Assembly: GCA_963804645.1 (NCBI GenBank)
Contig: CAWDRG010000009.1
Location: 1,216,001 to 1,280,000 of the forward strand
DNA from: an uncultured Bacillota bacterium
Lineage (GTDB): Bacteria; Sysuimicrobiota; Sysuimicrobiia; Sysuimicrobiales; Segetimicrobiaceae
Length of the DNA stretch: 64,000 nt
Direction of reading: 5' to 3'
Shown here: positions 1 through 64,000 of the stretch, piece after piece
Layout: every line of letters starts with the position of its first letter
How positions within the stretch are numbered: the stretch's first letter is position 1
The notes under the pieces: generated by a model
Databases searched by the model: none
Seen by the model: the letters and a program-made list of their open reading frames with translations, nothing else
What the model was told of the DNA's origin: nothing
Made by a program: the position numbers and the translations under genes

Positions 1-1
1 C

Positions 2-628
2 CACAACGTCGATCGCGTGGTCGATCGGTTCTTGCGCGGCGCGATGCCGACCCCGGAGATTCGGACGCGGACGCCCGAGGGCGAGGTCCGGATCGCCATC
101 GGCAGCGCGGACGAGCCGGCGGCGGCGGCGAACGGCGACCGGCCGCACAGCCGGGCGGCCAGCGCGCCCCACAAGGTGGTGCGCATCTATCCGTACGCGG
201 TCAGCCGCAACCGCCTCGAGCGGGCGATCCACGAGCTGCGGGTGCCGGCGGCGATCACCGACACCCTGCACAGCGCGGACGTGCTGCTCACGATCAAATC
301 GCAGGAGAAGCGGCAGCCGAAGCGCCTCCGGGACGCGGGCACGCGCGGGCTCGCGACCCACGTGATCAAGAGCAACACCCTGTCGCAGATCGAGGGAGTG
401 CTGCGGGAGATTTTCGGGGTCGAAGAGCGCCTGAGCGGGGAGGAGGTCGCGCTCCGGGAGGTGGAGGAGGCGATCTCCGAGGTGATGTCCTCGGCGCAGC
501 CGGTCGAGCTGTCGCCGCAGAACTCCTACGTGCGCCGGCTCCAGCACCAGCTGATCGAGCGCTACGGCCTCGCGTCGGAGAGCAAAGGCACCGATCCGTT
601 CAGGCGGGTGGTGATCTATCCGCAGTGA
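2..628 (+). CDS. R3H-domain protein, C-terminal part (probably SpoIIIAA/Ycf45-like AAA ATPase-R3H); 5' end outside window
   Basis: Frame open from window start; C-terminal R3H motif 'VELSPQNSYVRRLQHQLIERYGLASESKGTDPFRRVVIYP'. Confidence 0.8.
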   Translation, partial: HNVDRVVDRFLRGAMPTPEIRTRTPEGEVRIAIGSADEPAAAANGDRPHSRAASAPHKVVRIYPYAVSRNRLERAIHELRVPAAITDTLHSADVLLTIKSQEKRQPKRLRDAGTRGLATHVIKSNTLSQIEGVLREIFGVEERLSGEEVALREVEEAISEVMSSAQPVELSPQNSYVRRLQHQLIERYGLASESKGTDPFRRVVIYPQ

Positions 629-1340
629 GCCCCCCGCGGCCGGTCCGGCCAGCCCGACCGGCCTGTTCCTAACGCTCGAAGGTCCGGAGGGCGCCGGGAA
701 GACCACGCAGGCGCGCCGGCTCGTTGAGGTGCTGCGCGCCGAAGGGCACGACGTCGCGCACGTCCGCGAGCCCGGCGGGACCCCGATCGGCGAAGCGATC
801 CGCGCGCTCCTCCTCGACCCGCGCCACGGCGAGCTCGCCGCCCGCACCGAGATGTTGTTGTTCGCGGCCTCGCGCGCGCAGCTGGTCGCCGAGGTGATTC
901 GACCGGTCCTCCTCCGGGGTACACTCGTCGTCTGCGAACGGTACATCGACGCGTCGCTCGCCTACCAGGGGATCGGCCGGGGCCTGGGGGTCGAGGTGGT
1001 GCGCGCCGTGAACGCGGCGGGAACGGGCGGGCTCATGCCGGACCTCACGCTGCTCCTCGACATCGAGTCGGCCGTCGGCCTGCGGCGGGCGCGGGCCGCC
1101 GCCGGATCTCGCGGACGGTCGGAGGCGTGGGACGGAGGCGACCGCTTGGAGCGCGAGGCCCTCGCGTTTCACGAGCGCGTGCGGGAGGGGTTTCTTTCCC
1201 TCGCGCGGAAAGACCCAGAGCGCATCTGCGTCGTCGACGCGCGCGGGACGCCGGACGAGGTTCACCAGCTGATCATGGGGCTGGTCCGCGAGCGGCTCGA
1301 CACTGGACGGCAGGCGACCGAAGGGAGACAGCGCCCATGA
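625..1340 (+). CDS. tmk: Thymidylate kinase (apparent frameshift near 5' end)
   Basis: 'GLFLTLEGPEGAGKTTQ' P-loop (660-710), 'REPGGT', 'ERYIDASLAYQG'. The likely GTG start at 625, overlapping the upstream TGA, is out of frame with the body; a C-run lies at 630-635. Confidence 0.92.
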
Positions 1341-1666
1341 AGCTGATCCTCGCGATCGTCCAGGAGAAGGACTCCCGCAAGCTGATGGAAGGTCTCGTCG
1401 CCGCGGAGTTCCAGGCGACCATGCTCGCCAGCACCGGCGGCTTCCTCCGGGAAGGCAACTCCACGATCCTCATCGGCACGGACGAGCACCGCGTCGACGG
1501 CGCGCTGGCGGTCATCCAGAAGACGTGCCGGGTGCGCGAGCAGCTGGTGAGCCCGCTCCCTCCGGTCGTGGAACCGGTCGACTCCTACATCTCGTACCCC
1601 GTCAAAGTGCAGGTCGGCGGCGCGACGGTGTTCGTGCTCGACGTCGACCGTCTCGTCAAGATCTGA
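1337..1666 (+). CDS. darA: Cyclic-di-AMP receptor, PII-like (DarA/PstA/YaaQ family)
   Basis: 109 aa: 'MKLILAIVQEKD...LASTGGFLREGNSTILIG...VQVGGATVFVLDVD'; ATGA overlap with tmk; tmk-yaaQ-holB context as in Bacillota. Confidence 0.9.
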   Translation: MKLILAIVQEKDSRKLMEGLVAAEFQATMLASTGGFLREGNSTILIGTDEHRVDGALAVIQKTCRVREQLVSPLPPVVEPVDSYISYPVKVQVGGATVFVLDVDRLVKI

Positions 1667-1791
1667 TCGCCGGTCCCACCGTCACAGCACTCGCACCCGC
1701 GGAGCCGCGTGCGCCTTGAGGCTCCGTGCAACGAATACGCATGGGCGCGGCGATGCGGGCCCGCCGTATTCATTGCTCTCGTCGTGTGTCG

Positions 1792-2475
1792 TTAACTCCC
1801 GAGGACGTTGATCGCGCGCGCCCCGACTACCACGATGGCCACGAGCGAGATGGCGCCTTGCACCAGCATCAACAGCTTCGCGCGCGAGGTGAGCGGCATC
1901 GTGTCGGTGGGGCTGAACGCCGTCGACGTCGTGAATCCCAAAGACAGGTAGTCGGCGAACGACGGTCGCCAGTCGGCCGGGACGTGTGCGGGGGTCCCCA
2001 TCTGGGCGAAAAACCAATCGGGGCGGATGCCTCGGTCGCTCGCCCGGGCGTTCGGACCGCCTCGATCGATCTCCCAGTAGAGCAGGGAAAACACCAGCAC
2101 GTTCGAGGTCCAGATGACGACGGACGAGGAGAGCAGTGACAGTCCGCTGACACTCCCTGGATGTCGGACGATCGCGTCTGTCAGCACCTCGAGATTCACC
2201 ACGATGGCCGCGGTCACGGCCGCAATGAAGAGCAACGTGACCGTGCGCTCGATGCGCAGCCATACCGCGCTGGCAGGAGCCGCGGAGACGGCCGCCATCG
2301 GGGCGAGCACCACGGCGGCGGCGACGGACCACGACCAGATCGGCACCACGCGCACCCGATTGGGGAGCCACGTGTCCAGCGCGACCATGGCGAGGATGGT
2401 GAGCGCGGCGGGCCACCGTGCTTCGTGCCGCGACGGCTTCACCGACGCGTCTGACGCTGGAGCGCGCGCTCTCAC
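1792..2475 (-). CDS. DUF1345-like membrane protein
   Basis: Several TM segments; 'YWEIDRGGP...PDWFFAQM...WRPSFADYLSLGFTTSTAFSPTDTMPLTSRAKLLM'; start uncertain. Confidence 0.75.
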   Translation of the reverse strand: MRARAPASDASVKPSRHEARWPAALTILAMVALDTWLPNRVRVVPIWSWSVAAAVVLAPMAAVSAAPASAVWLRIERTVTLLFIAAVTAAIVVNLEVLTDAIVRHPGSVSGLSLLSSSVVIWTSNVLVFSLLYWEIDRGGPNARASDRGIRPDWFFAQMGTPAHVPADWRPSFADYLSLGFTTSTAFSPTDTMPLTSRAKLLMLVQGAISLVAIVVVGARAINVLGS

Positions 2476-2791
2476 GCCGAGGTCCTCGCGGGGCGCAGAG
2501 GCCGCGACGCGGCGATCGGTCCGTGGAGGGATACCCGGGCGTCGGTGGATGCCCGTCTCTTGCGGGGCGCGCGGATGCGCCGGCTCAAAGGCGTTATTCG
2601 CGGACCCACCGGTGGCGTGCGCATCGTACTGCCCTGAACTTCGATCTGGATCGGCGGTCTCCTACGGCATCGTGCGATGCGCGACCCGATCCGGGACGAC
2701 CGCGGATGGCGTCCGGGGATGGAGTCTGGCATACTCTACTCATGCGAGGACTGCGTTGGCCCATTCGTCCGCCCCGAGGCCTCGATCACCT

Positions 2792-3832
2792 ATGCCATTC
2801 GCCGATCTGATCGACCAGCGTCACGCCCAGGCGCTGCTGCGGGGCGCGCTGAGAAGCGGCCGCGTGTCGCACGCGTACCTGTTCGTCGGTCCCTCCGGGG
2901 TCGGCCGCCTCGCGACGGCGCGCGCGTTCGCGCAGGCGCTGCTGTGCGCGGAGCCCGGGGACGACGCGTGCGGGCGCTGCCCCGCCTGCCGCAAGGTCGC
3001 CGCGGGCGCGCACCCGGACCTGCGCGTCATCGCGCCGGGAGGGCGCACGGAGACCGGGGCGGAGCGCCGGGCGGTCGGCATCGATCAGATCCGTGAGCTC
3101 AAGCGCGAGGCCGCGTACGGGCCGTACGAGGGGCCCCGCAAGATCTTCATCGTCGAGGACGCCGAAGCGATGCGGGCGGAAGCCGCGAACAGCCTGCTCA
3201 AGATCGTGGAAGAGCCGCCGCCCGGCGTGATCATGGTGCTGATCGCGGAGTCCGCCGCGGCACTGCTGCCGACGCTGGTGTCGCGCTCGCAGTTGGTCCG
3301 ATTTTCGTTCGTGCCGACTCGCGAGATCGCGGACGCGCTCGTGGAGCGCTTCGGCGTGCCGGCAGACCGGGCGCGGTTTCTCGCCGCCATCTCCGGCGGC
3401 CGCGTCGGGACGGCCGTGGCCGCCGCGGCGGCCGGCGACGAGCCCTTCGACCGGCGGGTCGAGGTGCTGAAGACCCTCGACGCGGTCCTGCGCGGCGACA
3501 CGGTGGTCCGGCTCGACGCCGCCGAGTCGGTCGCGCGCCAGCGCGACGAGATCGAGCGCTGGCTGGATATCGCGCTGTTGTGGATCCGGGACGTCGTGGT
3601 GTGGCAGGAGACCCAGGACCCCGCGCAGCTGGCGAACCTGGACTCGCGCCGGGACGTCGCCGGGTGGGCCGCGTGGGCCAAGCCGGACGGGCTCCGGAGG
3701 GCCGCCGCGGCGATCGAAGAGGCGAAAGTGGATCTCACGCGCAACCTGAATCCGCGCCTCGTCCTGGAAACCCTGTTCGCGCGGCTGGACCTCGGGACGC
3801 CCGCCGCGCCCTCCGCCGCCCCGCGCCGCTGA
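2792..3832 (+). CDS. holB: DNA polymerase III delta' subunit
   Basis: '[14 protein letters not shown]', zinc motif 'C...CGRCPAC', 'HPDL', '[13 protein letters not shown]', '[10 protein letters not shown]'. Confidence 0.92.
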
Positions 3833-3843
3833 TCGCGGCGCCG

Positions 3844-6800
3844 CTACTCGCCGGGCGCGGAGACCGCGCCGCTCAGGCCGAGCTGGCGCTCGACGAGGTC
3901 GGCGTACAGTCCGCCGCGCCGCGAGCAGGCTGGTGTGCGTGCCCGTTTCGACGAGGCGTCCCTGGTCGAGTACCGCGATCAGATCGGCGGCGCGGACCGT
4001 CGACAGCCGGTGCGCGATCACGATCGTCGTGCGGTCGCGCATGAGTGCGTCGAGCGCTTGCCGCACGAGCGCCTCGTTGAGCGCGTCCAGGTGCGAGGTG
4101 GCCTCGTCGAGGATCAGCACGGGCGCGTTCTTGAGGAACGCGCGGGCGATCGCCACCCGCTGCCGCTGGCCGCCGGACAGCTGCACGCCCCGCTCGCCCA
4201 CGCGCGTGTCGAGGCGGTCGGGCAGGCTCGCGACGAGGTCGGCCAACGCCGCGCGCTCGAGCGCGAGGCAGGATCTCCGCGTCGTCCGCGTCCGGCTTGG
4301 CGAGGAGTACGTTCCCGCGCAGGGTGTCGTTGAAGAGATACGTGTCCTGCGCGACGAGCGCGATCCGGCGGCGCAAGTGGTCGAGCGCGTACGCGCGCAG
4401 GTCGTGGCCGTCGAGGGTGATCGAGCCGCTCGCGGGATCCCAAAAGCGCAGCAGGAGGTTCGCGGCGGTGGTCTTGCCCGCGCCCGAGGGGCCGACCAGC
4501 GCCACGGTGGCGCCCGGGGGGACCTCCAGACTGACGTCTGAGAGCGCCGGGCGGCGCGCCCCAGGATAGGCGAACGTGACGCGGTCGAACCGGATCGCCG
4601 ATCCGCCGCGCGCAGGCGGCCGCGGGGTCTCCGGGCCGTCGGTCACGGTGACCGGCTCGCGGTGGACGCGGTGGAGCCGCCGGGTCGACGCGAAGGTATC
4701 CGCCAGCTGGCGGCCGACGTTCGCGATCTCCGAGACCGGCAGGAACGCCGCGACCGCGAGCAGCGTGAGCAGCGGCAGCACTCCCGGGTCGAGGCGCCGG
4801 TGGGCCGCGAGCCACGCGCCCGTAGCGGCGACGGCGAGGCCGCCGAGCCCCATGCTCACCTCCAGCTGGGCCGTCTGGTGCGACAGATCCCGGTAGAACT
4901 CGAGGCGCGTGGTTTGATAGGCGCCGACGATCTCCATGAACTCGGCGCGGCGGCGGCCGACCGCCTGGAACGCGACCAGCTCCGAGAGGCCTTGAATCGT
5001 ATCGGCGACGTGGGCCGTGAGCCGCCCGAGGCCTTCCCGGGCGCGGGCGCCGATCTCGTCGATGCGCCGTCGAAGGAACAGCGGCCCGATCGCGACGTAG
5101 GCGAGCGGCGGGAACAGCGCGAGGGCGACGGGCCACGCCACGATCGCGAGGACGACGAGGACGGCGGCCGGGGTGAGCAGCGCCACCGCCGCCGGGGTGA
5201 GCGTGTGCGCGTAGAAGAACTCGATCGTCTCCACGTCCTGCGTGGCAAGGCCGACGAGGTCCCCCGACCGGCGGCGCAGCAGGTACGCCGGCGCGAGGGC
5301 GTCCAACTTCGCGAACAGCGCGATCCGCATATCGGTCATCAGTTTGTACGCCATGACGTGGGCGAGGTAGGCCTCGACCCACTGCAGGAGCCCGACCAGC
5401 GGCGTCACCACGGCGAGCAGCACCAGGAGCCGGCCGTACGGCGCGTGGTGCCGCACCGCCACGACGATCAGGGCGCTCGCGACCGCGACGCCGACGAAGG
5501 CTGAGACGCGGCCGATCCCCGACAGCATCGTGACCGCGAGCATCCCGCGCAGCGGCGCGACGAACCGGAGCAGCATGGCGACGGTTCCGCCGAGCGGCAG
5601 CGCATCGGCGCGCACGATCGCGTCCGACGGCTCCTCTTCATCCGCGCTCCCGAGGAGGTCGGGGGTGCCCCGCGCCTCCGCGGGACGCGCCGCGCGCGGC
5701 TCGGCCGCGGGGCCGCGTTCCTCCGCCTGGCTTCCCATCAGGCGCTGATACGCGCCGTCGAGCCGCATCAATGCGTCGTGCCGGCCGCTTTCGACGACCC
5801 GACCGCCCTCGACCACGAGGATGCGATCCGCGTCGATCACGCTGGAGAGCCGATGCGCCAGGATCAGGGTCGTGCGGCCGGCCATCAGCCGGTTGAGGGC
5901 CTCCTGAATCACCGCTTCGTTTTCCGCATCGACCGACGACAGGGCCTCGTCGAGGATCAGAATCGGCGCGTCGCGCAGGAGGGCGCGGGCGATCGCGAGG
6001 CGCTGCCGCTGCCCGCCGGACAGCTTGGCCCCGCGCTCACCGATGACCGTCGCGTATCCCTGGGGCAGCAGCTGGATGAACTCGTGCGCGTTCGCAGCCC
6101 GCGCCGCGGCGTGCACCGCGTCCGCGCTGGCGTCCGGCCGGCCGAGCCGGAGGTTCTCCTCGACCGTCCCGTGGAACAGGTAGGTGTCCTGCTGCACCAC
6201 CGCGATCCGCGCGCGCGCCTGTTCGGGGTCGATCGTCCGCAGATCCCGGCCGCCGATGCGCACGACGCCCTCCTGCGGGTCGTACAGCCGCAGCAGCAGG
6301 CGTGCGATCGACGACTTGCCCGCGCCGCTCGGCCCGACGATCCCGACGCGCTCGCCGGCGTCGACGGAGAATGACAGCCCGTCGAGGGCGATGCCGCGCC
6401 GGCCCGGGTAGGCGAACCGCACGCCCTCGAACGCGATCGTGGGGCTCAGCGACACCGGCGCCGTCCCGGCCCCCGGCAGCGCCGGTACGTCCGCGTCGAG
6501 CAGCGCCGTGATGCCGATCGCCGCGGCCTGGCCGACGAGGCCCTGATGCAGCACCGTCCGGAGGTCGCGCAGCGGCCGGAAGATCTCGGTGCCCGCCATG
6601 AGGACGATCAGCAGCGCCTGCAGGCTCATGAGCCCATGGGAGACCCGGTAGGCGCCGAGCGTGAGGGCGACCGCCGCGCCGCTCGCCACCACGAAGTCGG
6701 CGACCCCGCGGCTCGAGAGGTTGGTGGCGAGCACGCGGATCGTGTCGCGCGACAGCGCGCGCGCCCGGTCGGCGAGCATGCGCCCCCGCGCGGCGCTCTG

Positions 6801-7436
6801 GCCGAACGCCTTCAGGGTGGCGAGGCCCTGCAGCGCGTCGAGAAACTCCTCGCTGAAGGTCTTCTGCGACGCGCGCAGCGCCATGCTGGCGCTCCGGCGG
6901 CCCTGGTGGGCCGTCGACGGCAGCACGAGCCCGAGCAGCGCGAAGACGAGCATCGTCGCGGCCACCGGGACGTCCCACCATGCGATGAACAGGAAGATCG
7001 CGACCGGCGTCAGCGCCGTCACGCACAGCTGGGGGAGGTACTGGCCGAAGAACGTCTGCAGCTGCTCGACGCCGTCCACGATCGAGAGCATGACGCCCCC
7101 GGTGCGCTCGCCGGCGAACCACGCCGGACCAAGCGCCGCCACCTTGTCGTAGAGTTGGCCCCGGAGGAGCGCCTGGATGCGCGACGCGGTGCGGTGCGCG
7201 ATCATCGCCCGCGCGTGCTCGAGCACGCCGCGCAGCAGCACCGCCGCGGCCGCCGTGGCGATCGGCAGCAGCAGCGCGTCCGTCGGCGCGCCGCGGAGGA
7301 CGAGCGCGAGCAGCCAGCCCAGGGCGACGAAGCGGGCGATGCCGACGAACGACGCGAGGAGTCCGACGGCGACCGCCGCCGCGATCCGTCCGCGCACCCC
7401 CCGCATCAGGGCCCACAGGCGGCGATCGAAGTACAT
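3844..7436 (-). CDS. Fused ABC exporter (TMD-NBD-TMD-NBD, CydD/CydC-like) with two apparent +1 frameshifts (~4270, ~3920)
   Basis: Two Walker A motifs ([16 protein letters not shown]) and two LSGGQRQR signatures. The second NBD continues in a shifted frame after 'DADDAEI' and again after 'THTSLLA' to '[14 protein letters not shown]...*' ending at 3844. Confidence 0.85.
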
Positions 7437-7495
7437 CAGCCCTCCGCCGTCACCACGGGTGGATGCGGGCGCCGCGCCTATCGGTGGTCATCGTC

Positions 7496-7720
7496 TTAGT
7501 GCGCGATCGCCCGGACGAGGATCAGCAGCGCGAGGATCCCGAGCGCGACCGCCCACCACGGAATTCCCCGGCGCTGTTTGGCGGGCTGGTCGCCCCGGGC
7601 GGCGCACGTCTCGCAGTAGTTGCCCGAGGACGTCCGGACGAGGCACGAGGAGCACAGCGCTTTGCCGCAGGTCGCGCAGTAGCCGAGCGCGAGCCGGTCG
7701 GGGTGGTTGGCGCACTTCAT
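7496..7720 (-). CDS. Small B-box-type zinc-finger membrane protein (74 aa)
   Basis: 'MKCANHPDR...YCATCGKALCSSC...NYCETC' followed by a C-terminal hydrophobic helix; start overlaps nfo stop. Confidence 0.75.
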   Translation of the reverse strand: MKCANHPDRLALGYCATCGKALCSSCLVRTSSGNYCETCAARGDQPAKQRRGIPWWAVALGILALLILVRAIAH

Positions 7721-8571
7721 CCTGCCACCGCCGCGCGCGGCGCCGGACGGAGGCGCTTGAGGAGCATCACGTTCTTGCGGTCGGGGCCCGTGCCCGCGAA
7801 CCCGGGCGTCTCGATCACGCCGGGAAGGCGGCCGAGCACGGGGTTGGCCAGCACGGCGCGGAACCCGGCCCGCCCGATCCATCCCTCGCCGATGTTCTCG
7901 TGACGGTCCAGGTGCGATCCAAGCGCGCCCTTGGAGTCGTTGAGATGCAGGACGCGCAGGTGGCGCGCGCCGACGGTCCGGTCGAACGCGGAAACCGCCG
8001 CGGCGACGCCGCGCGGCGTCCGCAGGTCCCATCCGGCGGCGTACAGGTGCGCCGTGTCGAGGCAGATCCCGAGCCGCCGGTGGCCGACCGTGTCGAGGAT
8101 CTCCCACAGCTCCTCGAACCGGCCGCCGATCGTGCCGCCGGCGCTTCCCTCGAGCAGGACCATCGCGCGGCCGCTGTCGCGCAGCGCGCTCCGGATCGCG
8201 CGCCCGATCCGCCGCCGGGCCTCGGGCCAGGGCGCGCCGACGGCGCTGCCGATGTGCGTGATCGCGGCGAGGCCGCCGAGCGCGTCCATGCCTTGGACGG
8301 TGTGGGCGAGGGCGGCGACCGAGCGGCGGTGCAGGCCGGGATCCGGCGCGGCCAGGTTGATCAGGTACGGCGCGTGGGCGACGAGCGGCTCGAGGCCCGC
8401 CGCCCGCCGGCGCCGGCGGAACTCGGCGAGATCGGCCGGCTGATACGCGACGCGCCGCCACTGGCGCGGGCTGCCGACAAAGATCTGCAGGCACTCGCAG
8501 CCGATCGCCTGGGCACGGGGGATCGCGTCGTAGATGTGGCCGCTGATGGAGACGTGGGCGCCGATGGGCAC
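7717..8571 (-). CDS. nfo: Endonuclease IV
   Basis: 'IGAHVSISG', 'HAPYLINLA', 'CLDTAHLYAAGWD', 'HLNDSKGALGSHLDRHENIGEG', 'IETP'. Confidence 0.93.
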   Translation of the reverse strand: MPIGAHVSISGHIYDAIPRAQAIGCECLQIFVGSPRQWRRVAYQPADLAEFRRRRRAAGLEPLVAHAPYLINLAAPDPGLHRRSVAALAHTVQGMDALGGLAAITHIGSAVGAPWPEARRRIGRAIRSALRDSGRAMVLLEGSAGGTIGGRFEELWEILDTVGHRRLGICLDTAHLYAAGWDLRTPRGVAAAVSAFDRTVGARHLRVLHLNDSKGALGSHLDRHENIGEGWIGRAGFRAVLANPVLGRLPGVIETPGFAGTGPDRKNVMLLKRLRPAPRAAVAG

Positions 8572-8705
8572 GCCGAGATGGTTCGGGGCGGCCGGTGGTC
8601 CTTCCCTGCGTCGGCGGGCGGAGGAGCGCTCCCGGCGGCTCGCGAAGCCAGCGCATCACGCCGCCGCCCGCCGACGGGCGGCGCGTGCGGCGAAGGAGGA
8701 CGGCG

Positions 8706-9890
8706 ATGGCCGAACATGCAGGGCGTGGCTTTACGACGCGCGCGGTGCACGGGGGCAAGATCCCCGACGAGAACAAGTCGGTGGTCACCCCGATCTACCA
8801 GACCGCGACGTTTCGCTACGACACGGTGGAGGAGGGCGCCCGGCTCGGCGCCGAGTCCGCGCCCGGCTACTTCTACACGCGCTGGGCCAACCCGACGACC
8901 GACATGCTCGAGCAGAAGGTCGCGCTCCTCGAGGGGGCGGAGGCCGGGCTCGCCGTGTCGAGCGGCATGGCCGCGATCTCGACCGCGGTCCTCGGCCTGG
9001 TGCGCGGCGGCGACCACGTGGTGGCGCCGAAGGCGGTCTATCAGGCGACGTTCGGGATGCTGCACAGCCTGCTGCCGCAGTACGGGGTGGAGACCACGTT
9101 CCTCGACGACCCCGATCTGAGCGCGTACGAGCGCGCGATCCGTCCGAACACCAAGCTCCTGTATATTGAGACGCCGAACAACCCGCTGCTCGGCGTCACC
9201 GACATCGCCGGGGTCGTGGCGCTGGCCAAGGCGTGCGGCGCGTGGACCATCGCGGACAACACCTTCGCGACGCCGTACAATCAGACCCCGCTCGCGCTCG
9301 GCGTGGACCTGGTGTGCCACAGCGCCACGAAGTATCTCGGCGGCCACCACGACGTCACGGCCGGGGTGCTCTGCGGCGGGCGCGACCTCGTCCGGCGGTG
9401 CGTGGGCACGATGCGCATCTTCGGCGGGGTCCTCGATCCGTTCGCGGCGTACCTCGTGGTCCGCGGCATCATGACGCTCGGCCTCCGGATGCAGCGGCAC
9501 AACGCGAACGCGCTCGCGCTCGCGCGGCACCTGGCTGCGCATCCGGACGTCGCCCGCGTGCACTATCCCGGCCTGCCCGGCCATCCGCGCCACGAGGTGG
9601 CGGCGCGCCAGATGCCCGGCGGCTACGGGGGGATGATGAGCATCGAAGTGCGCGGCGACGTCGCGGCCGGCGCGCACTGCGTCGAGGCCCTCCGGGTCGG
9701 CAAGCTGGCCGTGAGCCTCGGCGGCGTCAGCACGCTCGTGACCCACCCGGCCTCCACGACGAGCGTAAATATGCCTCCCGAAGTCCGCCGCGCCGCCGGC
9801 ATCGCGGACGGGCTGATCCGGATCTCGGTCGGCATCGAGGATCTCGACGATCTAATCGCCGACTTCGACCAGGCGCTCGTGCAGATCTAG
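8706..9890 (+). CDS. Cys/Met metabolism PLP enzyme (cystathionine gamma-synthase / methionine gamma-lyase family)
   Basis: RBS AAGGAGGA; 'PIYQTATF', 'YTRWANPT', 'SSGMAAI', 'DNTFATP', 'HSATKYLGGH'. Confidence 0.9.
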   Translation: MAEHAGRGFTTRAVHGGKIPDENKSVVTPIYQTATFRYDTVEEGARLGAESAPGYFYTRWANPTTDMLEQKVALLEGAEAGLAVSSGMAAISTAVLGLVRGGDHVVAPKAVYQATFGMLHSLLPQYGVETTFLDDPDLSAYERAIRPNTKLLYIETPNNPLLGVTDIAGVVALAKACGAWTIADNTFATPYNQTPLALGVDLVCHSATKYLGGHHDVTAGVLCGGRDLVRRCVGTMRIFGGVLDPFAAYLVVRGIMTLGLRMQRHNANALALARHLAAHPDVARVHYPGLPGHPRHEVAARQMPGGYGGMMSIEVRGDVAAGAHCVEALRVGKLAVSLGGVSTLVTHPASTTSVNMPPEVRRAAGIADGLIRISVGIEDLDDLIADFDQALVQI

Positions 9891-9998
9891 GAGACGGGCA
9901 CCCGGCCCACCCCGCCGGCACGCCGTCCGACAAGGGTTCGCCCGCGCATAGGGAGTACCATAGCGGTGCGCACGGTGTCAGGCGCAGGGAGGTGCGGG

Positions 9999-11552
9999 AT
10001 GAAACGGCGTGAGCTGCTCAAGACCGCGGTGGCGGGGGCGGGTCTGGCCGCGCTCGCGGGATGGCGCGTCACGGAGGCCGCGGCGGCGGGCCCCGCGCGG
10101 GGCGGCACGCTCTCGTGGGCGTACACGACGATTCCGCTCCGGCTCGATCCCCTCTGGACTCAGGCGCGCACGGACAGCACCACGATCTCGAATATCTGCG
10201 AAGGCCTGGTCAGGGCGAACGCGACCGCGACCGCGGTCGAGCCCGCGCTCGCCGCGCGCTGGACCGTGAGCGGCAACGGCCTCACGTATACGTTTTACCT
10301 CCGCGACGGCGTCCGCTTTCACAACGGGAAGCCGGTGACCGCGGACGACGTGGTCGCCTCGCTCACGCGGTCGCAGACGCTCGGGGTCTACAAGTGGAGC
10401 CTGGCGGATGTGAAGACCATCGTCAAGCTCAACGACACGACGGTCGCGCTCGTCTTGAACGCGCCGGTGGCCAGCATTCTGGCGCGCCTGGCGATGATCT
10501 CCAACGCCGTGTTTCCGAAGGACGAGATCGACGCGATCGGGCAGCAGGAGTTCAAGAAGCCGATCGGGACCGGCCCGTTCATGGTCCGCGAGTGGGTGCC
10601 GAACGACCACCTCACGCTCGACGCGAACCCCCATTACTGGGAGATGGCCCCGGACGGCAAGCCATTTCCCTATCTCGACGGGGTGAGCATCAAGCAGGTG
10701 CCCGAGGACACGACCAAGGTGCTGCAGATCCAGGCCGGCGACCTCAACGGCGCCGAGGCGATCCCCTTCAGCCAGGTCCCGGCGCTCAAGCGCGACCCGC
10801 GCGGGCAGCTCCTGACGTTTCCGCAGCAGCAGGTGTACTTCATGGTGCTGCAGCTGACGCGCCCGCCGTTCGACGACGTCAAGGTCCGCCAGGCGATGAG
10901 CCTGGCGCTCGACCGGTCCGTGTTCGTCGACCGGGCGACGTCGGGGGTCGCGGTGCCGGCCAACTCGCTGATGCCGAAGAGCGGCCTCTACTGGAACGCC
11001 CGGGCGAGCCTTCCGTTCGACCCGACGAAGGCGAAGGAGCTGATGAAGGAGTCCAAGTATCCGACCGGGCGGAGCGGCATCACGATCCAGCTGCCGAGCG
11101 GGAGCCAGATCGGCCGCGACAACGCCGTCCTCGCCCAGCAGATGTGGGGGGAGGTCGGCCTCCAGGTGCAGATTCAGGAAGTCGACGGCTCGGCGCTCTC
11201 GGCCGCGTGGTACAAGAGCAGCTTCGACGCGATCTCGGGCTACCAGTGGACGAACGGGATGATGGACCCCGACCAGCTGGTGCAGTTCTTCTTCGTCGAC
11301 CCGAAGATGAACACCGGCTACCAGCCGAGCGATCACGCGGTGCAGCTCGTGAAATCGGCGGCCGAGGAGCTCGATCCGAAGAAGCGGGCGCAGATGTACT
11401 ACGAGATCCAGAACATCTACGACGCCGACATCGGCGGGACGATCCCGCTCTACTACACGCCGTCGGTGAACTATCTCACGCCGACCGTGCAGGGGTTCGC
11501 CCGGACGCCCCTTGGCGTGCCCATTTACTGGAGGACGTCGCTCCGAAAGTAA
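9999..11552 (+). CDS. ABC transporter substrate-binding protein, family 5 (peptide/nickel), Tat signal
   Basis: 'MKRRELLK' twin-arginine signal; 'YTFYLRDGVRFHNGKPVTADDV', 'PIGTGPF'. Confidence 0.9.
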   Translation: MKRRELLKTAVAGAGLAALAGWRVTEAAAAGPARGGTLSWAYTTIPLRLDPLWTQARTDSTTISNICEGLVRANATATAVEPALAARWTVSGNGLTYTFYLRDGVRFHNGKPVTADDVVASLTRSQTLGVYKWSLADVKTIVKLNDTTVALVLNAPVASILARLAMISNAVFPKDEIDAIGQQEFKKPIGTGPFMVREWVPNDHLTLDANPHYWEMAPDGKPFPYLDGVSIKQVPEDTTKVLQIQAGDLNGAEAIPFSQVPALKRDPRGQLLTFPQQQVYFMVLQLTRPPFDDVKVRQAMSLALDRSVFVDRATSGVAVPANSLMPKSGLYWNARASLPFDPTKAKELMKESKYPTGRSGITIQLPSGSQIGRDNAVLAQQMWGEVGLQVQIQEVDGSALSAAWYKSSFDAISGYQWTNGMMDPDQLVQFFFVDPKMNTGYQPSDHAVQLVKSAAEELDPKKRAQMYYEIQNIYDADIGGTIPLYYTPSVNYLTPTVQGFARTPLGVPIYWRTSLRK

Positions 11553-11583
11553 CGGCGCGCGTCGCGGCACGCGGGAGACGTCG

Positions 11584-12522
11584 ATGAACCGGCGCGGGTA
11601 TATCGCCGGCCGGCTGGCGCAGATGACGGTGACGTTGGCCGTGCTCGCCGTGCTGGTCTTCTATATGATCCGGCTCATCCCGGGCGATCCCGTGATCACG
11701 ATGCTCGGCATCCAGGCGACGCCGGACTCGGTGGCGGCGCTGCGGCACCAGCTGGGGCTCGATCGCTCGGTGCCGGTCCAGTTCTGGATCTTCATCACCG
11801 GGCTCGCCCGCGGCGACCTGGGCAACTCGATCCTGGTGCGGGAACCGGTGATGGTGCTCGTCCGCCAGCGGCTGCCGGTGACGCTGTTCCTCGTGACCTA
11901 CGCGATGATCCTGGCGACGATCATCACGATCCCACTCGGCATCGCCGGGGCGCTGCGGAAAGACAGCGCCGCCGACCAGGCGATCCGCGGATTCTCCGTG
12001 CTGTGGATCTCCACCCCGAGTTTCTGGGTGGGGATCCTGATGCTCATCGTCTTCGGGGTATGGCTGGAGTGGTTTCCGGTTGGCGGCGGAGGCCGGACGT
12101 TCGCGGAGCACGCGTACTACCTGTTCCTCCCGGCCTTGACGATGGGCCTCGGGGTGTCCGCGGTGCTCATCCGGAACCTCCGCGACGCGATCCTGGCCAC
12201 GCTCGGCGCCGAGCACGTCGTCGTGGCGCGCGCGAAGGGGCTGCCGGGGCGGCGCGTCATCGTCCGGCATGTGCTGCGCAACGCGATCCTGTCGACCGTC
12301 ACCCTGCTCGGGCTCTATATCGGGTTTCTCGTGGGCGGATCGGTGATCATCGAGTCCGTGTTCGCGCTCCCGGGGATGGGCAGCGAGATGGTCGCCGCGA
12401 TTCTCGGACGGGACTACCAGGTGGTCCAGGGATTCACGCTCGTCTACGCCGTGCTGGTGTCCGTTGTCTACCTCCTCACGGACATCGCCTACGCGCTGAT
12501 CGATCCGCGCGTCTCGCTGTGA
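11584..12522 (+). CDS. Peptide ABC transporter permease (DppB/OppB-like)
   Basis: 'IPGDP', 'GDLGNS', 'ARAKGL...RHVLRNA', 'IIESVFALPGMG', 'LIDPRV'. Confidence 0.9.
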   Translation: MNRRGYIAGRLAQMTVTLAVLAVLVFYMIRLIPGDPVITMLGIQATPDSVAALRHQLGLDRSVPVQFWIFITGLARGDLGNSILVREPVMVLVRQRLPVTLFLVTYAMILATIITIPLGIAGALRKDSAADQAIRGFSVLWISTPSFWVGILMLIVFGVWLEWFPVGGGGRTFAEHAYYLFLPALTMGLGVSAVLIRNLRDAILATLGAEHVVVARAKGLPGRRVIVRHVLRNAILSTVTLLGLYIGFLVGGSVIIESVFALPGMGSEMVAAILGRDYQVVQGFTLVYAVLVSVVYLLTDIAYALIDPRVSL

Positions 12523-12535
12523 GGCCGCGCCGCCC

Positions 12536-13417
12536 GTGAACACGACGACCGGCGAGGGGATCGCGGGGGCGGTGCCGTCCGCGAGGCGGCCGCGCCCGTT
12601 CCTGCGGGCGTGGCTGCGGAGTCCGTCGCTCGTGGTCGGGGCGCTCGTGATCGCGGCCGTCGTCGCGGCGGCGTGCCTCGCACCGTCGCTCGCGCCCTAC
12701 AACCCGATCCGGCAGGACTACGCCGCCGCGGTGCAGCCCCCGTCGGCGGCGCACCCGCTCGGCACGGACAAATTCGGGCGCGACCAGCTGTCGCGGATCA
12801 TCTACGGGACGCGGATCGATCTCTCGGTCGGGTTCCTGTGCACGGCGCTGCCGCTGGTGGTCGGCGTCGGCGTCGGGGCCGTCTCGGGCTACTACGGGGG
12901 CCTCATCGACACGGTCTTGATGCGCGTCATCGACGTGCAGGTGGCCTTTCCATTCTACGTCCTGCTGATCGCGATCGTCGCGATCCTGGGGCCCGGCCTG
13001 ATCAACATGTACTTCGCCTTGATCCTCGTCGGCTGGGTCGCGTTCGCGCGGTTGATCCGAGGGGAAATCCTGATCGCGAAGCAGCTGGAGTACACGCTGG
13101 CCGCACGGGCGATCGGCGCGAGCGACGCCAGGGTCATCGTCCGGCATCTCCTGCCGAACGTCATCGGCCCCGCGGTGGTCTTCGCGATGTCCGCCGTCGT
13201 GCTCAACATCCTCGCCGGCGCGTCGCTCAGCTTTCTCGGGCTCGGCGTGCAGCCGCCGATTCCGGAGTGGGGCGCGATGATCGCGGAGTCGCGCGAGTAC
13301 GTGGAGACGGCGTGGTGGCTGCCGACGTTTCCCGGGATCGCGATCACCATCGTCGGCATCGCGTTCAGCCTGGTCGGCGACGGTCTCTCGGGATTCCTGC
13401 GGCGCAGGCGTTCCTGA
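12536..13417 (+). CDS. Peptide ABC transporter permease (DppC/OppC-like)
   Basis: 'HPLGTDKFGRD', 'AARAIGAS..RVIVRHLLPN', 'SLSFLGLGVQPPIPEWG'. Confidence 0.9.
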   Translation: MNTTTGEGIAGAVPSARRPRPFLRAWLRSPSLVVGALVIAAVVAAACLAPSLAPYNPIRQDYAAAVQPPSAAHPLGTDKFGRDQLSRIIYGTRIDLSVGFLCTALPLVVGVGVGAVSGYYGGLIDTVLMRVIDVQVAFPFYVLLIAIVAILGPGLINMYFALILVGWVAFARLIRGEILIAKQLEYTLAARAIGASDARVIVRHLLPNVIGPAVVFAMSAVVLNILAGASLSFLGLGVQPPIPEWGAMIAESREYVETAWWLPTFPGIAITIVGIAFSLVGDGLSGFLRRRRS

Positions 13418-13441
13418 CCGGCGGGCCCGCCCGCCGAGGCG

Positions 13442-14185
13442 CTACCCCGCGGACCAGCCGCGCACGATCTCGGGGATCTCCCGCAGCGACGTCACGCGGG
13501 CGGTCGGCCGGACCCGCTGCTCGAAGCTCGGGTTGTCCGGATGGGGCTCGATGTCGACCAGGATCGAGCGCATCCCGACGCGCTCGGCTCCCAGGACGTC
13601 GTAGCCGAGCGAATCGCCCACCATCACGGCGTCGGCGGCCGGGATCCCCCAGGCCTCGAGGACGTGGGTGAAGATGTCGGGATGGGGCTTCCGGCGGCCG
13701 AATCCCGCCGAGGTAACCAGCGGGTCGAAATAGCGGAAGATATCGTGCCGCTGCGTGAGTTCCACGATGGATCGATGCCCCGTCGCGTTGCTGATCATCC
13801 CGAGCCGGAGGTCCATCGCGACCAGCGCGTCCAGCGATTCGTGCGCCCAGGGATAGAGGCGGCTGATCCGCACCTCGGGCTTGAAGAACGCGGCCTCCGC
13901 GCGGCGGAGCGCCGCCTCGTCCGGCCGCAGGCCGGCCTCGCCGAGTGCCGCGGCGATCGTGTCGGAGGCGAGGGACTCTACCTGGTCCTCGTCGGACCGG
14001 CGCGCGGCGCCGAGCCGCAGCTCGAGGAGCCGGGCCGCGAGCGCGTCGGGATCCCGGCAGCCGAGCTCGGAAGCGGCCCACGCGCCGAGCGAGGTGCACA
14101 CCTGCTGTTCGATCTCGGGGCCGGTGCGGCGGATGAGGGTGCTGCCGAGATCGAAGACTACGCCGCGCACGGGAGACGTCGCCAC
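13442..14185 (-). CDS. HAD-superfamily hydrolase
   Basis: 'VVFDLGSTLI', 'ISNA', 'RKPHPDIF', 'MVGDSLGYDVLGA'; GTG start inferred. Confidence 0.82.
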   Translation of the reverse strand: MATSPVRGVVFDLGSTLIRRTGPEIEQQVCTSLGAWAASELGCRDPDALAARLLELRLGAARRSDEDQVESLASDTIAAALGEAGLRPDEAALRRAEAAFFKPEVRISRLYPWAHESLDALVAMDLRLGMISNATGHRSIVELTQRHDIFRYFDPLVTSAGFGRRKPHPDIFTHVLEAWGIPAADAVMVGDSLGYDVLGAERVGMRSILVDIEPHPDNPSFEQRVRPTARVTSLREIPEIVRGWSAG

Positions 14186-14246
14186 GCTGGTGTCGTACCA
14201 CGCCGGAGGGGATTGCTCCTTCGCCCCCGAACATCGCCGTGAGTCC

Positions 14247-15389
14247 ATGTCGCCAGACCCCGCACACCCGCCGTTGGAGTCCCGCCCGTCCACCCCGCGG
14301 AAGATCCGCGTTGCCGTGCTGCTCGGCGGACCGTCGCCCGAGCGGGAAGTGTCGCTGCGCAGCGGCGAGCAGGTGGTCGCGGCCCTCGATCCGTCGCGGT
14401 TCGACGTGCTGCCGGTGGAGATCAGCCTCGACGGCCAGTGGCTGCCGCGTCCGGATCTGCTGCGGCTGGCCGAGTCCGGCCGCGCGCCGGACGGCGGCGC
14501 GCCCGCCGAGGCGCCGGCGGCGGTCGCGCTGGTGCCCCAGGCGCGGCGGATCGACGAGGTCGTCGGCGGCGGGGTGGTGGACGTGGCGTTCATTGCCATG
14601 CACGGGCCGTACGGCGAGGACGGCACCGTCCAGGGGCTGCTGGAGCTGCTCGGCATCCCCTACACCGGGTCGGGCGTGCTCGCGAGCGCGCTCGCGATGG
14701 ACAAGCTCCGCAGCCGGCAGATGCTGCAGGCGAACGGCATCCCGGTCCCCGCGTACGTCGCGGTCGACGACGTCCACTGGCCGGCCGACCGCGCGGCGGT
14801 CGCGGCCCAGGTCGGCCGGGACCTCGGGTATCCGTGCGTCGTCAAGCCGAACGCCGTCGGCTCGAGCATCGGGGTGACGATCGTGCGCGACGCCGACGCC
14901 CTGCCCGCGGCGGTCGACGCCGCGCTCGAGTACGGGACCCTCGCGCTGATCGAAGAGTACCTCGAGGGGACGGAGCTGACGTGCGCCGTGCTCGAGGACC
15001 CGGACACGGGAGAGGCGCAGGCGCTGCCGGTGATCGAGATTGTCCCGAAGCGCGAATTCTTCACGTACGAGGCGAAGTACGTCTCGGGCGCGTCCGAGGA
15101 GATCGTGCCGGCGCGCATTCCCGCGCACGCGGCCGCGCGGGCCGCCGAGGTCGCGGTGCGGGTCCACCACATCCTCGGCTGCGAGGGGTGCTCGCGGATC
15201 GATCTGTTCCTGTCCGGCGGGAACATCGTGGCCCTGGAGGCCAACACGATCCCCGGGATGACCCAGGGCAGCCTGATCCCGCTCGCCGCCCGCGCGGGCG
15301 GCATCGAGTTTTCCGATCTGCTCCGGCGCGTGATCGGCAGCGCGCTGCGCCGGGCGCGCACTCGGAAGCATCCCGCGCGGAGGGCATGA
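14247..15389 (+). CDS. ddl: D-alanine--D-alanine ligase
   Basis: 'VAVLLGGPSPEREVSLRSG', 'HGPYGEDGTVQG', 'PYTGSGVLASALAMDK', 'GSSIG', 'EANTIPGMT'. Confidence 0.95.
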   Translation: MSPDPAHPPLESRPSTPRKIRVAVLLGGPSPEREVSLRSGEQVVAALDPSRFDVLPVEISLDGQWLPRPDLLRLAESGRAPDGGAPAEAPAAVALVPQARRIDEVVGGGVVDVAFIAMHGPYGEDGTVQGLLELLGIPYTGSGVLASALAMDKLRSRQMLQANGIPVPAYVAVDDVHWPADRAAVAAQVGRDLGYPCVVKPNAVGSSIGVTIVRDADALPAAVDAALEYGTLALIEEYLEGTELTCAVLEDPDTGEAQALPVIEIVPKREFFTYEAKYVSGASEEIVPARIPAHAAARAAEVAVRVHHILGCEGCSRIDLFLSGGNIVALEANTIPGMTQGSLIPLAARAGGIEFSDLLRRVIGSALRRARTRKHPARRA

Positions 15390-16273
15390 CGATGGCGCGC
15401 CTGCGGCGCAACGAGTACGTGAAATCCCACGGCCTCGGGAACGACTACCTCGTGATGGACCCGCGCGCGCTCTCGGTCCGGCTGACGCCGCGGGCGATCC
15501 GCCTGATCTGCCACCGCAACCTCGGCGTCGGGTCGGACGGGATCCTGACGCTCGAGCGCAGCCGCCGCGCCGAGTTCGGGGTGCGGATTCTGAACCCCGA
15601 CGGCAGCGAGGCGGAGAAGAGCGGCAACGGCATCCGCATCTTCGCAAAATTTCTGTGGGACCACGGCTACACCCGGCGCCGCGCGTTTCGCGTCGAGACG
15701 AAGGGCGGGGTGGTCCCGGTCACGCTCGACCTGCGGGGGCGCAAGGTGCGCTCGATCACCGCGGGCATCGGACGCGCGACATTCCGCAGCCGCGAGATCC
15801 CCGCGACCGGCCCCGACCGCGAGATCGTCGGGGAGCGCGTCGAGGCCGCGGGTGACACGCTCGAGGTGACCGCGGTCTCCGTCGGCAACCCGCATTGCAT
15901 CGTGTTCGTGGCCGATCCCGCCGCGGTCGATCTCGCGCGGCTGGGGCCGGCGCTCGAGCACCATCCAATGTTTCCCAACCGGACCAACGTCCAGTTCGTG
16001 CGCGTGGACTCCCCGAGCCGCGTCACGATCCGGATCTGGGAGCGGGGCGCGGGGGAGACGATGGCGTCCGGCAGCAGCTCGAGCGCGGTCGCCGCGGCGT
16101 GCATCCGGCACGGATTCACGGGGCGTCGCGTGACCGTCGCGAGCCCGGGGGGGACGCTCACGGTCGAGGCGGGGCCGGACGACGTCCTGCACCTCACCGG
16201 TCCGGTAGAAGAGGTCTGCCGAGGGACGTTGAGCCCGGACCTGCTGGCCCGGCTGCGAGGAGGCGCGCGATGA
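15386..16273 (+). CDS. dapF: Diaminopimelate epimerase
   Basis: 'KSHGLGNDY', 'GVGSDG', 'NPDGSEAEKSGNGIR', 'VGNPH', 'WERGAGETMASGSS'. Confidence 0.88.
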   Translation: MTMARLRRNEYVKSHGLGNDYLVMDPRALSVRLTPRAIRLICHRNLGVGSDGILTLERSRRAEFGVRILNPDGSEAEKSGNGIRIFAKFLWDHGYTRRRAFRVETKGGVVPVTLDLRGRKVRSITAGIGRATFRSREIPATGPDREIVGERVEAAGDTLEVTAVSVGNPHCIVFVADPAAVDLARLGPALEHHPMFPNRTNVQFVRVDSPSRVTIRIWERGAGETMASGSSSSAVAAACIRHGFTGRRVTVASPGGTLTVEAGPDDVLHLTGPVEEVCRGTLSPDLLARLRGGAR

Positions 16274-17550
16274 AGAAGGTGCTGTACGTGGTGCTGGACG
16301 GTCTCGGAGACCGCCCGGTGCCCCAGCTCGGCGGCCGGACGCCGCTCGAGGCGGCGGCGGTGCCGTTTCTCGGCGCGCTCACGCTCGACGGCCAGACCGG
16401 GCTGGTGCAGACGGTCGGGAAGGGAATCGCGCCCGAGTCGGACGTCGCCGTCATGGCGATCCTCGGCTACGATCCGTTCAAGTACCACACGGGGCGCGGT
16501 GTGTTCGAGGTGGTCGGCTCCGGCATGGCGTTCGCGGACGGGAATCTCGCGCTGCGCGGCAACTTCGCGACCGGCGAGGGGCGCACGATCCTCGACCGGC
16601 GCGCCGGGCGCGATCTTGCCTCCGAGGACGCGCACGCGCTCGCGGACGCGCTGACGCGCGAGATTAAGCTGACCGCGGCGCCCGCGGAGCTCGAGGTGCA
16701 GGCGAGCATCGGGCACCGGGCGGCGGTCGCGATCCGCCGGCGCGGCGGGCGTCTGTCGGCGAAGATCAGCAACACGGATCCGGCGTACGGGCGCGTCGGC
16801 GACGGGCTCGGCGTGGCCAACGCGGTCGTGGGCAACCAGGTCGTGCGCTGCGAGCCGCTCGACGGCAGCGAGGAGGCCCGGACCGCCGCGGCCCTGGTCA
16901 ACGAGTTTACCGACCGCGCGCAGGAAGTGCTGGATCGCCATCCCGCGAACGCGCGGCGCCGCGAGCGCGGACGGCCCCCGGCGAACCTGCTCCTCGTGCG
17001 CGATGCGGGCGACCACCTCCCGAAGCTGCCGCCGATCGCGGAGCGGTTCGGCATCGAGTTCGGCTGCTTCGTGGAAATGCCGGTCGAGCGCGGCATCGCG
17101 GAGCTCTCCGGCATGACGGTCATCCCCGTGCCGCCGAGCGGGGCCGACAAGGAGCGGGTCTACGCTGAGTGGGCCCAGACGGCGGCCCGCGAGTACCGCA
17201 ACCACGGCGGGCTCTACATCCACATCAAGGGGCCCGACGAGCCTGGGCACGACGGCGACTGGCGGGGCAAGACCGCGATCATCGAGACGATCGATCGGGT
17301 GTTCTTCGGCACGCTCCTCGATCTGGTATCGCTCGACGATGTCGTGATCGCCGTCACCGCGGACCACGCGACGCCGGCCACCCTCGGTCGGCATTCCGAC
17401 GACCCGGTCCCGCTGCTCGTCGCGGGCGCGGGCGTCCGGCCCGACGGGAGCCGTGTCTTCAATGAAGCGGCGTGCGCGCACGGCAGCCTCGGGACCTTGA
17501 TGGGCACCGACATCATGCCGCTGCTTGCGCGCCTCGCGAAGGACGCCTAG
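16270..17550 (+). CDS. apgM: 2,3-bisphosphoglycerate-independent phosphoglycerate mutase, archaeal-type
   Basis: 'VLDGLGDRP...GRTPLEAA', 'PESDVA', 'YHTGRG', 'HIKGPDEPGHDG', 'TADHATP...HSDDPVP'. Confidence 0.88.
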   Translation: MKKVLYVVLDGLGDRPVPQLGGRTPLEAAAVPFLGALTLDGQTGLVQTVGKGIAPESDVAVMAILGYDPFKYHTGRGVFEVVGSGMAFADGNLALRGNFATGEGRTILDRRAGRDLASEDAHALADALTREIKLTAAPAELEVQASIGHRAAVAIRRRGGRLSAKISNTDPAYGRVGDGLGVANAVVGNQVVRCEPLDGSEEARTAAALVNEFTDRAQEVLDRHPANARRRERGRPPANLLLVRDAGDHLPKLPPIAERFGIEFGCFVEMPVERGIAELSGMTVIPVPPSGADKERVYAEWAQTAAREYRNHGGLYIHIKGPDEPGHDGDWRGKTAIIETIDRVFFGTLLDLVSLDDVVIAVTADHATPATLGRHSDDPVPLLVAGAGVRPDGSRVFNEAACAHGSLGTLMGTDIMPLLARLAKDA

Positions 17551-17567
17551 CGCGCACCGGCGGCGCG

Positions 17568-18830
17568 ATGCAGGGGCCGGGGGAGCATGCGTCAGGCCCG
17601 GGCCGGCCGCGTGCGGCGGCGCTGCCGAGGCTGCGGCCGCTCGATTTCTTCCCGGTGCGTCAGGGAGGCGAGACCGTGATCGCGGTCCGCGACCCGGAAG
17701 GCTTTGTCGACGGCGTCATGCTGCTGCCGCCGCCGGTGTATTTTATCGCCGCGCTGCTGGACGGGCGGCGGACCGCGGCGGACGTCCAGGCCGAGTACGT
17801 CCGCCGGTTCGGCGGCGACCTGCTGCTCCGCGCGGACCTGCAGCGGCTGCTGGAGGAGCTGGACCGGGTCGGCCTGCTCGAGACCGACGCGTTCGCGGCC
17901 CGGCGCCGCGCGGTGGAAGAGGCGTTTCGCGCGTCGCCGGTGCGGGCCGCCCAGCACGCCGGCGCGTCGTACCCTGAGGATCCCGACGAGCTCCGCGCGG
18001 TCCTCGACGGGTACCTCGGCGGGGTGGATCCCGGCGAGCTCGACGGCTTGGCGCCGCGCGGGATCATCGCGCCGCACATCGACTTCCCGCGCGGGGGCTG
18101 GTGCTACGGGTGGGGGTACGCGGCGCTGCGCGCGTCGCGCGCCACGTCGTTCGTGGTGCTCGGCGTCGCCCACACCGCGCCGCCCGCGCCCGTCGTGCTG
18201 ACCGAGAAGTCGTTCGAGACCCCGCTCGGGACCGTCCCCGTGGATCGGGAGCTCGTGCGCGCGCTCACGGCGCGGACCGGCGACCTCACCGCGCACGAGA
18301 TCGTGCACCGCACCGAGCACTCGCTCGAGTTCCCGATCGTGTTCATGCAGCGGGCGCTCGACGGGCGTCCGTTCAGCATCGTGCCGATCTTGTGCTCGAG
18401 CTTCGAGGGCTGGGCGGCGGAGGAGCCGCCGCGCGGCGTGGACGAGGTCGAGCGCGTGGTGTCGGGGCTGCGCGAGGTCGTGCGCGCGCGTCCCGACGTC
18501 GGCCTGGTGGTGAGCGTGGATTTCAGCCACGTCGGCCCGCGGTTCGGAGATCCGGACCCCGTCACCGACGCGCTGGCGTCCCGCACCTCGCTGGCCGACC
18601 GCGTGGTGCTGGAGGCGATCGTGCGGGGCGACCCGGATGAGTTCTGGCGCACCGCCGCCGCCGGGGGCAATCCCCGGCACATCGACGCGCTGTCCGCGGT
18701 GTACACGGCGCTGCGCGTGCTCGAGCCCGTTGAGGGGCGTCTCCTGCGGTACGGACAGGCGCTCGATCCGGCCGGCGGGATCGTGTCGTTCGCGAGCCTG
18801 GCGCTGCTCGAGGGGACGCGGCGCCCCTGA
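17568..18830 (+). CDS. amrB: MEMO1-family protein (AmmeMemoRadiSam protein B) with N-terminal extension
   Basis: 'HAGASYP', 'IAPHIDF', 'FETPLG', 'HRTEHSLE', 'SVDFSHVGPRFGD'. Confidence 0.85.
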   Translation: MQGPGEHASGPGRPRAAALPRLRPLDFFPVRQGGETVIAVRDPEGFVDGVMLLPPPVYFIAALLDGRRTAADVQAEYVRRFGGDLLLRADLQRLLEELDRVGLLETDAFAARRRAVEEAFRASPVRAAQHAGASYPEDPDELRAVLDGYLGGVDPGELDGLAPRGIIAPHIDFPRGGWCYGWGYAALRASRATSFVVLGVAHTAPPAPVVLTEKSFETPLGTVPVDRELVRALTARTGDLTAHEIVHRTEHSLEFPIVFMQRALDGRPFSIVPILCSSFEGWAAEEPPRGVDEVERVVSGLREVVRARPDVGLVVSVDFSHVGPRFGDPDPVTDALASRTSLADRVVLEAIVRGDPDEFWRTAAAGGNPRHIDALSAVYTALRVLEPVEGRLLRYGQALDPAGGIVSFASLALLEGTRRP

Positions 18831-18997
18831 CCGCGCGCGGCGCGTGCGCGAGAGTGCCGCGTGCCGCGCAGGTTCGTCGCGGTGATGTTGTCGAACGCGT
18901 CAACGCCGTCCTGCTGGATCGGCCGGCGGGCGTGCGGCCGTGATGTGACTTCGTTGGAGCCCCCGGAGCGTTTAGACGCGCGTCCGCGACCGCCGGG

Positions 18998-19471
18998 TCA
19001 TCCTTGATCGTAGGCTTGTTGGAGGCGCTGAATATCAAGTTTATCCATTTGCAGCATCGCGTTCATGACTCGCTGCGTCTTCGCGTTGTCCTTATCTTGC
19101 ATCATCTTACCCAGGATGGTCGGCACGATCTGCCACGACACCCCAAATTTGTCCTTGAGCCAGCCGCAGCGATTTGGCACTCCGCCTTCAGAGAGCTTCT
19201 CCCACAACTCATCGACCTCTTCCTGCGTATCGCAGTGCACGACAAACGAGATCGCTTCCGTGAACTTGAACTGCGGGCCGCCATTTAACGCCAGCCACTC
19301 CTGTCCGTTGAGCTGGAATTGCACGACCATCACGGTTCCCTTCGGTCCCGGACCCGCCTCTCCATAGCGACTCATGCCCAGAATCTTTGAGTGCTTGAAG
19401 ATCGACGTATAATACCGCGCCGCCTCTTCCGCGCGTCCGTCGAACCACAAGAACGGGGTGATCGTCTGCAT
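18998..19471 (-). CDS. VOC/PhnB-like protein (3-demethylubiquinone-9 3-methyltransferase family)
   Basis: 'MQTITPFLWFDGRAEEAA', 'LNGGPQFKFTEAISF', 'CGWLKDKFGVSWQIVP'; visibly more AT-rich than flanks. Confidence 0.9.
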   Translation of the reverse strand: MQTITPFLWFDGRAEEAARYYTSIFKHSKILGMSRYGEAGPGPKGTVMVVQFQLNGQEWLALNGGPQFKFTEAISFVVHCDTQEEVDELWEKLSEGGVPNRCGWLKDKFGVSWQIVPTILGKMMQDKDNAKTQRVMNAMLQMDKLDIQRLQQAYDQG

Positions 19472-19714
19472 ACGGCATTCCTCCCTGACTACACTCGTGT
19501 GGCCTGCCACGTCGTGAGGATGTGGCAGCCCGACGCGTAGCGCGTTCTAGGTATTCCCTCCCCGCGGATGCGGTCCGTGACACTGGATCGGTGTGGGTCG
19601 CCCGGACAATCGACATTGCGCCCGAACACACCGCAGGGACGACGGGCCGGCGCCCCAGGCACACTCGGCGCCGCCAGGGATGTGCCAGATGGCCGGTCGT
19701 GCAGCCCCCTGATC

Positions 19715-20869
19715 TTATCGGGGTGTTCGGACCTCTGGTGGGTTCTCCAAACACGCGCTCATCGTGTTCCAGATCCGGTCCAGCCCCGCCTGCACGTAGG
19801 CGGACGGAAGCCCGTGGTTCAGCCGGAGATGGCGGTCGATCCCGAAGTGGTCCCCCGGCACGGCGAGGACGTCCTGCTCCGCGAGCAGCCGCTCGCACAG
19901 CTCGATCGAACCGATCGGGAGGTCGTACCGGACGAATCCGATCGCGCCGGCATCCGCCGAGCCCAGCGACAGGCGGTCGCGGTGCTGCTCCACCCACCCG
20001 GCGAGCTGCGCAAACCCGCGCGAGACGTACCCCCGGCTGCGCTCGAGCAGGCGCGCGCGCACCTCCGGCGCGAGGGCGATCGCGGCGAGCTTGTTGCTGA
20101 GCATCGACGAGCTGATCGTGGTGTAGTCCTGGCGCGCCCAGATCTGCGCGGCCACCTCGGGCGGCGCCACAACCCAGCCGATCCGCAGTCCGGGCAGCCC
20201 ATACGCCTTCGAGAGGCCTCCGGTGGCGAGCACGCGGTCGTACCGGCCCCAGAACGACGGCGTGACCTCGCGCCGGACGCGCTCCGCGCCCGCGTACACC
20301 TCGTCCGCGAGCAGCCACGCGCCGACCCGCTCGGCCGCGGCGACGACCTGCGCCATCTCGCGCTCAGTCAGGATGTGGCCGGTGGGATTGTTGGGATTGC
20401 AGACGGCGACGACCGTGGTCCGGGGCCTGACGGCGGCCTCGAGCGCGTTCAGGTCGAGCGCCCACGCGCGCGACTCTTCGAGCGCGAACGTGCGGACGTC
20501 GATCCCGGCGTTCTGCGCGACGCCCCAGAGCTGCATGTAGTTTGGGCGCATGAGCGCGATCTCGTCGCCGGCGCCCGCGACCGTCTGGAGCGTGTTGAAG
20601 TTCGCCTCGGCGCAGCCGTTGGTCACGACGATCTGCTCGGGGGTGCTGCCCGGATACAGCGCGGCGATCCGCTCGCGCAGCTCGGGCAGCCCGTTGGTCT
20701 GCGGGTACGTCAGCGGCGTGCGGAGCAGCGCCTCGACGCCGGCCGCATCGGTCACGAGTTCGCCGAGGGCGAGCGGATGCACGCCGCTCTCGGAGAGGTT
20801 GTACGCCACGCGGTTCTCCCATTGGGAGAGGAGGCGCTCCAGCGCGAACGGGTGGAAGCGTACGGTCAT
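19715..20869 (-). CDS. Aminotransferase class I/II
   Basis: 'NLSESG', 'CNPNNPTG', 'LLADEVY', 'GLSKAYGLPGLRIGW'. Confidence 0.88.
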   Translation of the reverse strand: MTVRFHPFALERLLSQWENRVAYNLSESGVHPLALGELVTDAAGVEALLRTPLTYPQTNGLPELRERIAALYPGSTPEQIVVTNGCAEANFNTLQTVAGAGDEIALMRPNYMQLWGVAQNAGIDVRTFALEESRAWALDLNALEAAVRPRTTVVAVCNPNNPTGHILTEREMAQVVAAAERVGAWLLADEVYAGAERVRREVTPSFWGRYDRVLATGGLSKAYGLPGLRIGWVVAPPEVAAQIWARQDYTTISSSMLSNKLAAIALAPEVRARLLERSRGYVSRGFAQLAGWVEQHRDRLSLGSADAGAIGFVRYDLPIGSIELCERLLAEQDVLAVPGDHFGIDRHLRLNHGLPSAYVQAGLDRIWNTMSACLENPPEVRTPR

Positions 20870-20930
20870 GTCCTCACCTCTCGGACGCGCCGGCGGCGCG
20901 CGAACTCCGCCGGACGCGCGTGGTCTCCGG

Positions 20931-22313
20931 TCAGCCGGAGCGCTCCGCGAGCACCACGCACTCCACGTGGTACGTCTGCGGAAACAGGTCGAGCGGTTGC
21001 ACGGTGCGGATCGCGTACCCGCCCGCGACGAGGTCCTTGAGGTCGGGCGCGAGCGTGGTCGGGTTGCACGACACGTAGATGACCCGCGGGGCGCGCGCCT
21101 CCGCGATGCGGCGCATCACGCGCCCGCCGGCGCCGCTGCGCGGCGGGTCGAGCACGAGCAGGTCCGGCGGCGCCGCCCGGCGGCGCAGCTCGGGCAGCGC
21201 AGTGCGGACGTCGCCGCTCGCGAATTCGACGTTCGGAATCGCGTTGAGCACGGCGTTTTCCCGCGCGGCCTCGACCGCGGACGGCGCGACCTCGATGCCG
21301 TACACGCGCGCGGCACGCCGCGCGAGGGCGAGCGCGAACGTCCCGACGCCGCAGTACAGATCGTAGACGGTCTCGCCGCCGCCGAGCGACGCGAACCCCT
21401 CGAGGGTCTCGGCGAGCCGCTCCGCCTGCGCGGTATTGGTCTGGAAAAACGTCTCGAGGCCGATCCGGAACCGCAGGCCCGCGAGCTGTTCGATCAGGTG
21501 GCCGCGTCCGGCCAGCACCGTGAGGCCCGCGAGCGGGACGCCGTCCGACGGCCCCGCGTTCAGGCCGTGCAGGACGCCTACGATGCGCGGCTGCGCCCGC
21601 ATCAGCCGCTCGGCCAGCCCCTGGAGGCCGGGTACCTCGCGCGCCGTGGTGACCACGCCGACCATGATCTCTCCCGTCGCGCGCGCCTCGCGGATCACGA
21701 CCTGCCGCAGGAGGCCCGTGTGGTCGCGGGCGTTGTACCGCGACAGCCCGGACCCGTCGGCGAACTCCCGCACGAGTCGGAGGATGTCGTTTGCGGCGTC
21801 GCTCTGCAGCAGGCAGGTGTCGATCGCCACGACGCGGTCGAACGCGCCGCGCCGGTGCAGTCCGAGCGACCCGTCCGGGTGGAACGCGAACTCCATCTTG
21901 TTCCGGTAGCGCCAGGGATCGGCCATCGCGATGATCGGCCGCACCTCGACGTCCCGAACGCCTCCGAGGTGCGCCAGGCTGTCGCGCACGATGTCTTCTT
22001 TCGCGGCCGTCTGCGCCTCGTACGCGACGTGCTGCCAGATGCAGCCGCCGCAGGGGCCGAAGTGGGGACAGGGGGGCACCGCGCGCAGGGCAGACGGCAC
22101 GTCGACCGCGGCGAGGTCGGCCTCGGCGTACCCCGACTTGATGCGCCACGGGCGCGCCCGCACGCGGTCGCCCGGGGCGACCTCCGGCACGAACACGACG
22201 AACCCGTCGACGCGTCCGACGCCGCGGCCGCCGTACGCGAGGCGGTCGATCGTGAGCGCGACCTCCTCGCCTTTCTTCACGGGCGGGCGCGCGCGGCCCG
22301 CGGCGGTCGACAT
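20931..22313 (-). CDS. rlmD: 23S rRNA m5U methyltransferase
   Basis: TRAM N-terminus, 'CPHFGPCGGC', 'YRNKMEF', 'FFQTN', 'DLYCGVG', 'LDPPRSG', 'YVSCNPTTL', 'DLFPQTYHVE'. Confidence 0.92.
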   Translation of the reverse strand: MSTAAGRARPPVKKGEEVALTIDRLAYGGRGVGRVDGFVVFVPEVAPGDRVRARPWRIKSGYAEADLAAVDVPSALRAVPPCPHFGPCGGCIWQHVAYEAQTAAKEDIVRDSLAHLGGVRDVEVRPIIAMADPWRYRNKMEFAFHPDGSLGLHRRGAFDRVVAIDTCLLQSDAANDILRLVREFADGSGLSRYNARDHTGLLRQVVIREARATGEIMVGVVTTAREVPGLQGLAERLMRAQPRIVGVLHGLNAGPSDGVPLAGLTVLAGRGHLIEQLAGLRFRIGLETFFQTNTAQAERLAETLEGFASLGGGETVYDLYCGVGTFALALARRAARVYGIEVAPSAVEAARENAVLNAIPNVEFASGDVRTALPELRRRAAPPDLLVLDPPRSGAGGRVMRRIAEARAPRVIYVSCNPTTLAPDLKDLVAGGYAIRTVQPLDLFPQTYHVECVVLAERSG

Positions 22314-22320
22314 GAGGCCA

Positions 22321-23289
22321 TCATACCACGCGACCCGCCGCGCTCCGAGCGGCCGGGCGCCAGTGCGCGATCCACAGCCCCGCCACGACGCAGCCGAGTC
22401 CGGCGAGCGCGAGCGCCGACAGCGTCTCGTGGAGCAGCCATGCGCCGAGCGCGGCTGCGGTGATGGGGCTGAGCGCGAGGAACACGGTCACGCGGGTCGG
22501 CTCGGCGTGGCCGAGCGCCCAGAGCCAGAGGTAGTATCCGACGCCGCTGTTCGCCCCGATGAACAGGACGGCCAGCCACCCGTCCGTCGTGAACCGCAGC
22601 GGCTCCCGGAAAAATCCTTCGCCCCCGGCGAGCACGGCGAGGAACGCCACGGCGGCCAGCATCGCAAACGCGCTCACCGGCAGGGTCGGGTATTTCCTGA
22701 GATACGGGCGGTAGAGGACGCTGCAGACCGCGCCGCACAGCGCGCTGGCGAGCGCCGCGATCCCGCCCGTCCACGCGCGGGAGACGGCCCCCGCGCCGAT
22801 CGCCCGCTCGCCGAGCGCGAGGGCGACGCCGACGATCGTGAGCAGCACCCCCGCGGTCTTCGCCGCGGTGACGCGTTCGCGCCCGAGCGCCGCGCCGAGC
22901 AGCATCGTCAGGAGCGGCATCGTCGCGAACAGCAGTGCCGCGCGCGCCGACGGGATGAACCGCAGCGCGTAGTTCAGCAGCGCGATCAGGAGACCGAACT
23001 GGATGATGCCGAGCAGCGCGAGCGGCACGAGATCGCGCCGCTCGAACCGCACGCCGCGCGCGGCGGCGAGTGCGGGCGGCAGCAGGCAGCAGAATCCGAT
23101 GACGTAGCGGAGCAGCGCGAGCGACGCCGGTCCGGTTTGGTTGACGACGACGCGGGTCGCGACGATCGCGGACCCGACGAGCACCCCGGTCGCCGCGGCG
23201 GCGCCCGCGGCGAGGAGGCGGGTTCGCGCGGCCGCCCGATCCGCGGAGACGGCCGGGCTACCGGGGGCGCGGTCCCGGATGCCGGGCAT
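22321..23289 (-). CDS. DMT/EamA family transporter
   Basis: About 10 TM helices in two EamA-like repeats. Confidence 0.85.
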   Translation of the reverse strand: MPGIRDRAPGSPAVSADRAAARTRLLAAGAAAATGVLVGSAIVATRVVVNQTGPASLALLRYVIGFCCLLPPALAAARGVRFERRDLVPLALLGIIQFGLLIALLNYALRFIPSARAALLFATMPLLTMLLGAALGRERVTAAKTAGVLLTIVGVALALGERAIGAGAVSRAWTGGIAALASALCGAVCSVLYRPYLRKYPTLPVSAFAMLAAVAFLAVLAGGEGFFREPLRFTTDGWLAVLFIGANSGVGYYLWLWALGHAEPTRVTVFLALSPITAAALGAWLLHETLSALALAGLGCVVAGLWIAHWRPAARSAAGRVV

Positions 23290-23348
23290 GGCGGCGCGTG
23301 GCTGCGGGATGCTTCGCGAACCGGGCGGGCCGCGTCATCGCGGCGCGG

Positions 23349-24278
23349 TCACAGATCGAGATCCCACGTTTCGCCCACGAGGTCGTGGCCGAAGCCATGG
23401 TACGGTTCTTCGTGCGTCAGCCGGAACCCGGCCTCAACGTAGAGGTGACGGGCGGCGAGCAGTACGTTGTTGGTCCACAGCGTGATCGACCGGTATCGCG
23501 CCAGCCGCGCGAAGCGGACGCACTCGTCGACGAGCCGCCGCCCGATGCCGAGCCCGCGCGCCGCCGGCTCGACGAGCAGCAGGCGCAGCTGCGCGACCTC
23601 GTCGGACTTCCGGACAAGGAAGACGGATCCCACCGGCTCCCCGTCGCGTTCCGCGATCCAGCAGCGCTCCCGCTTGGGGTCGAACTGCCGGATGAACGCG
23701 GCGGCGATCTCCGCCACGAGCGCTTCAAACGTCTCGTCCCACCCGTACTCCCTGGCGTAGAGCACCCCGTGACGCTGCACCACCCAGCCCATGTCGCCCG
23801 GCTGGTGCGCGCGCAGCAGATAGGGGGCCGGCCGCTCCGGCGGCGCTCCCAGCACGCGTTCGATGGTGCTCATGGACGCGATCAGCGCCGCTTGCTCGGC
23901 GTCGGACAAGGTCCCGAGCAGTTGGGCGATCTCGTCCCGCGACCGCGCGTCGAGCGGCGCGAATCCGCCGTGTCCGGTCGGGGTGAGGGTGATAACGTTC
24001 TGACGGCCGTCCGCGTCGGACCGAGTCCGCGCGATGAATCCGCGGCGCTCGAACCCGCGCAGGATGCGGCTGAGATAGCCCGCATCGATCCCGAGCTCCC
24101 GGCCGAGCTGCGTCGCGGTCGTCCGCTCGCGGTGGGCGAGTTCGTAGAGCACGCGCACCTCGGTCAGCGAAAACGGGCTCTTCAGATATCCGCCGAGCAC
24201 GCCGATCTTTTGCGTGTAGAAGCGGTTGAATCGCCGCACGGCCGTGACGCGCTGGTCGAGTTTCGGTTCCATTGACAT
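23349..24278 (-). CDS. MarR-HTH / GNAT acetyltransferase fusion
   Basis: 'VRRFNRFYT...SLTEVRVLYEL...DAGYLSRIL' followed by 'LRLLLVEPAARGLGIGRRLV'. Confidence 0.9.
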   Translation of the reverse strand: MSMEPKLDQRVTAVRRFNRFYTQKIGVLGGYLKSPFSLTEVRVLYELAHRERTTATQLGRELGIDAGYLSRILRGFERRGFIARTRSDADGRQNVITLTPTGHGGFAPLDARSRDEIAQLLGTLSDAEQAALIASMSTIERVLGAPPERPAPYLLRAHQPGDMGWVVQRHGVLYAREYGWDETFEALVAEIAAAFIRQFDPKRERCWIAERDGEPVGSVFLVRKSDEVAQLRLLLVEPAARGLGIGRRLVDECVRFARLARYRSITLWTNNVLLAARHLYVEAGFRLTHEEPYHGFGHDLVGETWDLDL

Positions 24279-24337
24279 TTGATAGCTCCGACATATCGAC
24301 TACGCACGACCAATTGACTTACGCATTCAACTAATTG

Positions 24338-24346
24338 ATTATAGCA
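24338..24346 (-). promoter_or_regulatory. Extended -10 promoter for the MarR-GNAT gene
   Basis: Minus strand reads TGcTATAAT, 60 nt upstream of the start, in an AT-rich intergenic tract. Confidence 0.55.
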
Positions 24347-24381
24347 AGCAATACGGAATTGCTTTCGATCTGGTTCCACTG

Positions 24382-24434
24382 TTGACACACGAGAAGGAAG
24401 CGGACATACTTGGGGCAACGGGTGGTCTAACCAC
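24382..24434 (+). promoter_or_regulatory. Sigma70 promoter plus FadR-type operator
   Basis: TTGACA(24382)-17 nt-CATACT(24405); palindrome GTGGT-CTA-ACCAC at 24422-24434 matches the TGGTnnnACCA pattern of FadR-subfamily operators. Confidence 0.7.
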
Positions 24435-24504
24435 TAGGCCACTCGCCGGGGGCGGTACGAACGACAAAATCGTATCGGCCAGCCCCCTTCAACCAGAATC
24501 CACA

Positions 24505-25317
24505 ATGCGTTCTAGCCCGGAAGGAGGCGCAGCGATCTCCCCGGTGCCGAATGCCGAGCGGCCGGTCCAGGCCGACCTTGAGCCTATCAGAAAGACAAAG
24601 ATCTACGCCGAGGTCGCCGCTCAGATTCACCGTCTCATCGCGGAGGGGCGCTTGAAGCCCGGCGACCGGCTGCCCGCCGAGCGCGAGCTGGCCGAGGTGT
24701 TCGGCGTCAGCCGGACGTCCGTCCGTGACGCGATCCGCGTGCTCGAGACCCGCGGCCTCGTTGAGGCGCGCCACGGCGAGGGCACGGTCGTCAAGCAGAT
24801 CCCGATCGACGCCATCGTCAGTCCGCTCGCGGACGCGCTCTCGTCTTCCAAAGATCTCGTCGCGGATTTGTTCGACATGCGCAAGATGCTCGAGCCGCAG
24901 CTCGCCCGCGCGGCGGCGTTTCGCGCGACCGAAGACGACGTGCGCGCCCTCGAGGAGATTGTGGCCCGCCAGCGCGGGCGCGTCCTGGCCGGCGAGAACG
25001 CGGTCGACGAGGACCACGCGTTTCATTACCGCATCGCCACCGCCGCCAAGAACCCGGTGATCCTGCGCACGATGGACGTCCTCATGGACCTCCTGCGCGA
25101 GAGCCGGGTCCGATCGCTCCAGGGCCCGGGACGCGCGGAGATCTCGCTCGAGGGGCACTACCGGATCCTGGAGGCGATTCGCCGGCGGGATCCCGAGGGC
25201 GCCGCCGTCAGCATGCGGGTGCACATCGAAGAGATCGAGACGATTCTGTTCCCCGCCGGGACTCCCATTGCGGGCCGGGCGGAGGGAGGTGTCCCATGGG
25301 ACGCGCTGTCTCGGTAG
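24505..25317 (+). CDS. GntR/FadR-family transcriptional regulator (start uncertain)
   Basis: 'LKPGDRLPAERELAEVFGVSRTSVRDAIRVLE...HGEGT' plus FCD-like domain 'DHAFHYRIA'. Confidence 0.9.
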   Translation: MRSSPEGGAAISPVPNAERPVQADLEPIRKTKIYAEVAAQIHRLIAEGRLKPGDRLPAERELAEVFGVSRTSVRDAIRVLETRGLVEARHGEGTVVKQIPIDAIVSPLADALSSSKDLVADLFDMRKMLEPQLARAAAFRATEDDVRALEEIVARQRGRVLAGENAVDEDHAFHYRIATAAKNPVILRTMDVLMDLLRESRVRSLQGPGRAEISLEGHYRILEAIRRRDPEGAAVSMRVHIEEIETILFPAGTPIAGRAEGGVPWDALSR

Positions 25318-26474
25318 AGATCGTCTACCGGGGGATCTATCAGAAGACCCTGGCGAAGAACATCAGCCGGGGCGTCGTGCTCGCCGCGCGGCGGGACGGC
25401 AAGATCGGGATCGCGTTCGGTCGGTACGGCGACTCCCCGGAGCGGAACGGCGTGCCGGCGAAGAACTTCGCGATCGTCGCGCCGAACCAGGACGAGCTCG
25501 AGCTCAGCATGGCGCAATACGAGCCGCAGGAGACCGACGTCACGATCTCAGTTGACGACATGTTGTGCAAGGGCGTCGAGTCCTGGGCGTGGTACGGTCT
25601 TCAGCCGATCAACCAGAAGGTCAAGGAGAACGGCATCCTGGTCGTGACCTCGACGCTGCCGGCGGACGAGATCGTGAAGTTCTGCCACCGGAAGCCGTAC
25701 CCGTACCGCCTCGCCGTCATTCCCGGCATCCCGAGCTTCTCCGGATTGTGGGTGTACAAGAACGACCACACCGACGTCCGGATCCTGGGGGCGCTCGCCA
25801 AGGTGTGTCCGGATCTCGTGGGCCTCGACGCGATGCTCCGGGCGGTCAAAGAGGAGTGGAAGGACGACCTGAAGGTGGTCTCCGCCCGGCGCTCCTACGA
25901 GCAGACGGAGATCCGCGTGGTGAATCCCGACGAGGGCAATCCCGAGATCCCGTACTCGTTCGACCTGCCCGGCTGGACGACGATGCGCGAGGGCGTCGCC
26001 GTTGACGCGATGGTGCTCGGCGAGCCGGTGACGTTCGGCGACCAGGTCGGCGGCTACCGGCCCGCCCGGAACCCCTACTTCAAGAAATTCTCGACGCGGA
26101 CGATGCGGCCGGTCGTCGACTTCGACAAGTGCGTGAAGTGCACGCTGTGCTGGCTGCAGTGTCCGGACAGCTGCTTCGACGTGACCCCGGACCAGACGTA
26201 CGACGTCAACGCGGAGGCGTGCTGCGGCTGCGGCGTGTGCGCCGCGGTGTGCCCGGTGGACGCGTGCATCACCATGGTGAACGAAGCCGCGTTCACCGAC
26301 CACAAGAGCCAGTGGGAGCGCTACAAGACGGACAAGCAGGAGTACGCGACCTGGCTCCGACAGGTGACGTCGCAGCAGCCCGAGCGGTCGCACGGGTTCC
26401 GGTACCGCGGGCAGTACCAGGAGCAGATCGCGAAGTCGCGCGCGGGCTCGGGCGGCGAAGGGGGAGGCGAGTAG
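25296..26474 (+). CDS. 2-oxoacid:ferredoxin oxidoreductase, fused gamma/delta subunit (oxalate oxidoreductase-like)
   Basis: Gamma-type N-terminus; two 4Fe-4S motifs 'CVKCTLCWLQCP' and 'CCGCGVCAAVCP'. Confidence 0.85.
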   Translation: MGRAVSVEIVYRGIYQKTLAKNISRGVVLAARRDGKIGIAFGRYGDSPERNGVPAKNFAIVAPNQDELELSMAQYEPQETDVTISVDDMLCKGVESWAWYGLQPINQKVKENGILVVTSTLPADEIVKFCHRKPYPYRLAVIPGIPSFSGLWVYKNDHTDVRILGALAKVCPDLVGLDAMLRAVKEEWKDDLKVVSARRSYEQTEIRVVNPDEGNPEIPYSFDLPGWTTMREGVAVDAMVLGEPVTFGDQVGGYRPARNPYFKKFSTRTMRPVVDFDKCVKCTLCWLQCPDSCFDVTPDQTYDVNAEACCGCGVCAAVCPVDACITMVNEAAFTDHKSQWERYKTDKQEYATWLRQVTSQQPERSHGFRYRGQYQEQIAKSRAGSGGEGGGE

Positions 26475-27703
26475 TGGACGCGGAGGCGACGGCGGTCCAG
26501 CCCGCCGAGGTGGAACAGGAAGCCCTGATCAGCGGCAGCGAGGCGGTGGCGGTGGCCACCAAGCTCGTGGATGTGGACGTGCTCACGGCCTATCCGATCC
26601 GGCCGTACGACACGCTGATGCAGTACGTCGCGAAGCAGATCGCCGACGGCGAGCAGGACGCCGAGTACATCGTCGCCGAGAGCGAGCACAGCCAGTTCGA
26701 GATCGCGAAGCACGCGTCGGCGGTCGGCGCACGGGCGATGTGCGGGTCGAGCGGCGTCGGCTGGTGCTACGCGTTCGAGGCGATCGCGGTCACGCCGGCG
26801 CTGCGCCTGCCGCTGATCGCGATGGTCGGGAACCGCGCGCTCGACGATCCGGGCGCCTTCGGCACGGAGCACAACGACGCGCTCGCGGCGCGCGACCTGG
26901 GATGGCTCCACGTATGGGTGGATACCGCGCAGGAGGCGCTCGATACGACGCTGATGGCGTACCGCGTCGCGGAGGACCACCGCGTGTTTCTCCCCGTGGC
27001 CATCAGTACCGACGGCGCGTTTCTCACGCACTCACAGTCGCTCGTGAAGGTGCCGCCGCGCTCCTGGGTCGATCGGTTCCTGCCGAAGTACGACCGCGGG
27101 AACATGGTGTTCCACCCGGACAACCCGATCACGATCGCCCCGCAGGTGAACGAGGACTGGCTGATGGAGATCCGGATGCAGACCGACCAGGCGATGCGCC
27201 ACGCGTCCGGGGTGATCGAGGAGGCCTGGAAAGAGTTCCGCGGGATCTTCGGCCGCGGCGAGGGCAGCCCGTTCTTCGAGGAGTATTACACCGACGACGC
27301 GGAGATCGTGCTGGTCGGGATGGGCACGCTCTCGATGCCCGTGCGCGTGGTGGTGCGGAAGCTGCGCGAACAGGGGCAGAAAGTCGGATTCGTGCGCATC
27401 CGGTGGTTCCGGCCCTTCGACCACGAGGGGCTCGGCCGCGTGCTGTCCCGCTTCCAGGGCATCGGCGTCATCGACCGCGACTTCTCGATGGGGTCGCCCT
27501 TCAACAGCGGGGTGGTCGCCAACGAGATCCGCGCGGCGCTGTATCCGCAGGACCGCCGTCCCCCGGTGGTGGGGTTTATCGGCGGGCTCGGCGGCCGCGA
27601 GGTGACGATCCCGAACGTGCGCGAGATGTTCGACCTGACCCGCAAGGCCGCCGAGAGCGGCAAGTCCCCCACGGACACCGTCTGGATCGGCGTCCGGGCA
27701 TAG
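26474..27703 (+). CDS. 2-oxoacid:ferredoxin oxidoreductase alpha subunit (oxalate oxidoreductase clade)
   Basis: GTG start; 'AYPIRPY', 'ESEHS', 'GSSGVG', 'NRALDDPGAFGTEH', 'GGLGGREVT'. Confidence 0.88.
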   Translation: MDAEATAVQPAEVEQEALISGSEAVAVATKLVDVDVLTAYPIRPYDTLMQYVAKQIADGEQDAEYIVAESEHSQFEIAKHASAVGARAMCGSSGVGWCYAFEAIAVTPALRLPLIAMVGNRALDDPGAFGTEHNDALAARDLGWLHVWVDTAQEALDTTLMAYRVAEDHRVFLPVAISTDGAFLTHSQSLVKVPPRSWVDRFLPKYDRGNMVFHPDNPITIAPQVNEDWLMEIRMQTDQAMRHASGVIEEAWKEFRGIFGRGEGSPFFEEYYTDDAEIVLVGMGTLSMPVRVVVRKLREQGQKVGFVRIRWFRPFDHEGLGRVLSRFQGIGVIDRDFSMGSPFNSGVVANEIRAALYPQDRRPPVVGFIGGLGGREVTIPNVREMFDLTRKAAESGKSPTDTVWIGVRA

Positions 27704-27715
27704 GGAGGAGACGCG

Positions 27716-28744
27716 ATGGACAGTCCTGAGACGACCACGATCCCGCTGCCGGTCCTCGAGCCGTTCAAGGGTGTGAAGCGGGTGCCGCTCGAGGAGTATT
27801 ACACCTCCGGGCACCGCACGTGCCAGGGGTGCGAGTCGGCGCTGGTGATGAAGCTGATGGTCAAGGCGGCCGGCCCCCGCACCGTCGTGCTGGGCAGCAC
27901 CGGCTGCATGTACGTGGCCAACACCACCTACTACAGCACGCCGTGGGTCGTGCCGTGGATGCACACGCAGCTCGGCTCCTCCGGGTCGGCCGCCGTGGGC
28001 ACCGCCGCGGGGTATAAGGCGCTGATGCGGAAGGGCAAGATCAAGGCCGAGCCGATCAACATCATCTCGTTCTGCGGCGACGGCGGCGGGGCCGACATGG
28101 GGCTATCCGCGATCTCCGCGGCGCTCCAGCACACCGAGTACAACCATCTGATCCTGCTCTACGACAACGAGTCCTACGCCAACACGGACATTCAGGCGTC
28201 CGGCAGCACGCCCTACGGCGCGTACACGTCGTTCAGCCCGGCCGGCAAGGCGAAGCGGATCCTGAACCGGCGCTGGAAGAAGAACACCGCGGCAATGCTG
28301 GCGGCCGGGCATTCGGAATGCCGCTACGTCGGCACCGTGTGCGCCAGTTACGCGGTGGATTTCATGAACCGGATCCGGAAGGCCCTCACGATCGGCGGTC
28401 CGACGTTCATCCACTCGTTCGACCCGTGCCCGAAGGGCTGGGATTACGATCCGATGCTGTCCCACGAGATGGGAGAGCTCGCGGTCCTGTCCGGCGTCTT
28501 CCCGCTGTTTGAGGTCGAGGACCACCAGCTGAGGCTGTACGGCAAGTCGAAGCAGATCGCGGAGGGGCGCCAGAAGCGGCTCCCCGTGCGCGACTATCTG
28601 CTGAAGCAGGGCCGCTTCGCGCATTTCAACGACGACGACATCGACTACTATCAGGCGAAGATCGACGACATGTGGACCAAGTGGCTGATCCCGGGGGTGT
28701 TGCCGTTCGGGACGGACATCCTCAACGACCAGCCGCCGGCATAG
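27716..28744 (+). CDS. 2-oxoacid:ferredoxin oxidoreductase beta subunit (TPP-binding)
   Basis: 'GHRTCQGC', 'TGCMYVANT', 'GDGG...YDNESYANT', 'PCPKGW'. Confidence 0.9.
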   Translation: MDSPETTTIPLPVLEPFKGVKRVPLEEYYTSGHRTCQGCESALVMKLMVKAAGPRTVVLGSTGCMYVANTTYYSTPWVVPWMHTQLGSSGSAAVGTAAGYKALMRKGKIKAEPINIISFCGDGGGADMGLSAISAALQHTEYNHLILLYDNESYANTDIQASGSTPYGAYTSFSPAGKAKRILNRRWKKNTAAMLAAGHSECRYVGTVCASYAVDFMNRIRKALTIGGPTFIHSFDPCPKGWDYDPMLSHEMGELAVLSGVFPLFEVEDHQLRLYGKSKQIAEGRQKRLPVRDYLLKQGRFAHFNDDDIDYYQAKIDDMWTKWLIPGVLPFGTDILNDQPPA

Positions 28745-28826
28745 ACTGACGCGCTCCGGACGAATCATGCTCGCGTTGCGGCGGGCGGCGCGCGGGCTCG
28801 TGCCCGGGCCGCCCGCCGCGGTTCGT

Positions 28827-28856
28827 TTGACGGTCGTCTCGGGGCAGTGCTAGAAT
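28827..28856 (+). promoter_or_regulatory. Putative sigma70 promoter for proS
   Basis: TTGACG-18 nt-TAGAAT with a TG extension. Confidence 0.5.
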
Positions 28857-28954
28857 GACGACGCACTCACGGAGCCTCCCGTCCCGGGGACGTGGAGGCT
28901 CGTGTTGTGCCGCCGCCGGCGTGCCGTCGGCGACCACGGCGCGGGAGGCGGAGG

Positions 28955-30418
28955 ATGCCGGGGCCATCCGGGCAGTCCATCGAGGAGAGCGGGTTCGTTA
29001 AGGAAATCCCCTCCAAAGCCGCGCAGTTCTCCGAGTGGTACACGGCCGTCGTGCTCAAGGCCGAGCTCGCCGATTACTCGCCGGTCCGGGGCTGCATCGT
29101 CGTGCGGCCGTACGGGTACGCGATCTGGGAGCTGATGCAGCAGGGCCTCGACGGCCGCTTCAAGGCGACCGGGCACGTGAACGCGTATTTCCCGCTGTTC
29201 ATCCCGCAGAGCTTTTTCGCCCGCGAGGCCGAGCACGTCGAGGGGTTCGCGCCCGAGCTGGCGTGGGTGACCCGCGGCGGCGGCGAGGAGCTGGCCGAGC
29301 CGCTCGCGGTCCGCCCGACGTCCGAGACGATCATCGGGCACATGTACGCGCGCTGGATCCGTTCGTACCGCGACCTCCCGGTGCTGATCAACCAGTGGGG
29401 CAACGTCGTGCGCTGGGAAAAGGCCACGCGGCCGTTTCTCCGGACGATGGAGTTTCTGTGGCAGGAGGGGCACACCGCGCACCGCACGGCCGAGGAGGCG
29501 GAGGCCGAGGCGCGGCAGATGCTCGAAGTCTATCGGGACTTCGTGGAGACCGACCTCGTGATCCCCGTGCTGTCGGGGCGGAAGCCCGAGAGCGAGAAGT
29601 TCCCGGGGGCGCTGCGATCGTACACGATCGAGGCGCTGATGCCGGACGGCCAGGCGCTCCAGTCGGGAACGTCGCACAACCTCGGCCAGAACTTTGCGCG
29701 GGCGTTCGACATCAAGTTCCTGGACAGCGACAACACCGAGAAGCTCGTGCACACGACGTCCTGGGGCGTGAGCTGGCGCGCCCTCGGCGGGCTCATCATG
29801 GTGCACGGGGACGACCGCGGCCTCGTGCTGCCGCCGCGGGTCGCGCCGTTTCAGGTCGTGATCGTGCCGATCCTGGCCGGCAAGGACCGCGATGCGGTGC
29901 TCGCGGCCGCGCGGGAGCTTGCCGGCACGCTCACCCGGGCGGGCGTGCGCGTGCGTCTCGACGACCGCACCGAGGTCACGCCCGGGTACAAGTTCAACGA
30001 CTGGGAGATGCGCGGCGTTCCGCTGCGGCTCGAGCTCGGCCCGCGCGACCTCGCGCAGCGCCAGGCCGTCCTGGTCCCGCGGGTCGGCGGGGCGAAGCGT
30101 CCGGTGCCGCTCGACGGCATTGCGGCGGCGGTCGCGGACGCGCTCGGGATGTTCGGCGCGGAGATGTTCCGTCAGGCGAAGGCGTACCTGGACGCGCACG
30201 TCGTCTCGGCGACGACGACCGACGAGCTGGTGGCGGCGATCGCGGACCGGCGCGGGTTCGTGAGGCTGTGCGCGTGCGACGCGGAGGGATGCGAGCAGGC
30301 ACTCCGCCGCGCGAGCGGGGCGTCGCCGCGGGTCGTCATGGACGAGGTCCCCGAGGGCCCGTGCGTGGGGTGCGGCGGGACCGCGACTCAAGTCGTGTAC
30401 TACGCCCGCGCGTACTGA
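28955..30418 (+). CDS. proS: Proline--tRNA ligase, archaeal/eukaryote-like type
   Basis: 'FSEWY', '[11 protein letters not shown]', 'RPTSET', '[16 protein letters not shown]', '[10 protein letters not shown]', C-terminal 'ARAY'. Confidence 0.95.
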
Positions 30419-30423
30419 CCGGG

Positions 30424-31032
30424 ATGGGCACCGATCCGGCGTCTCTCTCCGCGGACGCCGAGGCGCGGCGCTGGCGTCGGCGGCACCTGCTGTGGAGCCT
30501 CGGCGCCGGCGTCGTCGCCGGCCTGGCCGCGGTCGGGCTGTGGCTGTCGTTCGGCCCGGCGGGGCGCCCCGGCCAGCCGGCCGCCTCGCTCATCGGCAAG
30601 CCTGCGCCTGAGTTCTCGCTGGCACGCCTTGCCCTCGCGGGGGGGACGCTTTCCCTGAGCAGCCTCCGCGGCCGGCCGGTACTGCTCAACTTCTGGGCGT
30701 CCTGGTGCGGGCCGTGTCAGGCGGAGACGCCGCTGCTCGTGCGGGCGTATCAGACGTACCGGGCGCGGGGCGTGACGTTCGTCGGCGTGGACACGAACGA
30801 CGACCGGGGTGCCGCGGTGGCGTTTGCGCTGCGGTACCACGTCGACTACCCGACGGTGTACGCGCCGGGCGACCGGCTCGCGCTGGCCTACCGGATCGTG
30901 GGGCTGCCGACGACGGTGTTCGTGGACGCGGACGGGGTCGTCCGCGATGAGGAGCTCGGGGGGTTTGCGGACGCTGCGGGCGAGCGGGATCTCGCCGCGC
31001 GCCTCGACCGGCTTCTCCGAGGCGCGCGGTAA
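30424..31032 (+). CDS. TlpA/ResA-family thiol:disulfide oxidoreductase
   Basis: N-terminal TM anchor; '[12 protein letters not shown]', 'GLPTTVFVD'. Confidence 0.9.
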
Positions 31033-31118
31033 GGCCGCAGGGAATCTCCGCGCCGCCGTCTAATCACATCGGCAGGGCGTTTTGCGCCGCAGCACGCGAG
31101 CGCGTCACTCCGTCGCTC

Positions 31119-31694
31119 ATGGTCCGGAGGTGGTGGATGTCTTCCCGTACGCTCCTCGCCGGGGCGTTTTTGCTGGTGTGCCTCGGGCTCTCCGCTTGTA
31201 CGGGACGGCAGATCCTGTCGATGCGGGCGCAGCCGCCCGCGGCGCAATCCGCGGGCACTCCGGCGGCGCCGCTGGCCCCGTTTACGGGACCGGCGCTCGC
31301 GGCCACGACGGACTACCCCAAGAACCCGAATTCGCCGCGGCCCGAACCCCCGGCGGAGTACGCGAATCTGAAGAACCCGCTCCCGCCGACGGCGGCCAAC
31401 CTTGCCCAGGCGAAGGACCTGTTCACGGCCAACTGCGCCCCGTGTCACGGACTGACCGGCCAAGGCGACGGCCCCGCCGCATCCGCGCTGAATCCGAAGC
31501 CCGCCGCGTTTGCGACGCCGATCCACGCGAAGCTGCCCGACGGGTACTACTTCTGGCGGGTCACGAAGGGCGGCAGCGTGCCGCCGTTCAGCGCCGCCGG
31601 CTCGGCGATGCCGCCGTGGGAAGGTTCGCTCACCCCGAACCAGCGGTGGCTCGTGATCTTGTACGTGAAGAGCTTCTCCGCGCCTCACAAGTGA
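31119..31694 (+). CDS. Monoheme cytochrome c, probable lipoprotein
   Basis: Lipobox-like 'LSAC'; 'CAPCHG' heme motif; distal 'SAMPPW'. Confidence 0.85.
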   Translation: MVRRWWMSSRTLLAGAFLLVCLGLSACTGRQILSMRAQPPAAQSAGTPAAPLAPFTGPALAATTDYPKNPNSPRPEPPAEYANLKNPLPPTAANLAQAKDLFTANCAPCHGLTGQGDGPAASALNPKPAAFATPIHAKLPDGYYFWRVTKGGSVPPFSAAGSAMPPWEGSLTPNQRWLVILYVKSFSAPHK

Positions 31695-31699
31695 CCGGA

Positions 31700-32209
31700 A
31701 TGCCTGAAGCGGGTGACGGCGGCCCCGCGGTCGAGCGCGTCCGCGCCGCGTGCGCCGCGCGGCAGCTGTCGGTTGAGATCATCGAATATCCCGCAGGCAC
31801 CCGCACCGCGGCGGACGCCGCGCGCGCGGTCGGCACCTCGGTCGCTCAGATCGTCAAATCCCTCGTGTTCCTCGCGGACGGCACACCGATCCTCGTGCTG
31901 GCATCGGGCGTGAATCGCGTCGATGTGGGGAAAGTGGCGCGGCTCGCCGGGGCGGCCCGCGTTGAGAAGGCCTCGGCGGAGGCCACCCGAGACGCGACGG
32001 GGTTCGCGATCGGCGGCGTGCCGCCGCTCGGGCACCGGCGGCCGCTGGCCGTGTACGTCGACCGCACGCTGCTCGCGCACCCGATCGTGTACGCGGCGGC
32101 CGGCACGCCGCGCGCGGTGTTTGGGGTCGCGCCCGACGCGCTGGCGCGCGCGGCCGGGGGGACCGTCGCGGACGTGGCGGAGGAGCCGTCGCCCGACGTC
32201 GCTCGCTGA
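31700..32209 (+). CDS. YbaK/EbsC-family aminoacyl-tRNA deacylase
   Basis: 'TRTAADAARAVG...QIVKSLVF', 'TGFAIGGVPPLGH', 'AAAGTP'. Confidence 0.88.
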   Translation: MPEAGDGGPAVERVRAACAARQLSVEIIEYPAGTRTAADAARAVGTSVAQIVKSLVFLADGTPILVLASGVNRVDVGKVARLAGAARVEKASAEATRDATGFAIGGVPPLGHRRPLAVYVDRTLLAHPIVYAAAGTPRAVFGVAPDALARAAGGTVADVAEEPSPDVAR

Positions 32210-32232
32210 CGCCGGCGGGCGCGGGACCGACG

Positions 32233-33153
32233 ATGGCCGTGCTGGTCCGGTCCGCGCGCGCCTCCGATCTTGACGCGGTGTTCGAGGTCTGGTGGGCGAC
32301 CGCCCGCCCGGGCAGCGGCGCGGCCCCACCCGGGAGTCCGGCGCTCGTGCTGTTCCGGCACGAGCTCACCACGGGGCAGTTGTGGGTGGCGGAGGAAGAG
32401 GGCGAGCTCGTCGGGTACGCGGCCTCGTTCGTCCGCGAGGGCGTCATGTTTCTTGCCGATCTGTTCGTCGTTCCCGCGCGGCAGTTGCACGGCATCGGCA
32501 CCGCACTCCTGACCCAGGCACTCGAGCACCCCGCCGCCACCCGCTGCACGATGAGCTCCCTTGATCCGCGGGCGCTCGCGCTCTACGTCCGCGCGGGGAT
32601 GCGACCGCGGTGGCCGCACCTGCAGCTCGCCGCCGATGCGCCGGATCTCGCGGCACTGCCGGGCAAGGATGTCTCGGTTGAACCAGCCGCGGTCGGCGAT
32701 CCAGCGTTCGCGGCTTTGGACGCCCGCATCGGCGGCCGGGCGCGTCCCGAGGATCACGCCTTCTGGGTCGAGATCGGGGCGGTGCCGCTGTGGTTCGTGC
32801 GCCGCGGCGCGCGCGTGGGGTACGGGTACGCGTGGATCCGGAAGGACGCACGCGGATCTGAAGTGCGGTTGGGTCCGCTCGGTGCCGCGACGCCTCCAGA
32901 TGCCGCCGCGTCCGTCGGCGCGGCCTTTCGATGGGCCGCGGAGGCGGCGGCCTCGGCTGATCGGGGAGCCGCGCCGCGCACGTGGATGTACCGGGTCGCC
33001 CTCCCGGCGCCGCACGCGGCGCTCGAATCGCTCTTGGGAGCGCGGTTCCGCATCAGCGGGATGGAGATCTTCTGCTGCTCGCGCGACGATCTGTTCTGCG
33101 ACCCCCAATTGTACCTCGCGCTCGCGGGGCCGGAGGGGACGTCAATCTTCTGA
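32233..33153 (+). CDS. GNAT-family acetyltransferase
   Basis: 'LADLFVVPARQLHGIGTALL' acetyl-CoA motif. Confidence 0.75.
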   Translation: MAVLVRSARASDLDAVFEVWWATARPGSGAAPPGSPALVLFRHELTTGQLWVAEEEGELVGYAASFVREGVMFLADLFVVPARQLHGIGTALLTQALEHPAATRCTMSSLDPRALALYVRAGMRPRWPHLQLAADAPDLAALPGKDVSVEPAAVGDPAFAALDARIGGRARPEDHAFWVEIGAVPLWFVRRGARVGYGYAWIRKDARGSEVRLGPLGAATPPDAAASVGAAFRWAAEAAASADRGAAPRTWMYRVALPAPHAALESLLGARFRISGMEIFCCSRDDLFCDPQLYLALAGPEGTSIF

Positions 33154-33163
33154 TGGGTCCTCG

Positions 33164-34231
33164 CTACTTCCACACCTCGCCGTAGACTCGTGCCCAGTTC
33201 CCGCCCATAATCTGCGCCGCGTCGTCGTCCGAGTAGCCGCGTGCGAGGAGTCCGAGCGTCAGGTTCTGCCATTTCGCCATCGAATTCGCTTCTTCGGGAA
33301 AGATCCACGGCAGCGGCGGATATACGGACGGTTTGTACGGCCGGTTCGGCAGCTGGCCGAGTGCTCCGGTCTCCGTCATCATCTCCGCCGGATTGATCTC
33401 TTCGGTCAGGTCCGAGCCGAAGCCGACGTGGTCGACGCCGACGAGATCGACGACGTGGTCGACATGCGCAAGCAGATCCTCGAGCGTCGCCTTGGTGCGG
33501 CCGTCCGCGGTCAAGAGAAACGGGAGAAAGCAAATGCCCATGACGCCGCCGGTTCGCGCCATCGCCCGAATCAACTCGTCGCTCGCGCTGCGGGGATTGT
33601 TGCGCAGCGCCCGACACGCCGAGTGCGAGATGATCACCGGCGCGCGGGACACCTGGGTCGCCTCCAGGGCCGTCGCCTCGCCGGCGTGCGACACGTCGAC
33701 GACCATGCCCACCCGGTTCATCTCCGCCACCGCGGCGATGCCGAAATCGGTCAGCCCGCCCTGGACCCGTTCCTGGCACCCGTCGCCGAGCAGGCTCCGC
33801 TCGTTGTAGGTGACCTGCAGGGACCGCACGCCCGTGCGGTAGAGCGGCTCGATGTAGTCGGTGTCGTCCTCGATGATCGCCGGATCCTGCGTGCCGATGA
33901 TCACGCCGACCTTTCCGTCGGCCTTGGCGCGCCGGATGTCGTCCGCCCGGGCGACAAAAACGGCCTTGTCCGAGTTGTGGGCGACGCGGTGGTGCCAGGT
34001 GCGCACCAGCTTGATGCCCTCTGTGAACGTGTGGGCGTCCACGCCGGCCTGGCTGAACGCGGTGATTCCGCCGTCGAAGAGCCGCTGCAGGTAGGGCTCG
34101 TTGAAGCGCAGCGTCGAATGCGGATGCGCGATATGATCGGGGCACATCCCGTCGATGACGATCGCGCCCGCGTGCACGCGCGCCGCGCGCGTCCGCAGCG
34201 CATCGTTGACTGGGATCCGCACTCTCGACAT
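33164..34231 (-). CDS. Membrane dipeptidase family (peptidase M19)
   Basis: 'QVTYN...GDGC', 'GLTDFG...EMNRVGMVVDVSH', 'ISHS', 'VGVDHVGFGSD'. Confidence 0.87.
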   Translation of the reverse strand: MSRVRIPVNDALRTRAARVHAGAIVIDGMCPDHIAHPHSTLRFNEPYLQRLFDGGITAFSQAGVDAHTFTEGIKLVRTWHHRVAHNSDKAVFVARADDIRRAKADGKVGVIIGTQDPAIIEDDTDYIEPLYRTGVRSLQVTYNERSLLGDGCQERVQGGLTDFGIAAVAEMNRVGMVVDVSHAGEATALEATQVSRAPVIISHSACRALRNNPRSASDELIRAMARTGGVMGICFLPFLLTADGRTKATLEDLLAHVDHVVDLVGVDHVGFGSDLTEEINPAEMMTETGALGQLPNRPYKPSVYPPLPWIFPEEANSMAKWQNLTLGLLARGYSDDDAAQIMGGNWARVYGEVWK

Positions 34232-34582
34232 GGCCGTGTCCCTTCTTTCCGCGGATGTGCCGCGTCACCTCGATCGCCTCAAGATCATCTGCGGTCGCGG
34301 CGGAATCCTTCGGGCTCCATCCCGACAGACGTTCGCCCGGGTCGTGGGTCAATCTGAAAGTCTGCGCCGCTTCCCGGACGGAGGAGCCGGCGGGCCATGT
34401 CGGCGCGATGCGCGTGACTCGTCCAGTCGGTGTTATACTACGGAGGTGAGGCTTCCCGGCTGGCCGGGATGCAACGATCGCGCTCATGCGGTTCGCACGC
34501 GATCGACCCGTTCCAGCGGCTCGGACGCAGGCGCACGGCGATTGACGTATGATCGATTCTGCTCTTCGCCGAGGTGACCTGA

Positions 34583-36517
34583 ATGGGCAACGGAAATTTT
34601 CGGCCGGGCACGTGGAGTAAGCTCCCGTCCAATTGTTCCCGTGATTACAACCTCACGTTTACACGCTGCGCGCAGTGGGGCAGCTACGCCTTCAACCAGT
34701 GCCTGTCGTGGATCGTCAACGCGACGGTGTCGTGCGTGCAATGGGCGTGGCAAGCGGTACAGACATGCGTGGCATGGGTTACCAATGCGACGCAACAGTG
34801 CGTCTCGTGGGCCCAGCAGGCCTCGCAGAACTGTTGTACCTGGTGGCCGTGCTCCTGGGGCTGCGCCATCGTCACGACCATCATCAGCTGGGTCTGCCTG
34901 CTGGTGCAGATCGTCGTCACGGTGGTCTGCGTCGTGTTCGCGATCATCGTCACCGTGTTCTGCGCCCTGTTCGCCGTCATCGTGACCGTCGCGTGCGCCA
35001 TATGGGCCGTGCTTGTCTACGTGTTCTGCGTGTTCTGGAGCGTGATCTCCATCATCTTCTGCATCTCCAACGCCAACGGCGGAACCGCGTTCCTGCTCAC
35101 CGACGGAACCGTGATGATGCAGGAGTGCTACGAATATGCGTACGGCGTAGGCATCCAGACCCGCAGATGGTGGAAGCTCTCACCCGACCAAAATGGCAGT
35201 TACGTCAACGGATCCTGGAGCCGTCTTGCGGATTCCACCCAGGCGCGGAAGTACTTCGCCTCCGCCGTGCTCGCCGACGGCAGGGTCCTGGTCTGCGGCG
35301 GTGAGTACTCTGACGCCGGAAGCGATACGAACACCTGCGAAATTTACGACCCCGTAGCCAACTCATGGACGGTGGTGAACACTCCCACGACCGGCGGGAA
35401 CCAGCCCCAGACATGGGGAAACATCGGCGACTCACCGAACACGGTACTGCCCGACGGCACATTCCTGCTGGGCTCGCTGAACTCCGCGAATATCGCCAAG
35501 CTCGCCCCGGCGACCCTCGCCTGGACAGCGATGAGCCAACGTCCGGTAGTGAGCAGCAGCGCTGAAGAATCCTGGGTGCTGATGCCCGATAACACCATCG
35601 CCACCCCAAGCTGTTCCGATGCCCCCACAACCTGGGTCTACGACATCGCCAGCGACCAGTGGAATCAGGGCAACAATCTGCCGACCAGCATCGTCCTTCC
35701 GCCCAGCGGAGACGTTCCTGAGACTGGACCGGCCCTGCTCCGCTACGACGGCACGGCCTTCTTCCTCGGCGCCAACCAGCACACCGCCGCGTACTCGGCC
35801 GCTGCCAACCCGCAGTGGACCAACGGGCCCGATCTGCCCCCGCTGTCCGGCTCGAACATCGGCATCATGGATGGCCCCGCCGCGCTGCTGACCAACGGGA
35901 ACATCCTCTTCGGCGCAGGTCCCATCGATGCCGCGGGGGACTTCCTGAGTCCCAGCTCCTACTTCGAATTCGACGGCACGCAATTCAACCGCACGAGCGA
36001 TCCGTCGAACAACAACTGCCCGACGTACGTGACCCGGCTGCTCCTGCTTCCGGACGGGAGCGTGATGTTCTCGCGCGAGGATGACTCATCGTTCTACGCG
36101 TATCAGCCCGCCTCCCCAACGCCGCAGGACAGTTGGCGGCCCGTCATCCAGAGCTGTCCTGCGAATCTCGTTCCTGGCAGTACGGTGCAAATCTCCGGGC
36201 TGCAGTTCAACGGGCTCTCGCAGGCCGTCGCGTACGGCGACGACTCCTCGGCCGCCACCAACTACCCGCTGGTCCGCGTCACCAACACCGGCAACAATCA
36301 GGTGCGTTACTGCCGCACCTTCAATCACACCACCACCGACGGCGGGGGCAACACCATTCCGTCCATGGGAGTGGCCACCGGCGCCGAGGTCATCACCACC
36401 AATGTCGCGATCCCATCGGATCTGAGTTCCGGCTCGTACGCGGTCGAGATCGTCGCCAACGGGATCGCGTCCCAACCCTTCAACGTGACGGTCGGCACCC
36501 GTCGCTCCGATGGCTGA
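34583..36517 (+). CDS. Kelch-like beta-propeller protein with an N-terminal Cys/Trp 11-residue repeat insert
   Basis: RBS GAGGTG; 16 Cys in aa 18-160; kelch-like blades 'RKYFASAVLADGRVLVCGGEY...CEIYDPVANSWT'; C-terminal Ig-like tail 'VEIVANGIAS'. Confidence 0.8.
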   Translation: MGNGNFRPGTWSKLPSNCSRDYNLTFTRCAQWGSYAFNQCLSWIVNATVSCVQWAWQAVQTCVAWVTNATQQCVSWAQQASQNCCTWWPCSWGCAIVTTIISWVCLLVQIVVTVVCVVFAIIVTVFCALFAVIVTVACAIWAVLVYVFCVFWSVISIIFCISNANGGTAFLLTDGTVMMQECYEYAYGVGIQTRRWWKLSPDQNGSYVNGSWSRLADSTQARKYFASAVLADGRVLVCGGEYSDAGSDTNTCEIYDPVANSWTVVNTPTTGGNQPQTWGNIGDSPNTVLPDGTFLLGSLNSANIAKLAPATLAWTAMSQRPVVSSSAEESWVLMPDNTIATPSCSDAPTTWVYDIASDQWNQGNNLPTSIVLPPSGDVPETGPALLRYDGTAFFLGANQHTAAYSAAANPQWTNGPDLPPLSGSNIGIMDGPAALLTNGNILFGAGPIDAAGDFLSPSSYFEFDGTQFNRTSDPSNNNCPTYVTRLLLLPDGSVMFSREDDSSFYAYQPASPTPQDSWRPVIQSCPANLVPGSTVQISGLQFNGLSQAVAYGDDSSAATNYPLVRVTNTGNNQVRYCRTFNHTTTDGGGNTIPSMGVATGAEVITTNVAIPSDLSSGSYAVEIVANGIASQPFNVTVGTRRSDG

Positions 36518-36569
36518 ACAGGGCACGGCCGCCAGCTGAACGACCACGACGCACCCGGAGGACACGAAG

Positions 36570-36893
36570 ATGAACCTGCGCGCCCGATTCAATCCCGGGA
36601 AGCGAACGCCGGCCGGCCCCGGCCCGGTGGATGACTGCGGGTGCGCCACGGGCGCCCAATTCATGGGTGTGGCGTTTGCCGGTTCCACAGCGTGGTATCT
36701 CTCGCGATGGCACGCGTATTCCGTTGGGGGAATCTGCGGGCGCGTCCTGCTCGTCTCCTTCGCCGCCGCCGTCCTGGGAAAAATCGTCGGCATCGTTCGG
36801 TACCGTTCGAAACACTCCCGGTCCTCACCGCCGTCACGCCGCCGTCAAGCCGTAGACAAGCACGCACTCGCGAATCTCGGAGAGCGTGGTTAG
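36570..36893 (+). CDS. Small hypothetical membrane protein
   Basis: RBS GGAGG; 'DDCGCATGAQF' followed by two hydrophobic segments. Confidence 0.55.
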   Translation: MNLRARFNPGKRTPAGPGPVDDCGCATGAQFMGVAFAGSTAWYLSRWHAYSVGGICGRVLLVSFAAAVLGKIVGIVRYRSKHSRSSPPSRRRQAVDKHALANLGERG

Positions 36894-36992
36894 GAGCCAG
36901 GCCACTGCCTGGCGGGCGGAGAAATCGCCGACCCTTGGTGTGTCCGGAGCGCACAGTGACCCACCACCTCCGCCCGCCTCGCCCGTGTTGCC

Positions 36993-37021
36993 TTGCCCCA
37001 TGTGGGACGGCGTGCTATCAT
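36993..37021 (+). promoter_or_regulatory. Promoter of the rib operon
   Basis: TTGCCC-17 nt-TATCAT with a TG extension, just upstream of the riboswitch. Confidence 0.65.
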
Positions 37022-37044
37022 CCGTGCACAACCACATAGCAGCA

Positions 37045-37185
37045 GCCTTCGGGGCAGGGTGAGCCGGGCACGCGCTCGGCAATTCCCGATCGGCGGTACA
37101 GCCCGCGAGCCGGGCCGCGGTGGACGCGGCCGGGCAGGATCTGGTGAGAGTCCAGAGCCGACGGTATAGTCCGGATGGAGAAGGC
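37045..37185 (+). ncRNA. FMN riboswitch (RFN element)
   Basis: GCCTTCGGGGCAGGGTGA...AATTCCCGATCGGCGGTACAGCCCGCGA...GATCTGGTGAGAGTCCAGAGCCGACGGTATAGTCCGGATGGAGAAGGC; lies upstream of ribD. Confidence 0.95.
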
Positions 37186-37204
37186 GCCAGCGTGTCGAGC
37201 CATG

Positions 37205-37241
37205 CCCCGAGGGCGCAGTTTGCCTCGGGGGTTTTTGTTTT
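37205..37241 (+). terminator. Riboswitch expression-platform terminator
   Basis: CCCCGAGG...CCTCGGGG stem followed by GTTTTTGTTTT, ending just before the ribD ATG at 37243. Confidence 0.8.
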
Positions 37242-37242
37242 G

Positions 37243-38370
37243 ATGGCACCGATCCATACAGATGACGAGCGATTCATGCGCGAGGCGCTCGACCTCGCCC
37301 GGCGGGGGGCTGGGACGACCAGTCCCAATCCGATGGTGGGTGCCGTCGTCGTGGCGGACGAGGCGATCGTCGGGCGCGGATACCATCCCCGACCGGGCGA
37401 ACCGCACGCAGAGGTGTTCGCGCTCCGCGACGCCGGCGCCCGCGCGCTCGGCGCGACGCTGTACGTGACCTTGGAGCCGTGCGCCCACTGGGGGCGCACC
37501 CCGCCGTGTACCGAAGCGATCATCGGGGCGGGCATCCGGCGGGTCGTGGCGGCGATGCTCGATCCCGACCAGCAGGTCAGCGGTCGGGGCCTGCACCGGT
37601 TGGCCGAAGCCGGGGTGGCGACGAGCGTCGGCGTGGCCGAGCGCGACGCCCTGGACCTGAACGAGGCGTACGTCAAGCACCGGACCCTCGGCCTGCCGTG
37701 GGTGACCGCGAAGTGGGCGATGACGCTGGACGGGCGGATCGCGACCCGCTCGGGGGATTCCCGGTGGATCTCCGGGGAGCCGTCCCGCGCGCTGGCCCAC
37801 GAACTGCGCGCCGTGTCCGATGCGATTCTCGTGGGCATCGGCACGGTGCTGCAGGACGATCCGGCGCTGACCGCGCGCGGCACCGCGGGCGCCCGCAGCC
37901 CGCGGCGCGTCATCCTCGACAGCACCCTGCGCGTGCCGCCCGGCGCGCGCGTGCTCGCGCGGGACGGGACGCCGGTGCTGGTCGCCACGACGGAGCGGGC
38001 CGACCCCGAGGCCCGGCGCGCGCTCGAAGCGGCCGGCGTCGAGGTCCTGGCCGCGGGCGGCGCCGACGGGCGGGTGGACCTCCGGGCGCTGCTCGCCCAT
38101 CTCGCGCGCGCGGGCGTGATGAGCCTGCTCGTAGAGGGCGGGAGCGCCGTGCTCGGCGGGTTCGCGGACGCCGGGCTGATCGACACGGTCGTCGCGTTCG
38201 TCGGCCCCGCGATCGTCGGGGGGCCGGCGCCCGCGCCGGTCGGCGGCCGCGGGGTGGAGCTCTTGGCCCACGCGTGGCGCCTGGGGCGCATCGCCGTCCG
38301 GCAGCTCGGCGACGACGCCGTCATCGAGGGGCGCGTCCTCCGGCCTGACAGATCCGGGGGAGGCGCCTAG
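37243..38370 (+). CDS. ribD: Riboflavin biosynthesis deaminase/reductase
   Basis: 'TSPNPMVGAV', 'HAEV', 'TLEPCAHWGRTPPC', 'KWAMTLDGRIA', 'LVEGG'. Confidence 0.95.
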   Translation: MAPIHTDDERFMREALDLARRGAGTTSPNPMVGAVVVADEAIVGRGYHPRPGEPHAEVFALRDAGARALGATLYVTLEPCAHWGRTPPCTEAIIGAGIRRVVAAMLDPDQQVSGRGLHRLAEAGVATSVGVAERDALDLNEAYVKHRTLGLPWVTAKWAMTLDGRIATRSGDSRWISGEPSRALAHELRAVSDAILVGIGTVLQDDPALTARGTAGARSPRRVILDSTLRVPPGARVLARDGTPVLVATTERADPEARRALEAAGVEVLAAGGADGRVDLRALLAHLARAGVMSLLVEGGSAVLGGFADAGLIDTVVAFVGPAIVGGPAPAPVGGRGVELLAHAWRLGRIAVRQLGDDAVIEGRVLRPDRSGGGA

Positions 38371-38372
38371 CG

Positions 38373-38996
38373 ATGTTCACCGGGATCGTCGAGACGACCG
38401 GCGTCGTCCGCGCGCTCGCCGCGGGCGACGGCGGCGCGCGCATCGTGGTGGAGGCGGGCGCGTTTCTCGACGGCGCCCGCGTCGGGGACAGCATTGCCGT
38501 CAACGGTGTGTGCGTCACCATCACGCGCACCGGGGGGCCGCTGTTTGAGGCCGACCTCGGCGCGGAGACGCTGCGGCGCACCACGCTGGGGCAGCTCCGG
38601 CCCGGCGCGCCGGTGAATCTCGAGCGCCCGCTCGCGGTTGGCGACCGCCTCGGCGGGCACGTGGTGCAGGGCCACGTAGACGGCGTCGCCCGCGTGGTCG
38701 AGCGGCGGCCGGACGGGCCGGGATGGTGGGTGGAGATCACGCTCCCGCCCGCGCTGACCCGGTACGTGGTGGAGAAAGGCTCGATCGCGGTGGACGGGGT
38801 GAGCCTGACGGTCGCGTCGATCGCGCCCGAGCGGTTCGGCGTCTCGCTGATCCCGCATACGTGTGCGGCGACGACGCTCGGGACGCTCCGCGAGGGGGCG
38901 TTCGTCAACCTCGAGGTCGACGTGCTGGCGAAGCACATCGAGCGGCTCGCGGCGCCGTATCTCGGGGCCGCTCGCCCGGAGGAGGATGGGAAATGA
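38373..38996 (+). CDS. ribE: Riboflavin synthase
   Basis: 'MFTGIVE', 'GDSIAVNGVCVT', 'GGHVVQGHVDG', 'VNLEVD'. Confidence 0.95.
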   Translation: MFTGIVETTGVVRALAAGDGGARIVVEAGAFLDGARVGDSIAVNGVCVTITRTGGPLFEADLGAETLRRTTLGQLRPGAPVNLERPLAVGDRLGGHVVQGHVDGVARVVERRPDGPGWWVEITLPPALTRYVVEKGSIAVDGVSLTVASIAPERFGVSLIPHTCAATTLGTLREGAFVNLEVDVLAKHIERLAAPYLGAARPEEDGK

Positions 38997-40222
38997 TGGT
39001 CGAGCCCACGAAGGCCGCCGACGTGTTCGCGCCGGTGGAGCACGCGATCGCGCGGATCCGCGAGGGCGGCTTCGTCGTCGTCGTTGACGACGAGGATCGG
39101 GAGAACGAAGGCGATCTGGTGATGGCCGCCGAGCGGGTGACCCCGGAGGCGGTCAACTTCATGCTGAAGCACGCCCGGGGGCTGATCACGGTCCCGCTCA
39201 CCACGGCGCGGCTCGCGGCGCTGGATCTCCCGCAGATGGTCTCGCACAACACGTCGCACCAGGGCACCGCGTTCACGGTGTCGGTCGGGGCCACCCATCA
39301 GATCACGACCGGTATCTCGGCGCACGATCGTGCCGCGACGATCCGGGCGCTGGTGGATCCGGCGACGCGGCCCGATGATCTCTCGCGCCCGGGCCACGTG
39401 TTTCCCCTCCGGGCGACGCCGGGCGGCGTGCTGCGGCGCGCGGGCCATACGGAAGCGGCCGTCGACCTCGTGACGCTGGCCGGCCTGGAGCCCGGCGGAG
39501 CGCTGTGCGAGATCATGAGCGACGACGGGACGATGGCGCGGCTGCCGGATCTCGCGCGGTTCGCGGAGCGGCACGCGCTGCCGATGATCTCCGTGCGCGA
39601 TCTCATCCGGTACCGGCTGGCGCGCGACCGGTTCATCCGCCGCGAAGGCGCGACGCGGCTCCCGACGACGTTCGGGGAGTTCACCGCGGTGGTGTACGAG
39701 AACACGCTGGACGGCGCGAGCCATCTCGCGCTGACACTCGGCGACCTCAGCGGGGACGCGCCCGTGCTCATCCGGATGCACTCCGAGTGCCTGACCGGCG
39801 AAGTGTTCGGGTCGCTCCGCTGCGACTGTGGCGACCAGCTGCGGATCGCGCTCGAGCGCATCAGCGCCGAAGGCCGGGGCGTGCTGGTGTACATCCGCCA
39901 GGAAGGCCGCGGGATCGGCCTCACCAACAAGATCCGGGCCTACGCGCTGCAGGACGCCGGCAAGGACACCGTCGAGGCGAACGAGCTGCTCGGGTTTGCT
40001 CCCGATCCGCGCGACTACGGGGTCGGCGCGCAGATCCTCGCCGACCTCGGGCTGCGGCGCGTGCGCCTCCTGACCAACAACCCGGCGAAGCGCGTCGGGC
40101 TGGAAGGGTACGGGATCGAGGTCGTGGAGCGCGTCGCGATCGAAATCCCGCCGAATCCCGAGAACTACCGGTACCTCAGCACGAAGCGGCACAAGCTGGG
40201 GCACCTCCTCCACCTCGAGTGA
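38993..40222 (+). CDS. ribBA: DHBP synthase / GTP cyclohydrolase II
   Basis: 'DDEDRENEGD', 'RPGHVFPL', 'HSECLTGEVFGSLRCDC', 'RQEGRGIG', 'LLTNNPAK'. Confidence 0.95.
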   Translation: MMVEPTKAADVFAPVEHAIARIREGGFVVVVDDEDRENEGDLVMAAERVTPEAVNFMLKHARGLITVPLTTARLAALDLPQMVSHNTSHQGTAFTVSVGATHQITTGISAHDRAATIRALVDPATRPDDLSRPGHVFPLRATPGGVLRRAGHTEAAVDLVTLAGLEPGGALCEIMSDDGTMARLPDLARFAERHALPMISVRDLIRYRLARDRFIRREGATRLPTTFGEFTAVVYENTLDGASHLALTLGDLSGDAPVLIRMHSECLTGEVFGSLRCDCGDQLRIALERISAEGRGVLVYIRQEGRGIGLTNKIRAYALQDAGKDTVEANELLGFAPDPRDYGVGAQILADLGLRRVRLLTNNPAKRVGLEGYGIEVVERVAIEIPPNPENYRYLSTKRHKLGHLLHLE

Positions 40223-40728
40223 TGGCCGGCGCCCCGGACGGGATCGAGCGCGGCGACCGGCGCGGCGCGGGACTGCGCGTCGCGATCGCGGTCAGCCGCT
40301 TCAACGAGCACATCACGCGCCGCCTCCTTGCCGGCGCGCGCGAGGCGCTGCGCCGGTGCGGGGTGGACGACGGCGCCGTCGGCGTCGCGTGGGCGCCCGG
40401 GGCGTTCGACCTCCCCGTCGTCGCCCAGGCGCTGGCGCGCTCCGGGCGGTACGACGCGGTCGTGTGCCTCGGGTGCGTGATCCGGGGCGATACGGCGCAC
40501 GACCGGTACATCGCGCTCGGCGCCGCGGTCGGGCTGGGCCGCGTCGCGCTCGACGCGGGGCTCCCGGTCACGTTCGGCGTGCTCACGACCGAGACGCTGG
40601 CGCAGGCGGAGGACCGGAGCGGCGGCGCGCACGGCAACAAGGGCGAGGACGCCGCGCTGGCCGCGGTCGAGCTCGCCAACACGCTGCGCGGGATCGTCGG
40701 CGGCCCGCCGGCGCGGGGTGCCGGATGA
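40222..40728 (+). CDS. ribH: 6,7-dimethyl-8-ribityllumazine synthase
   Basis: 'VSRFNEHIT', 'PGAFDLP', 'LGCVIRGDTAH', 'FGVLT', 'NKGEDAA'. Confidence 0.93.
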   Translation: MAGAPDGIERGDRRGAGLRVAIAVSRFNEHITRRLLAGAREALRRCGVDDGAVGVAWAPGAFDLPVVAQALARSGRYDAVVCLGCVIRGDTAHDRYIALGAAVGLGRVALDAGLPVTFGVLTTETLAQAEDRSGGAHGNKGEDAALAAVELANTLRGIVGGPPARGAG

Positions 40729-42368
40729 CCGAGACCGGGCGCGAGGCGGCGGGCACGCTCTACGAGGGCGGGTCCATTTACACCGGCGAAGAGGGCGCGC
40801 CGCGCGCGTCCGCGCTGGCCGTGCGGGGCGGGCGGATCGCCGCCATCGGGGAGACGCGGGAGCTGCGCGACGCCTTTCCCTGGTTTGCGCGCGTCCCGCT
40901 CGACGGCCGGACGGTCCTGCCGGCGTTCACCGACAGTCACATCCACGTGGCGGGGCTCGGCCTGTCGCTCCGTCAGGTGGATCTGCGCGGCGCCCGGTCG
41001 CTGCGCGAGGCCGCGGCGCGCGCCGGCGAGGCGGCCCGGACCGCGCGGCCGGACGAGTGGATTCGGGGAGTCGGCTGGGACAAGAATCTGTGGCCCGAGG
41101 GGCGGTTTCCGACGCGGGACGACCTCGATCTGCTGACCGGGGGCTGTCCCACGGCGCTGCGCAGCAAGGACGGCCACACGGTCTGGGTGAACTCCGCGGC
41201 GCTCGCGCTGGCCGGGATCACGCGCGAGACGCCGGATCCCGAAGGCGGCACGATCGTCCGTGATGCAAGGACGGGTGAGCCCACGGGCCTCTTGGCCGAG
41301 CGGGCGACGTATCCGGTGATCGCGCTGGCCGGACGCCCCTCCCCGGGCGCGCTGGAGCAGGCGATCGTGGATGCCTCCGCGATGCTGCACCGCGCCGGCG
41401 TCGCCGGCGTGCACGTCGTCGAGGGCGGCGACGTGCTCGCCGCGTTCCAGCGGCTGCGGGCGCGCGGGGTGCTCACCCTGCGCGTGTGCATGATGCTGCC
41501 CGAGGACGCCCTCGACGCGGCGATCACGCTCGGCGTGCGCAGCGGATTCGGCGACGAGACGCTCCGGCTGGGCGGCGTCAAGATCTTCTCGGACGGCGCG
41601 CTCGGCTCGCAGACGGCGAGCATGCTCGAGCCGTACGAGGGACAGCCGGAGAACTGCGGCGTGGTCGTCCGTACCCGCGAGCAGCTGCACGCGCTCGTCA
41701 CGCGGGCCGCGGCCGCGGGCATCGCCTCGGTCGTGCACGCGATCGGCGACCGCGCGAACCGGTGGGTGCTCGACGCGATCGAAGCCGCCCGTGAGGATTC
41801 GGCGCGATTTGGCCTCCGGCACCGGATCGAGCACGTCCAGGTGCTGCATCCGGACGACCTGCCGCGCCTCGCGCGCCTCGGCGTCGTCGCCTCGATGCAG
41901 CCGATCCACTGCACGCAGGACCGCGACATCGTGGACCGCTATTGGGGGGCGCGCGGCCGGTACGCGTACGCGTTCCGGTCGCTGCTCGCGTGCGGTACCC
42001 GCCTCACGTTCGGCTCCGACGCGCCGGTCGAAACGCCGGACGTGCTCGCGGGGATCCACGCGGCCGTCGCGCGGCGGCGCCCGAACGAACCCGACCGGCC
42101 GGCATGGCGTCCCGAGGAACGCCTCACGGTCGGCGAGGCGGTGCGTGCTTACACGGAGGGACCCGCATACGCGGCGGGGGAGGAGCGCGAAAAAGGCCAG
42201 CTGCGGGCCGGGTACGTCGCGGACTTCGTTGCGCTGTCGGCCGATCCGTTCACGGCGGATCCCGACGCGCTGGCGGACGTGCGGGCCGTGCTGACCGTCG
42301 TCGGCGGGGAGATGCGCTACGCGGGTCCGTCGGGAGTCGGCGGGTCTTCGTCCTCGTCGTCCCCGTAG
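40725..42368 (+). CDS. Amidohydrolase 3 family (YtcJ-like)
   Basis: 'PAFTDSHIH', 'KIFSDGALGSQTA', 'HAIGDRA', 'HRIEHVQ', 'GSDAPV'; start overlaps ribH stop. Confidence 0.88.
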   Translation: MTETGREAAGTLYEGGSIYTGEEGAPRASALAVRGGRIAAIGETRELRDAFPWFARVPLDGRTVLPAFTDSHIHVAGLGLSLRQVDLRGARSLREAAARAGEAARTARPDEWIRGVGWDKNLWPEGRFPTRDDLDLLTGGCPTALRSKDGHTVWVNSAALALAGITRETPDPEGGTIVRDARTGEPTGLLAERATYPVIALAGRPSPGALEQAIVDASAMLHRAGVAGVHVVEGGDVLAAFQRLRARGVLTLRVCMMLPEDALDAAITLGVRSGFGDETLRLGGVKIFSDGALGSQTASMLEPYEGQPENCGVVVRTREQLHALVTRAAAAGIASVVHAIGDRANRWVLDAIEAAREDSARFGLRHRIEHVQVLHPDDLPRLARLGVVASMQPIHCTQDRDIVDRYWGARGRYAYAFRSLLACGTRLTFGSDAPVETPDVLAGIHAAVARRRPNEPDRPAWRPEERLTVGEAVRAYTEGPAYAAGEEREKGQLRAGYVADFVALSADPFTADPDALADVRAVLTVVGGEMRYAGPSGVGGSSSSSSP

Positions 42369-42559
42369 TCCTCATCGAGCGCCGGCACATCGAGCGGTTC
42401 CGGCTCGTCGGCGTCGTCGTCCTCGCGCTCGATGAGGGTCTCCTCCTGGTACCCGCACTCGGGACATTCGTAGACGACGATCTCGCCGCGGACGTCCGCC
42501 GTGACGACCTCCATGTCTTCCTCGCACTCGGGACAGGGCTTCGTAAATGGGATGGACAT
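42317..42559 (-). CDS. Small zinc-ribbon protein with acidic tail (80 aa)
   Basis: 'CPEC...CPECGY' followed by an Asp/Glu-rich tail; convergent 3' overlap with the amidohydrolase. Confidence 0.65.
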   Translation of the reverse strand: MSIPFTKPCPECEEDMEVVTADVRGEIVVYECPECGYQEETLIEREDDDADEPEPLDVPALDEDYGDDEDEDPPTPDGPA

Positions 42560-42672
42560 CGTCGCGGGTCCGGTTCGCGGCGCGGCCGGGGCCTCCTCCT
42601 GGCGCGTGGAGCCGGCGGAAACGGCGCGGGTCCGGGCGGACGCCCGGACCCGCCGCGCGCGCCCGTCACGCG

Positions 42673-43275
42673 TTAGCCGATGTGGTAGGCGTCCACGCGC
42701 TTCGCCACGACGTCCCAGTCGAGGAGATCGAAGAACTTGTCGAGGTAGGACGCTTTGCCGGTGCCGTAATCGATGAAGTACGCATGCTCGAAACAGTCGA
42801 GGGCGACGAGCAGCGAACAGTTCCAGATCGGGTACGTGTTTTGTTCGTCGCCGATGAAGTTGAACACCTGGCCGGCGTCCCAGTCGTAGGCCGTCCAGAC
42901 CCACCCCCGGGCCGCGACCGCGGTCGCCTTCATGTCGGCCTTCCACGCGTCGAACGATCCGTACGCCTTCTCGAGGAGGCCGTTGACCTTGCCCGACGGC
43001 TTGCCGCCCTTCCCACCGAGCAGCTCGAAATACAGCTCGTGGTTCTTGACGCCCCCGAGCGCGCGGGAGAGCTCGACTTTCAGCTCACGGAGCTCGGAGT
43101 ATGTGGGATTGGCCTTGGAGAGGTCCACCCCGCCGCTGGCGAGCCGGTCGAGGATCTCGTTCGACTTCCCGACGTAGCCCTGGTACAGCTTGTAGTGCTC
43201 CTCCATGGTCCTCTTGCTGATGCCGTTCAGCTCGACGTCGAACGCGCGAAACTTCTTCGCCTCGTACTTTGGCAT
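42673..43275 (-). CDS. sod: Fe/Mn superoxide dismutase family
   Basis: RBS GAGGAGG; 'EHYKLYQGYV', 'NHELYFE', 'RGWVW', 'LDCFEHAYFIDYG'. Confidence 0.9.
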   Translation of the reverse strand: MPKYEAKKFRAFDVELNGISKRTMEEHYKLYQGYVGKSNEILDRLASGGVDLSKANPTYSELRELKVELSRALGGVKNHELYFELLGGKGGKPSGKVNGLLEKAYGSFDAWKADMKATAVAARGWVWTAYDWDAGQVFNFIGDEQNTYPIWNCSLLVALDCFEHAYFIDYGTGKASYLDKFFDLLDWDVVAKRVDAYHIG

Positions 43276-43379
43276 GCACGATCCCTCCTCTGGGCGTGAT
43301 ACGAGTGACGTGTCTTCCGGCGGGGATGTCGGGAGCACGTTGATTATACGTCCCGCGCACGCGCGCGGGCAAGTCGCGG

Positions 43380-43574
43380 TCAGATGTTCGGGGCGCCGTC
43401 CTCGCGCGTCACGTAGGCCTCTTTCGTGTACGTGCCGCGGCGGCCGCAGTGCGGGCAGGTATGGTAGTTCGCCGCGAACGTCGCCTTGGCGAAGTTGCGC
43501 GTCGCCATCCGGATCCCGGTGTCGAATTCGCGTCCGCACGTCTGACAGTGGACCAGCACCATGAGTCTCGCCAT
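43380..43574 (-). CDS. Small zinc-ribbon protein (64 aa)
   Basis: 'HCQTCG...TCPHCG'. Confidence 0.65.
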   Translation of the reverse strand: MARLMVLVHCQTCGREFDTGIRMATRNFAKATFAANYHTCPHCGRRGTYTKEAYVTREDGAPNI

Positions 43575-43581
43575 GCGCGGA

Positions 43582-43959
43582 TTACCCGTGCGCGCCGCGG
43601 CGGGTGCGGGCCGCGGCGATGTCGGCGCGGTGCCAGAGGCGGTACCGGCCGGTTCCGAAGATGGGGGCGGGAAGGTCCGCGGTGCCAGCGGGGTCGAGCA
43701 GCGACGCCGGCGGCACGCCGAGCATCTCGGCGGCTTCGACGACCGTGACAAAGTCGTCGCCGTCGCGCACGAGGCGGCATACCTCAGCCAGGAACGACGC
43801 GTCGGCCGCGGGCCGCGATAGGAAGAACTGGACCGCGCTGCCGCCGCTCGCGTGCGCCTGCTTCGTCAGGTTGGCGAACCGGCGCAACTCATCCGGGTAG
43901 CCCCGCAGGTGGGACAGCACGATGGCATCCAGATCGGGGGCGGCGACGTGTTCCGCCAG
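43582..43959 (-). CDS. Hypothetical protein with C-terminal AlpA/excisionase-like HTH
   Basis: AGGAGGG 7 nt before an in-frame CTG; 'FVTVVEAAEMLGV...LPAPIF...RLWHRADI'. Confidence 0.55.
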   Translation of the reverse strand: MAEHVAAPDLDAIVLSHLRGYPDELRRFANLTKQAHASGGSAVQFFLSRPAADASFLAEVCRLVRDGDDFVTVVEAAEMLGVPPASLLDPAGTADLPAPIFGTGRYRLWHRADIAAARTRRGAHG

Positions 43960-44019
43960 CGCGGATCCCTCCTGCGCCTGCCAGGCGCCCGCCCGAACGC
44001 GTGCGGTCTGAGATCGTGG

Positions 44020-44106
44020 TGGTGCCGAAGGGGAGACTCGAACTCCCACAGGCTTTCGCCTACTACGCCCTGAACGTAGCGCGTCTGCCAATTCCGCCAC
44101 TTCGGC
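44020..44106 (-). tRNA. tRNA-Leu(CAG)
   Basis: GCCGAAGTGGCGGAATTGGCAGACGCG-CTACG-TTCAGGG-CGTAG, long variable arm, GGGAGTTCGAGTCTCCC-CTTCGGC-A-CCA. Confidence 0.96.
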
Positions 44107-44127
44107 ACGCGGCGCTCGAGCGCAAAT

Positions 44128-44157
44128 AGCATACTGGAGCCGGACAGACAGTGTCAA
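44128..44157 (-). promoter_or_regulatory. Promoter of tRNA-Leu
   Basis: Minus strand TTGACA-18 nt-TATGCT. Confidence 0.6.
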
Positions 44158-44190
44158 GCAACCGGCGCCGCGCGCGCCGCGCGGCGCGGC

Positions 44191-44874
44191 TCAGCGCGGT
44201 TGCCCGGGATCGTCCGCGAGCGCGGCGACCGTCTCGGCCAGGCGCGTGAGATCGGGGAGCACGCGGGTCGGCCGCACGTCTCCGAGCGGCTCCCCGTGGC
44301 GGTTGATGAAGACGGTGCGGAATCCGAGCGCGCCGGCGGGGACCATGTCGTGGTACAGGCTTGCGCCGACGTGCACCGTCCGGTCCGGGGCGGCGTGCGT
44401 CTGGGCCTGGAACCGTGTCCAGTGGGCCGAGGCCGGCTTGTAGCTGCCGGCGTCCTCCGCGGTGACGATCGCATCCGGCACGCTGCCGAGTTGCGCGATC
44501 GAGAGGGCCAGCAGGTCGCGATCGACGTTCGACAGGATCGCCAGCCGCCGGCCGGCCCGCCGCAGCGCCTGGAGAGCGACCGTGACTTCGGGAAACGGCC
44601 GCCAGCGCGCGAGCGATTCGGGCAGCACCCGCTCGCGGCCCTCCGGCAGCGGGTGGCCGAGGCTCCGCATCAACCTGGCGCTGGCCTCTGCGAGCACGTC
44701 GCGGTACGGCCGGTAGGCCTCGTGCTCGACTTCCGCTTCGACCGCGATGTAGCGGACGGCGAGCGCGCGTCGATCGACCGGCGGCGGCAGCAGCGGCACC
44801 AGCACGTCGGCGACCCCGCCCTCCCAGTCGATGAGGGTGCCGTAGCAATCGAAGGTGACCCATTCCACGGGCAT
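44191..44874 (-). CDS. HAD hydrolase (haloacid dehalogenase type II-like)
   Basis: 'VTFDCYGTLIDWE', 'ILSNVD', 'SYKP', 'HVGASLYHDMVPA'. Confidence 0.88.
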   Translation of the reverse strand: MPVEWVTFDCYGTLIDWEGGVADVLVPLLPPPVDRRALAVRYIAVEAEVEHEAYRPYRDVLAEASARLMRSLGHPLPEGRERVLPESLARWRPFPEVTVALQALRRAGRRLAILSNVDRDLLALSIAQLGSVPDAIVTAEDAGSYKPASAHWTRFQAQTHAAPDRTVHVGASLYHDMVPAGALGFRTVFINRHGEPLGDVRPTRVLPDLTRLAETVAALADDPGQPR

Positions 44875-45063
44875 CGGCGCACACGTTCGGCGAACGCGGC
44901 GGGCAGTCCTGTGGATTCGGGCATCAACGTTTGTCCCCGTGCGTTCTTGGGTAAGTGTGAGGTACTTCTGCAGTGTTTCGGAGCGTGACGTCGCCGGCGG
45001 TGGTCGGGGCGACGCCGGGCGGCGGGATGCGGTGGTTGGACGAAGTGGCGGGGGGACGGGCAC

Positions 45064-45660
45064 ATGATGGCAGCCAATACCCACACCAAAGGGCAGGTGT
45101 GGCTCGATCGTCCGGCGATGATCAGCGGACTGCGGGTCACCGTGGTCATCTGGATGGCCGTGGCGCTCTCCGGATGGGCCGCCGCCTGGGCGGCGTACTC
45201 GCACACGCTGTCCGCGCAGCAGAGCGCCGCGCGCATGGCGTCGATCGCGGGGCTGACCCCGGTGTCCGGGCCCGGCGTCGAGGTGGTGCTGTCCGATTCC
45301 ACGCGCGCGCTCGCCCCGGGCGACAGTCCGAGTGAGCTGCTCGTGCAGGACAGCGACCTGGTGTTTCTCGAGATGGCACTGTGGTACGGGGGCGCCGAGG
45401 CCGTGGCGGTCAACGGCGTGCGGATCACCGCCAAGACGTCGATCGTCTCGGCGGGGCCCACGATCGTGGTGGACGGACACCGGCTGGTGGGGCCGTTCCA
45501 CATCACGGCCGTGGGAGATCCCAGGCTCCTGCGGGGTGTGCTGATGACCCGCGAAGGGTACGCGGCGCGGCTCCGCGAATTCGGGCTCAACCTGCAGATC
45601 GTCGACCGGCCCCACCTGACAGTGCCGGCCGCGGCAATGGGATCGTCCACCCAGCTCTAG
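45064..45660 (+). CDS. DUF881-family protein
   Basis: 'AGLTPVSGPGVEVVLSDS', 'LVQDSDL', 'LWYGGAEAVAVNGVRIT', 'PFHITAVGDP'. Confidence 0.82.
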   Translation: MMAANTHTKGQVWLDRPAMISGLRVTVVIWMAVALSGWAAAWAAYSHTLSAQQSAARMASIAGLTPVSGPGVEVVLSDSTRALAPGDSPSELLVQDSDLVFLEMALWYGGAEAVAVNGVRITAKTSIVSAGPTIVVDGHRLVGPFHITAVGDPRLLRGVLMTREGYAARLREFGLNLQIVDRPHLTVPAAAMGSSTQL

Positions 45661-45712
45661 CCCGCCGCCGCATCACGGGGCGGAACACGGCAGTCGGAGG
45701 AGGGGAGGAACT

Positions 45713-45976
45713 ATGGGGATCCTGGCCTGGATCGTGGTGGGCATCATCGCGGGGTGGTTGGGGAAGATGGTCGTCCCGGGGGAAGGCCCGGGAGGTATCC
45801 TCGGCGACTTGGTCGTCGGCATCGTCGGCGCGCTGATCGGGGGGTGGCTGTTCACGTCGTTTGGGCATGCGGGCGTGACGGGCATGAACATCGGATCGAT
45901 CATCGTGGCGTTCATCGGCGCGGTGATCCTGCTTTTGATCATGCGCGCGCTCACCGGGCGGCGTTCGGTCGCGTAA
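45713..45976 (+). CDS. GlsB/YeaQ/YmgE-family stress membrane protein
   Basis: 'MGILAWIVVGIIAGWLGK...GIVGALIGGWL...SIIVAFIGAVILL'. Confidence 0.9.
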   Translation: MGILAWIVVGIIAGWLGKMVVPGEGPGGILGDLVVGIVGALIGGWLFTSFGHAGVTGMNIGSIIVAFIGAVILLLIMRALTGRRSVA

Positions 45977-46074
45977 CGCCGTTCGGCGCGGCGTCGCCGC
46001 GCGGGTTCCGGACACGGGTCCCCGGCCTTCCAGGCCGAGGGCCCGTGTGCTGTGTGTGCGGGCCGTCGGCCGTG

Positions 46075-47346
46075 TTAGGGCCGTTCGGCCCGCGGCATGT
46101 TGAACGCGTGCAGGCTCGGCATCAGCCCGAGCGCGCACAGGGGCAGGATCGCGCCCGCGATGGCGAGTGCCACGGGGAGCCCGAGGACGGACGCCACCGC
46201 GCCGATGCCGAGTGCGCCGAGCTGGTTCAGCCCAAACGTCGCGTAGTACAGCCCGAGGACGCGGCCGCGCATGTCCTCGCGCGCGCTGACCTGCAGCACC
46301 GTCGCCATCGTCGCATCGTACGTGCTGCCCACGTACCCTACCAGCGTCACGAGCACGAGCGACGGGAGCAGCCACGGCGAGAGGCCGAACAGCATGACGC
46401 CCACGCCGAACGCGATCGCGGACGCCACCAGCACCGTCCCCGTGTGCGCCACGTCGCCGCGGGCCGCGACGCGCAGCGTCGCCGCCAGTTGGCCGACGCC
46501 GCCCATCGCCGCGAGGTAGCCGAGTCCAAGCGCGCCGACCTTGAGCACGTCGCGCGCCATGACCGGCAGCATGTACTGGTACGAGAAGCCAAACGACTCG
46601 ATCACCAAGCTGAGCCCGAGCAGCCCGCGGACCGCCGGCGCTCGCACCGCGTACCGCAGCCCCTCGCGCACGGCCGCGACGAGGGGTTCGGTGCTCCGCC
46701 GCAGCGGCCGGGGATTGTGGAGGGCGAACAGCGCGCCGATGCCGATCACGTACGCGGCGCAGATCACGAGGTAGTTCTGGCCGACCCCCGCGCGCGCGAT
46801 GATCGCGCCGCCCGCAAGCGCGCCGAGGATCCTTACGATGCTGCCGGCCATGAACTGAAACGCGTTGGCGTTCAGCAGGCGCTGTTCGCCGACGACGTCG
46901 TAGACAAGGCCGTTCGTCGTGGGCTTGCCGACCGCGAACGCGCAGCCGGCGAGCGCCGCGTAGAGCAGCACGTGCCAGAGCTGGACGCGCTGGGCGAGGA
47001 CCAGGACCGCGAGGGCGAGGGCAAGCGCGGCGGAGGCGGCCTGCGTGATCAGCAGCAGGGACCGCCTGGGCAGGTAATCGGCGAACGCGCCCCCGGCGAG
47101 ACTGAACAGGCATTGGCTCGCGCCCCGCACGCCCGCGGCGAGTCCGACCCAGAGCGGCGACTGCGTCAAGATGAGCACCAGCCATCCCTGGCTGATGAGG
47201 TCGACGGTCTGGGTCATCGACGTGCAGAGCGTATTGATCCACAGCCAGCCGTATCCGGGGGCGTCGAACGCGTGGGAGAAGCGGGTGGGCCGAGCGAGCC
47301 TCAGGGGCCATCCTCCACGGGGGGCTGCGCCCGTCGGCAGGCGCAC
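46075..47346 (-). CDS. MFS transporter
   Basis: About 12 TM; 'GAFADYLPRR' motif A-like; 'MRGRVLGLY'. Confidence 0.85.
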   Translation of the reverse strand: MRLPTGAAPRGGWPLRLARPTRFSHAFDAPGYGWLWINTLCTSMTQTVDLISQGWLVLILTQSPLWVGLAAGVRGASQCLFSLAGGAFADYLPRRSLLLITQAASAALALALAVLVLAQRVQLWHVLLYAALAGCAFAVGKPTTNGLVYDVVGEQRLLNANAFQFMAGSIVRILGALAGGAIIARAGVGQNYLVICAAYVIGIGALFALHNPRPLRRSTEPLVAAVREGLRYAVRAPAVRGLLGLSLVIESFGFSYQYMLPVMARDVLKVGALGLGYLAAMGGVGQLAATLRVAARGDVAHTGTVLVASAIAFGVGVMLFGLSPWLLPSLVLVTLVGYVGSTYDATMATVLQVSAREDMRGRVLGLYYATFGLNQLGALGIGAVASVLGLPVALAIAGAILPLCALGLMPSLHAFNMPRAERP

Positions 47347-47489
47347 GAGGCACTGGTTCTCGGAGAAGCGGTGCGCCGCCTGCCTTCCGACGGCGCTTTG
47401 CAGGGGTGTGGCGCCCGGGAGGCGTATAGACTAGGTGACGAACGGTCCGGACTGGACCGTTCGATCTCAGTCAGAGGGGAGCGATCCTC

Positions 47490-48821
47490 ATGCAGACTTC
47501 GGGTTGGTTGAACGGTTCCATGAACCGCCGGACGCTGCTGCGGCGGACCGCGGCGGCCGGACTCGGGCTCGCGGCGCTGCGGGGAGCTTCAGGGCTCCTC
47601 GATCCCGCGGCGGCCTCGGCCGCGAATTTGACGCTGTCCTATCCGAGCTGGATGTTCAGCGAGCCGAGCACCGGGAAGTACTTCCGCGACATGAGCGCGG
47701 CGTACAGCCAGGCGCACCCGGACGTCAACATCGATCTGATCCAGCTGCCCGCGGGGCAGTACGTCGAGAAGATCTTTACCGAAGTCCAGGGCGGCCAGGT
47801 GCCCGACATTCTCCCGCTGTTCACGACGCAGATGCCGCAGTACATGCAGCTCGATCTGCTGGAGCCCCTGGATCCGTATCTCGACAAGTCGACGTTCAAG
47901 AGCAAGCTGCTGCCGCTCCAGCGGTTCGCGCAGAAGGGCGGCAAGAACTACGGCATCGTGCTGACGGCCTCGCCGCAGGGCCTGCTGATCAACCACCTGC
48001 TGCTCGAGAAGGCGGGGGTCCAGATTCCGACGAACCTCGACGAGCTCTATACCGCCGCGGACAAGATCTACAAGGCGACCGGCGTGTTCGGCTACGGCGT
48101 GCACACCGATACCTCCGCGATGCTGCTGTCGTACGTGTCGTGCATGCAGTGGATCTTGGGCAACGGCAGCGATTTCACCAAGGCCGACGGCACCATCACG
48201 TGCAACGCGAAGGCGACCGTCGAGGGCTTCCAGCAGATGATGCGGTTCGTGAACGCGCCGTTCGCGCCGAAGGGGCAGGGCTGGTACCAGCTGCGCGAGA
48301 TGTTCGCCGAGGGCAAGCTCGCGATGCTGTGGGACGGGCCGTGGGACCTCGGGCAGGTGAAGACGGTGAACCCGAACCTGTACCCGTACATCGACATGGC
48401 GCCGTGTCCGACCAAGACGCACGCCGCGATCACCGGCGGCGCGTTCTACGCGATTCTCCGGAAAGAGCAGAACAAGCAGGCGGTCTGGGACTACCTCGCG
48501 TTCGCCACGAGCGACGAGTGGCAGCGCCGCTGGATCGAAGTCGAGGTGCAGGTGCCCGGCATCGCGATCGAGCCGGCCGCCGCGTTTATTCGGACGAACC
48601 CCGGGTACCGCTACGTGACCGAGATCGCGGCGAAATACGCGACGGGATTCGGGTATCTGCCGCCCGGCTACGTGAACGTGGCGACCGCGCTGCAGACGAA
48701 GGTCATCGCGCACGTCGGCGACATCTGGTCCGGTACCAAGTCGCCGCAGGTCGGGATGGACGAGTGCCAGCGCGAGCTCGAAGCGTGGGCCAAGACGCTG
48801 CCCCCGGGTTCGCGGGACTAG
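47490..48821 (+). CDS. Carbohydrate ABC transporter substrate-binding protein, Tat signal
   Basis: 'MNRRTLLRR' signal; 'HPDVNI', 'FAEGKLAMLWDGPW'. Confidence 0.87.
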   Translation: MQTSGWLNGSMNRRTLLRRTAAAGLGLAALRGASGLLDPAAASAANLTLSYPSWMFSEPSTGKYFRDMSAAYSQAHPDVNIDLIQLPAGQYVEKIFTEVQGGQVPDILPLFTTQMPQYMQLDLLEPLDPYLDKSTFKSKLLPLQRFAQKGGKNYGIVLTASPQGLLINHLLLEKAGVQIPTNLDELYTAADKIYKATGVFGYGVHTDTSAMLLSYVSCMQWILGNGSDFTKADGTITCNAKATVEGFQQMMRFVNAPFAPKGQGWYQLREMFAEGKLAMLWDGPWDLGQVKTVNPNLYPYIDMAPCPTKTHAAITGGAFYAILRKEQNKQAVWDYLAFATSDEWQRRWIEVEVQVPGIAIEPAAAFIRTNPGYRYVTEIAAKYATGFGYLPPGYVNVATALQTKVIAHVGDIWSGTKSPQVGMDECQRELEAWAKTLPPGSRD

Positions 48822-48955
48822 ACGGTCCGCCGGCATGTGGGGTGAGGGCGTAGGCGGAGCACCGGGCCGGCGACGTTGAGGCAGCGGACGACCGCGGGCG
48901 CGGGATCGCTGCGATCCCGCGCCCCGCGGCGCGCTGAGGGGCGCGTGGCATCCCC

Positions 48956-49841
48956 GTGAGGCGCGAGCGGCGCGTGTTTGCGATCCTGCTGATGGCGCCC
49001 ACGGTAGTGTGGACGCTGATCGTGCTCGTCTATCCCATCGCGATCACGCTCCGGAACAGCGTGCACCGTGTCGGCACGGGGTTCGAGCCGCATCCTCCCT
49101 TCATCGGCCTCGCGAACTACGCCGCCCTCGTCCAGGATCCCGTGTTCTGGAAGGCCGTCCAGGTGACCGTGGAGTTCACGGTCGGCAACCTCGCCGGCTC
49201 GTTCGGGTTCGGACTCCTCACGCGCGCTCCTGCTGCAGCACCGGTTCTGGGGCCGCCCGGTCGCGCGCGCGATCCTGCTGCTGCCCTGGGCGATGCCCCA
49301 GGTCGCGGCGGTGGTGATCTGGCGGTGGCTGCTGGACACGCAGTACGGCGCGGCGAACTACATCTTGTGGCGCCTGCGCCTGTCGCCGACGCCGAGCATC
49401 CAGTGGCTGTCGAGGCCGAGCCTCGCACTGTACGCGGTCCTGATCGCGACCGTCTGGTGGCAGTATCCCATCGCGACGACGTTTCTCCAGGCAGGGATCC
49501 AGTCCGTCTCGCTCGACCTCTACGAGGCGGCCGGGATCGACGGCGCAAACGCGTGGCAGCGGTTCCGCCACGTAACGTGGCCCGGCCTGCAGCCCGTCCG
49601 AAACATCCTCCTCTTGATGCTGCTGTTTTGGTCGCTCGGTCAGGTGATCATCATCTGGGCGATGACCAACGGCGGGCCGGCGCGCGCGACGCAGACGCTT
49701 GCCATCCTAGTCTACACGCGCGCGTTCAACGACTTCGAATTCGGCAGCGCCTCGGCGCTCGCGACGATCGTCCTCGTGGTCTCACTCGCGATCGGCCTGC
49801 TGTACTACCGGCTGGTGATGCGCACCGAGCCGGTGGTGTAA
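48956..49841 (+). CDS. Carbohydrate ABC permease (apparent +1 frameshift at ~49223)
   Basis: 'FIGLANY...DPVFW' continues in the next frame as 'ALLLQHRFWGRPVARAILLLPWAMP...LYEAAGIDGANAWQRFRHVTWP'. Confidence 0.85.
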
Positions 49842-49844
49842 CCG

Positions 49845-50708
49845 ATGCGGGCCTGGGGCGTCGCGCGGACGGCGGCGGTGCGAGCCTGGGGTGCCGCACG
49901 GCCGGTGGTGCTCTACACCGGGGTGGCGGTCGCCTGCCTGGTCGTGGGATTTCCTATCTACTGGATGGCGGCGAGCGCGCTCGAGCCGGGAAGCCTGTTC
50001 AACTTTCCGCCGAGCTTCTTTCCGCTGCACCCGGTCTGGTCGAACTTCACGCAGATCTTCACGATCAACCCGCTGGCGCACTGGCTCGCGAACAGCCTGT
50101 TCGTCGCAGCGGGCACGATGCTGTGCTCGGTCGCCCTCAGCATCCACGCGGCGTACGGAATGTCGCGGCTCCGGACCCGGCCCGTCGTCGCGCTCGGGTT
50201 TCTGATGCTCATCGGACAGATGATCCCCGTCACGGTCCTGACGATTCCGTTCTACATCTTGTTTAGCGAACTGCACCTGCTCGACACGCTCAGCGGCGTC
50301 GTCATCGCGACGACGACGTTCACGGTCCCGCTCTGCTTATGGATGCTCAAGGGATTCTTCGACGGCGTGCCCCGCGAGCTCGACGAGGCCGCGCTCACGG
50401 ACGGCTGCACCCGCTTGGGGTCCCTGTACCGCGTGGTGCTGCCGTCGGCCCTCCCCGGTGTCGTGGCCGCCGCGACCTTCGGCTTCATGACCGGCTGGAA
50501 CGAGTTCTTCTTCGCGAGTATTTTTCTGAGCACCGAGACGAAATGGGTCGGGACCGTGGGACTCGTGACTTACATGGGGCAGTACTTCGTCCAGTGGTCG
50601 GCGCTGATGGCCACGGCGTTCGTGATCTCGCTCGTGCCGGCGGTGCTCTTTCTGCGCACGCAGCGGTACATGATGGCGGGCATCACGCAGGGCGCGGTGA
50701 AGACATGA
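49845..50708 (+). CDS. Carbohydrate ABC permease
   Basis: EAA loop 'ELDEAALTDGC', 'WNEFFFA', 'GAVKT'. Confidence 0.88.
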   Translation: MRAWGVARTAAVRAWGAARPVVLYTGVAVACLVVGFPIYWMAASALEPGSLFNFPPSFFPLHPVWSNFTQIFTINPLAHWLANSLFVAAGTMLCSVALSIHAAYGMSRLRTRPVVALGFLMLIGQMIPVTVLTIPFYILFSELHLLDTLSGVVIATTTFTVPLCLWMLKGFFDGVPRELDEAALTDGCTRLGSLYRVVLPSALPGVVAAATFGFMTGWNEFFFASIFLSTETKWVGTVGLVTYMGQYFVQWSALMATAFVISLVPAVLFLRTQRYMMAGITQGAVKT

Positions 50709-50742
50709 GCGCGCGCCCGACGGCGCGCGGGGAGGAACGACG

Positions 50743-51798
50743 GTGCTGAAGGTCGCGGTGATCGGCGCCGGGCTGCTCGGGGCCCGGCACGCGCGAGTGT
50801 ACGCCGAGCACGCGGGATGCCAGCTCGTCGCGGTCTGCGATCTCGACCGCGGACGCGCGGAGGATGTCGCGTCGCGCTACGGGGCACGCGCCTACACGTC
50901 GCTGGAAGAGCTGCTGCGTGCGGGCGCGGATGCCGTCTCGGTCGCGACCCCGGACCACGCGCACTACGCGCCCGTCGCCGCGTGCCTGGAGGCCGGCGCC
51001 CATGTGTTCCTCGAGAAGCCGCTCACGATCGACCCGGCCGAGGCCCGGGCGCTGATCCGGCTCGCGACCGAGCGCCGCCGCGTCCTCATGGTGAACTACA
51101 GCCAGCGCTGGCTGCCCGAGCACCGCCGCATCGAGCAGCTGATCGCCTCCGGCGCGCTCGGGGAGATCGTCTTCGTCGAGTCGCACCGCTGGGACGCGGC
51201 CTGGGTGCCGACGCGCATGATCGCGCCGTGGGCGGAGCGCACGACGCCGATCCACTTCATGTCGAGCCACGACATCGATCTCATTCTGTCGTGGACCGGG
51301 CGGCGCGCGCAGCGTGTCTACGCGGTGTCCCACCGCGGGGCGCTCGGGCGCCCGAACGTCGTGGACGGCTACCAGGCGCTGATCGGGCTCGAGGGCGGCG
51401 TCCGGGTGAGCCTGCACTCGTCCTGGATCCTGCCCGAGACGTTTCCGTCGGCCGCCGACAGCCGCCTCGAGATCCTCGGCGCGCGCGGCGCCGTCTTCTT
51501 CGACGGCAACCGGCGCGAGATGTCGGTGTTCGCGCCGGGGCACAGCGAGCGCGTGCTGTTCGGAGGCCCGCGGACCGCCGACGAGGTCGGCGGCCGGATC
51601 GTCGGGGCGTTCGTGGACTCGCTCCAGGCGTTTCTGGACGCGGTGGCGGCGGACGATCGAGACGGGCCGACGTCGGCCCGCCGCACGCTGCCCGTCGTGG
51701 AGCTGCAGGCCGCGGTCCTCGCGTCCGCGGAGCGGGGCAGCGAGGTCACGGTAGACGCGGAGCCGCCCGAGGCGGCGCAGGAGGGGAGACGGTCATGA
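50743..51798 (+). CDS. Gfo/Idh/MocA-family oxidoreductase
   Basis: 'VIGAGLLG', 'VATPDHAH', 'HVFLEKP', 'SHDIDL'. Confidence 0.88.
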   Translation: MLKVAVIGAGLLGARHARVYAEHAGCQLVAVCDLDRGRAEDVASRYGARAYTSLEELLRAGADAVSVATPDHAHYAPVAACLEAGAHVFLEKPLTIDPAEARALIRLATERRRVLMVNYSQRWLPEHRRIEQLIASGALGEIVFVESHRWDAAWVPTRMIAPWAERTTPIHFMSSHDIDLILSWTGRRAQRVYAVSHRGALGRPNVVDGYQALIGLEGGVRVSLHSSWILPETFPSAADSRLEILGARGAVFFDGNRREMSVFAPGHSERVLFGGPRTADEVGGRIVGAFVDSLQAFLDAVAADDRDGPTSARRTLPVVELQAAVLASAERGSEVTVDAEPPEAAQEGRRS

Positions 51799-52961
51799 AG
51801 GTCGTGGACCTTGTGGTCGACCGGATCAACATCGCGTTCACCCACACCATGTCGTCGGCGACGTCCCGAGCGAGCGGGATGAGCAAGTGCATCGTGCGGC
51901 TCCGCACCGACGACGGCGTGGAGGGACTCGGCGAGGCCCCGGGCGGCGACGCCACCCACGTGGAGATTCTGCGGGCGTACGCGGAGCTGCAGGGCCAGGA
52001 TCCGTTTCGCATCGAGGCGATCGTCGAGCGGCTGCCAGGGCCGCACCGCGGCCTGTACGGCCCGACCCCGACGGCGATCTCCGCGCTGGAGATGGCGCTG
52101 TGGGATATCAAGGGCAAGGCCGTCGGCCGGCCGGTGTGCGACCTGCTCGGCGGCCGGTATCGGAGCCGGGTCGCGGTGTGCGCGCCCCTGTTCACGCACG
52201 AGGACGCGGAAACCGATTTCGCGTCCGCGACCGTGGCGCTCGCGGACGAGGCGATCGCGCGCTTTGGGTTCAGCGCGGTCAAGGTCAAAGCGGGCGTGTA
52301 TCGGCCGGGGGCGGAGCTCGGCGCCCTGCGCGCGCTGCGGACGAAGTTCGGCGACGGGCTCGCGATGCGCGTCGACCCGAACGGCGTGTGGTCGCCGGAG
52401 GAGAGCATCCGGTTCGGTCAGCGCGCCCTCGATCTGGATCTCGAATGGATGGAGGACCCGACGTGGGGCATCGCGGGGATGCGCCGGGTCCGCGCGAGCG
52501 TGCCGATCCCGCTCGCCACGAACATGTGCGTGCGGAACTTCGACGAGGTGCCGGTCGCGATCCGTGAGGACGCGGTCGACGTGATCCTGGGCGACCACCG
52601 CATCTGGGGCGGGATGTGGCCGACGCGGAAGCTCGCGGCGCTGTGCGAAGGGATGAACATCGGGTTTGGGCTGCACAGCTCGCACGAGCTGGGCATCGCG
52701 ACCGCCGCGCGGGTGCACCTGGCGGCGGCCACCGCACATCTCAGCTATCCGATCGACGTGACGCACTGGTTTCACGCCGACGACGTGGTCGTCGGCGGCG
52801 GACTGCCGATCGTCTCGGGGATGATCGACGTGCCGACGGGCCCCGGCCTCGGGGTCGCGTTGGATCGCGAGGCGCTCGCGCGCGGCGTCGCCAGCTACGA
52901 GCACGACGGCGAGCACGTGTCGACGTTCACGAATCCGTCCCGCTACCGGTGGTGGGCGTAG
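51795..52961 (+). CDS. Enolase-superfamily enzyme, glucarate-dehydratase-like
   Basis: 'EMALWDIKGKAVGRPVCDLLGG', 'KVKAG', 'DPNG', 'EDPT', 'ATNMC', 'HSSHELG', 'PTGPGLG'. Confidence 0.85.
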   Translation: MKVVDLVVDRINIAFTHTMSSATSRASGMSKCIVRLRTDDGVEGLGEAPGGDATHVEILRAYAELQGQDPFRIEAIVERLPGPHRGLYGPTPTAISALEMALWDIKGKAVGRPVCDLLGGRYRSRVAVCAPLFTHEDAETDFASATVALADEAIARFGFSAVKVKAGVYRPGAELGALRALRTKFGDGLAMRVDPNGVWSPEESIRFGQRALDLDLEWMEDPTWGIAGMRRVRASVPIPLATNMCVRNFDEVPVAIREDAVDVILGDHRIWGGMWPTRKLAALCEGMNIGFGLHSSHELGIATAARVHLAAATAHLSYPIDVTHWFHADDVVVGGGLPIVSGMIDVPTGPGLGVALDREALARGVASYEHDGEHVSTFTNPSRYRWWA

Positions 52962-53098
52962 CCGCACGCGGGAGCGGTACGGTGCTCGGACCTCGGTCGC
53001 GGTCGGCCCCTCGGCGGTGCCCCAGCGCCTGACGCACGCATGCCCTCGTAGGTGGCAGGCCTCGGCGGGTCCGTTGTACGTGCAAACATCTGAGTGTA

Positions 53099-53127
53099 TT
53101 GACATCTAAATATCTATCTGTTACGTT
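53099..53127 (+). promoter_or_regulatory. Putative sigma70 promoter upstream of ssb
   Basis: TTGACA-17 nt-TACGTT with a TG extension, in an AT-rich patch. Confidence 0.55.
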
Positions 53128-53275
53128 GCATCCACGAGCTTGGTTGGACGTCTGACGCAGGCCTGTGGCGGCGGCGGGCGAGGTGGAGACGGCCCATCGG
53201 GAGTCTCCCGGAGCATGCGGCACACGGCAGACGGTGTCACGAGCCACATACCACGAACGTGTCGGAGGTGACGGC

Positions 53276-53680
53276 GTGCTGAACCGAATCCAGTTGATCG
53301 GACGGCTGACCCGGGACCCAGAGCTGCGCTACATTTCGAGCGGACAGCCGATGGCCCAGTTCACGCTGGCCGTGGATCGCGACTTTCGGAACACGGAGGG
53401 CGAACACGAGGCCGATTTCATTCAGTGCGTCACCTGGCGCACCCTTGCCGAACAAGTCGGCCAGTACTGCGCCAAGGGGCGGCTCGTCGCGGTGGAAGGA
53501 CGGCTCCAGACGCGCAGCTATGAGGCACAGGACGGCACCCGCCGGAAGTCCACCGAGGTGGTCGGCGACCGCGTGTGGTTTCTCGACCGTCCCCGTGGGG
53601 ACGCGCGCGCCGACGCGCCCGACGAGGAGACCGTGCCTGATGCCCTCGCCGAGGCGGAGGACCCGACGCCCTCGCACTAA
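53276..53680 (+). CDS. ssb: Single-stranded DNA-binding protein (short tail)
   Basis: RBS GGAGGTG, GTG start; 'NRIQLIGRLTRDPELRY', 'FTLAVDR', 'KGRLVAVEGRLQTRSY'; ends '...DPTPSH', without the usual DDIPF-type tip. Confidence 0.9.
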   Translation: MLNRIQLIGRLTRDPELRYISSGQPMAQFTLAVDRDFRNTEGEHEADFIQCVTWRTLAEQVGQYCAKGRLVAVEGRLQTRSYEAQDGTRRKSTEVVGDRVWFLDRPRGDARADAPDEETVPDALAEAEDPTPSH

Positions 53681-53710
53681 CGCAGTCCGCGTGTTGATCG
53701 ACTGCTGATG

Positions 53711-53952
53711 CCGTTGCGTGGACGGGGCACCCGTTGTGGTGGACGTTCCTCCCCCCTCCGGAGCGTCGGGCGCCCGCGGCGCCCCCTCGTCCACCAGCGT
53801 CCACAGTGGTACGCAGGGTAGGGCGCGCGGTTTGAGCGCGCGATGCCCACTGTAGTTCCGGTCGTGTCCCCTCGCGCCGTCTAGGCGCGCGCCACTTTCT
53901 GTCCCGCGTTTCCCCTTCGCCTGCGCCGCCCCGAATTCGGGCGCGGCGCAGG
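53711..53952. repeat. Nested direct/inverted repeats and a long palindrome between ssb and the relaxase-like gene
   Basis: GTGGACG at 53718 and 53739, with reverse complements CGTCCAC at 53788 and 53798; palindrome CCTGCGCCGCCCCGAATTCGGGCGCGGCGCAGG at 53920-53952 (one bulge). Confidence 0.6.
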
Positions 53953-54043
53953 TCTCGCCATGCCCTCGCCGTCCTGGCCTCGGCCGCGTCCCCGACGTCT
54001 CGCATGCGCTCGTCATCACACGCATCGAAAGGAGATGATCGCC

Positions 54044-54928
54044 ATGGCATCTGCTCCGGCCGCGGCCTCGCTGCTGCGGTTGACGTCGCGCGACCGCCTG
54101 CTGGTCACACTGCTCGCAGAGCTTCGGTATCTCACGGTGCACCAGGTCCGGCAGGCATGTTTCCCAACGCTCTCGAGCCGAGCGGCCTCGCAGCGGCTGT
54201 CACTGCTTCGCGGCCGCGGGGTGCTCGACTGCCTGCGCCACCGCACGTTCGACGACCGCCGGGCGTTTTGGGGGCTCGGCGCGCTCGGGCGCGCCGCCGC
54301 CGCAGCGCTCTCCGACGGCATCCCGCTCCGTCCGGCATCGGTGGTGGTGGGCGCGCTGTTGATGGACCATCTCGTGGCGACGAACCAGATCTTCTGCGAC
54401 CTGTGCGGCGCGTGGCGCGCCGGAGGGCTCGCACCCTTCTCATGGGTCGGCAGCCACCACGCGCGCGTGGATCTCGGACTGACGCATGTGGTGCCTGACG
54501 CGATGATCATCGTCCCCGGCCGTCGGGGCGAACGATGGCTGTACTGCCTCGAGCGCGATCGCGGCACGATGTCCGCGGACGCGCTGGCCGACAAGTTCGC
54601 TCGGTACCGGCTCATGCACGAGCGAGCCCGCGAGCACCGGGGCGACCCGCTGTGGGATGCCCTCGCCGATTCGTGCCTCATGGTCGCCTGCGACGACGAG
54701 CCGCGGGCGGTGCGGGCCGCCGGGCTCGCCGCCGCCGCCGGCCTCGACCGTGTGTGGGCCGGCCTTGCGCAGGACTGCGCGGCGTCGCTGGCCGCGGCTG
54801 TGGAGTGTCCGGGCGGCCCGGAGGGCGGAGACCGCGCGTTCTCGGTCCGGCTGTCCGGGGTGCTCGGGGGCGTTCTCTACCCGCCGGAGCCCCTGGGGAC
54901 CGGCGCCGGCGCGGGAGATCCGTCATGA
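54044..54928 (+). CDS. Replication-relaxation family protein (MOBC-like relaxase, PD-(D/E)xK fold)
   Basis: 'LTSRDRLL...LRYLTVHQV...QRLSLL' wHTH-like N-terminus; 'DHLVATNQ'; 'VVPDA...LERDRGTM...LADKFARY'. Confidence 0.78.
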   Translation: MASAPAAASLLRLTSRDRLLVTLLAELRYLTVHQVRQACFPTLSSRAASQRLSLLRGRGVLDCLRHRTFDDRRAFWGLGALGRAAAAALSDGIPLRPASVVVGALLMDHLVATNQIFCDLCGAWRAGGLAPFSWVGSHHARVDLGLTHVVPDAMIIVPGRRGERWLYCLERDRGTMSADALADKFARYRLMHERAREHRGDPLWDALADSCLMVACDDEPRAVRAAGLAAAAGLDRVWAGLAQDCAASLAAAVECPGGPEGGDRAFSVRLSGVLGGVLYPPEPLGTGAGAGDPS

Positions 54929-56520
54929 AGCGCCGGGGGCTTGTCCTCGGTGGTCTGGTCGCGGCCTGCGGCGCGCTGGTCGTGCCGTCCCCGGGCAGCT
55001 GGTGGCTCGCCGGATGCGCGTGCGTGTCGATCTTGCTGGGGACACTCGGGACGGCGGACGCCGCCGGACGCGATCTGCCGCCGATCGCCACCGCGTCGTG
55101 GGCCGCGTGGTCCGAGGCGCGAGGATTCGCATCCCCGGGTCCGTTTCTGCTCGGGATGTGGCCCGGCGGCTCGCGACGGCTCTACCTCGGCGAGGAGCAG
55201 GTGTCGGGGCATGTGCTGGTGCTGGGCCCGTCGAGGTCCGGGAAGACCGCGGGCGCGATCGCGCCCAACATTCTCATGCGGGATCCGGCCCGGGAGAGCA
55301 TCATCGTGATGGACGTCAAGACCGGCCCGCGCGCGCTCTGGAACGTCGCGGCGGGCCGGTACGGCGATCGCGCCCACCTGTTCTGTCCGCTCTTCGAGGG
55401 GTCGGTCGGATACAATCCGCTCGACGACGTGCGCTCGATCGGCACGGCGCAGCGCAAAGCCGCGCTGCTGGTGCACAACACGACGCCGCGAGATCTGTCG
55501 GGCGACGCGCGGGTGTACACGGGGGCCGCGCGGGACCTTGCCGCGCTCCTGTTCCTGCACGTGCAGCAGGATCGTGAAGCGGGAGGGCACACCGTGGGGG
55601 CGGTGTACCGGCTGCTGCTCGGGGGCGCCGCCGCCGTCCGCGACGTACTGAGGGACAGCCGGATGCCCGAGGTGCGGGAGCGGCACGGCATGTTCGCGGC
55701 GCGGGAGCGTCGGGTGCAGGAGGCGGCAGTCACCGGGCTGCTCGAGCGCCTCGCCCCGTGGGCCGACCCGCTCATCTGCGACGCGACCGCGTCGCACTGG
55801 GATCTTGGGCGCCTCGGACGGGAGCCGATCGCCCTCTTCATTCTCCTGCCCGAGGACGAAGCCCAGCGGCTGCAGCCGCTCATTGCCTGGCTCGTCGCGG
55901 ACCTGCTCGACGGCCTCATCACACAGGCGGATCAAGACGGTCTCCGGTGCCCGGTCCGGATGTATCTGGACGAGTTCCGCCGCTTCGGCTATCTCTCCGG
56001 GCTGAGCGACCGGCTCGCCACGCTGCGGGAGCGGCGCGTCAGCGTCGTGCTCGGTCTGCAGGTCCTCAGCCAGCTCGAAGAAGTGTACGGCCCCAGGGAA
56101 GCGCGGACGCTGCTCGGCAACACGGAAACCAAAGTGATCTTTCGGGCCGGCGATCTCGAGACCGCTCGGATGACGAGCGCGTGGCTCGGGAATACCGCGG
56201 TCCCGTCCGTCTCGGTCACGCACGGGGAGCGGTCGGGGCGCAGCGCGACGATCCGCCCGTATGTGCGCCCGCTGGCCCCGCCCGAGGACCTCGTGCGGAT
56301 GCCGGAGCGCGCCGTGATCGTGCTGACGGGGACCGCGCGGCCGCTCGCGCTCTGGCAGGCGCGCTACTACGAGGCGGACGATCTCGCCGCGGTCGCGCCC
56401 CCCTTTCCGCTGCGGCGGCGTACGGGTCCGGTGCTCCCGCCGGCGGTCGGTCCCTCGCGCGGCGCCCGCGCGACGCCGCGTGCCGGGGCCCCGCGGCCGT
56501 CGGGCGGCGTGCGCCTGTAA
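54925..56520 (+). CDS. VirD4/TraG-family type IV coupling protein
   Basis: N-terminal hydrophobic segment; Walker A 'HVLVLGPSRSGKT', 'YNPLD', Walker B 'MYLDEF', 'LQVLSQLEEVYG', 'LLGNTETKVIF'; ATGA overlap with the relaxase-like gene. Confidence 0.85.
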   Translation: MKRRGLVLGGLVAACGALVVPSPGSWWLAGCACVSILLGTLGTADAAGRDLPPIATASWAAWSEARGFASPGPFLLGMWPGGSRRLYLGEEQVSGHVLVLGPSRSGKTAGAIAPNILMRDPARESIIVMDVKTGPRALWNVAAGRYGDRAHLFCPLFEGSVGYNPLDDVRSIGTAQRKAALLVHNTTPRDLSGDARVYTGAARDLAALLFLHVQQDREAGGHTVGAVYRLLLGGAAAVRDVLRDSRMPEVRERHGMFAARERRVQEAAVTGLLERLAPWADPLICDATASHWDLGRLGREPIALFILLPEDEAQRLQPLIAWLVADLLDGLITQADQDGLRCPVRMYLDEFRRFGYLSGLSDRLATLRERRVSVVLGLQVLSQLEEVYGPREARTLLGNTETKVIFRAGDLETARMTSAWLGNTAVPSVSVTHGERSGRSATIRPYVRPLAPPEDLVRMPERAVIVLTGTARPLALWQARYYEADDLAAVAPPFPLRRRTGPVLPPAVGPSRGARATPRAGAPRPSGGVRL

Positions 56521-56587
56521 GCCAGGGAGGCCTCTCCGCGGCGAAGAACCGGACGATCATGTGGCGGCATCCGACGGCCGGGGCACG

Positions 56588-57718
56588 ATGAGCGAGATTC
56601 CAGGCGCCGCCGACGTGGTCATCATCGGCGGAGGCATCGTCGGTGTCTCCGCCGCGTTTTTTCTCGCCGAGGCCGGCGGGATGCGCGTCGTGGTGCTCGA
56701 GCGGGGGGCGATTGGGTCGGGCGCCACCGGGCGGGCCGCCGGCGTGATTCTCCTGCAGGTCGAGTCCGAGGCGGAGGTGCGGCTGCAGCTCGACAGCCTG
56801 GCGCTGCACCGCCGGTTGTGCGACGAGCTCGGCACCGATCTCGCGGCGCACGGCAGCCTGCTGCTGTGGACCTCCGAGGACGAGGCGGCCGGCGCGCGCG
56901 AGCTCGCGGCCGTGCACCGCGCCTGTGGAATTCCTCTCGAGCTGCTCGACGCCGCGGAGATCCGCCGCCGCTTCTCGTATCTGGAGGCCGACGATGTCGT
57001 CCTGGCGACATTCTCGGCAGACGACCCGTGGGCGACGCCGCTCGCCGTCGTCCGGCGGCTCGCGGACGCGGCCCGCGCGCGCGGCGCCGCGATCTGCGAG
57101 CACTGCGAGGTCACCGGCGTCGACGTCGAGGACGGGCGGGTGTCGGGGGTCCGCACCGCCGCCGGGACGATTTCGACGCGCGCCGTCGTGAACGCGGCGG
57201 GCGCGTGGGCGCGGGTCGTGGGCGACCGGTCCGGGGTGCGGATCCCGGTGGCGCCCCGGAAGCGTCAGGTGTTCGTCCTGGATCCCCAGGGAACGCTGCC
57301 GCCGGACGCGCCGTTTATTATGGAAGAGCGGCGCGACTACTACTGCAAAATGCGGCCGAAAGGGCTCATCATGGTCTGCGGGCAGACCCGGGGCGACACG
57401 CTGGATCCGACGGTGGAGTGGGGGTACCTCGACGAGGCGCTCGAGCCGACGCGCCGCCGCATCCCGGCGCTTCGGCTGGCGCCGGTCACGGGCGCGTGGG
57501 CCGGGATCAGGCCGATGCCGCCCGACGGACGGCCCGTCATCGGCACGGTCCCGGGCCTTGAAGGCTACGTGGTTGCGGGCGGCCTCGCGGGGCAGGGCTT
57601 TGCGCGGGGCCCGCTCGCCGGCCAGATCGTGTCCGAGCTCGTGACGACCGGACGCTCGCAGCGGGATCTCGAACCCTACCGGCCCGACCGGTTCGGTCGG
57701 GAGCCGCGGGGCCGCTAG
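56588..57718 (+). CDS. FAD-dependent oxidoreductase (DAO / sarcosine oxidase beta-like)
   Basis: 'VVIIGGGIVG', 'GATGRAAG', 'VVNAAGAWA', 'WAGIRPMPPDGRPVIG'. Confidence 0.88.
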   Translation: MSEIPGAADVVIIGGGIVGVSAAFFLAEAGGMRVVVLERGAIGSGATGRAAGVILLQVESEAEVRLQLDSLALHRRLCDELGTDLAAHGSLLLWTSEDEAAGARELAAVHRACGIPLELLDAAEIRRRFSYLEADDVVLATFSADDPWATPLAVVRRLADAARARGAAICEHCEVTGVDVEDGRVSGVRTAAGTISTRAVVNAAGAWARVVGDRSGVRIPVAPRKRQVFVLDPQGTLPPDAPFIMEERRDYYCKMRPKGLIMVCGQTRGDTLDPTVEWGYLDEALEPTRRRIPALRLAPVTGAWAGIRPMPPDGRPVIGTVPGLEGYVVAGGLAGQGFARGPLAGQIVSELVTTGRSQRDLEPYRPDRFGREPRGR

Positions 57719-57724
57719 ACGCGG

Positions 57725-58501
57725 ATGTGGACCGACACGCACCTGCACCTCGATGACGCGGCCTTCGACCCTGACCGCGACGCGGTGGTCGCCCGCGCCC
57801 GAGACGCGGGCGTCGACGCGTTGATCTGCGCCGGCACGTCGGTGGACGGCAGCCGCCGTGCGATCGCACTCGCGGAGCGGTGCCCGGAGGTGTGGGCGAC
57901 GGTCGGGATCCATCCCCAAGAGGCCGCGGCGGCGAATGAGGAGGCGCTCCGCACCCTCGAGTCGCTGGCCCGCCATCCACGGGTGGTGGCGGTCGGCGAG
58001 ACGGGGCTCGACTACGTGCACGAGCGCGCGCCGCGAGCCGTGCAAGCAGATGCGTTTCGCGCGCACGTCCGTCTCGCCCGCACCGCCGGCCTCCCGCTCG
58101 TGGTCCACAATCGTGAGGCGCACGACGATGTCGAGCGGATACTACAGGAGGAAGGGGCGCCGTCCGTCGTCATGCACTGTTTCAGCGGCCCCCCCGAGAT
58201 CGCGACGCGGTGGGCCGCGATGGGCTGGATGCTCTCGTTCGCGGGCCCGCTCACCTTTGCACGGGCCGACGCCCTGCGGGAGGCCGCGCGGCGTGTGCCG
58301 GACGACCGGCTGCTGATCGAGACCGACGCGCCGTACCTGGCGCCGGCGCCCATGCGCGGGCGCCGATGCGAGCCGGCGTTCCTGGTGCATACCGGCCGGG
58401 CGCTGGCGGCCCTCACGGGCGTGGCCGAGGATGCGCTCGCGCGGGTGCTCGCCGAGAACGGCAAGAGGGTGTTCTTTGGTCCGCGGTTCGTGGTAAGGTA
58501 G
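57725..58501 (+). CDS. tatD: TatD-family DNase
   Basis: 'DTHLHL', 'VGIHP', 'VGETGLDY', 'VHNREA', 'MHCFSG', 'IETDAPYLAP'. Confidence 0.92.
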   Translation: MWTDTHLHLDDAAFDPDRDAVVARARDAGVDALICAGTSVDGSRRAIALAERCPEVWATVGIHPQEAAAANEEALRTLESLARHPRVVAVGETGLDYVHERAPRAVQADAFRAHVRLARTAGLPLVVHNREAHDDVERILQEEGAPSVVMHCFSGPPEIATRWAAMGWMLSFAGPLTFARADALREAARRVPDDRLLIETDAPYLAPAPMRGRRCEPAFLVHTGRALAALTGVAEDALARVLAENGKRVFFGPRFVVR

Positions 58502-58530
58502 GAGCGGGTGATGGAGGGGCGCGGTTCGTG

Positions 58531-59682
58531 ATGACGAAGAGTTCTCGCCGGTCTCTGCAGCGGGGAGCGTGGGCGTCCGTGGCGGTGCTGCTCGGCGTCA
58601 TGCTCACCGCCGGCCGCGTCCCGGTCGCGGCGCTGACCTTCCCGAGCGCCGCCGACGAGACCAAGTTGGGGGCGCAGATCGCCAAGCAGATCGAGACGCA
58701 CTACCGGCTCATCAACGAACCGCCACTCGTGGACCGCGTTACCACGGTGGGCGCCGCGCTCGCCAAGGTGGTGACCCGCCAGGACCTCACGTATCACTTT
58801 CTCATCGTCCAGTCGCCCGCGGTGAACTCATTTGCCGTTCCCGGCGGATGGGTGTACGTCACCCAGGGGATGATGCAGTTCGTCCGGACCGACGATGAGC
58901 TGGCGGCGGTGCTCGCCCACGAGCTGGCGCACATCGACCACCGAGACTACTACATCCAGCAGGATCGCGAGTCGCACCTGACCCCGGCCATGTGGGCCGC
59001 CCTCGCGGTGTCCATTCTGGCGCAGTCGCCCGGACCGTTTCTCGCCGCCCAGTACGGTATCCAGGGCTCGCTGTCGTCGTTCGAGCAGGATCTGGAACGG
59101 AACGCGGACGAAACCGCCGTCTTGTACCTCGCGAAGACGTCGTACTCGCCGGTCGCGATGCTGACCGTGCTCGAGCACCTTGCGGAAACCGACCGGCTGT
59201 CAGGGCAGGAGGCCGTGGACCAGCTGGTCCAGGACCACCCCGACACGAATGCGCGAGTCGCCGACGTCAGGGCGATGCTCCAGCAGCTCGGCATCCCGAT
59301 CGTCCGGCGGACCGCCGAGGGGTATCTGCGCATCAGCCTCGACCCGCCGAACCCGGCCGGCGCGCAGCCGGTGACGATCAGGGTGGACGGCAGACCGGTA
59401 CTCACGCTCGGCGCCGTCGTGGGAGGTCAGATGCCGCTCCAGCGGGCGCAGACAGTCGAGGATCAGCTCAACGGATTTTTCAACACCGATCCGGCGCCGT
59501 ACGACGTGCGCGTCAGCACGCTGCTGGGTCAATCGAGCGTCATCGGTGCGCAGACCGTCCTGTATCGGGTCGCTCCAGAGGACGCCAGCTACGCGCACGT
59601 CGACGCGGACGCGCTCGCGATGACGGTGCGCACCCAGCTGGCCCAGGCCATCGACAACGCTCCGTACAATCGCAAGTTCTGA
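58531..59682 (+). CDS. M48-family metallopeptidase, secreted
   Basis: Signal peptide; 'NSFAVPGGWVYV', 'ELAAVLAHELAH', 'ERNAD', 'DHPD'. Confidence 0.85.
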   Translation: MTKSSRRSLQRGAWASVAVLLGVMLTAGRVPVAALTFPSAADETKLGAQIAKQIETHYRLINEPPLVDRVTTVGAALAKVVTRQDLTYHFLIVQSPAVNSFAVPGGWVYVTQGMMQFVRTDDELAAVLAHELAHIDHRDYYIQQDRESHLTPAMWAALAVSILAQSPGPFLAAQYGIQGSLSSFEQDLERNADETAVLYLAKTSYSPVAMLTVLEHLAETDRLSGQEAVDQLVQDHPDTNARVADVRAMLQQLGIPIVRRTAEGYLRISLDPPNPAGAQPVTIRVDGRPVLTLGAVVGGQMPLQRAQTVEDQLNGFFNTDPAPYDVRVSTLLGQSSVIGAQTVLYRVAPEDASYAHVDADALAMTVRTQLAQAIDNAPYNRKF

Positions 59683-59688
59683 GCCGGC

Positions 59689-60411
59689 GTGGAGCTGCAC
59701 GTCGCGTTTCTTCCTGCGGAGGCCGGTGACTGCCGCGGCCGCGCGGTCGCCGTCATCGACGTTATTCGAGCGACCACCTCGCTGCTGGTCATGGCGGAGC
59801 GCGGGTGCGACGGGGTCGTGATCGCTCCCACGCTTGAGGCGGCGCGCGCGTTTCGGGCCGGCCACCCCGACGTGCTGCTGGCCGGGGAGCAGGGAGGCCG
59901 CGCGCCGCAGGGCTTCGATTTCGGCAATAGTCCGGCCGCATTCGCGCGCGCGGATCTTGCGGGACGCCGCGTGGTGTTTGCCACGACGAATGGGACGCGC
60001 GCGCTCCACTTCGCCCGCGGCGCGCCGGTCGTCCTCATCGCTTGCTTGCGCAACCGGTCGGCCGCGGCGCGCGTGCTCATGGACGAAGCGGCCCGCGGCG
60101 GCCTCGACATCACGCTGATCTGCTCGGGGCGGGAAGGGCGGTTCGGGCTAGACGACGCGTACACGGCCGGGGCGATTGTCGACGCGATCCTCCGTACGGC
60201 GTCGCCGGCCCCGGTGCTCACCGATGCCGCGGCGGCCGCGCGCGTCTTGTTCGAGGCGTATCCGGACGCGGGGACGCTGCTCCCGACGACATGGGCCGGC
60301 CGCAATGTGATCGAGGTCGGGCTCGAGGCGGATTTGGCCGTCTGCGCGGAACTTGATCGGTCGGTCGTGGTGCCGCGGATCGGCGAGCGGGTGCGTCTGC
60401 TCGACGAGTAG
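59689..60411 (+). CDS. comB: 2-phosphosulfolactate phosphatase family
   Basis: 'VIDVIRATTS', 'GEQGG...GFDFGNSP', 'TTNGTRA', 'DDAYTAG'. Confidence 0.88.
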   Translation: MELHVAFLPAEAGDCRGRAVAVIDVIRATTSLLVMAERGCDGVVIAPTLEAARAFRAGHPDVLLAGEQGGRAPQGFDFGNSPAAFARADLAGRRVVFATTNGTRALHFARGAPVVLIACLRNRSAAARVLMDEAARGGLDITLICSGREGRFGLDDAYTAGAIVDAILRTASPAPVLTDAAAAARVLFEAYPDAGTLLPTTWAGRNVIEVGLEADLAVCAELDRSVVVPRIGERVRLLDE

Positions 60412-60417
60412 GCCCCG

Positions 60418-61050
60418 CTAGATTCTCGAGCGAACGTGGAGGCCGCTCCATTTCGCGATCTGCCACGTCGCTTTCATCTTGTCGGCGTACCCGCGAAGGA
60501 GCCCGTGCTTCTCCTGTTTGGGGACGTGCCGCAGGCCGCCGAGCGGCACCGTGCGCGTGTGCAGCCCTGCGGTTTTCAAGTAGCGGTTCAGGGCCGCTTC
60601 GATTCCGAAGCCCGTATTTTCCAGCTCGGCGACGCCCTCCAACACCGAGCGGTTGAGCGCACGCTGGCCGCTGAGGATCGGGAAGAGGGTCTGGATGAAA
60701 TCGCGCGTGATTTGGCCGATCGAGCCGTCGGCGGTTCCCATCAGGACCGGCTGCAGGAGGTCTCTGACGTGTTCTGCCGTGAGTCCCACGAGGTCTCCGT
60801 CGAGCAGCAGGATGATCTCCGCGTCGGTCACGTTCAGGCCGGCGGCGATCGCACCGCCCTTTCCTTGGTTTTCTCGGAGTGCAAGGACGCGGGCGCCGTG
60901 GCGGCGCGCGGTCTCGACCGTGCCGTCGCGCGAGCCGTCGCTGACGACGATCACCTCGTCCACAAGGAGACACCGTTTCACGGCGCAGACGACCTCGCCG
61001 ATGGTGCGTTCCTCGTCGAAGGCAGGGATAATTGCGGCGACTCGAGGCAT
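60418..61050 (-). CDS. Glycosyltransferase family 2
   Basis: 'IIPAFDEERTI', 'VVSDGSRDGT', 'NQGKGGA', 'LLDGDL', 'LSGQRAL'. Confidence 0.87.
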   Translation of the reverse strand: MPRVAAIIPAFDEERTIGEVVCAVKRCLLVDEVIVVSDGSRDGTVETARRHGARVLALRENQGKGGAIAAGLNVTDAEIILLLDGDLVGLTAEHVRDLLQPVLMGTADGSIGQITRDFIQTLFPILSGQRALNRSVLEGVAELENTGFGIEAALNRYLKTAGLHTRTVPLGGLRHVPKQEKHGLLRGYADKMKATWQIAKWSGLHVRSRI

Positions 61051-61366
61051 CGGGCTCCCCCTAATCTGCGTGTTCCCTGTTCGGTGGGATTTCCTTCGAC
61101 ATTTTGATCGACTTGCCTCGATGAAGCGTAGGTGGAGTTTGTCAATCGTGTAACATCCCAGTTCCCCTCCAGTGTCCATCTTCGGATCGCGCCCAGGGGA
61201 GGTGTCCTTGCCCTGACAATAGTGGCGCGCCGCGGTTTCGGCATCGGTCGAAGGACCCATAAATCTGCACCGACCCGGCTTTAATCGCGCGACCGGTCTC
61301 GCTGGTGCCCTGGCCACGGATGCGGCACTCGCATTTCGGCGCGGGCATGGTGATAGGAGGTTCCTC

Positions 61367-61375
61367 TGGTATAAT
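61367..61375 (+). promoter_or_regulatory. Extended -10 promoter of tRNA-Arg
   Basis: TGgTATAAT 8 nt upstream of the tRNA 5' end. Confidence 0.65.
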
Positions 61376-61383
61376 GACAATAC

Positions 61384-61459
61384 GCGCCCGTAGCTCAGCG
61401 GATAGAGCGTCGGCCTCCGGAGCCGTAGGTCGGGGGTTCAAATCCCTCCGGGCGCGCCA
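61384..61459 (+). tRNA. tRNA-Arg(CCG)
   Basis: GCGCCCG-TA-GCTCAGCGGATAGAGC-G-TCGGC-CTCCGGA-GCCGT-AGGTC-GGGGGTTCAAATCCCTC-CGGGCGC-G-CCA, 76 nt. Confidence 0.96.
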
Positions 61460-61527
61460 TATTTTATTAGGGTTTCTGCGCGTAGTCGTGCTAGCGTTCG
61501 GCTACTCCTGATAACGGATTGATAACG
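61430..61527 (+). repeat. att-like repeat, copy 1 (tRNA 3' 30 nt + 68-bp arm)
   Basis: TCGGGGGTTCAAATCCCTCCGGGCGCGCCA-TATTTTATTAGGG...CCTGATAACGGATTGATAACG. Confidence 0.9.
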
Positions 61528-61725
61528 TCGGGGAGAAAAGCCGGCAGATGCGCCTTCTCCGCCGAGGGGCCGATGATGTCTTTCGAGAACGGTCTCGCGG
61601 ATAAATCATTCAGATGAACAGTATTCCCCCGCAAGAGCGCAGACTTACCATTTAGTCACAGTTTTTGCCCACCGTAGGATAAAGGTGAAATCCGGCGAGA
61701 TCCTGGTTCCGCGCGGGGTGAGCGC

Positions 61726-62397
61726 ATGCGAAGGTTCGCAGCAGGGGTCACGATTTTACTTGCGATCGTGATGATGCTCGCGCTAAAGGATGCGCGAGCC
61801 AATTTGATCACCAATGGAAGTTTCGAGACGCCATTGGTACCGGTGGGGAACTTTACGAACTTCTTGACCGGGAGTACGTTAATCACCGGTTGGACTGTTA
61901 CGGGGCCAGAAGTCTCCGTAGTGAGCGGCACGTTTACCCAGTCCGGCTTCACCTTTCCTGCCCAAAATGGCAATCAGTGGCTTGACCTCACCGGAGATGG
62001 GACAAATTCGTTTGAAGGCGTGGTGCAAACGGTCAGCACGACACCGGGAACAAACTATGATTTGTCCTACTGGGAGGGGAATGTGTCCGGGGGGGTTTTT
62101 GGCACTACAAGTACGGTCGAAGTACAATTGAACGGTGTGTCTGCTGGTTCTGTGACGAACAGCACCCCGGGCACCACGTTGACCTGGCAACAGTTCGCCC
62201 TTCCGTTCACGGCGACCGGCGCCACGACGACAATCGAGTTCGACAATCTTGACCCCAGCAATGACAACTCCAACGGCCTCGACAACGTGGATTTGGAACT
62301 CGCAAGCACATCACCGGTTCCGGAGCCGTCTTCGCTCTTGTTGCTGGGTTCTGGATTGTTCGGGTTGGCCGGCTTGGTGCGGCGTCGCTTCGCCTGA
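61726..62397 (+). CDS. PEP-CTERM sorting-domain protein (DUF642-like beta-sandwich)
   Basis: Signal peptide; 'NLITNGSFETP'; Thr/Gly/Asn-rich; C-terminal 'VPEPSSLLLLGSGLFGLAGLVRRRFA'. Confidence 0.9.
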   Translation: MRRFAAGVTILLAIVMMLALKDARANLITNGSFETPLVPVGNFTNFLTGSTLITGWTVTGPEVSVVSGTFTQSGFTFPAQNGNQWLDLTGDGTNSFEGVVQTVSTTPGTNYDLSYWEGNVSGGVFGTTSTVEVQLNGVSAGSVTNSTPGTTLTWQQFALPFTATGATTTIEFDNLDPSNDNSNGLDNVDLELASTSPVPEPSSLLLLGSGLFGLAGLVRRRFA

Positions 62398-62425
62398 CTA
62401 AGTTGATGTGCCGGTTCAGATAGAA

Positions 62426-62523
62426 TCGGGGGTTCAAATCCCTCCGGGCGCGCCATATTTTTTACGGGTTCCTGCGCGTAGACGTGCTGGCGTTCGGTTG
62501 TTCCTGATAACGGATTGATAACG
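62426..62523 (+). repeat. att-like repeat, copy 2
   Basis: 98 bp; 89/98 identical to copy 1 by hand alignment, with the tRNA-derived 30 nt identical. Confidence 0.92.
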
Positions 62524-62561
62524 GCACCCGAGTCGCAATCATGGACCCATGGAGAGTAACG

Positions 62562-63038
62562 ATGGCCAGCAATATCAGCAAATACGTCGTTCTGAATGAG
62601 GGCGATGGTTTGAGGTTTCAATCCGGGCCGGGTCGGGACCTGATTTTCAAGGTCACGGGCGAGGACACAAACGGAGCGTTCGATTACTTCATCGTCGAGG
62701 TGGCCCCGCATGGCGGCCCGCCGCTGCACGTCCACCACGCGCAGGAAGAGACCATCCACGTGCTGAAGGGCCGCTTCAAGATACGCATCGGCGACTCGAT
62801 TTCCACACTCATTGAGGGCGGCTTTGCTTATCTGCCCTCCAAGGTGCCGCATGCCTTCCTGAACCTGACCGATGCGGGTGGCGAGATTATTGTGGTCTAC
62901 ACGCCCGGCGGCGGGCACAAGTTTTACGAAGAGTTGGGGCCGGTCAGCCGGAGCGCGTCGCCGGACCGGCAGAAGATCGCGGCGGTGTTTGAGAAGTATG
63001 GCATGACCTTGCTGGGCGGACCCTTGACGGCGGATTAG
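62562..63038 (+). CDS. Cupin-domain protein (quercetinase-like motif)
   Basis: RBS GGAG; 'KVTGEDTNGAF', 'GGPPLHVHHAQEETIHVLKG', 'PSKVPHAF'. Confidence 0.88.
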   Translation: MASNISKYVVLNEGDGLRFQSGPGRDLIFKVTGEDTNGAFDYFIVEVAPHGGPPLHVHHAQEETIHVLKGRFKIRIGDSISTLIEGGFAYLPSKVPHAFLNLTDAGGEIIVVYTPGGGHKFYEELGPVSRSASPDRQKIAAVFEKYGMTLLGGPLTAD

Positions 63039-63083
63039 AACGAGTTCCAACCCAAAAGGCTGCGTCCACCGCCGCTCTATCGC

Positions 63084-63165
63084 CGGGAGTTCAAATCCCA
63101 GGGCGCGCCGTATCTTATCAGGGTTCCCGCGTAGTCGTGCTGATGTTCGGTCGTTTCTGATAGCG
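63084..63165 (+). repeat. att-like repeat, copy 3 (degenerate)
   Basis: CGGGAGTTCAAATCCCAGGGCGCGCCG-TATCTTATCAGGGTTCCCGCGTAGTCGTGCTGATGTTCGGTCGTTTCTGATAGCG; has small deletions and lacks the second TGATAAC. Confidence 0.85.
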
Positions 63166-63478
63166 TACGCGCGCCTTCCCGAATGTCCGCGTTGGCAAGT
63201 TGGCTTTCAACACATGCTGACTTTGACGACCTTCGCACCGGCTTGCAACCCAATGTCGTTGCCAGAGGCTGGCTATCGGCCTGGTTCCTTCGTCCGAGTG
63301 TTGGAATCATCCCTTAGGATGGCGGACCCGGAATTGTTGCGCGCTAATGAACTAGTTCGAGGGTTCGGTGTTCCCCCCCCCAAAGGAGGATGGACAATAT
63401 AGTGAGACGATGAGTAGGAGTGAAATAGACGGATGCCCGAATGGAATACGGTGTTGGCGGTAAATTTGGAGGTCAAAA

Positions 63479-64000
63479 ATGTTGAATCTCCGGCCGCTTA
63501 GTACCTGTATTCTCGCTCTGGCTGCGATCGTCACGGTGGGCTTCGTGAAAGCCGCATCAGCTGATGTTGTCACCCTGGATAACTTCACGGTCACACTGAA
63601 TGGCACGACGATCTTCGACGATTCGTTCGGTGCAGGTCTGACGCTGGCGGGGGGCAATCCCCCCGGTGCAATTCTGCCGTCGGGGCAGAACTTTTCTAAT
63701 GGCACGCCGGCAAACTACGGGGTCATCGGGACGGTAACCGAAACCGGAAACAGGGCGATACTAGATTCAGCGCTCGGAGCCAATTTCGCCGGGGGGCTCG
63801 CTAAACTCAATAACACCGACCTTCAAACAGGTCCGCCGATCTCTCCCTTCTCCTTGACGCCGAACGACGCTTTCACGACAACCGCCTTGTACAATCTCAC
63901 CGTGCCCTCGAACGTCGGTGGGTTTTATCAAGTCGAACTCGCAAGCAGCACCGCCTCGAATAGTGGGGATGGGATGGGCGACGTTGTCTCGGTCGACGTT
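63479..64000 (+). CDS. Secreted Thr/Gly/Asn-rich protein, 3' end outside window (possibly PEP-CTERM type)
   Basis: Not in the ORF track. GGAGG RBS, ATG at 63479, open for 174 codons to the window end; signal peptide 'MLNLRPLSTCILALAAIVTVGFVKAASA|DVVTLDNF'. Confidence 0.8.
   Translation, partial: MLNLRPLSTCILALAAIVTVGFVKAASADVVTLDNFTVTLNGTTIFDDSFGAGLTLAGGNPPGAILPSGQNFSNGTPANYGVIGTVTETGNRAILDSALGANFAGGLAKLNNTDLQTGPPISPFSLTPNDAFTTTALYNLTVPSNVGGFYQVELASSTASNSGDGMGDVVSVDV

What the first reader, a model, noticed from the sequence alone, without database searches (positions are those of the whole stretch)
34634..35062. Perfectly symmetric cysteine ladder inserted in a kelch-like propeller
Seen: Cys at aa 18,29,40,51,62,73,84 and 94,105,116,127,138,149,160, exactly 11 apart on both sides. 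Each mirror pair sums to 178, around a 'CCTWWPCSWGC' tip with extra Cys85/Cys90. The outgoing arm is largely polar with CxxW repeats; the returning arm is almost purely V/I/F/A/L/T. The insert separates 'GTWSKLP' from 'TAFLLTDGTVM', which resemble consecutive parts of one blade (compare the later 'GSWSRLAD...AVLADGRVL'). No classical signal peptide is visible. Inference: a long antiparallel hairpin stapled by seven disulfides (or metal sites), acting as a stalk, membrane-inserting spike or filament-forming module, and probably a mobile domain.
Basis: partly seen in the sequence, partly recalled or inferred. Interest (0 to 1): 0.72.

Follow-up and report, generated by a model that had tools for sequence, protein, structure and literature searches.

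The report
Cysteine-zipped helical rod with membrane partner
This gene carries a 143-residue insert whose cysteines mirror each other exactly and which is predicted to fold into a two-helix rod; the same insert is attached to many unrelated enzymes across bacteria and almost always sits beside a small membrane-protein gene, together likely forming an undescribed way to bring enzymes without export signals to or through the membrane.

Summary
Observation confirmed: 7+7 Cys, 11 apart, mirrored on Pro89 (0 of 20,000 shuffles match). The insert is predicted to be an alpha-helical (hendecad) hairpin about 100 A long. It is neither a beta-hairpin nor a set of ordinary TM helices. Relatives have 3-12 rungs, gained or lost on both arms together (133 of 168 identical spacings).

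It is a mobile domain: 366 clusters, no Pfam/NCBIfam/PDB family, fused to propellers, zincins, phosphoesterases, GH1, GH16, GDPD, lipases, subtilases and true AA5 oxidases. Almost none has a signal peptide.

It flanks 25 of 27 non-redundant ladder loci and 0 of 73 other loci. Ladder-less relatives of this propeller carry signal peptides instead (25 of 29) and lack the partner. Ladder-less phosphoesterases, however, also lack signals.

The body has the galactose-oxidase fold without the copper site.

Best reading (0.4): the partner captures the Cys-clamped tip and brings the leaderless enzyme to or across the membrane, and the stapled rod then tethers it. Binding and disulfides are untested. 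The scan noted this module before on other DNA (e1-5210333).

The parts
34583..36517 (+). Ladder-bearing gene, 644 aa, no signal peptide: N-terminal closing strand, Cys-ladder hairpin, kelch propeller, Ig-like domain
   Evidence: 55 relatives with the ladder region
34607..34627 (+). aa 9-15, N-terminal strand that precedes the insert (likely the ring-closing strand of the propeller)
   Evidence: AF2 strand E10-13; contiguous with the LLTDG strand in ladder-less relatives
34634..34834 (+). Outgoing arm, aa 18-84: seven Cys 11 apart; amphipathic helix whose apolar face is centred on the Cys
34832..34864 (+). Tip, aa 84-94: C-x9-C loop with inner Cys85/Cys90, three Trp and central Pro89; the most conserved part of the module
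   Evidence: invariant in alignments A2 and A6; low AF2 confidence at 87-89
34862..35062 (+). Return arm, aa 94-160: seven Cys 11 apart, uncharged; its most hydrophobic face points away from the Cys stripe
35081..36112 (+). Kelch beta-propeller of galactose-oxidase (AA5) topology without the copper-radical residues; invariant acids E241, D283, E328, E380, D430
36137..36496 (+). C-terminal Ig-like domain with invariant Y551-G-D553 segment
36570..36893 (+). Partner gene, 107 aa: CGC motif (36636-36644), two predicted membrane helices, invariant Lys71 (36780-36782), basic tail; GGAGGA ribosome-binding site upstream

Best explanation
The insert is a mirror-symmetric cysteine ladder predicted to fold as a two-helix rod that is likely stapled by a disulfide every three turns, and it likely serves, together with the adjacent CGC membrane protein, as a membrane-delivery and tethering device for an enzyme that has no signal peptide. 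Shown here: the mirror register, its co-variation with length, the helical periodicity, the mobility across enzymes, the gene linkage, and the loss of the signal peptide relative to ladder-less propellers. Inferred mechanism: (1) the protein is made in the cytoplasm with reduced Cys; (2) the partner, N-in/C-in with CGC and Lys at the inner face, catches the C-x9-C aromatic tip through a transient mixed disulfide or a shared metal ion and shields the greasy return helix; (3) the hairpin is inserted into or passed across the membrane with its passenger, by a holin/TatA-like local route; (4) outside, the rungs oxidise. The greasy return helices are then buried, either against each other in a small bundle or in lipid, and the rod holds the propeller's ligand face about 100 A from the Trp-Pro tip. 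Rung number sets that distance.
For: Structure: AF2 gives helices 22-82 and 91-159 at pLDDT about 75-90. Hydrophobic periodicity peaks at 100 degrees in both arms (n=116). Outgoing repeats put C, W, A, G at positions a, d, e, h, the hendecad core positions named in PMC6131620 (passages). The return-arm moment points 226 degrees from Cys, so one edge is greasy and must be buried. Pairing: 133 of 168 relatives have identical spacing on both arms (shuffled mean 24, max 41 of 5,000). A 7-residue first step occurs on both arms in 36 and on one arm in 0. Linkage: partner beside 35 of 37 ladder loci with flank, 0 of 73 other loci; 25 of 27 after removing near-duplicates; 3 of 5 held-out genomes. It holds whatever the enzyme body. 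Searching from the partner side gives ladder genes or other greasy hairpins with a C-x9-C loop. Export link: 25 of 29 ladder-less propeller relatives have a signal-peptide-like start and 0 of 29 have the partner nearby. Of 195 ladder carriers, 9 were flagged and only 6 look real, all membrane proteins with a C-terminal ladder. The DUF4157-like carriers bring their own hydrophobic segment (19 of 20 examined) and lacked the partner in the 3 cases checked. The same kind of argument (strict linkage, no signal peptide) is used for holin-dependent export in PMC9527704 (passages).
Against: 13 of 15 ladder-less phosphoesterase relatives also start without a signal peptide (2 unresolved), so 'ladder replaces signal peptide' is shown for the propeller only. 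The partner's CGC is predicted on the reducing, cytoplasmic side (K+R counts 2.8 / 1.0 / 4.1 for N-side, loop, C-side), which fits a disulfide catalyst poorly. No oxidase, ABC exporter, endolysin or outer-membrane channel recurs in the neighbourhoods. G222 has a short ladder and no partner was found. One partner-like hit lacks CGC and has no hairpin neighbour (G190). Some membrane-type carriers have basic ladders after a basic TM end, which would place the ladder inside the cell (by eye). A two-helix protein of about 100 aa passing a folded 50-kDa propeller has few precedents. The second partner profile was iterated on the same loci it was scored on.
Confidence: 0.4

Rival explanations
1. Inner-face tether without export: the partner is a membrane dock for the tip, the enzyme stays on the cytoplasmic side, and the rod only fixes its distance from the membrane (Cys reduced, or bridged by zinc).
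For: Partner CGC is predicted cytoplasmic. Ladder-less phosphoesterases are also leaderless. Many passengers act on lipids: phosphoesterase, GDPD, Lipase_3, GDSL. No exporter genes recur.
Against: The propeller's ladder-less relatives are Sec-type proteins. Passengers include copper AA5 oxidases, GH16, subtilases and Fn3-like domains, normally extracytoplasmic (localisation from general knowledge). Strict two-Cys mirror pairing is what disulfides need.
Confidence: 0.22
2. Toxin-immunity pair: the hairpin is a membrane-attacking or translocating module of a polymorphic antibacterial toxin with exchangeable enzyme heads, and the partner is a membrane immunity protein against the hairpin, like the immunity proteins of pore-forming colicins (recalled).
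For: Sporadic (2 of 94 and 3 of 301 genomes), low-GC two-gene cassette with swapped hydrolase domains. The partner follows the hairpin, not the enzyme. It is convergently oriented in 2 cases and also flanks glycine-rich greasy hairpins. Partner and ladder divergence correlate (Spearman 0.70; kinship not removed).
Against: An invariant CGC plus Lys across 53 partners looks catalytic or metal-binding rather than like a fast-changing immunity surface. Several passengers (GH1, FAD oxidase, this propeller) are not known toxins. It leaves export unexplained.
Confidence: 0.18
3. Metal scaffold: hairpins dimerise so that each rung offers four Cys to Zn, Cu or an Fe-S cluster, and the partner is a MerF/MerT-like two-helix metal donor (architecture recalled: Cys pair just before TM1).
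For: No signal peptide, so the Cys may never see an oxidising compartment. Partner layout: amphipathic helix, Cys pair, two helices, basic tail.
Against: The Cys face the other helix of the same chain and the greasy face points away from them, so a four-Cys site between chains is awkward. No Mer family among Pfam hits of 53 partners at E 0.1. Many passengers need no metal. No metal-resistance genes recur nearby.
Confidence: 0.12
4. Cargo of a contractile injection system: the rod is a tape-measure-like loading module that threads enzymes into eCIS or T6SS tubes.
For: 22 of 149 representatives have an N-terminal HExxH domain with a weak eCIS_core (DUF4157) hit in one member (E 0.25). DUF4157 is an eCIS marker per PMC8213781 (passages). 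One weak PHROG tape-measure hit (E 0.32). The window's genome encodes an eCIS-type tube gene.
Against: An eCIS-type tube was found in only 8 of 20 carrier genomes, against 26 of 121 in a background sample. No tail genes recur near ladder loci. It does not explain a membrane partner.
Confidence: 0.05

Closest known systems
CHCH / twin CX9C proteins and their oxidase Mia40/CHCHD4 (mitochondria)
   Same: Antiparallel helix-loop-helix closed by nested disulfides. Targeting without a cleavable leader through an amphipathic Cys-bearing helix that a CxC (CPC) protein catches by mixed disulfide (PMC12114033, passages).
   Different: CHCH units have two rungs with CX9C inside each helix. Here there are 3-12 rungs with CX10C (or CX6C) steps, a C-x9-C aromatic tip and one greasy arm. 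The partner is a two-helix membrane protein with CGC, not a CHCH fold, and no Erv1-like reoxidant is linked. No Pfam CHCH hit.
Holin-dependent non-lytic export (TpeE, TcdE, type 10 secretion)
   Same: Small membrane protein strictly linked to a passenger without a signal peptide (PMC9527704, passages).
   Different: No holin family above cut-off (best Phage_holin_3_6, E 0.0012, 3 of 53). No endolysin is linked. Those systems have no conserved Cys motif or Cys-ladder passenger module in the passages read.
Copper radical oxidases AA5 (galactose oxidase, GlxA)
   Same: Kelch propeller plus C-terminal Ig-like domain; top Foldseek hits E about 1e-16.
   Different: The Cys228, Tyr272, His496 and His581 equivalents are not kept; an invariant acid cluster replaces them. 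True AA5 proteins with the ladder also exist (P0077, P0081, P0119, P0143).
Hendecad (11/3) helices: right-handed coiled coils; apolipoprotein, perilipin and tape-measure 11-mer repeats (the latter three recalled)
   Same: 11-residue period, a/d/e/h core, Trp-rich amphipathic repeats, length set by repeat number.
   Different: An intrachain Cys pair at every repeat, exact mirror between two unlike arms, a conserved tip, and a dedicated partner gene.
Plant alpha-hairpinins and other small disulfide-stapled helical hairpins
   Same: Nested disulfides across a helix-turn-helix (search listing only).
   Different: Those are short free peptides with CX3C spacing (recalled), not 50-200 A stalks on enzymes.

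Membership tests
AA5 copper radical oxidase | Kelch propeller followed by Ig-like domain | tested here: met
   AF2 model and Foldseek to galactose oxidase/GlxA, E 1e-16, TM about 0.4 over the whole model
AA5 copper radical oxidase | Cys228-Tyr272 cofactor pair | tested here: not met
   Profile alignment to ladder-bearing true AA5 proteins puts Ala226 at the Cys and the G282-D283 region at the Tyr; residues defined in PMC11611005
AA5 copper radical oxidase | Tyr495, His496, His581 copper ligands | tested here: not met
   Counting back from the aligned LLL motif gives Tyr482 for Tyr495 but Val483 (variable) for His496; no His aligns with His581. NCBIfam GlxA 20 bits against a cut-off of 800
CHCH / twin CX9C | Two CX9C motifs, one per helix | tested here: not met
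   Steps are CX10C or CX6C; the only CX9C is the tip loop
CHCH / twin CX9C | Helix-loop-helix with nested disulfides | tested here: inconclusive
   Hairpin predicted and mirror register shown; S-S distances not measurable with these tools
Mia40/CHCHD4-type oxidase (partner) | CPC motif on a CHCH scaffold | tested here: not met
   Partner has CGC and no twin CX9C; two hydrophobic helices
Mia40/CHCHD4-type oxidase (partner) | Transient mixed disulfide with substrate | not testable with these tools
   Needs biochemistry
Holin (partner) | Small, 1-3 membrane helices, basic C-terminus | tested here: met
   AF2 helices 25-45 and 52-84 at mean pLDDT 66; charge bias. A generic feature
Holin (partner) | Match to a holin family | tested here: inconclusive
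   Only sub-cut-off hits in 3 of 53 (Pfam); no annotated holin PHROG
Holin (partner) | Linked endolysin or phage context | tested here: not met
   No recurrent neighbour family; no ladder relative in IMG/VR
Mer transporter superfamily (partner) | Match to MerT/MerF/MerC/MerE and mer-operon context | tested here: not met
   No such Pfam among 18 families hit at E 0.1; no mer genes among recurrent neighbours
eCIS-associated effector | Encoded in or near an eCIS operon; host has eCIS | tested here: not met
   8 of 20 carrier genomes have the tube gene; no tail genes recur in flanks
Hendecad helical bundle | 11-residue repeat with apolar or small a, d, e, h | tested here: met
   Outgoing arm C/W/A/G at 0, 3, 4, 7; 100-degree periodicity; pattern per PMC6131620

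The most novel reading that the evidence does not exclude
A new minimal protein-export and surface-display pathway. A ~100-aa CGC/Lys membrane protein recognises a C-x9-C aromatic hairpin tip, moves leaderless folded enzymes across the membrane by a thiol-coupled (Mia40-like) step, and leaves them on a disulfide-zipped hendecad stalk whose length (50-200 A) is tuned in 16.5-A units. It would be a plug-and-play cassette used by at least six bacterial phyla with more than ten enzyme families.
Probability: 0.3. Interest if true: 0.92.

Novelty: categorically new. Interest (0 to 1): 0.76.

Why it matters
Neither the ladder nor its partner matched a described family or a solved structure in the libraries searched. 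If the partner is an exporter or thiol-coupled insertase, this is a secretion route of only two genes with a transferable tag. That would explain how many leaderless hydrolases of soil and sediment bacteria reach the surface, and it would be easy to test in E. coli. Whatever the function, the rod is a natural length-programmable, mirror-stapled hendecad hairpin, a useful design element and a clear case of concerted two-site repeat evolution. It also exposes a large unannotated family of galactose-oxidase-fold proteins with an acid cluster in place of copper.

Tried and rejected
Beta-hairpin: rejected. AF2 gives helices, periodicity power at 100 degrees is 3 and 11 times that at 165 degrees, and 7/11 steps interchange.

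Ordinary TM helices: not supported. The 66-residue uncharged arm has no breaks, and in many relatives it is Trp/Asn/Lys-containing yet keeps the register.

DNA tandem repeat or mobile-element ends at this locus: nothing beyond short chance pairs. Promoter/terminator scan at chance level.

Family searches for the ladder: no Pfam, NCBIfam, PHROG or PDB sequence family; no usable Atlas hit for a homologue; none in IMG/VR or PLSDB plasmids.

Partner: the fold search gave only generic helix pairs, best Z 7.1, uninformative. The Atlas gave only unnamed clusters.

Most DNA-pattern hits were out-of-frame chance matches (15 of 119 real). P0129 (LRR protein) was a false positive and was dropped before the body counts. 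The first neighbour clustering was spoiled by alternate frames and redone.

RNA: three peat metatranscriptome contig sets from one study held small shares. One 184-nt identical contig spans the gene end and the partner start, but contigs cannot show transcription or an operon.

Literature: ten terms sets were not exhausted. Nine searches found no description of this module. Searches returned 0 papers. Subscription papers and bioRxiv supplements were not visible, and no supplements were read.

Full report
Observation. The finding lies in ORF window:34583-36517 (+), 644 aa. Cys occur at 18-84 and 94-160 in steps of exactly 11, every mirror pair sums to 178, the axis is Pro89, and Cys85/Cys90 sit inside the tip. 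None of 20,000 shuffles of aa 1-200 gave seven mirror pairs. The gene is 61-64% GC in a 70% window. It lies between a divergent M19 dipeptidase gene and an FMN riboswitch with the riboflavin genes.

Shape of the insert. AlphaFold2 on a 50-sequence alignment gives two long helices, 22-82 and 91-159, at block pLDDT 73-90, with a poorly defined tip. The tool returns no coordinates, so S-S distances were not measured. In 116 non-redundant relatives both arms have their hydrophobicity peak at 100 degrees. The outgoing arm's apolar face points at the Cys stripe (17 degrees), the return arm's points away from it (226 degrees). Outgoing repeats carry C, W, A, G at positions a, d, e, h, the hendecad core positions given in PMC6131620 (passages). 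So the hairpin has a polar edge and a greasy edge, and the greasy edge must be buried in a bundle or in lipid (inference). Six steps of 11 residues give about 100 A at 1.5 A per residue.

The arms are paired. Of 55 hits to aa 14-166 (95 candidates), full-length propeller relatives have 5, 6, 7 or 8 rungs, changed on both arms together. Among 168 distinct stored proteins with the canonical tip, 133 have identical spacing strings on both arms (3 of them trivially), 14 differ by one rung and 21 by more, many of these fragments. Shuffled arms give a mean of 24 and a maximum of 41. A 7-residue first step is on both arms in 36 and on one arm in none. Rung numbers run from 3 to 12.

A mobile domain. 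A DNA pattern for the tip gave 119 GTDB stretches, 15 of them real ladders, in Acidobacteriota, Actinomycetota, Bacteroidota, Chloroflexota, Nitrospirota and Alphaproteobacteria bins. A ladder-only profile found 366 clusters at 50% identity. Of the best 150, one (P0129) was a false positive and was dropped. Bodies include 27 metzincin-like, 22 DUF4157-like HExxH proteins with a C-terminal ladder, 14 phosphoesterases (PF04185), 6 propellers, 5 GH16-type, 4 GH1, 4 true AA5, 3 GDPD, and S8, M64, Lipase_3, GDSL, FAD oxidase and DUF4474 carriers. The ladder can be N-terminal, internal or C-terminal. It matched no Pfam, NCBIfam, PHROG or PDB family. It is rare within lineages: 2 of 94 genomes of the window's phylum and 3 of 301 Terriglobales-order genomes.

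The body. Foldseek ranks galactose oxidase and GlxA first, but the copper-radical residues defined in PMC11611005 (passages) are not kept. Against ladder-bearing true AA5 proteins, Ala226 stands at Cys228, Val483 at His496, and no Tyr272 or His581 equivalent aligns. Instead E241, D283, E328, D430 and D553 are invariant in 49 of 49 ladder-bearing and 23 of 23 ladder-less relatives, and E380 in 49 of 49 and 22 of 23. I infer a carboxylate site (hard metal or sugar) where AA5 holds copper. From general kelch architecture, the insert leaves from a loop on that same face.

The partner gene. The 107-aa ORF at 36570-36893 has a CGC motif, two hydrophobic helices and a basic tail. Relatives flank ladder genes with propeller, zincin, phosphoesterase and other bodies. 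Of 82 ladder loci over 1.5 kb, 61 hold it; of 37 with 500 nt on both sides, 35; of 73 unrelated loci (635 kb), none. After removing near-duplicates the count is 25 of 27, and 21 of 23 without the seed loci. Orientation is 35 upstream, 26 downstream and 1 convergent. That profile was iterated on these loci, so I tested further. In five genomes not used to build it, 3 had the partner next to the ladder gene. Of the other two, one is on a 4.5-kb contig and one is a DUF4157-like carrier.

Searching from the partner side in 301, 251 and 142 sampled genomes gave 7, 4 and 3 hits. Three were seeds. Four lie beside ladder genes (G458, G622, G725, and G778, an unpublished genome). One is 32 kb from a ladder gene that has a transposase-like ORF behind it (G318). 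Three are fused or adjacent to non-ladder greasy hairpins with a C-x9-C loop (G169, G275, G550). One lacks CGC and has no such neighbour (G190), and two are noise. C23, G24, C25 and K71 are invariant in 53 sequences. Charge bias suggests both ends inside, with CGC at the inner face. No family reached its cut-off. The partner tree splits a short form, almost all with propellers and including this window's, from a long form shared by several bodies (97 columns, weakly resolved).

Signal peptides. The propeller without the ladder is common (33 of 151 genomes). Of 29 such loci, 25 start with a signal-peptide-like segment by eye, 1 clearly does not and 3 are unresolved; none has a ladder or partner hit. 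Of 195 ladder carriers, a crude filter flagged 9; 6 look real and all 6 are membrane proteins with a C-terminal ladder. The DUF4157-like class has its own hydrophobic segment before the ladder in 19 of 20 examined (20 of 22 processed) and lacked the partner in the three cases checked, one of them near a contig end. Against a general rule, 13 of 15 ladder-less phosphoesterase relatives also begin without a signal peptide. An eCIS-type tube gene was found in 8 of 20 carrier genomes and 26 of 121 background genomes, so it is not required.

Mechanism. I favour a delivery-and-tether cassette (0.4). The partner catches the C-x9-C tip, brings the leaderless protein to or through the membrane, the rungs oxidise, and the rod holds the enzyme at a set distance from a Trp-Pro tip that touches lipid. 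The analogies are Mia40's CPC capture of amphipathic Cys helices (PMC12114033, passages) and holin-linked non-lytic export (PMC9527704, passages). Neither family's defining features are met. Rivals are an inner-face tether (0.22), toxin plus immunity (0.18), a metal scaffold (0.12) and eCIS cargo (0.05). The structural part, an antiparallel helical hairpin in mirror register, I put near 0.9; disulfide stapling near 0.7. Direct binding of partner and ladder and any oligomer are untested because the complex predictor was not available.

Novelty. Nine literature searches found no description; closed-access papers and supplements were not seen. It is an unchecked AI note and not independent support. 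Other mirror ladders noted by the scan are beta-hairpins in phage lectins and lipoproteins and appear to be a different family.

Noticed in passing
L237-L265 (ladder-less relatives of window:35081-36502): A large family of secreted galactose-oxidase-fold proteins (33 of 151 Terriglobales-order genomes, up to 4 copies) with an invariant acid cluster in place of the copper site; only generic kelch annotation.
   Followed up: partly
L228:3-1103, L233:1884-3245, L226:1501-2220: Non-ladder neighbours of the CGC partner: two similar-looking proteins with glycine-rich hydrophobic hairpins and a C-x9-C loop, and one ORF in which a short Cys/Trp hairpin is fused to the partner.
   Followed up: partly
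L266:423-4593 and 7994-9391 (G318): Gas-vesicle-like genes (by eye) and a transposase-like ORF lie just downstream of a 5-rung ladder gene whose partner is 32 kb away.
   Followed up: no
L220:313-1035 and L267:6058-7170: The short-ladder HExxH carriers in G103 and G222 both have an upstream gene for a similar membrane-anchored helical protein, possibly a second partner for that class.
   Followed up: no
L196:4759-6842; P0126: GH1 carriers have a glycine-zipper hydrophobic insert inside the glycosidase domain in addition to the ladder.
   Followed up: no
L129:4168-4893, L152:1360-2085, L196:4426-4758: A small unannotated ORF family directly upstream of ladder genes in three loci, the only recurrent adjacent family besides the partner.
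   Followed up: no
G000:C9:568994-570140: The window's genome encodes a sheath-like gene (777 aa, weak hit) next to a T4 gp19-type tube gene, about 680 kb from this cassette.
   Followed up: partly
window:37041-37189: FMN riboswitch (RF00050, 76 bits) ahead of ribD and the riboflavin genes; ordinary.
   Followed up: yes
P0135, P0155, P0172, P0200, P0159, P0184, P0091: Non-enzymatic membrane proteins with several TM segments and a C-terminal, often basic ladder; their topology could show on which side of the membrane the ladder lies.
   Followed up: partly
P0074, P0079, P0113, P0137, P0153, P0188: A roughly 1,000-aa ladder-carrying family with no Pfam hit.
   Followed up: no

Follow-up and report, generated by a model that had tools for sequence, protein, structure and literature searches.

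A tandem array of small integrase-less units on the 3' end of a tRNA-Arg(CCG) gene

Overview

The stretch of DNA analysed here, called the window, is 64,000 nucleotides long. Near its right end lies a tRNA-Arg(CCG) gene (61384..61459, + strand; ARAGORN; Rfam tRNA, 67.6 bits) that anchors a tandem array of short units separated by copies of the tRNA 3' end. The array very probably derives from site-specific insertion at a tRNA attachment (att) site. Cis-mobilizable elements (CIMEs) are known to accrete in tandem at target-gene 3' ends. The best explanation of the locus, with chances that are about even, is a tandem accretion array at such a site, formed by serial CIME-like insertions and later reshuffled through the repeats. 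The narrower claim that the units had their present small size on entry is evenly balanced. The array is a known mobile-DNA footprint in miniature and not a new integron-like system. What is unusual here is how small the units are and how long an arm they share.

The repeat family

The first repeat, R1 (61430..61527, +), was identified by repeat search and nhmmer (E 3.9e-30). It is composed of the terminal 30 nt of the tRNA, from the T arm to CCA, and a 68-nt arm (61460..61527, +). R2 (62426..62523, +) begins 28 nt past the stop codon of the first cargo gene and is 91% identical to R1 without gaps (89/98, repeat search). R3 (63084..63165, +; nhmmer E 2.8e-22) begins 45 nt past the cupin stop codon and is decayed; its second TGATAAC heptamer is gone, and the nhmmer match extends to about 63179. 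This third copy is also placed by three shorter in-register repeat families (76-84%). A preliminary description of this DNA had reported the tRNA end and the following 68 nt at both downstream positions, and both copies are confirmed. BLAST against the whole 5.3-Mb genome gives E 3e-33 for R2 and 1.1e-11 for R3, and a profile built from the repeat copies gives E 1e-30 to 3e-22. Values this low place the match far beyond chance.

The array continues past the window. R4, the fourth copy (64552-64637 in window-equivalent coordinates; 77%, E 6e-12), lies 552 nt beyond the window end and is followed by R5, a weak, decayed, arm-only copy at about 65103-65145, and by a decayed tRNA-like end fragment at about 65790-65822. 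The search past 64000 found no distal tyrosine recombinase on the contig. R1 to R4 support the earlier reading of a tandem array of very small units that is seated on the tRNA 3' end and shares one arm. Decay with distance from the tRNA, also proposed there, is borne out, with identities of 91% for R2, 76-84% for R3, and 77% for R4, and only the arm left in R5.

The core of R2 is identical to the tRNA end at 30/30 positions and starts at the 5' strand of the T stem, with merely a weak tRNA-like trace immediately upstream. In relatives, the copies begin near the anticodon loop and include 46-54 nt of the tRNA, versus 30 nt here. Williams is said to have described, in 2002, two classic crossover sublocations for tRNA-targeting tyrosine integrases. 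We take these to be the two repeat starts observed, the T stem here and the vicinity of the anticodon loop in relatives.

Conservation of the arm in an alignment of 14 copies from 5 genomes is concentrated in blocks, namely GTGCTGnnGTTCGG and TGATAAC-GGAT-TGATAAC, and the right edge of the repeat is sharp, directly past the second TGATAAC. This blocky pattern is as expected for binding sites, to judge from the alignment. The second block is a heptamer repeat with its copies 11 nt apart, in direct and not inverted orientation when the alignment is read by eye. Xer-dependent modules (IMEX, pdif modules) are flanked by dif-like sites with inverted XerC/XerD half-sites. No conserved second arm was seen upstream of internal cores, where no 8- or 9-mer is common to the 10 upstream flanks beyond orthologues; this is unlike a lambda-type attP and counts against the site-specific reading.

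The arm is patchy in its distribution, being present in 6/23 genomes of the family and 6/94 of the order, and it nearly always adjoins tRNA-Arg(CCG) or fragments of that gene. An exact-pattern search of viral contigs gave no match to the arm. Pattern matches in L068, L071, L072, and L074 were due to chance; none matched the repeat profile.

Other roles for the arm were considered and rejected. Rfam finds the tRNA as the sole structured RNA over 9 kb, and RNAalifold on the 14 copies gives no consensus structure (-1.86 kcal/mol, 5 pairs). A hairpin drawn by eye around GTTCG is disrupted in several aligned copies. A sigma-70-like promoter match (9/12) occurs in R2 alone, and the region holds 3 such sites versus 1.6 expected. 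A candidate sigma-54 site has the wrong spacing and the wrong GC dinucleotide by eye.

Units and cargo genes

Each interval between neighbouring repeats holds exactly one gene, and it shares the + strand with the tRNA, as first described. The unit 1 gene, c1 (61726..62397, +), encodes a secreted DUF642 protein of 223 aa with a PEP-CTERM anchor (Pfam DUF642 2.7e-14, PEP-CTERM 1.6e-6). The unit 2 gene, c2 (62541..63038, +; alternative start 62562), encodes a cupin of 165 aa (Pfam Cupin_2 7e-14). Past R3, unit 3 carries c3, whose 5' part is in the window (63479..64000, on to 64405; +). It encodes a secreted protein of 308 aa with a PEP-CTERM-like end, which scores 19.9 bits in Pfam, below the cut-off of 20.7.

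Unit lengths are 0.57-1.47 kb. A clear ORF on the tRNA strand is present in 4/5 units, and the fifth is ambiguous. Co-orientation with the tRNA holds for four of the five units here, but it is not supported as a rule: small units in the other arrays of this genome are oriented 5 the same and 6 opposite by a crude longest-ORF test. The next core follows the stop codon by 28-147 nt across four units. Cargo GC content is lower, at 0.53-0.62 versus 0.64-0.73.

The cargo genes are intact, and purifying selection is seen where a second copy existed, with dN/dS of 0.18 for c1 (against the copy in the relative G004) and 0.34 for c5. No close copy of the cupin c2 was found among 61 genomes (this genome, G000, and 60 relatives); its best non-self full-length match has 35% identity, with 38% over a partial match. 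A Pfam scan of the unit ORFs detected no integrase, excisionase, or transfer genes, and a PHROGs search with c3, c4, and c5 returned no match.

Assembly support and variation among relatives

The array is real and not an assembly artefact because separate metagenome contigs span the unit junctions. L075 covers c1-R2-cupin-R3 at 99.6% over 1840 nt, L073 covers c3-R4, and L077 covers R4-c4-c5 at 100%. R3 and R4 are also bridged by Logan contigs from two further runs. Among 4 public runs, represented by low-depth Logan contigs only and examined for excised circles or deletion joints, there are two joints, 2800 to 2882 and 4950 to 5408 in L028 coordinates, neither at repeats.

Unit content varies between relatives, and the break points coincide with repeats, as the preliminary description led one to expect. 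On metagenome contig L076, c3 comes immediately after c1 and the cupin unit is missing; its c1 is 98.6% and its c3 94.8% identical to the window. L069 has the tRNA and arm and then directly c5, and the order in G004 is c1, an R4-like repeat, and c5. Units 2-4 are missing from the nearest genome.

Divergence is mosaic from one unit to its neighbour. The dS value of c1 is 0.21; the two core genes on the flanks have 0.62-0.66, and c5, which is distal, has 0.79. By this measure, the tRNA-proximal unit 1 is younger than the flanking core genes, in line with the earlier view that the newest unit is the one nearest the tRNA.

Recombinase genes

The units had been described as lacking a recombinase of their own, and the searches agree for the whole of C9, the 1.4-Mb contig of the array. 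PF00589 (tyrosine recombinase) has 11 matches in the whole genome and 0 on C9; PF00239 (serine recombinase) has 0 matches on C9. Leaving aside an obvious mobile pair, the sole single-copy intact PF00589 gene is Xer-like, of housekeeping type, and present in 21/23 family genomes. No intact candidate for a cognate integrase is found in the assembly.

The same search of the arm-array contigs of other genomes found no PF00589 match in G004, G006, G013, and G015; in G017, the nearest is 40 kb off. Larger units of relatives were considered as a hiding place for a recombinase, and the idea was rejected; in the 5.3-kb unit of G013, neither Pfam (to E 5) nor PHROGs matches the ORFs of 408 and 841 aa. 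A 2.28-kb IS that adjoins an arm-only copy on C15 was likewise rejected as a mobiliser; unrelated sequence flanks its three other copies.

At the same tRNA, the relative G001 carries an island of 10 kb whose tyrosine integrase is 378 aa long (L063:6195-7331; Pfam 1.9e-27). The tRNA marks one end of the island and a 48-nt copy of the tRNA 3' part the other, and just the first ~27 nt of the arm recur there, adjoining the distal tRNA fragment of the island.

Proposed mechanism

Small circular DNAs would have arrived serially, joining the 3' end of tRNA-Arg(CCG) through Campbell-type recombination. Each circle would consist of the core from the T arm to CCA, the 68-nt arm 3' of the core, and none or one cargo gene. 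At each entry, the incoming copy would restore the tRNA, and the older core and arm copies would be shifted downstream, leaving the newest unit beside the tRNA and the displaced copies to decay. A tyrosine integrase acting in trans is the likeliest recombinase, from a larger island like that of G001 at the same tRNA, and the arm is a putative binding arm for the integrase or an accessory protein. In their present state, the units are integrase-less and CIME-like, and would undergo loss, exchange, and reshuffling between strains by recombination via the 98-nt repeat.

A stronger form of this proposal is improbable. It holds that the lineage runs a tRNA-anchored cassette platform, in which minimal circles of core, arm, and one gene are captured serially by a trans-acting recombinase. 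That recombinase would be unrecognised or lost from the assembly, and the platform, an integron analogue based on tRNA att sites, would operate at many of the 19 array-bearing tRNA/tmRNA loci.

Alternative explanations

The leading alternative, which is possible though rather unlikely, is that the units arose by deletion from larger islands. Ordinary integrase-bearing elements, several kb in length, would have integrated serially and then shed the integrase and most cargo, keeping the arm-proximal gene. The G001 island is an element of this kind at the same tRNA. Elsewhere in the genome, a truncated integrase C-terminus adjoins tRNA-Pro(TGG), and the tRNA-Arg(TCG) island contains pieces of integrase. 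Gene-less units of 0.42-0.48 kb exist in G006, in G013, and in the tRNA-Ile array. These truncated integrases and gene-less units show that larger elements do get trimmed, and unit sizes in the arrays of the genome grade continuously from 0.4 to 9 kb. Against a remnant origin, four consecutive units each retain one complete gene, with purifying selection in c1 and c5, and the next core begins within 147 nt of each stop codon. Random deletions would have to stop repeatedly at the core boundary, and tblastn with the G001 integrase as query found no integrase fragment at the locus.

Homologous recombination alone is less probable still. Here, the 98 nt would be plain homology, and RecA-type crossovers would move circles or linear DNA from related strains with no dedicated recombinase. 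A single-crossover Campbell insertion duplicates precisely the common segment, a recombinase gene is absent at every arm array, and the mosaic divergence between adjacent units also agrees. The L076 junction falls within the arm, outside the core, so homologous or illegitimate recombination fits it equally. This account leaves unexplained how a new gene was first joined to the core and arm, why the left edge of the segment lies at classic crossover positions in tRNAs, and why arm conservation is blocky. It also leaves unexplained the arrays at about 19 different tRNA/tmRNA genes; a copy of the final 25 nt lies within 30 kb downstream of 19/52 such genes.

Integron cassette arrays and CALINs have short, mostly one-gene, co-oriented units with repeats of about 100 nt. 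The attC sites of integrons are imperfect palindromes that fold as single-stranded hairpins, and a complete integron has intI and attI. The array resembles these systems in its closely packed, one-gene, co-oriented units between ~100-nt repeats, but it has no intI or attI, and its repeats are direct copies of the tRNA end and arm with no attC-type hairpin. Folded as single-stranded DNA, both strands of R1, R2, and R4 have z-scores of +0.43, -0.00, +0.42, +0.30, +0.90, and +1.11 versus shuffles, and this range excludes an attC-like hairpin. The integron analogy of the preliminary description is thus not upheld, and its attC version is already largely refuted. An integron- or CRISPR-like platform, using folded single-stranded sites and an integron-type integrase, or an integrase's staggered cuts on either side of the tRNA-proximal repeat with repair duplicating 98 nt, agrees with the unit architecture, the sharp right repeat edge, and the decay away from the tRNA, but it is very improbable given these folds, a contig with neither intI nor any other recombinase, a left repeat edge that varies by genome (30 vs 46-54 nt), and the lack of an orientation rule in other arrays.

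Relation to known elements

CIMEs are the closest known systems. As here, att-type direct repeats bound units that have no integrase or transfer genes and that stack in tandem at a target gene, and their movement is thought to go with a neighbouring element or via its integrase. The array differs in its sub-kilobase to 1.47-kb one-gene units, its 98-nt repeat of core and one conserved arm, and the lack of a helper element at the locus or on the contig. The preliminary description knew of no name for this organisation, but two sources already describe integrase-less 'cis-mobilizable' units that accrete in tandem at tRNA/tmRNA 3' ends (PMC3146451; 10.1101/2020.12.28.424599).

In Dehalococcoides, many islands lie in tandem downstream of one small RNA gene, ssrA, with a 20-bp direct repeat of the 3' end and extra conservation around it (McMurdie et al. 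2011, PMC3146451). These islands are many kb long, and 16 have a CcrB-like serine recombinase module; some units lack an integration module and are discussed as CIMEs, and content is strain-specific (PMC3146451). The tRNA-Arg array shares the tandem units, 3'-end repeats, integrase-less units, and strain-specific content, and differs in its single-gene units and in having no recombinase at all.

Prochlorococcus islands (tycheposons) have partial tRNA copies between elements, and newcomers push older ones inward (Hackl et al., bioRxiv 10.1101/2020.12.28.424599). Decayed leftovers and additional partial tRNA copies occur throughout these islands, insertion takes place at the tmRNA gene as well as at several tRNAs, and what defines a tycheposon is its hallmark tyrosine recombinase together with replication or packaging genes (same source). 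All but these defining genes have a likeness in the present array; a PF00589 search gives no match at this locus or on the contig, and the host is a high-GC peat bacterium.

The small H47 island of E. coli has long imperfect direct repeats, with several crossover segments inside them, and no recombinase of its own; excision and integration depend on trans functions (abstract of Azpiroz et al. 2011, PMC3191183). The long repeats and missing recombinase are alike, but H47 is a single 13-kb island and not an array, and going by the abstract it is not at a tRNA end.

Implications

If the units are remnants only, the locus would be a clear, population-supported example of flexible islands that grow and are pruned one unit at a time, in a lineage with about 50 such tRNA scars in its genome (stray tRNA 3' fragments; 54 rows outside tRNA genes). 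If sub-kilobase, one-gene pieces do move with an att core and one arm, tRNA att sites would be cassette platforms without a resident integrase. They would offer uncultured soil bacteria a cheap route of gene flow, and the units would be a natural minimal substrate for tRNA-specific integrases.

Structure of the Array

The window spans C9:1216001-1280000 of the genome. We interpret the array at tRNA-Arg(CCG) as the product of tandem accretion, with the tRNA gene serving as att site. The tRNA gene, called by ARAGORN, lies at 61384-61459 on the + strand, as do the repeats R1 to R3. R1 (61430-61527) consists of the last 30 nt of the tRNA and the following 68 nt, here termed the arm. R2 (62426-62523) matches R1 without gaps at 89/98 positions, and R3 (63084-63165) is a decayed copy. 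This recurrence, claimed in the preliminary description, holds in genome-wide BLAST (E of 3e-33 for R2 and 1.1e-11 for R3), and a profile built from the copies gives 1e-30 to 3e-22. Extension of the contig past 64000 adds, in window-equivalent positions, R4 at 64552-64637, a weak, arm-only R5 at ~65103-65145, and a tRNA-like end fragment at ~65790-65822. R5 alone is below genome-wide significance (E 0.14-0.63) and is orthologous to well-kept arms in the nearest genome, G004, and a metagenome contig. The units measure 996, 658, 1467, ~570, and ~670 nt from start to start. GC content is 0.53-0.62 in the array versus 0.64-0.73 on either side.

The array is not an assembly artefact, as its junctions are reproduced by three independent metagenome contigs: L075 (c1-R2-c2-R3, 99.6% identity), L073 (c3-R4, 97.4%), and L077 (R4-c4-R5-c5, 100%). 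Logan contigs from two other peat metagenome runs bridge R3 and R4.

Each unit carries a single + strand ORF, c1 to c5, in agreement with the earlier claim of one co-oriented gene per unit, though by ORF length the strand of the c4 unit is ambiguous (113 vs 109 aa). The products are a DUF642 protein with PEP-CTERM (c1), a cupin (c2), a 308-aa protein with a PEP-CTERM-like end below cut-off (c3, 19.9 bits), a 113-aa protein without a family match (c4), and a 130-aa membrane protein (c5). Stop codons precede the next repeat by 28, 45, and ~147 nt. The cupin has no close relative among the 61 genomes searched (this genome and 60 relatives), the best match being 35% full-length and 38% over a partial hit.

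Segments 61401-61424 and 63058-63081 match each other in inverted orientation over 24 nt, with 75% complementarity. The latter lies just upstream of R3, corresponds in reverse complement to the D-arm/anticodon-stem part of the tRNA, and may be there by chance.

The Repeat and Its Arm

In G000 (the genome under study) and G004, the tRNA part of the repeat begins with the T stem's 5' strand; in the relatives G001, G006, and G013, it begins close to the anticodon loop (46-54 nt). Tyrosine integrases that target tRNA genes usually cross over at these two sublocations. Conservation in the arm is concentrated in two blocks, GTGCTGnnGTTCGG and TGATAAC-GGAT-TGATAAC, and stops sharply past the second heptamer. 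On the reverse strand, the heptamer region may fit the IHF consensus WATCAANNNNTTR as a putative site, and the layout may be akin to that of the lambda attP P' arm. No second conserved arm was found upstream of the internal cores, and no consistent promoter within the arm. Rfam matched nothing besides the tRNA, and 14 arm copies gave no consensus RNA structure (-1.86 kcal/mol). Folding three repeats as single-stranded DNA, on both strands, gave no gain over shuffles (z -0.00 to +1.11). The repeats are thus not attC-like, and the proposed integron likeness is unsupported on this side.

Variation Among Relatives

Unit content varies across relatives. In G004, the order is tRNA, insertion sequence, arm, c1, an R4-like repeat, an unrelated stretch, c5, a repeat with arm, and core genes; c2, c3, and c4 are missing. 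In metagenome contig L076, R1-c1 is followed by a single repeat and then by c3-R4, so the cupin unit is absent; identity to the window is 98.6% in c1 but 94.8% in c3. In locus L069, the tRNA and an intact arm are followed directly by c5.

Between G000 and G004, c1 has a dS of 0.21 (dN/dS 0.18) and c5 one of 0.79 (dN/dS 0.34); the two core genes on the flanks have 0.66 and 0.62. G000 and G004 therefore came to share the tRNA-proximal unit after their divergence, whereas the distal unit dates back as far as the genomes themselves, which upholds the view that the tRNA-proximal unit is younger. Adjoining units have separate histories.

Downstream of the array, beyond the window (5822-10600 of the array locus L028), core-block order differs between G000 and G004 (locus L064). 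An S15 peptidase block adjoins the array in G000 and lies several kb further on in G004.

Distribution of the Arm and of tRNA Fragments

The arm model matches 6/23 genomes of the family, three in one genus (G000, G004, G006) and three in another (G013, G015, G017), and 6/94 of the order. An exact 30-nt pattern hits three genome_contigs loci, of which two are true and one is a chance match. It has no hit in viral contigs and picks out nine metagenome contigs, 6/9 with true repeats. Arms adjoin tRNA-Arg(CCG) or its fragments, except for arm-only hits in G017 and a single arm-only copy on G000 contig C15, directly after a 2.28-kb insertion sequence. This element has four near-identical copies, at C15:375975-378253 (L029 5975-8253) and three more on C15, C17, and C10. 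Neither Pfam nor PHROG gives a match for its 585-aa ORF. The end of one copy lies 8 nt ahead of the arm-only repeat, and the other side of that copy has no tRNA part.

In G000, the last 25 nt of 19/52 tRNA/tmRNA genes recur one or more times within 30 kb downstream, allowing up to 4 mismatches (one such match is a neighbouring tRNA gene). By BLAST, 54 fragment rows fall outside tRNA genes; three places appear twice among them. Arrays follow tRNA-Thr (C6:87595-99599, five copies), the tmRNA gene (C22:135556-151614, six copies), and tRNA-Ser(CGA) (C9:695682-704571), where long conserved arms also occur. Units in the genome's tRNA/tmRNA arrays range from 0.42 to 8.9 kb. A crude longest-ORF test puts 5 small units outside the tRNA-Arg(CCG) array on the same strand and 6 on the opposite, so co-orientation, which stands in that array, is no rule.

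An IS481-like Element at tRNA Ends

A 1.28-kb IS481-like element (HTH_32 and rve) sits between tRNA and arm in G004 (L064 11216-12509) and G015 (L067 4679-5972), with 3-bp duplications ATT and TCC. It also occurs in G000 (C19:54680-55959, C19:12667-13867, C11:131864-131905) and at loci L086-L115. Family-wide, 23/26 distinct left-end junctions lie 9-10 nt past the CCA that closes a tRNA gene or tRNA 3' fragment; 3/26 have no tRNA end. Orientation at tRNA ends is constant, the same end facing the tRNA and the transposase on the opposite strand. The tRNAs are Arg (four anticodons), Val, Lys, Ile, Phe, Ala, and Pro-like fragments. The element appears to be an insertion sequence specific for tRNA 3' flanks; titles and abstracts from literature searches yielded no description of such targeting by an IS481-family element.

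Recombinases and Origin of the Units

PF00589 has 11 matches in G000 and PF00239 has 4, none on the 1.4-Mb array contig C9. The integron comparison is thus also unsupported for the recombinase, and the distal tyrosine recombinase looked for on C9 is missing. Neither a tyrosine nor a serine recombinase matched on C6 or C22. Of the tyrosine recombinases in G000, a C15 pair and a Xer-like gene (present in 21/23 family genomes) are intact; other PF00589 matches are fragments. One fragment, a 155-aa C-terminal piece (C11:25539-26006), stops 7 nt from the tRNA-Pro(TGG) 3' end and shares 49% identity with the G001 integrase across 93 aa. Further pieces lie inside a tRNA-Arg(TCG) island. The array-bearing contigs of G004, G006, G013, and G015 have no tyrosine recombinase, and the nearest in G017 is 40 kb from the array. 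In G001, a genus relative, tRNA-Arg(CCG) holds a 10-kb island (L063 6000-16510) bounded by a 48-nt tRNA 3' copy. It encodes a 378-aa tyrosine integrase at the distal end, type I restriction-modification (hsdR/S/M), a HEPN protein, and a cytidine deaminase.

The reading that the units entered as small circles, lacking an integrase and acted on in trans, is given about an even chance and is favored over two alternatives. The units may instead be larger islands trimmed down, which is possible though rather unlikely. Purely homologous exchange of units is improbable.

Tandem accretion arrays are a class already in print, so the organization is not, as first thought, unnamed. CIMEs (integrase-less, att-bounded cis-mobilizable elements) and accretion are discussed for Dehalococcoides ssrA islands (PMC3146451), elements and remnants separated by partial tRNAs are described in Prochlorococcus islands (bioRxiv 10.1101/2020.12.28.424599), and an integrase-less island is moved in trans (PMC3191183). 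A literature search for such miniature arrays found nothing closer than these, which does not prove absence. The array stands out for having no recombinase anywhere near it, for its 98-nt repeat with one conserved arm, for units that span 0.57-1.47 kb and hold one intact gene apiece, and for presence/absence and age differences unit by unit in a natural population.
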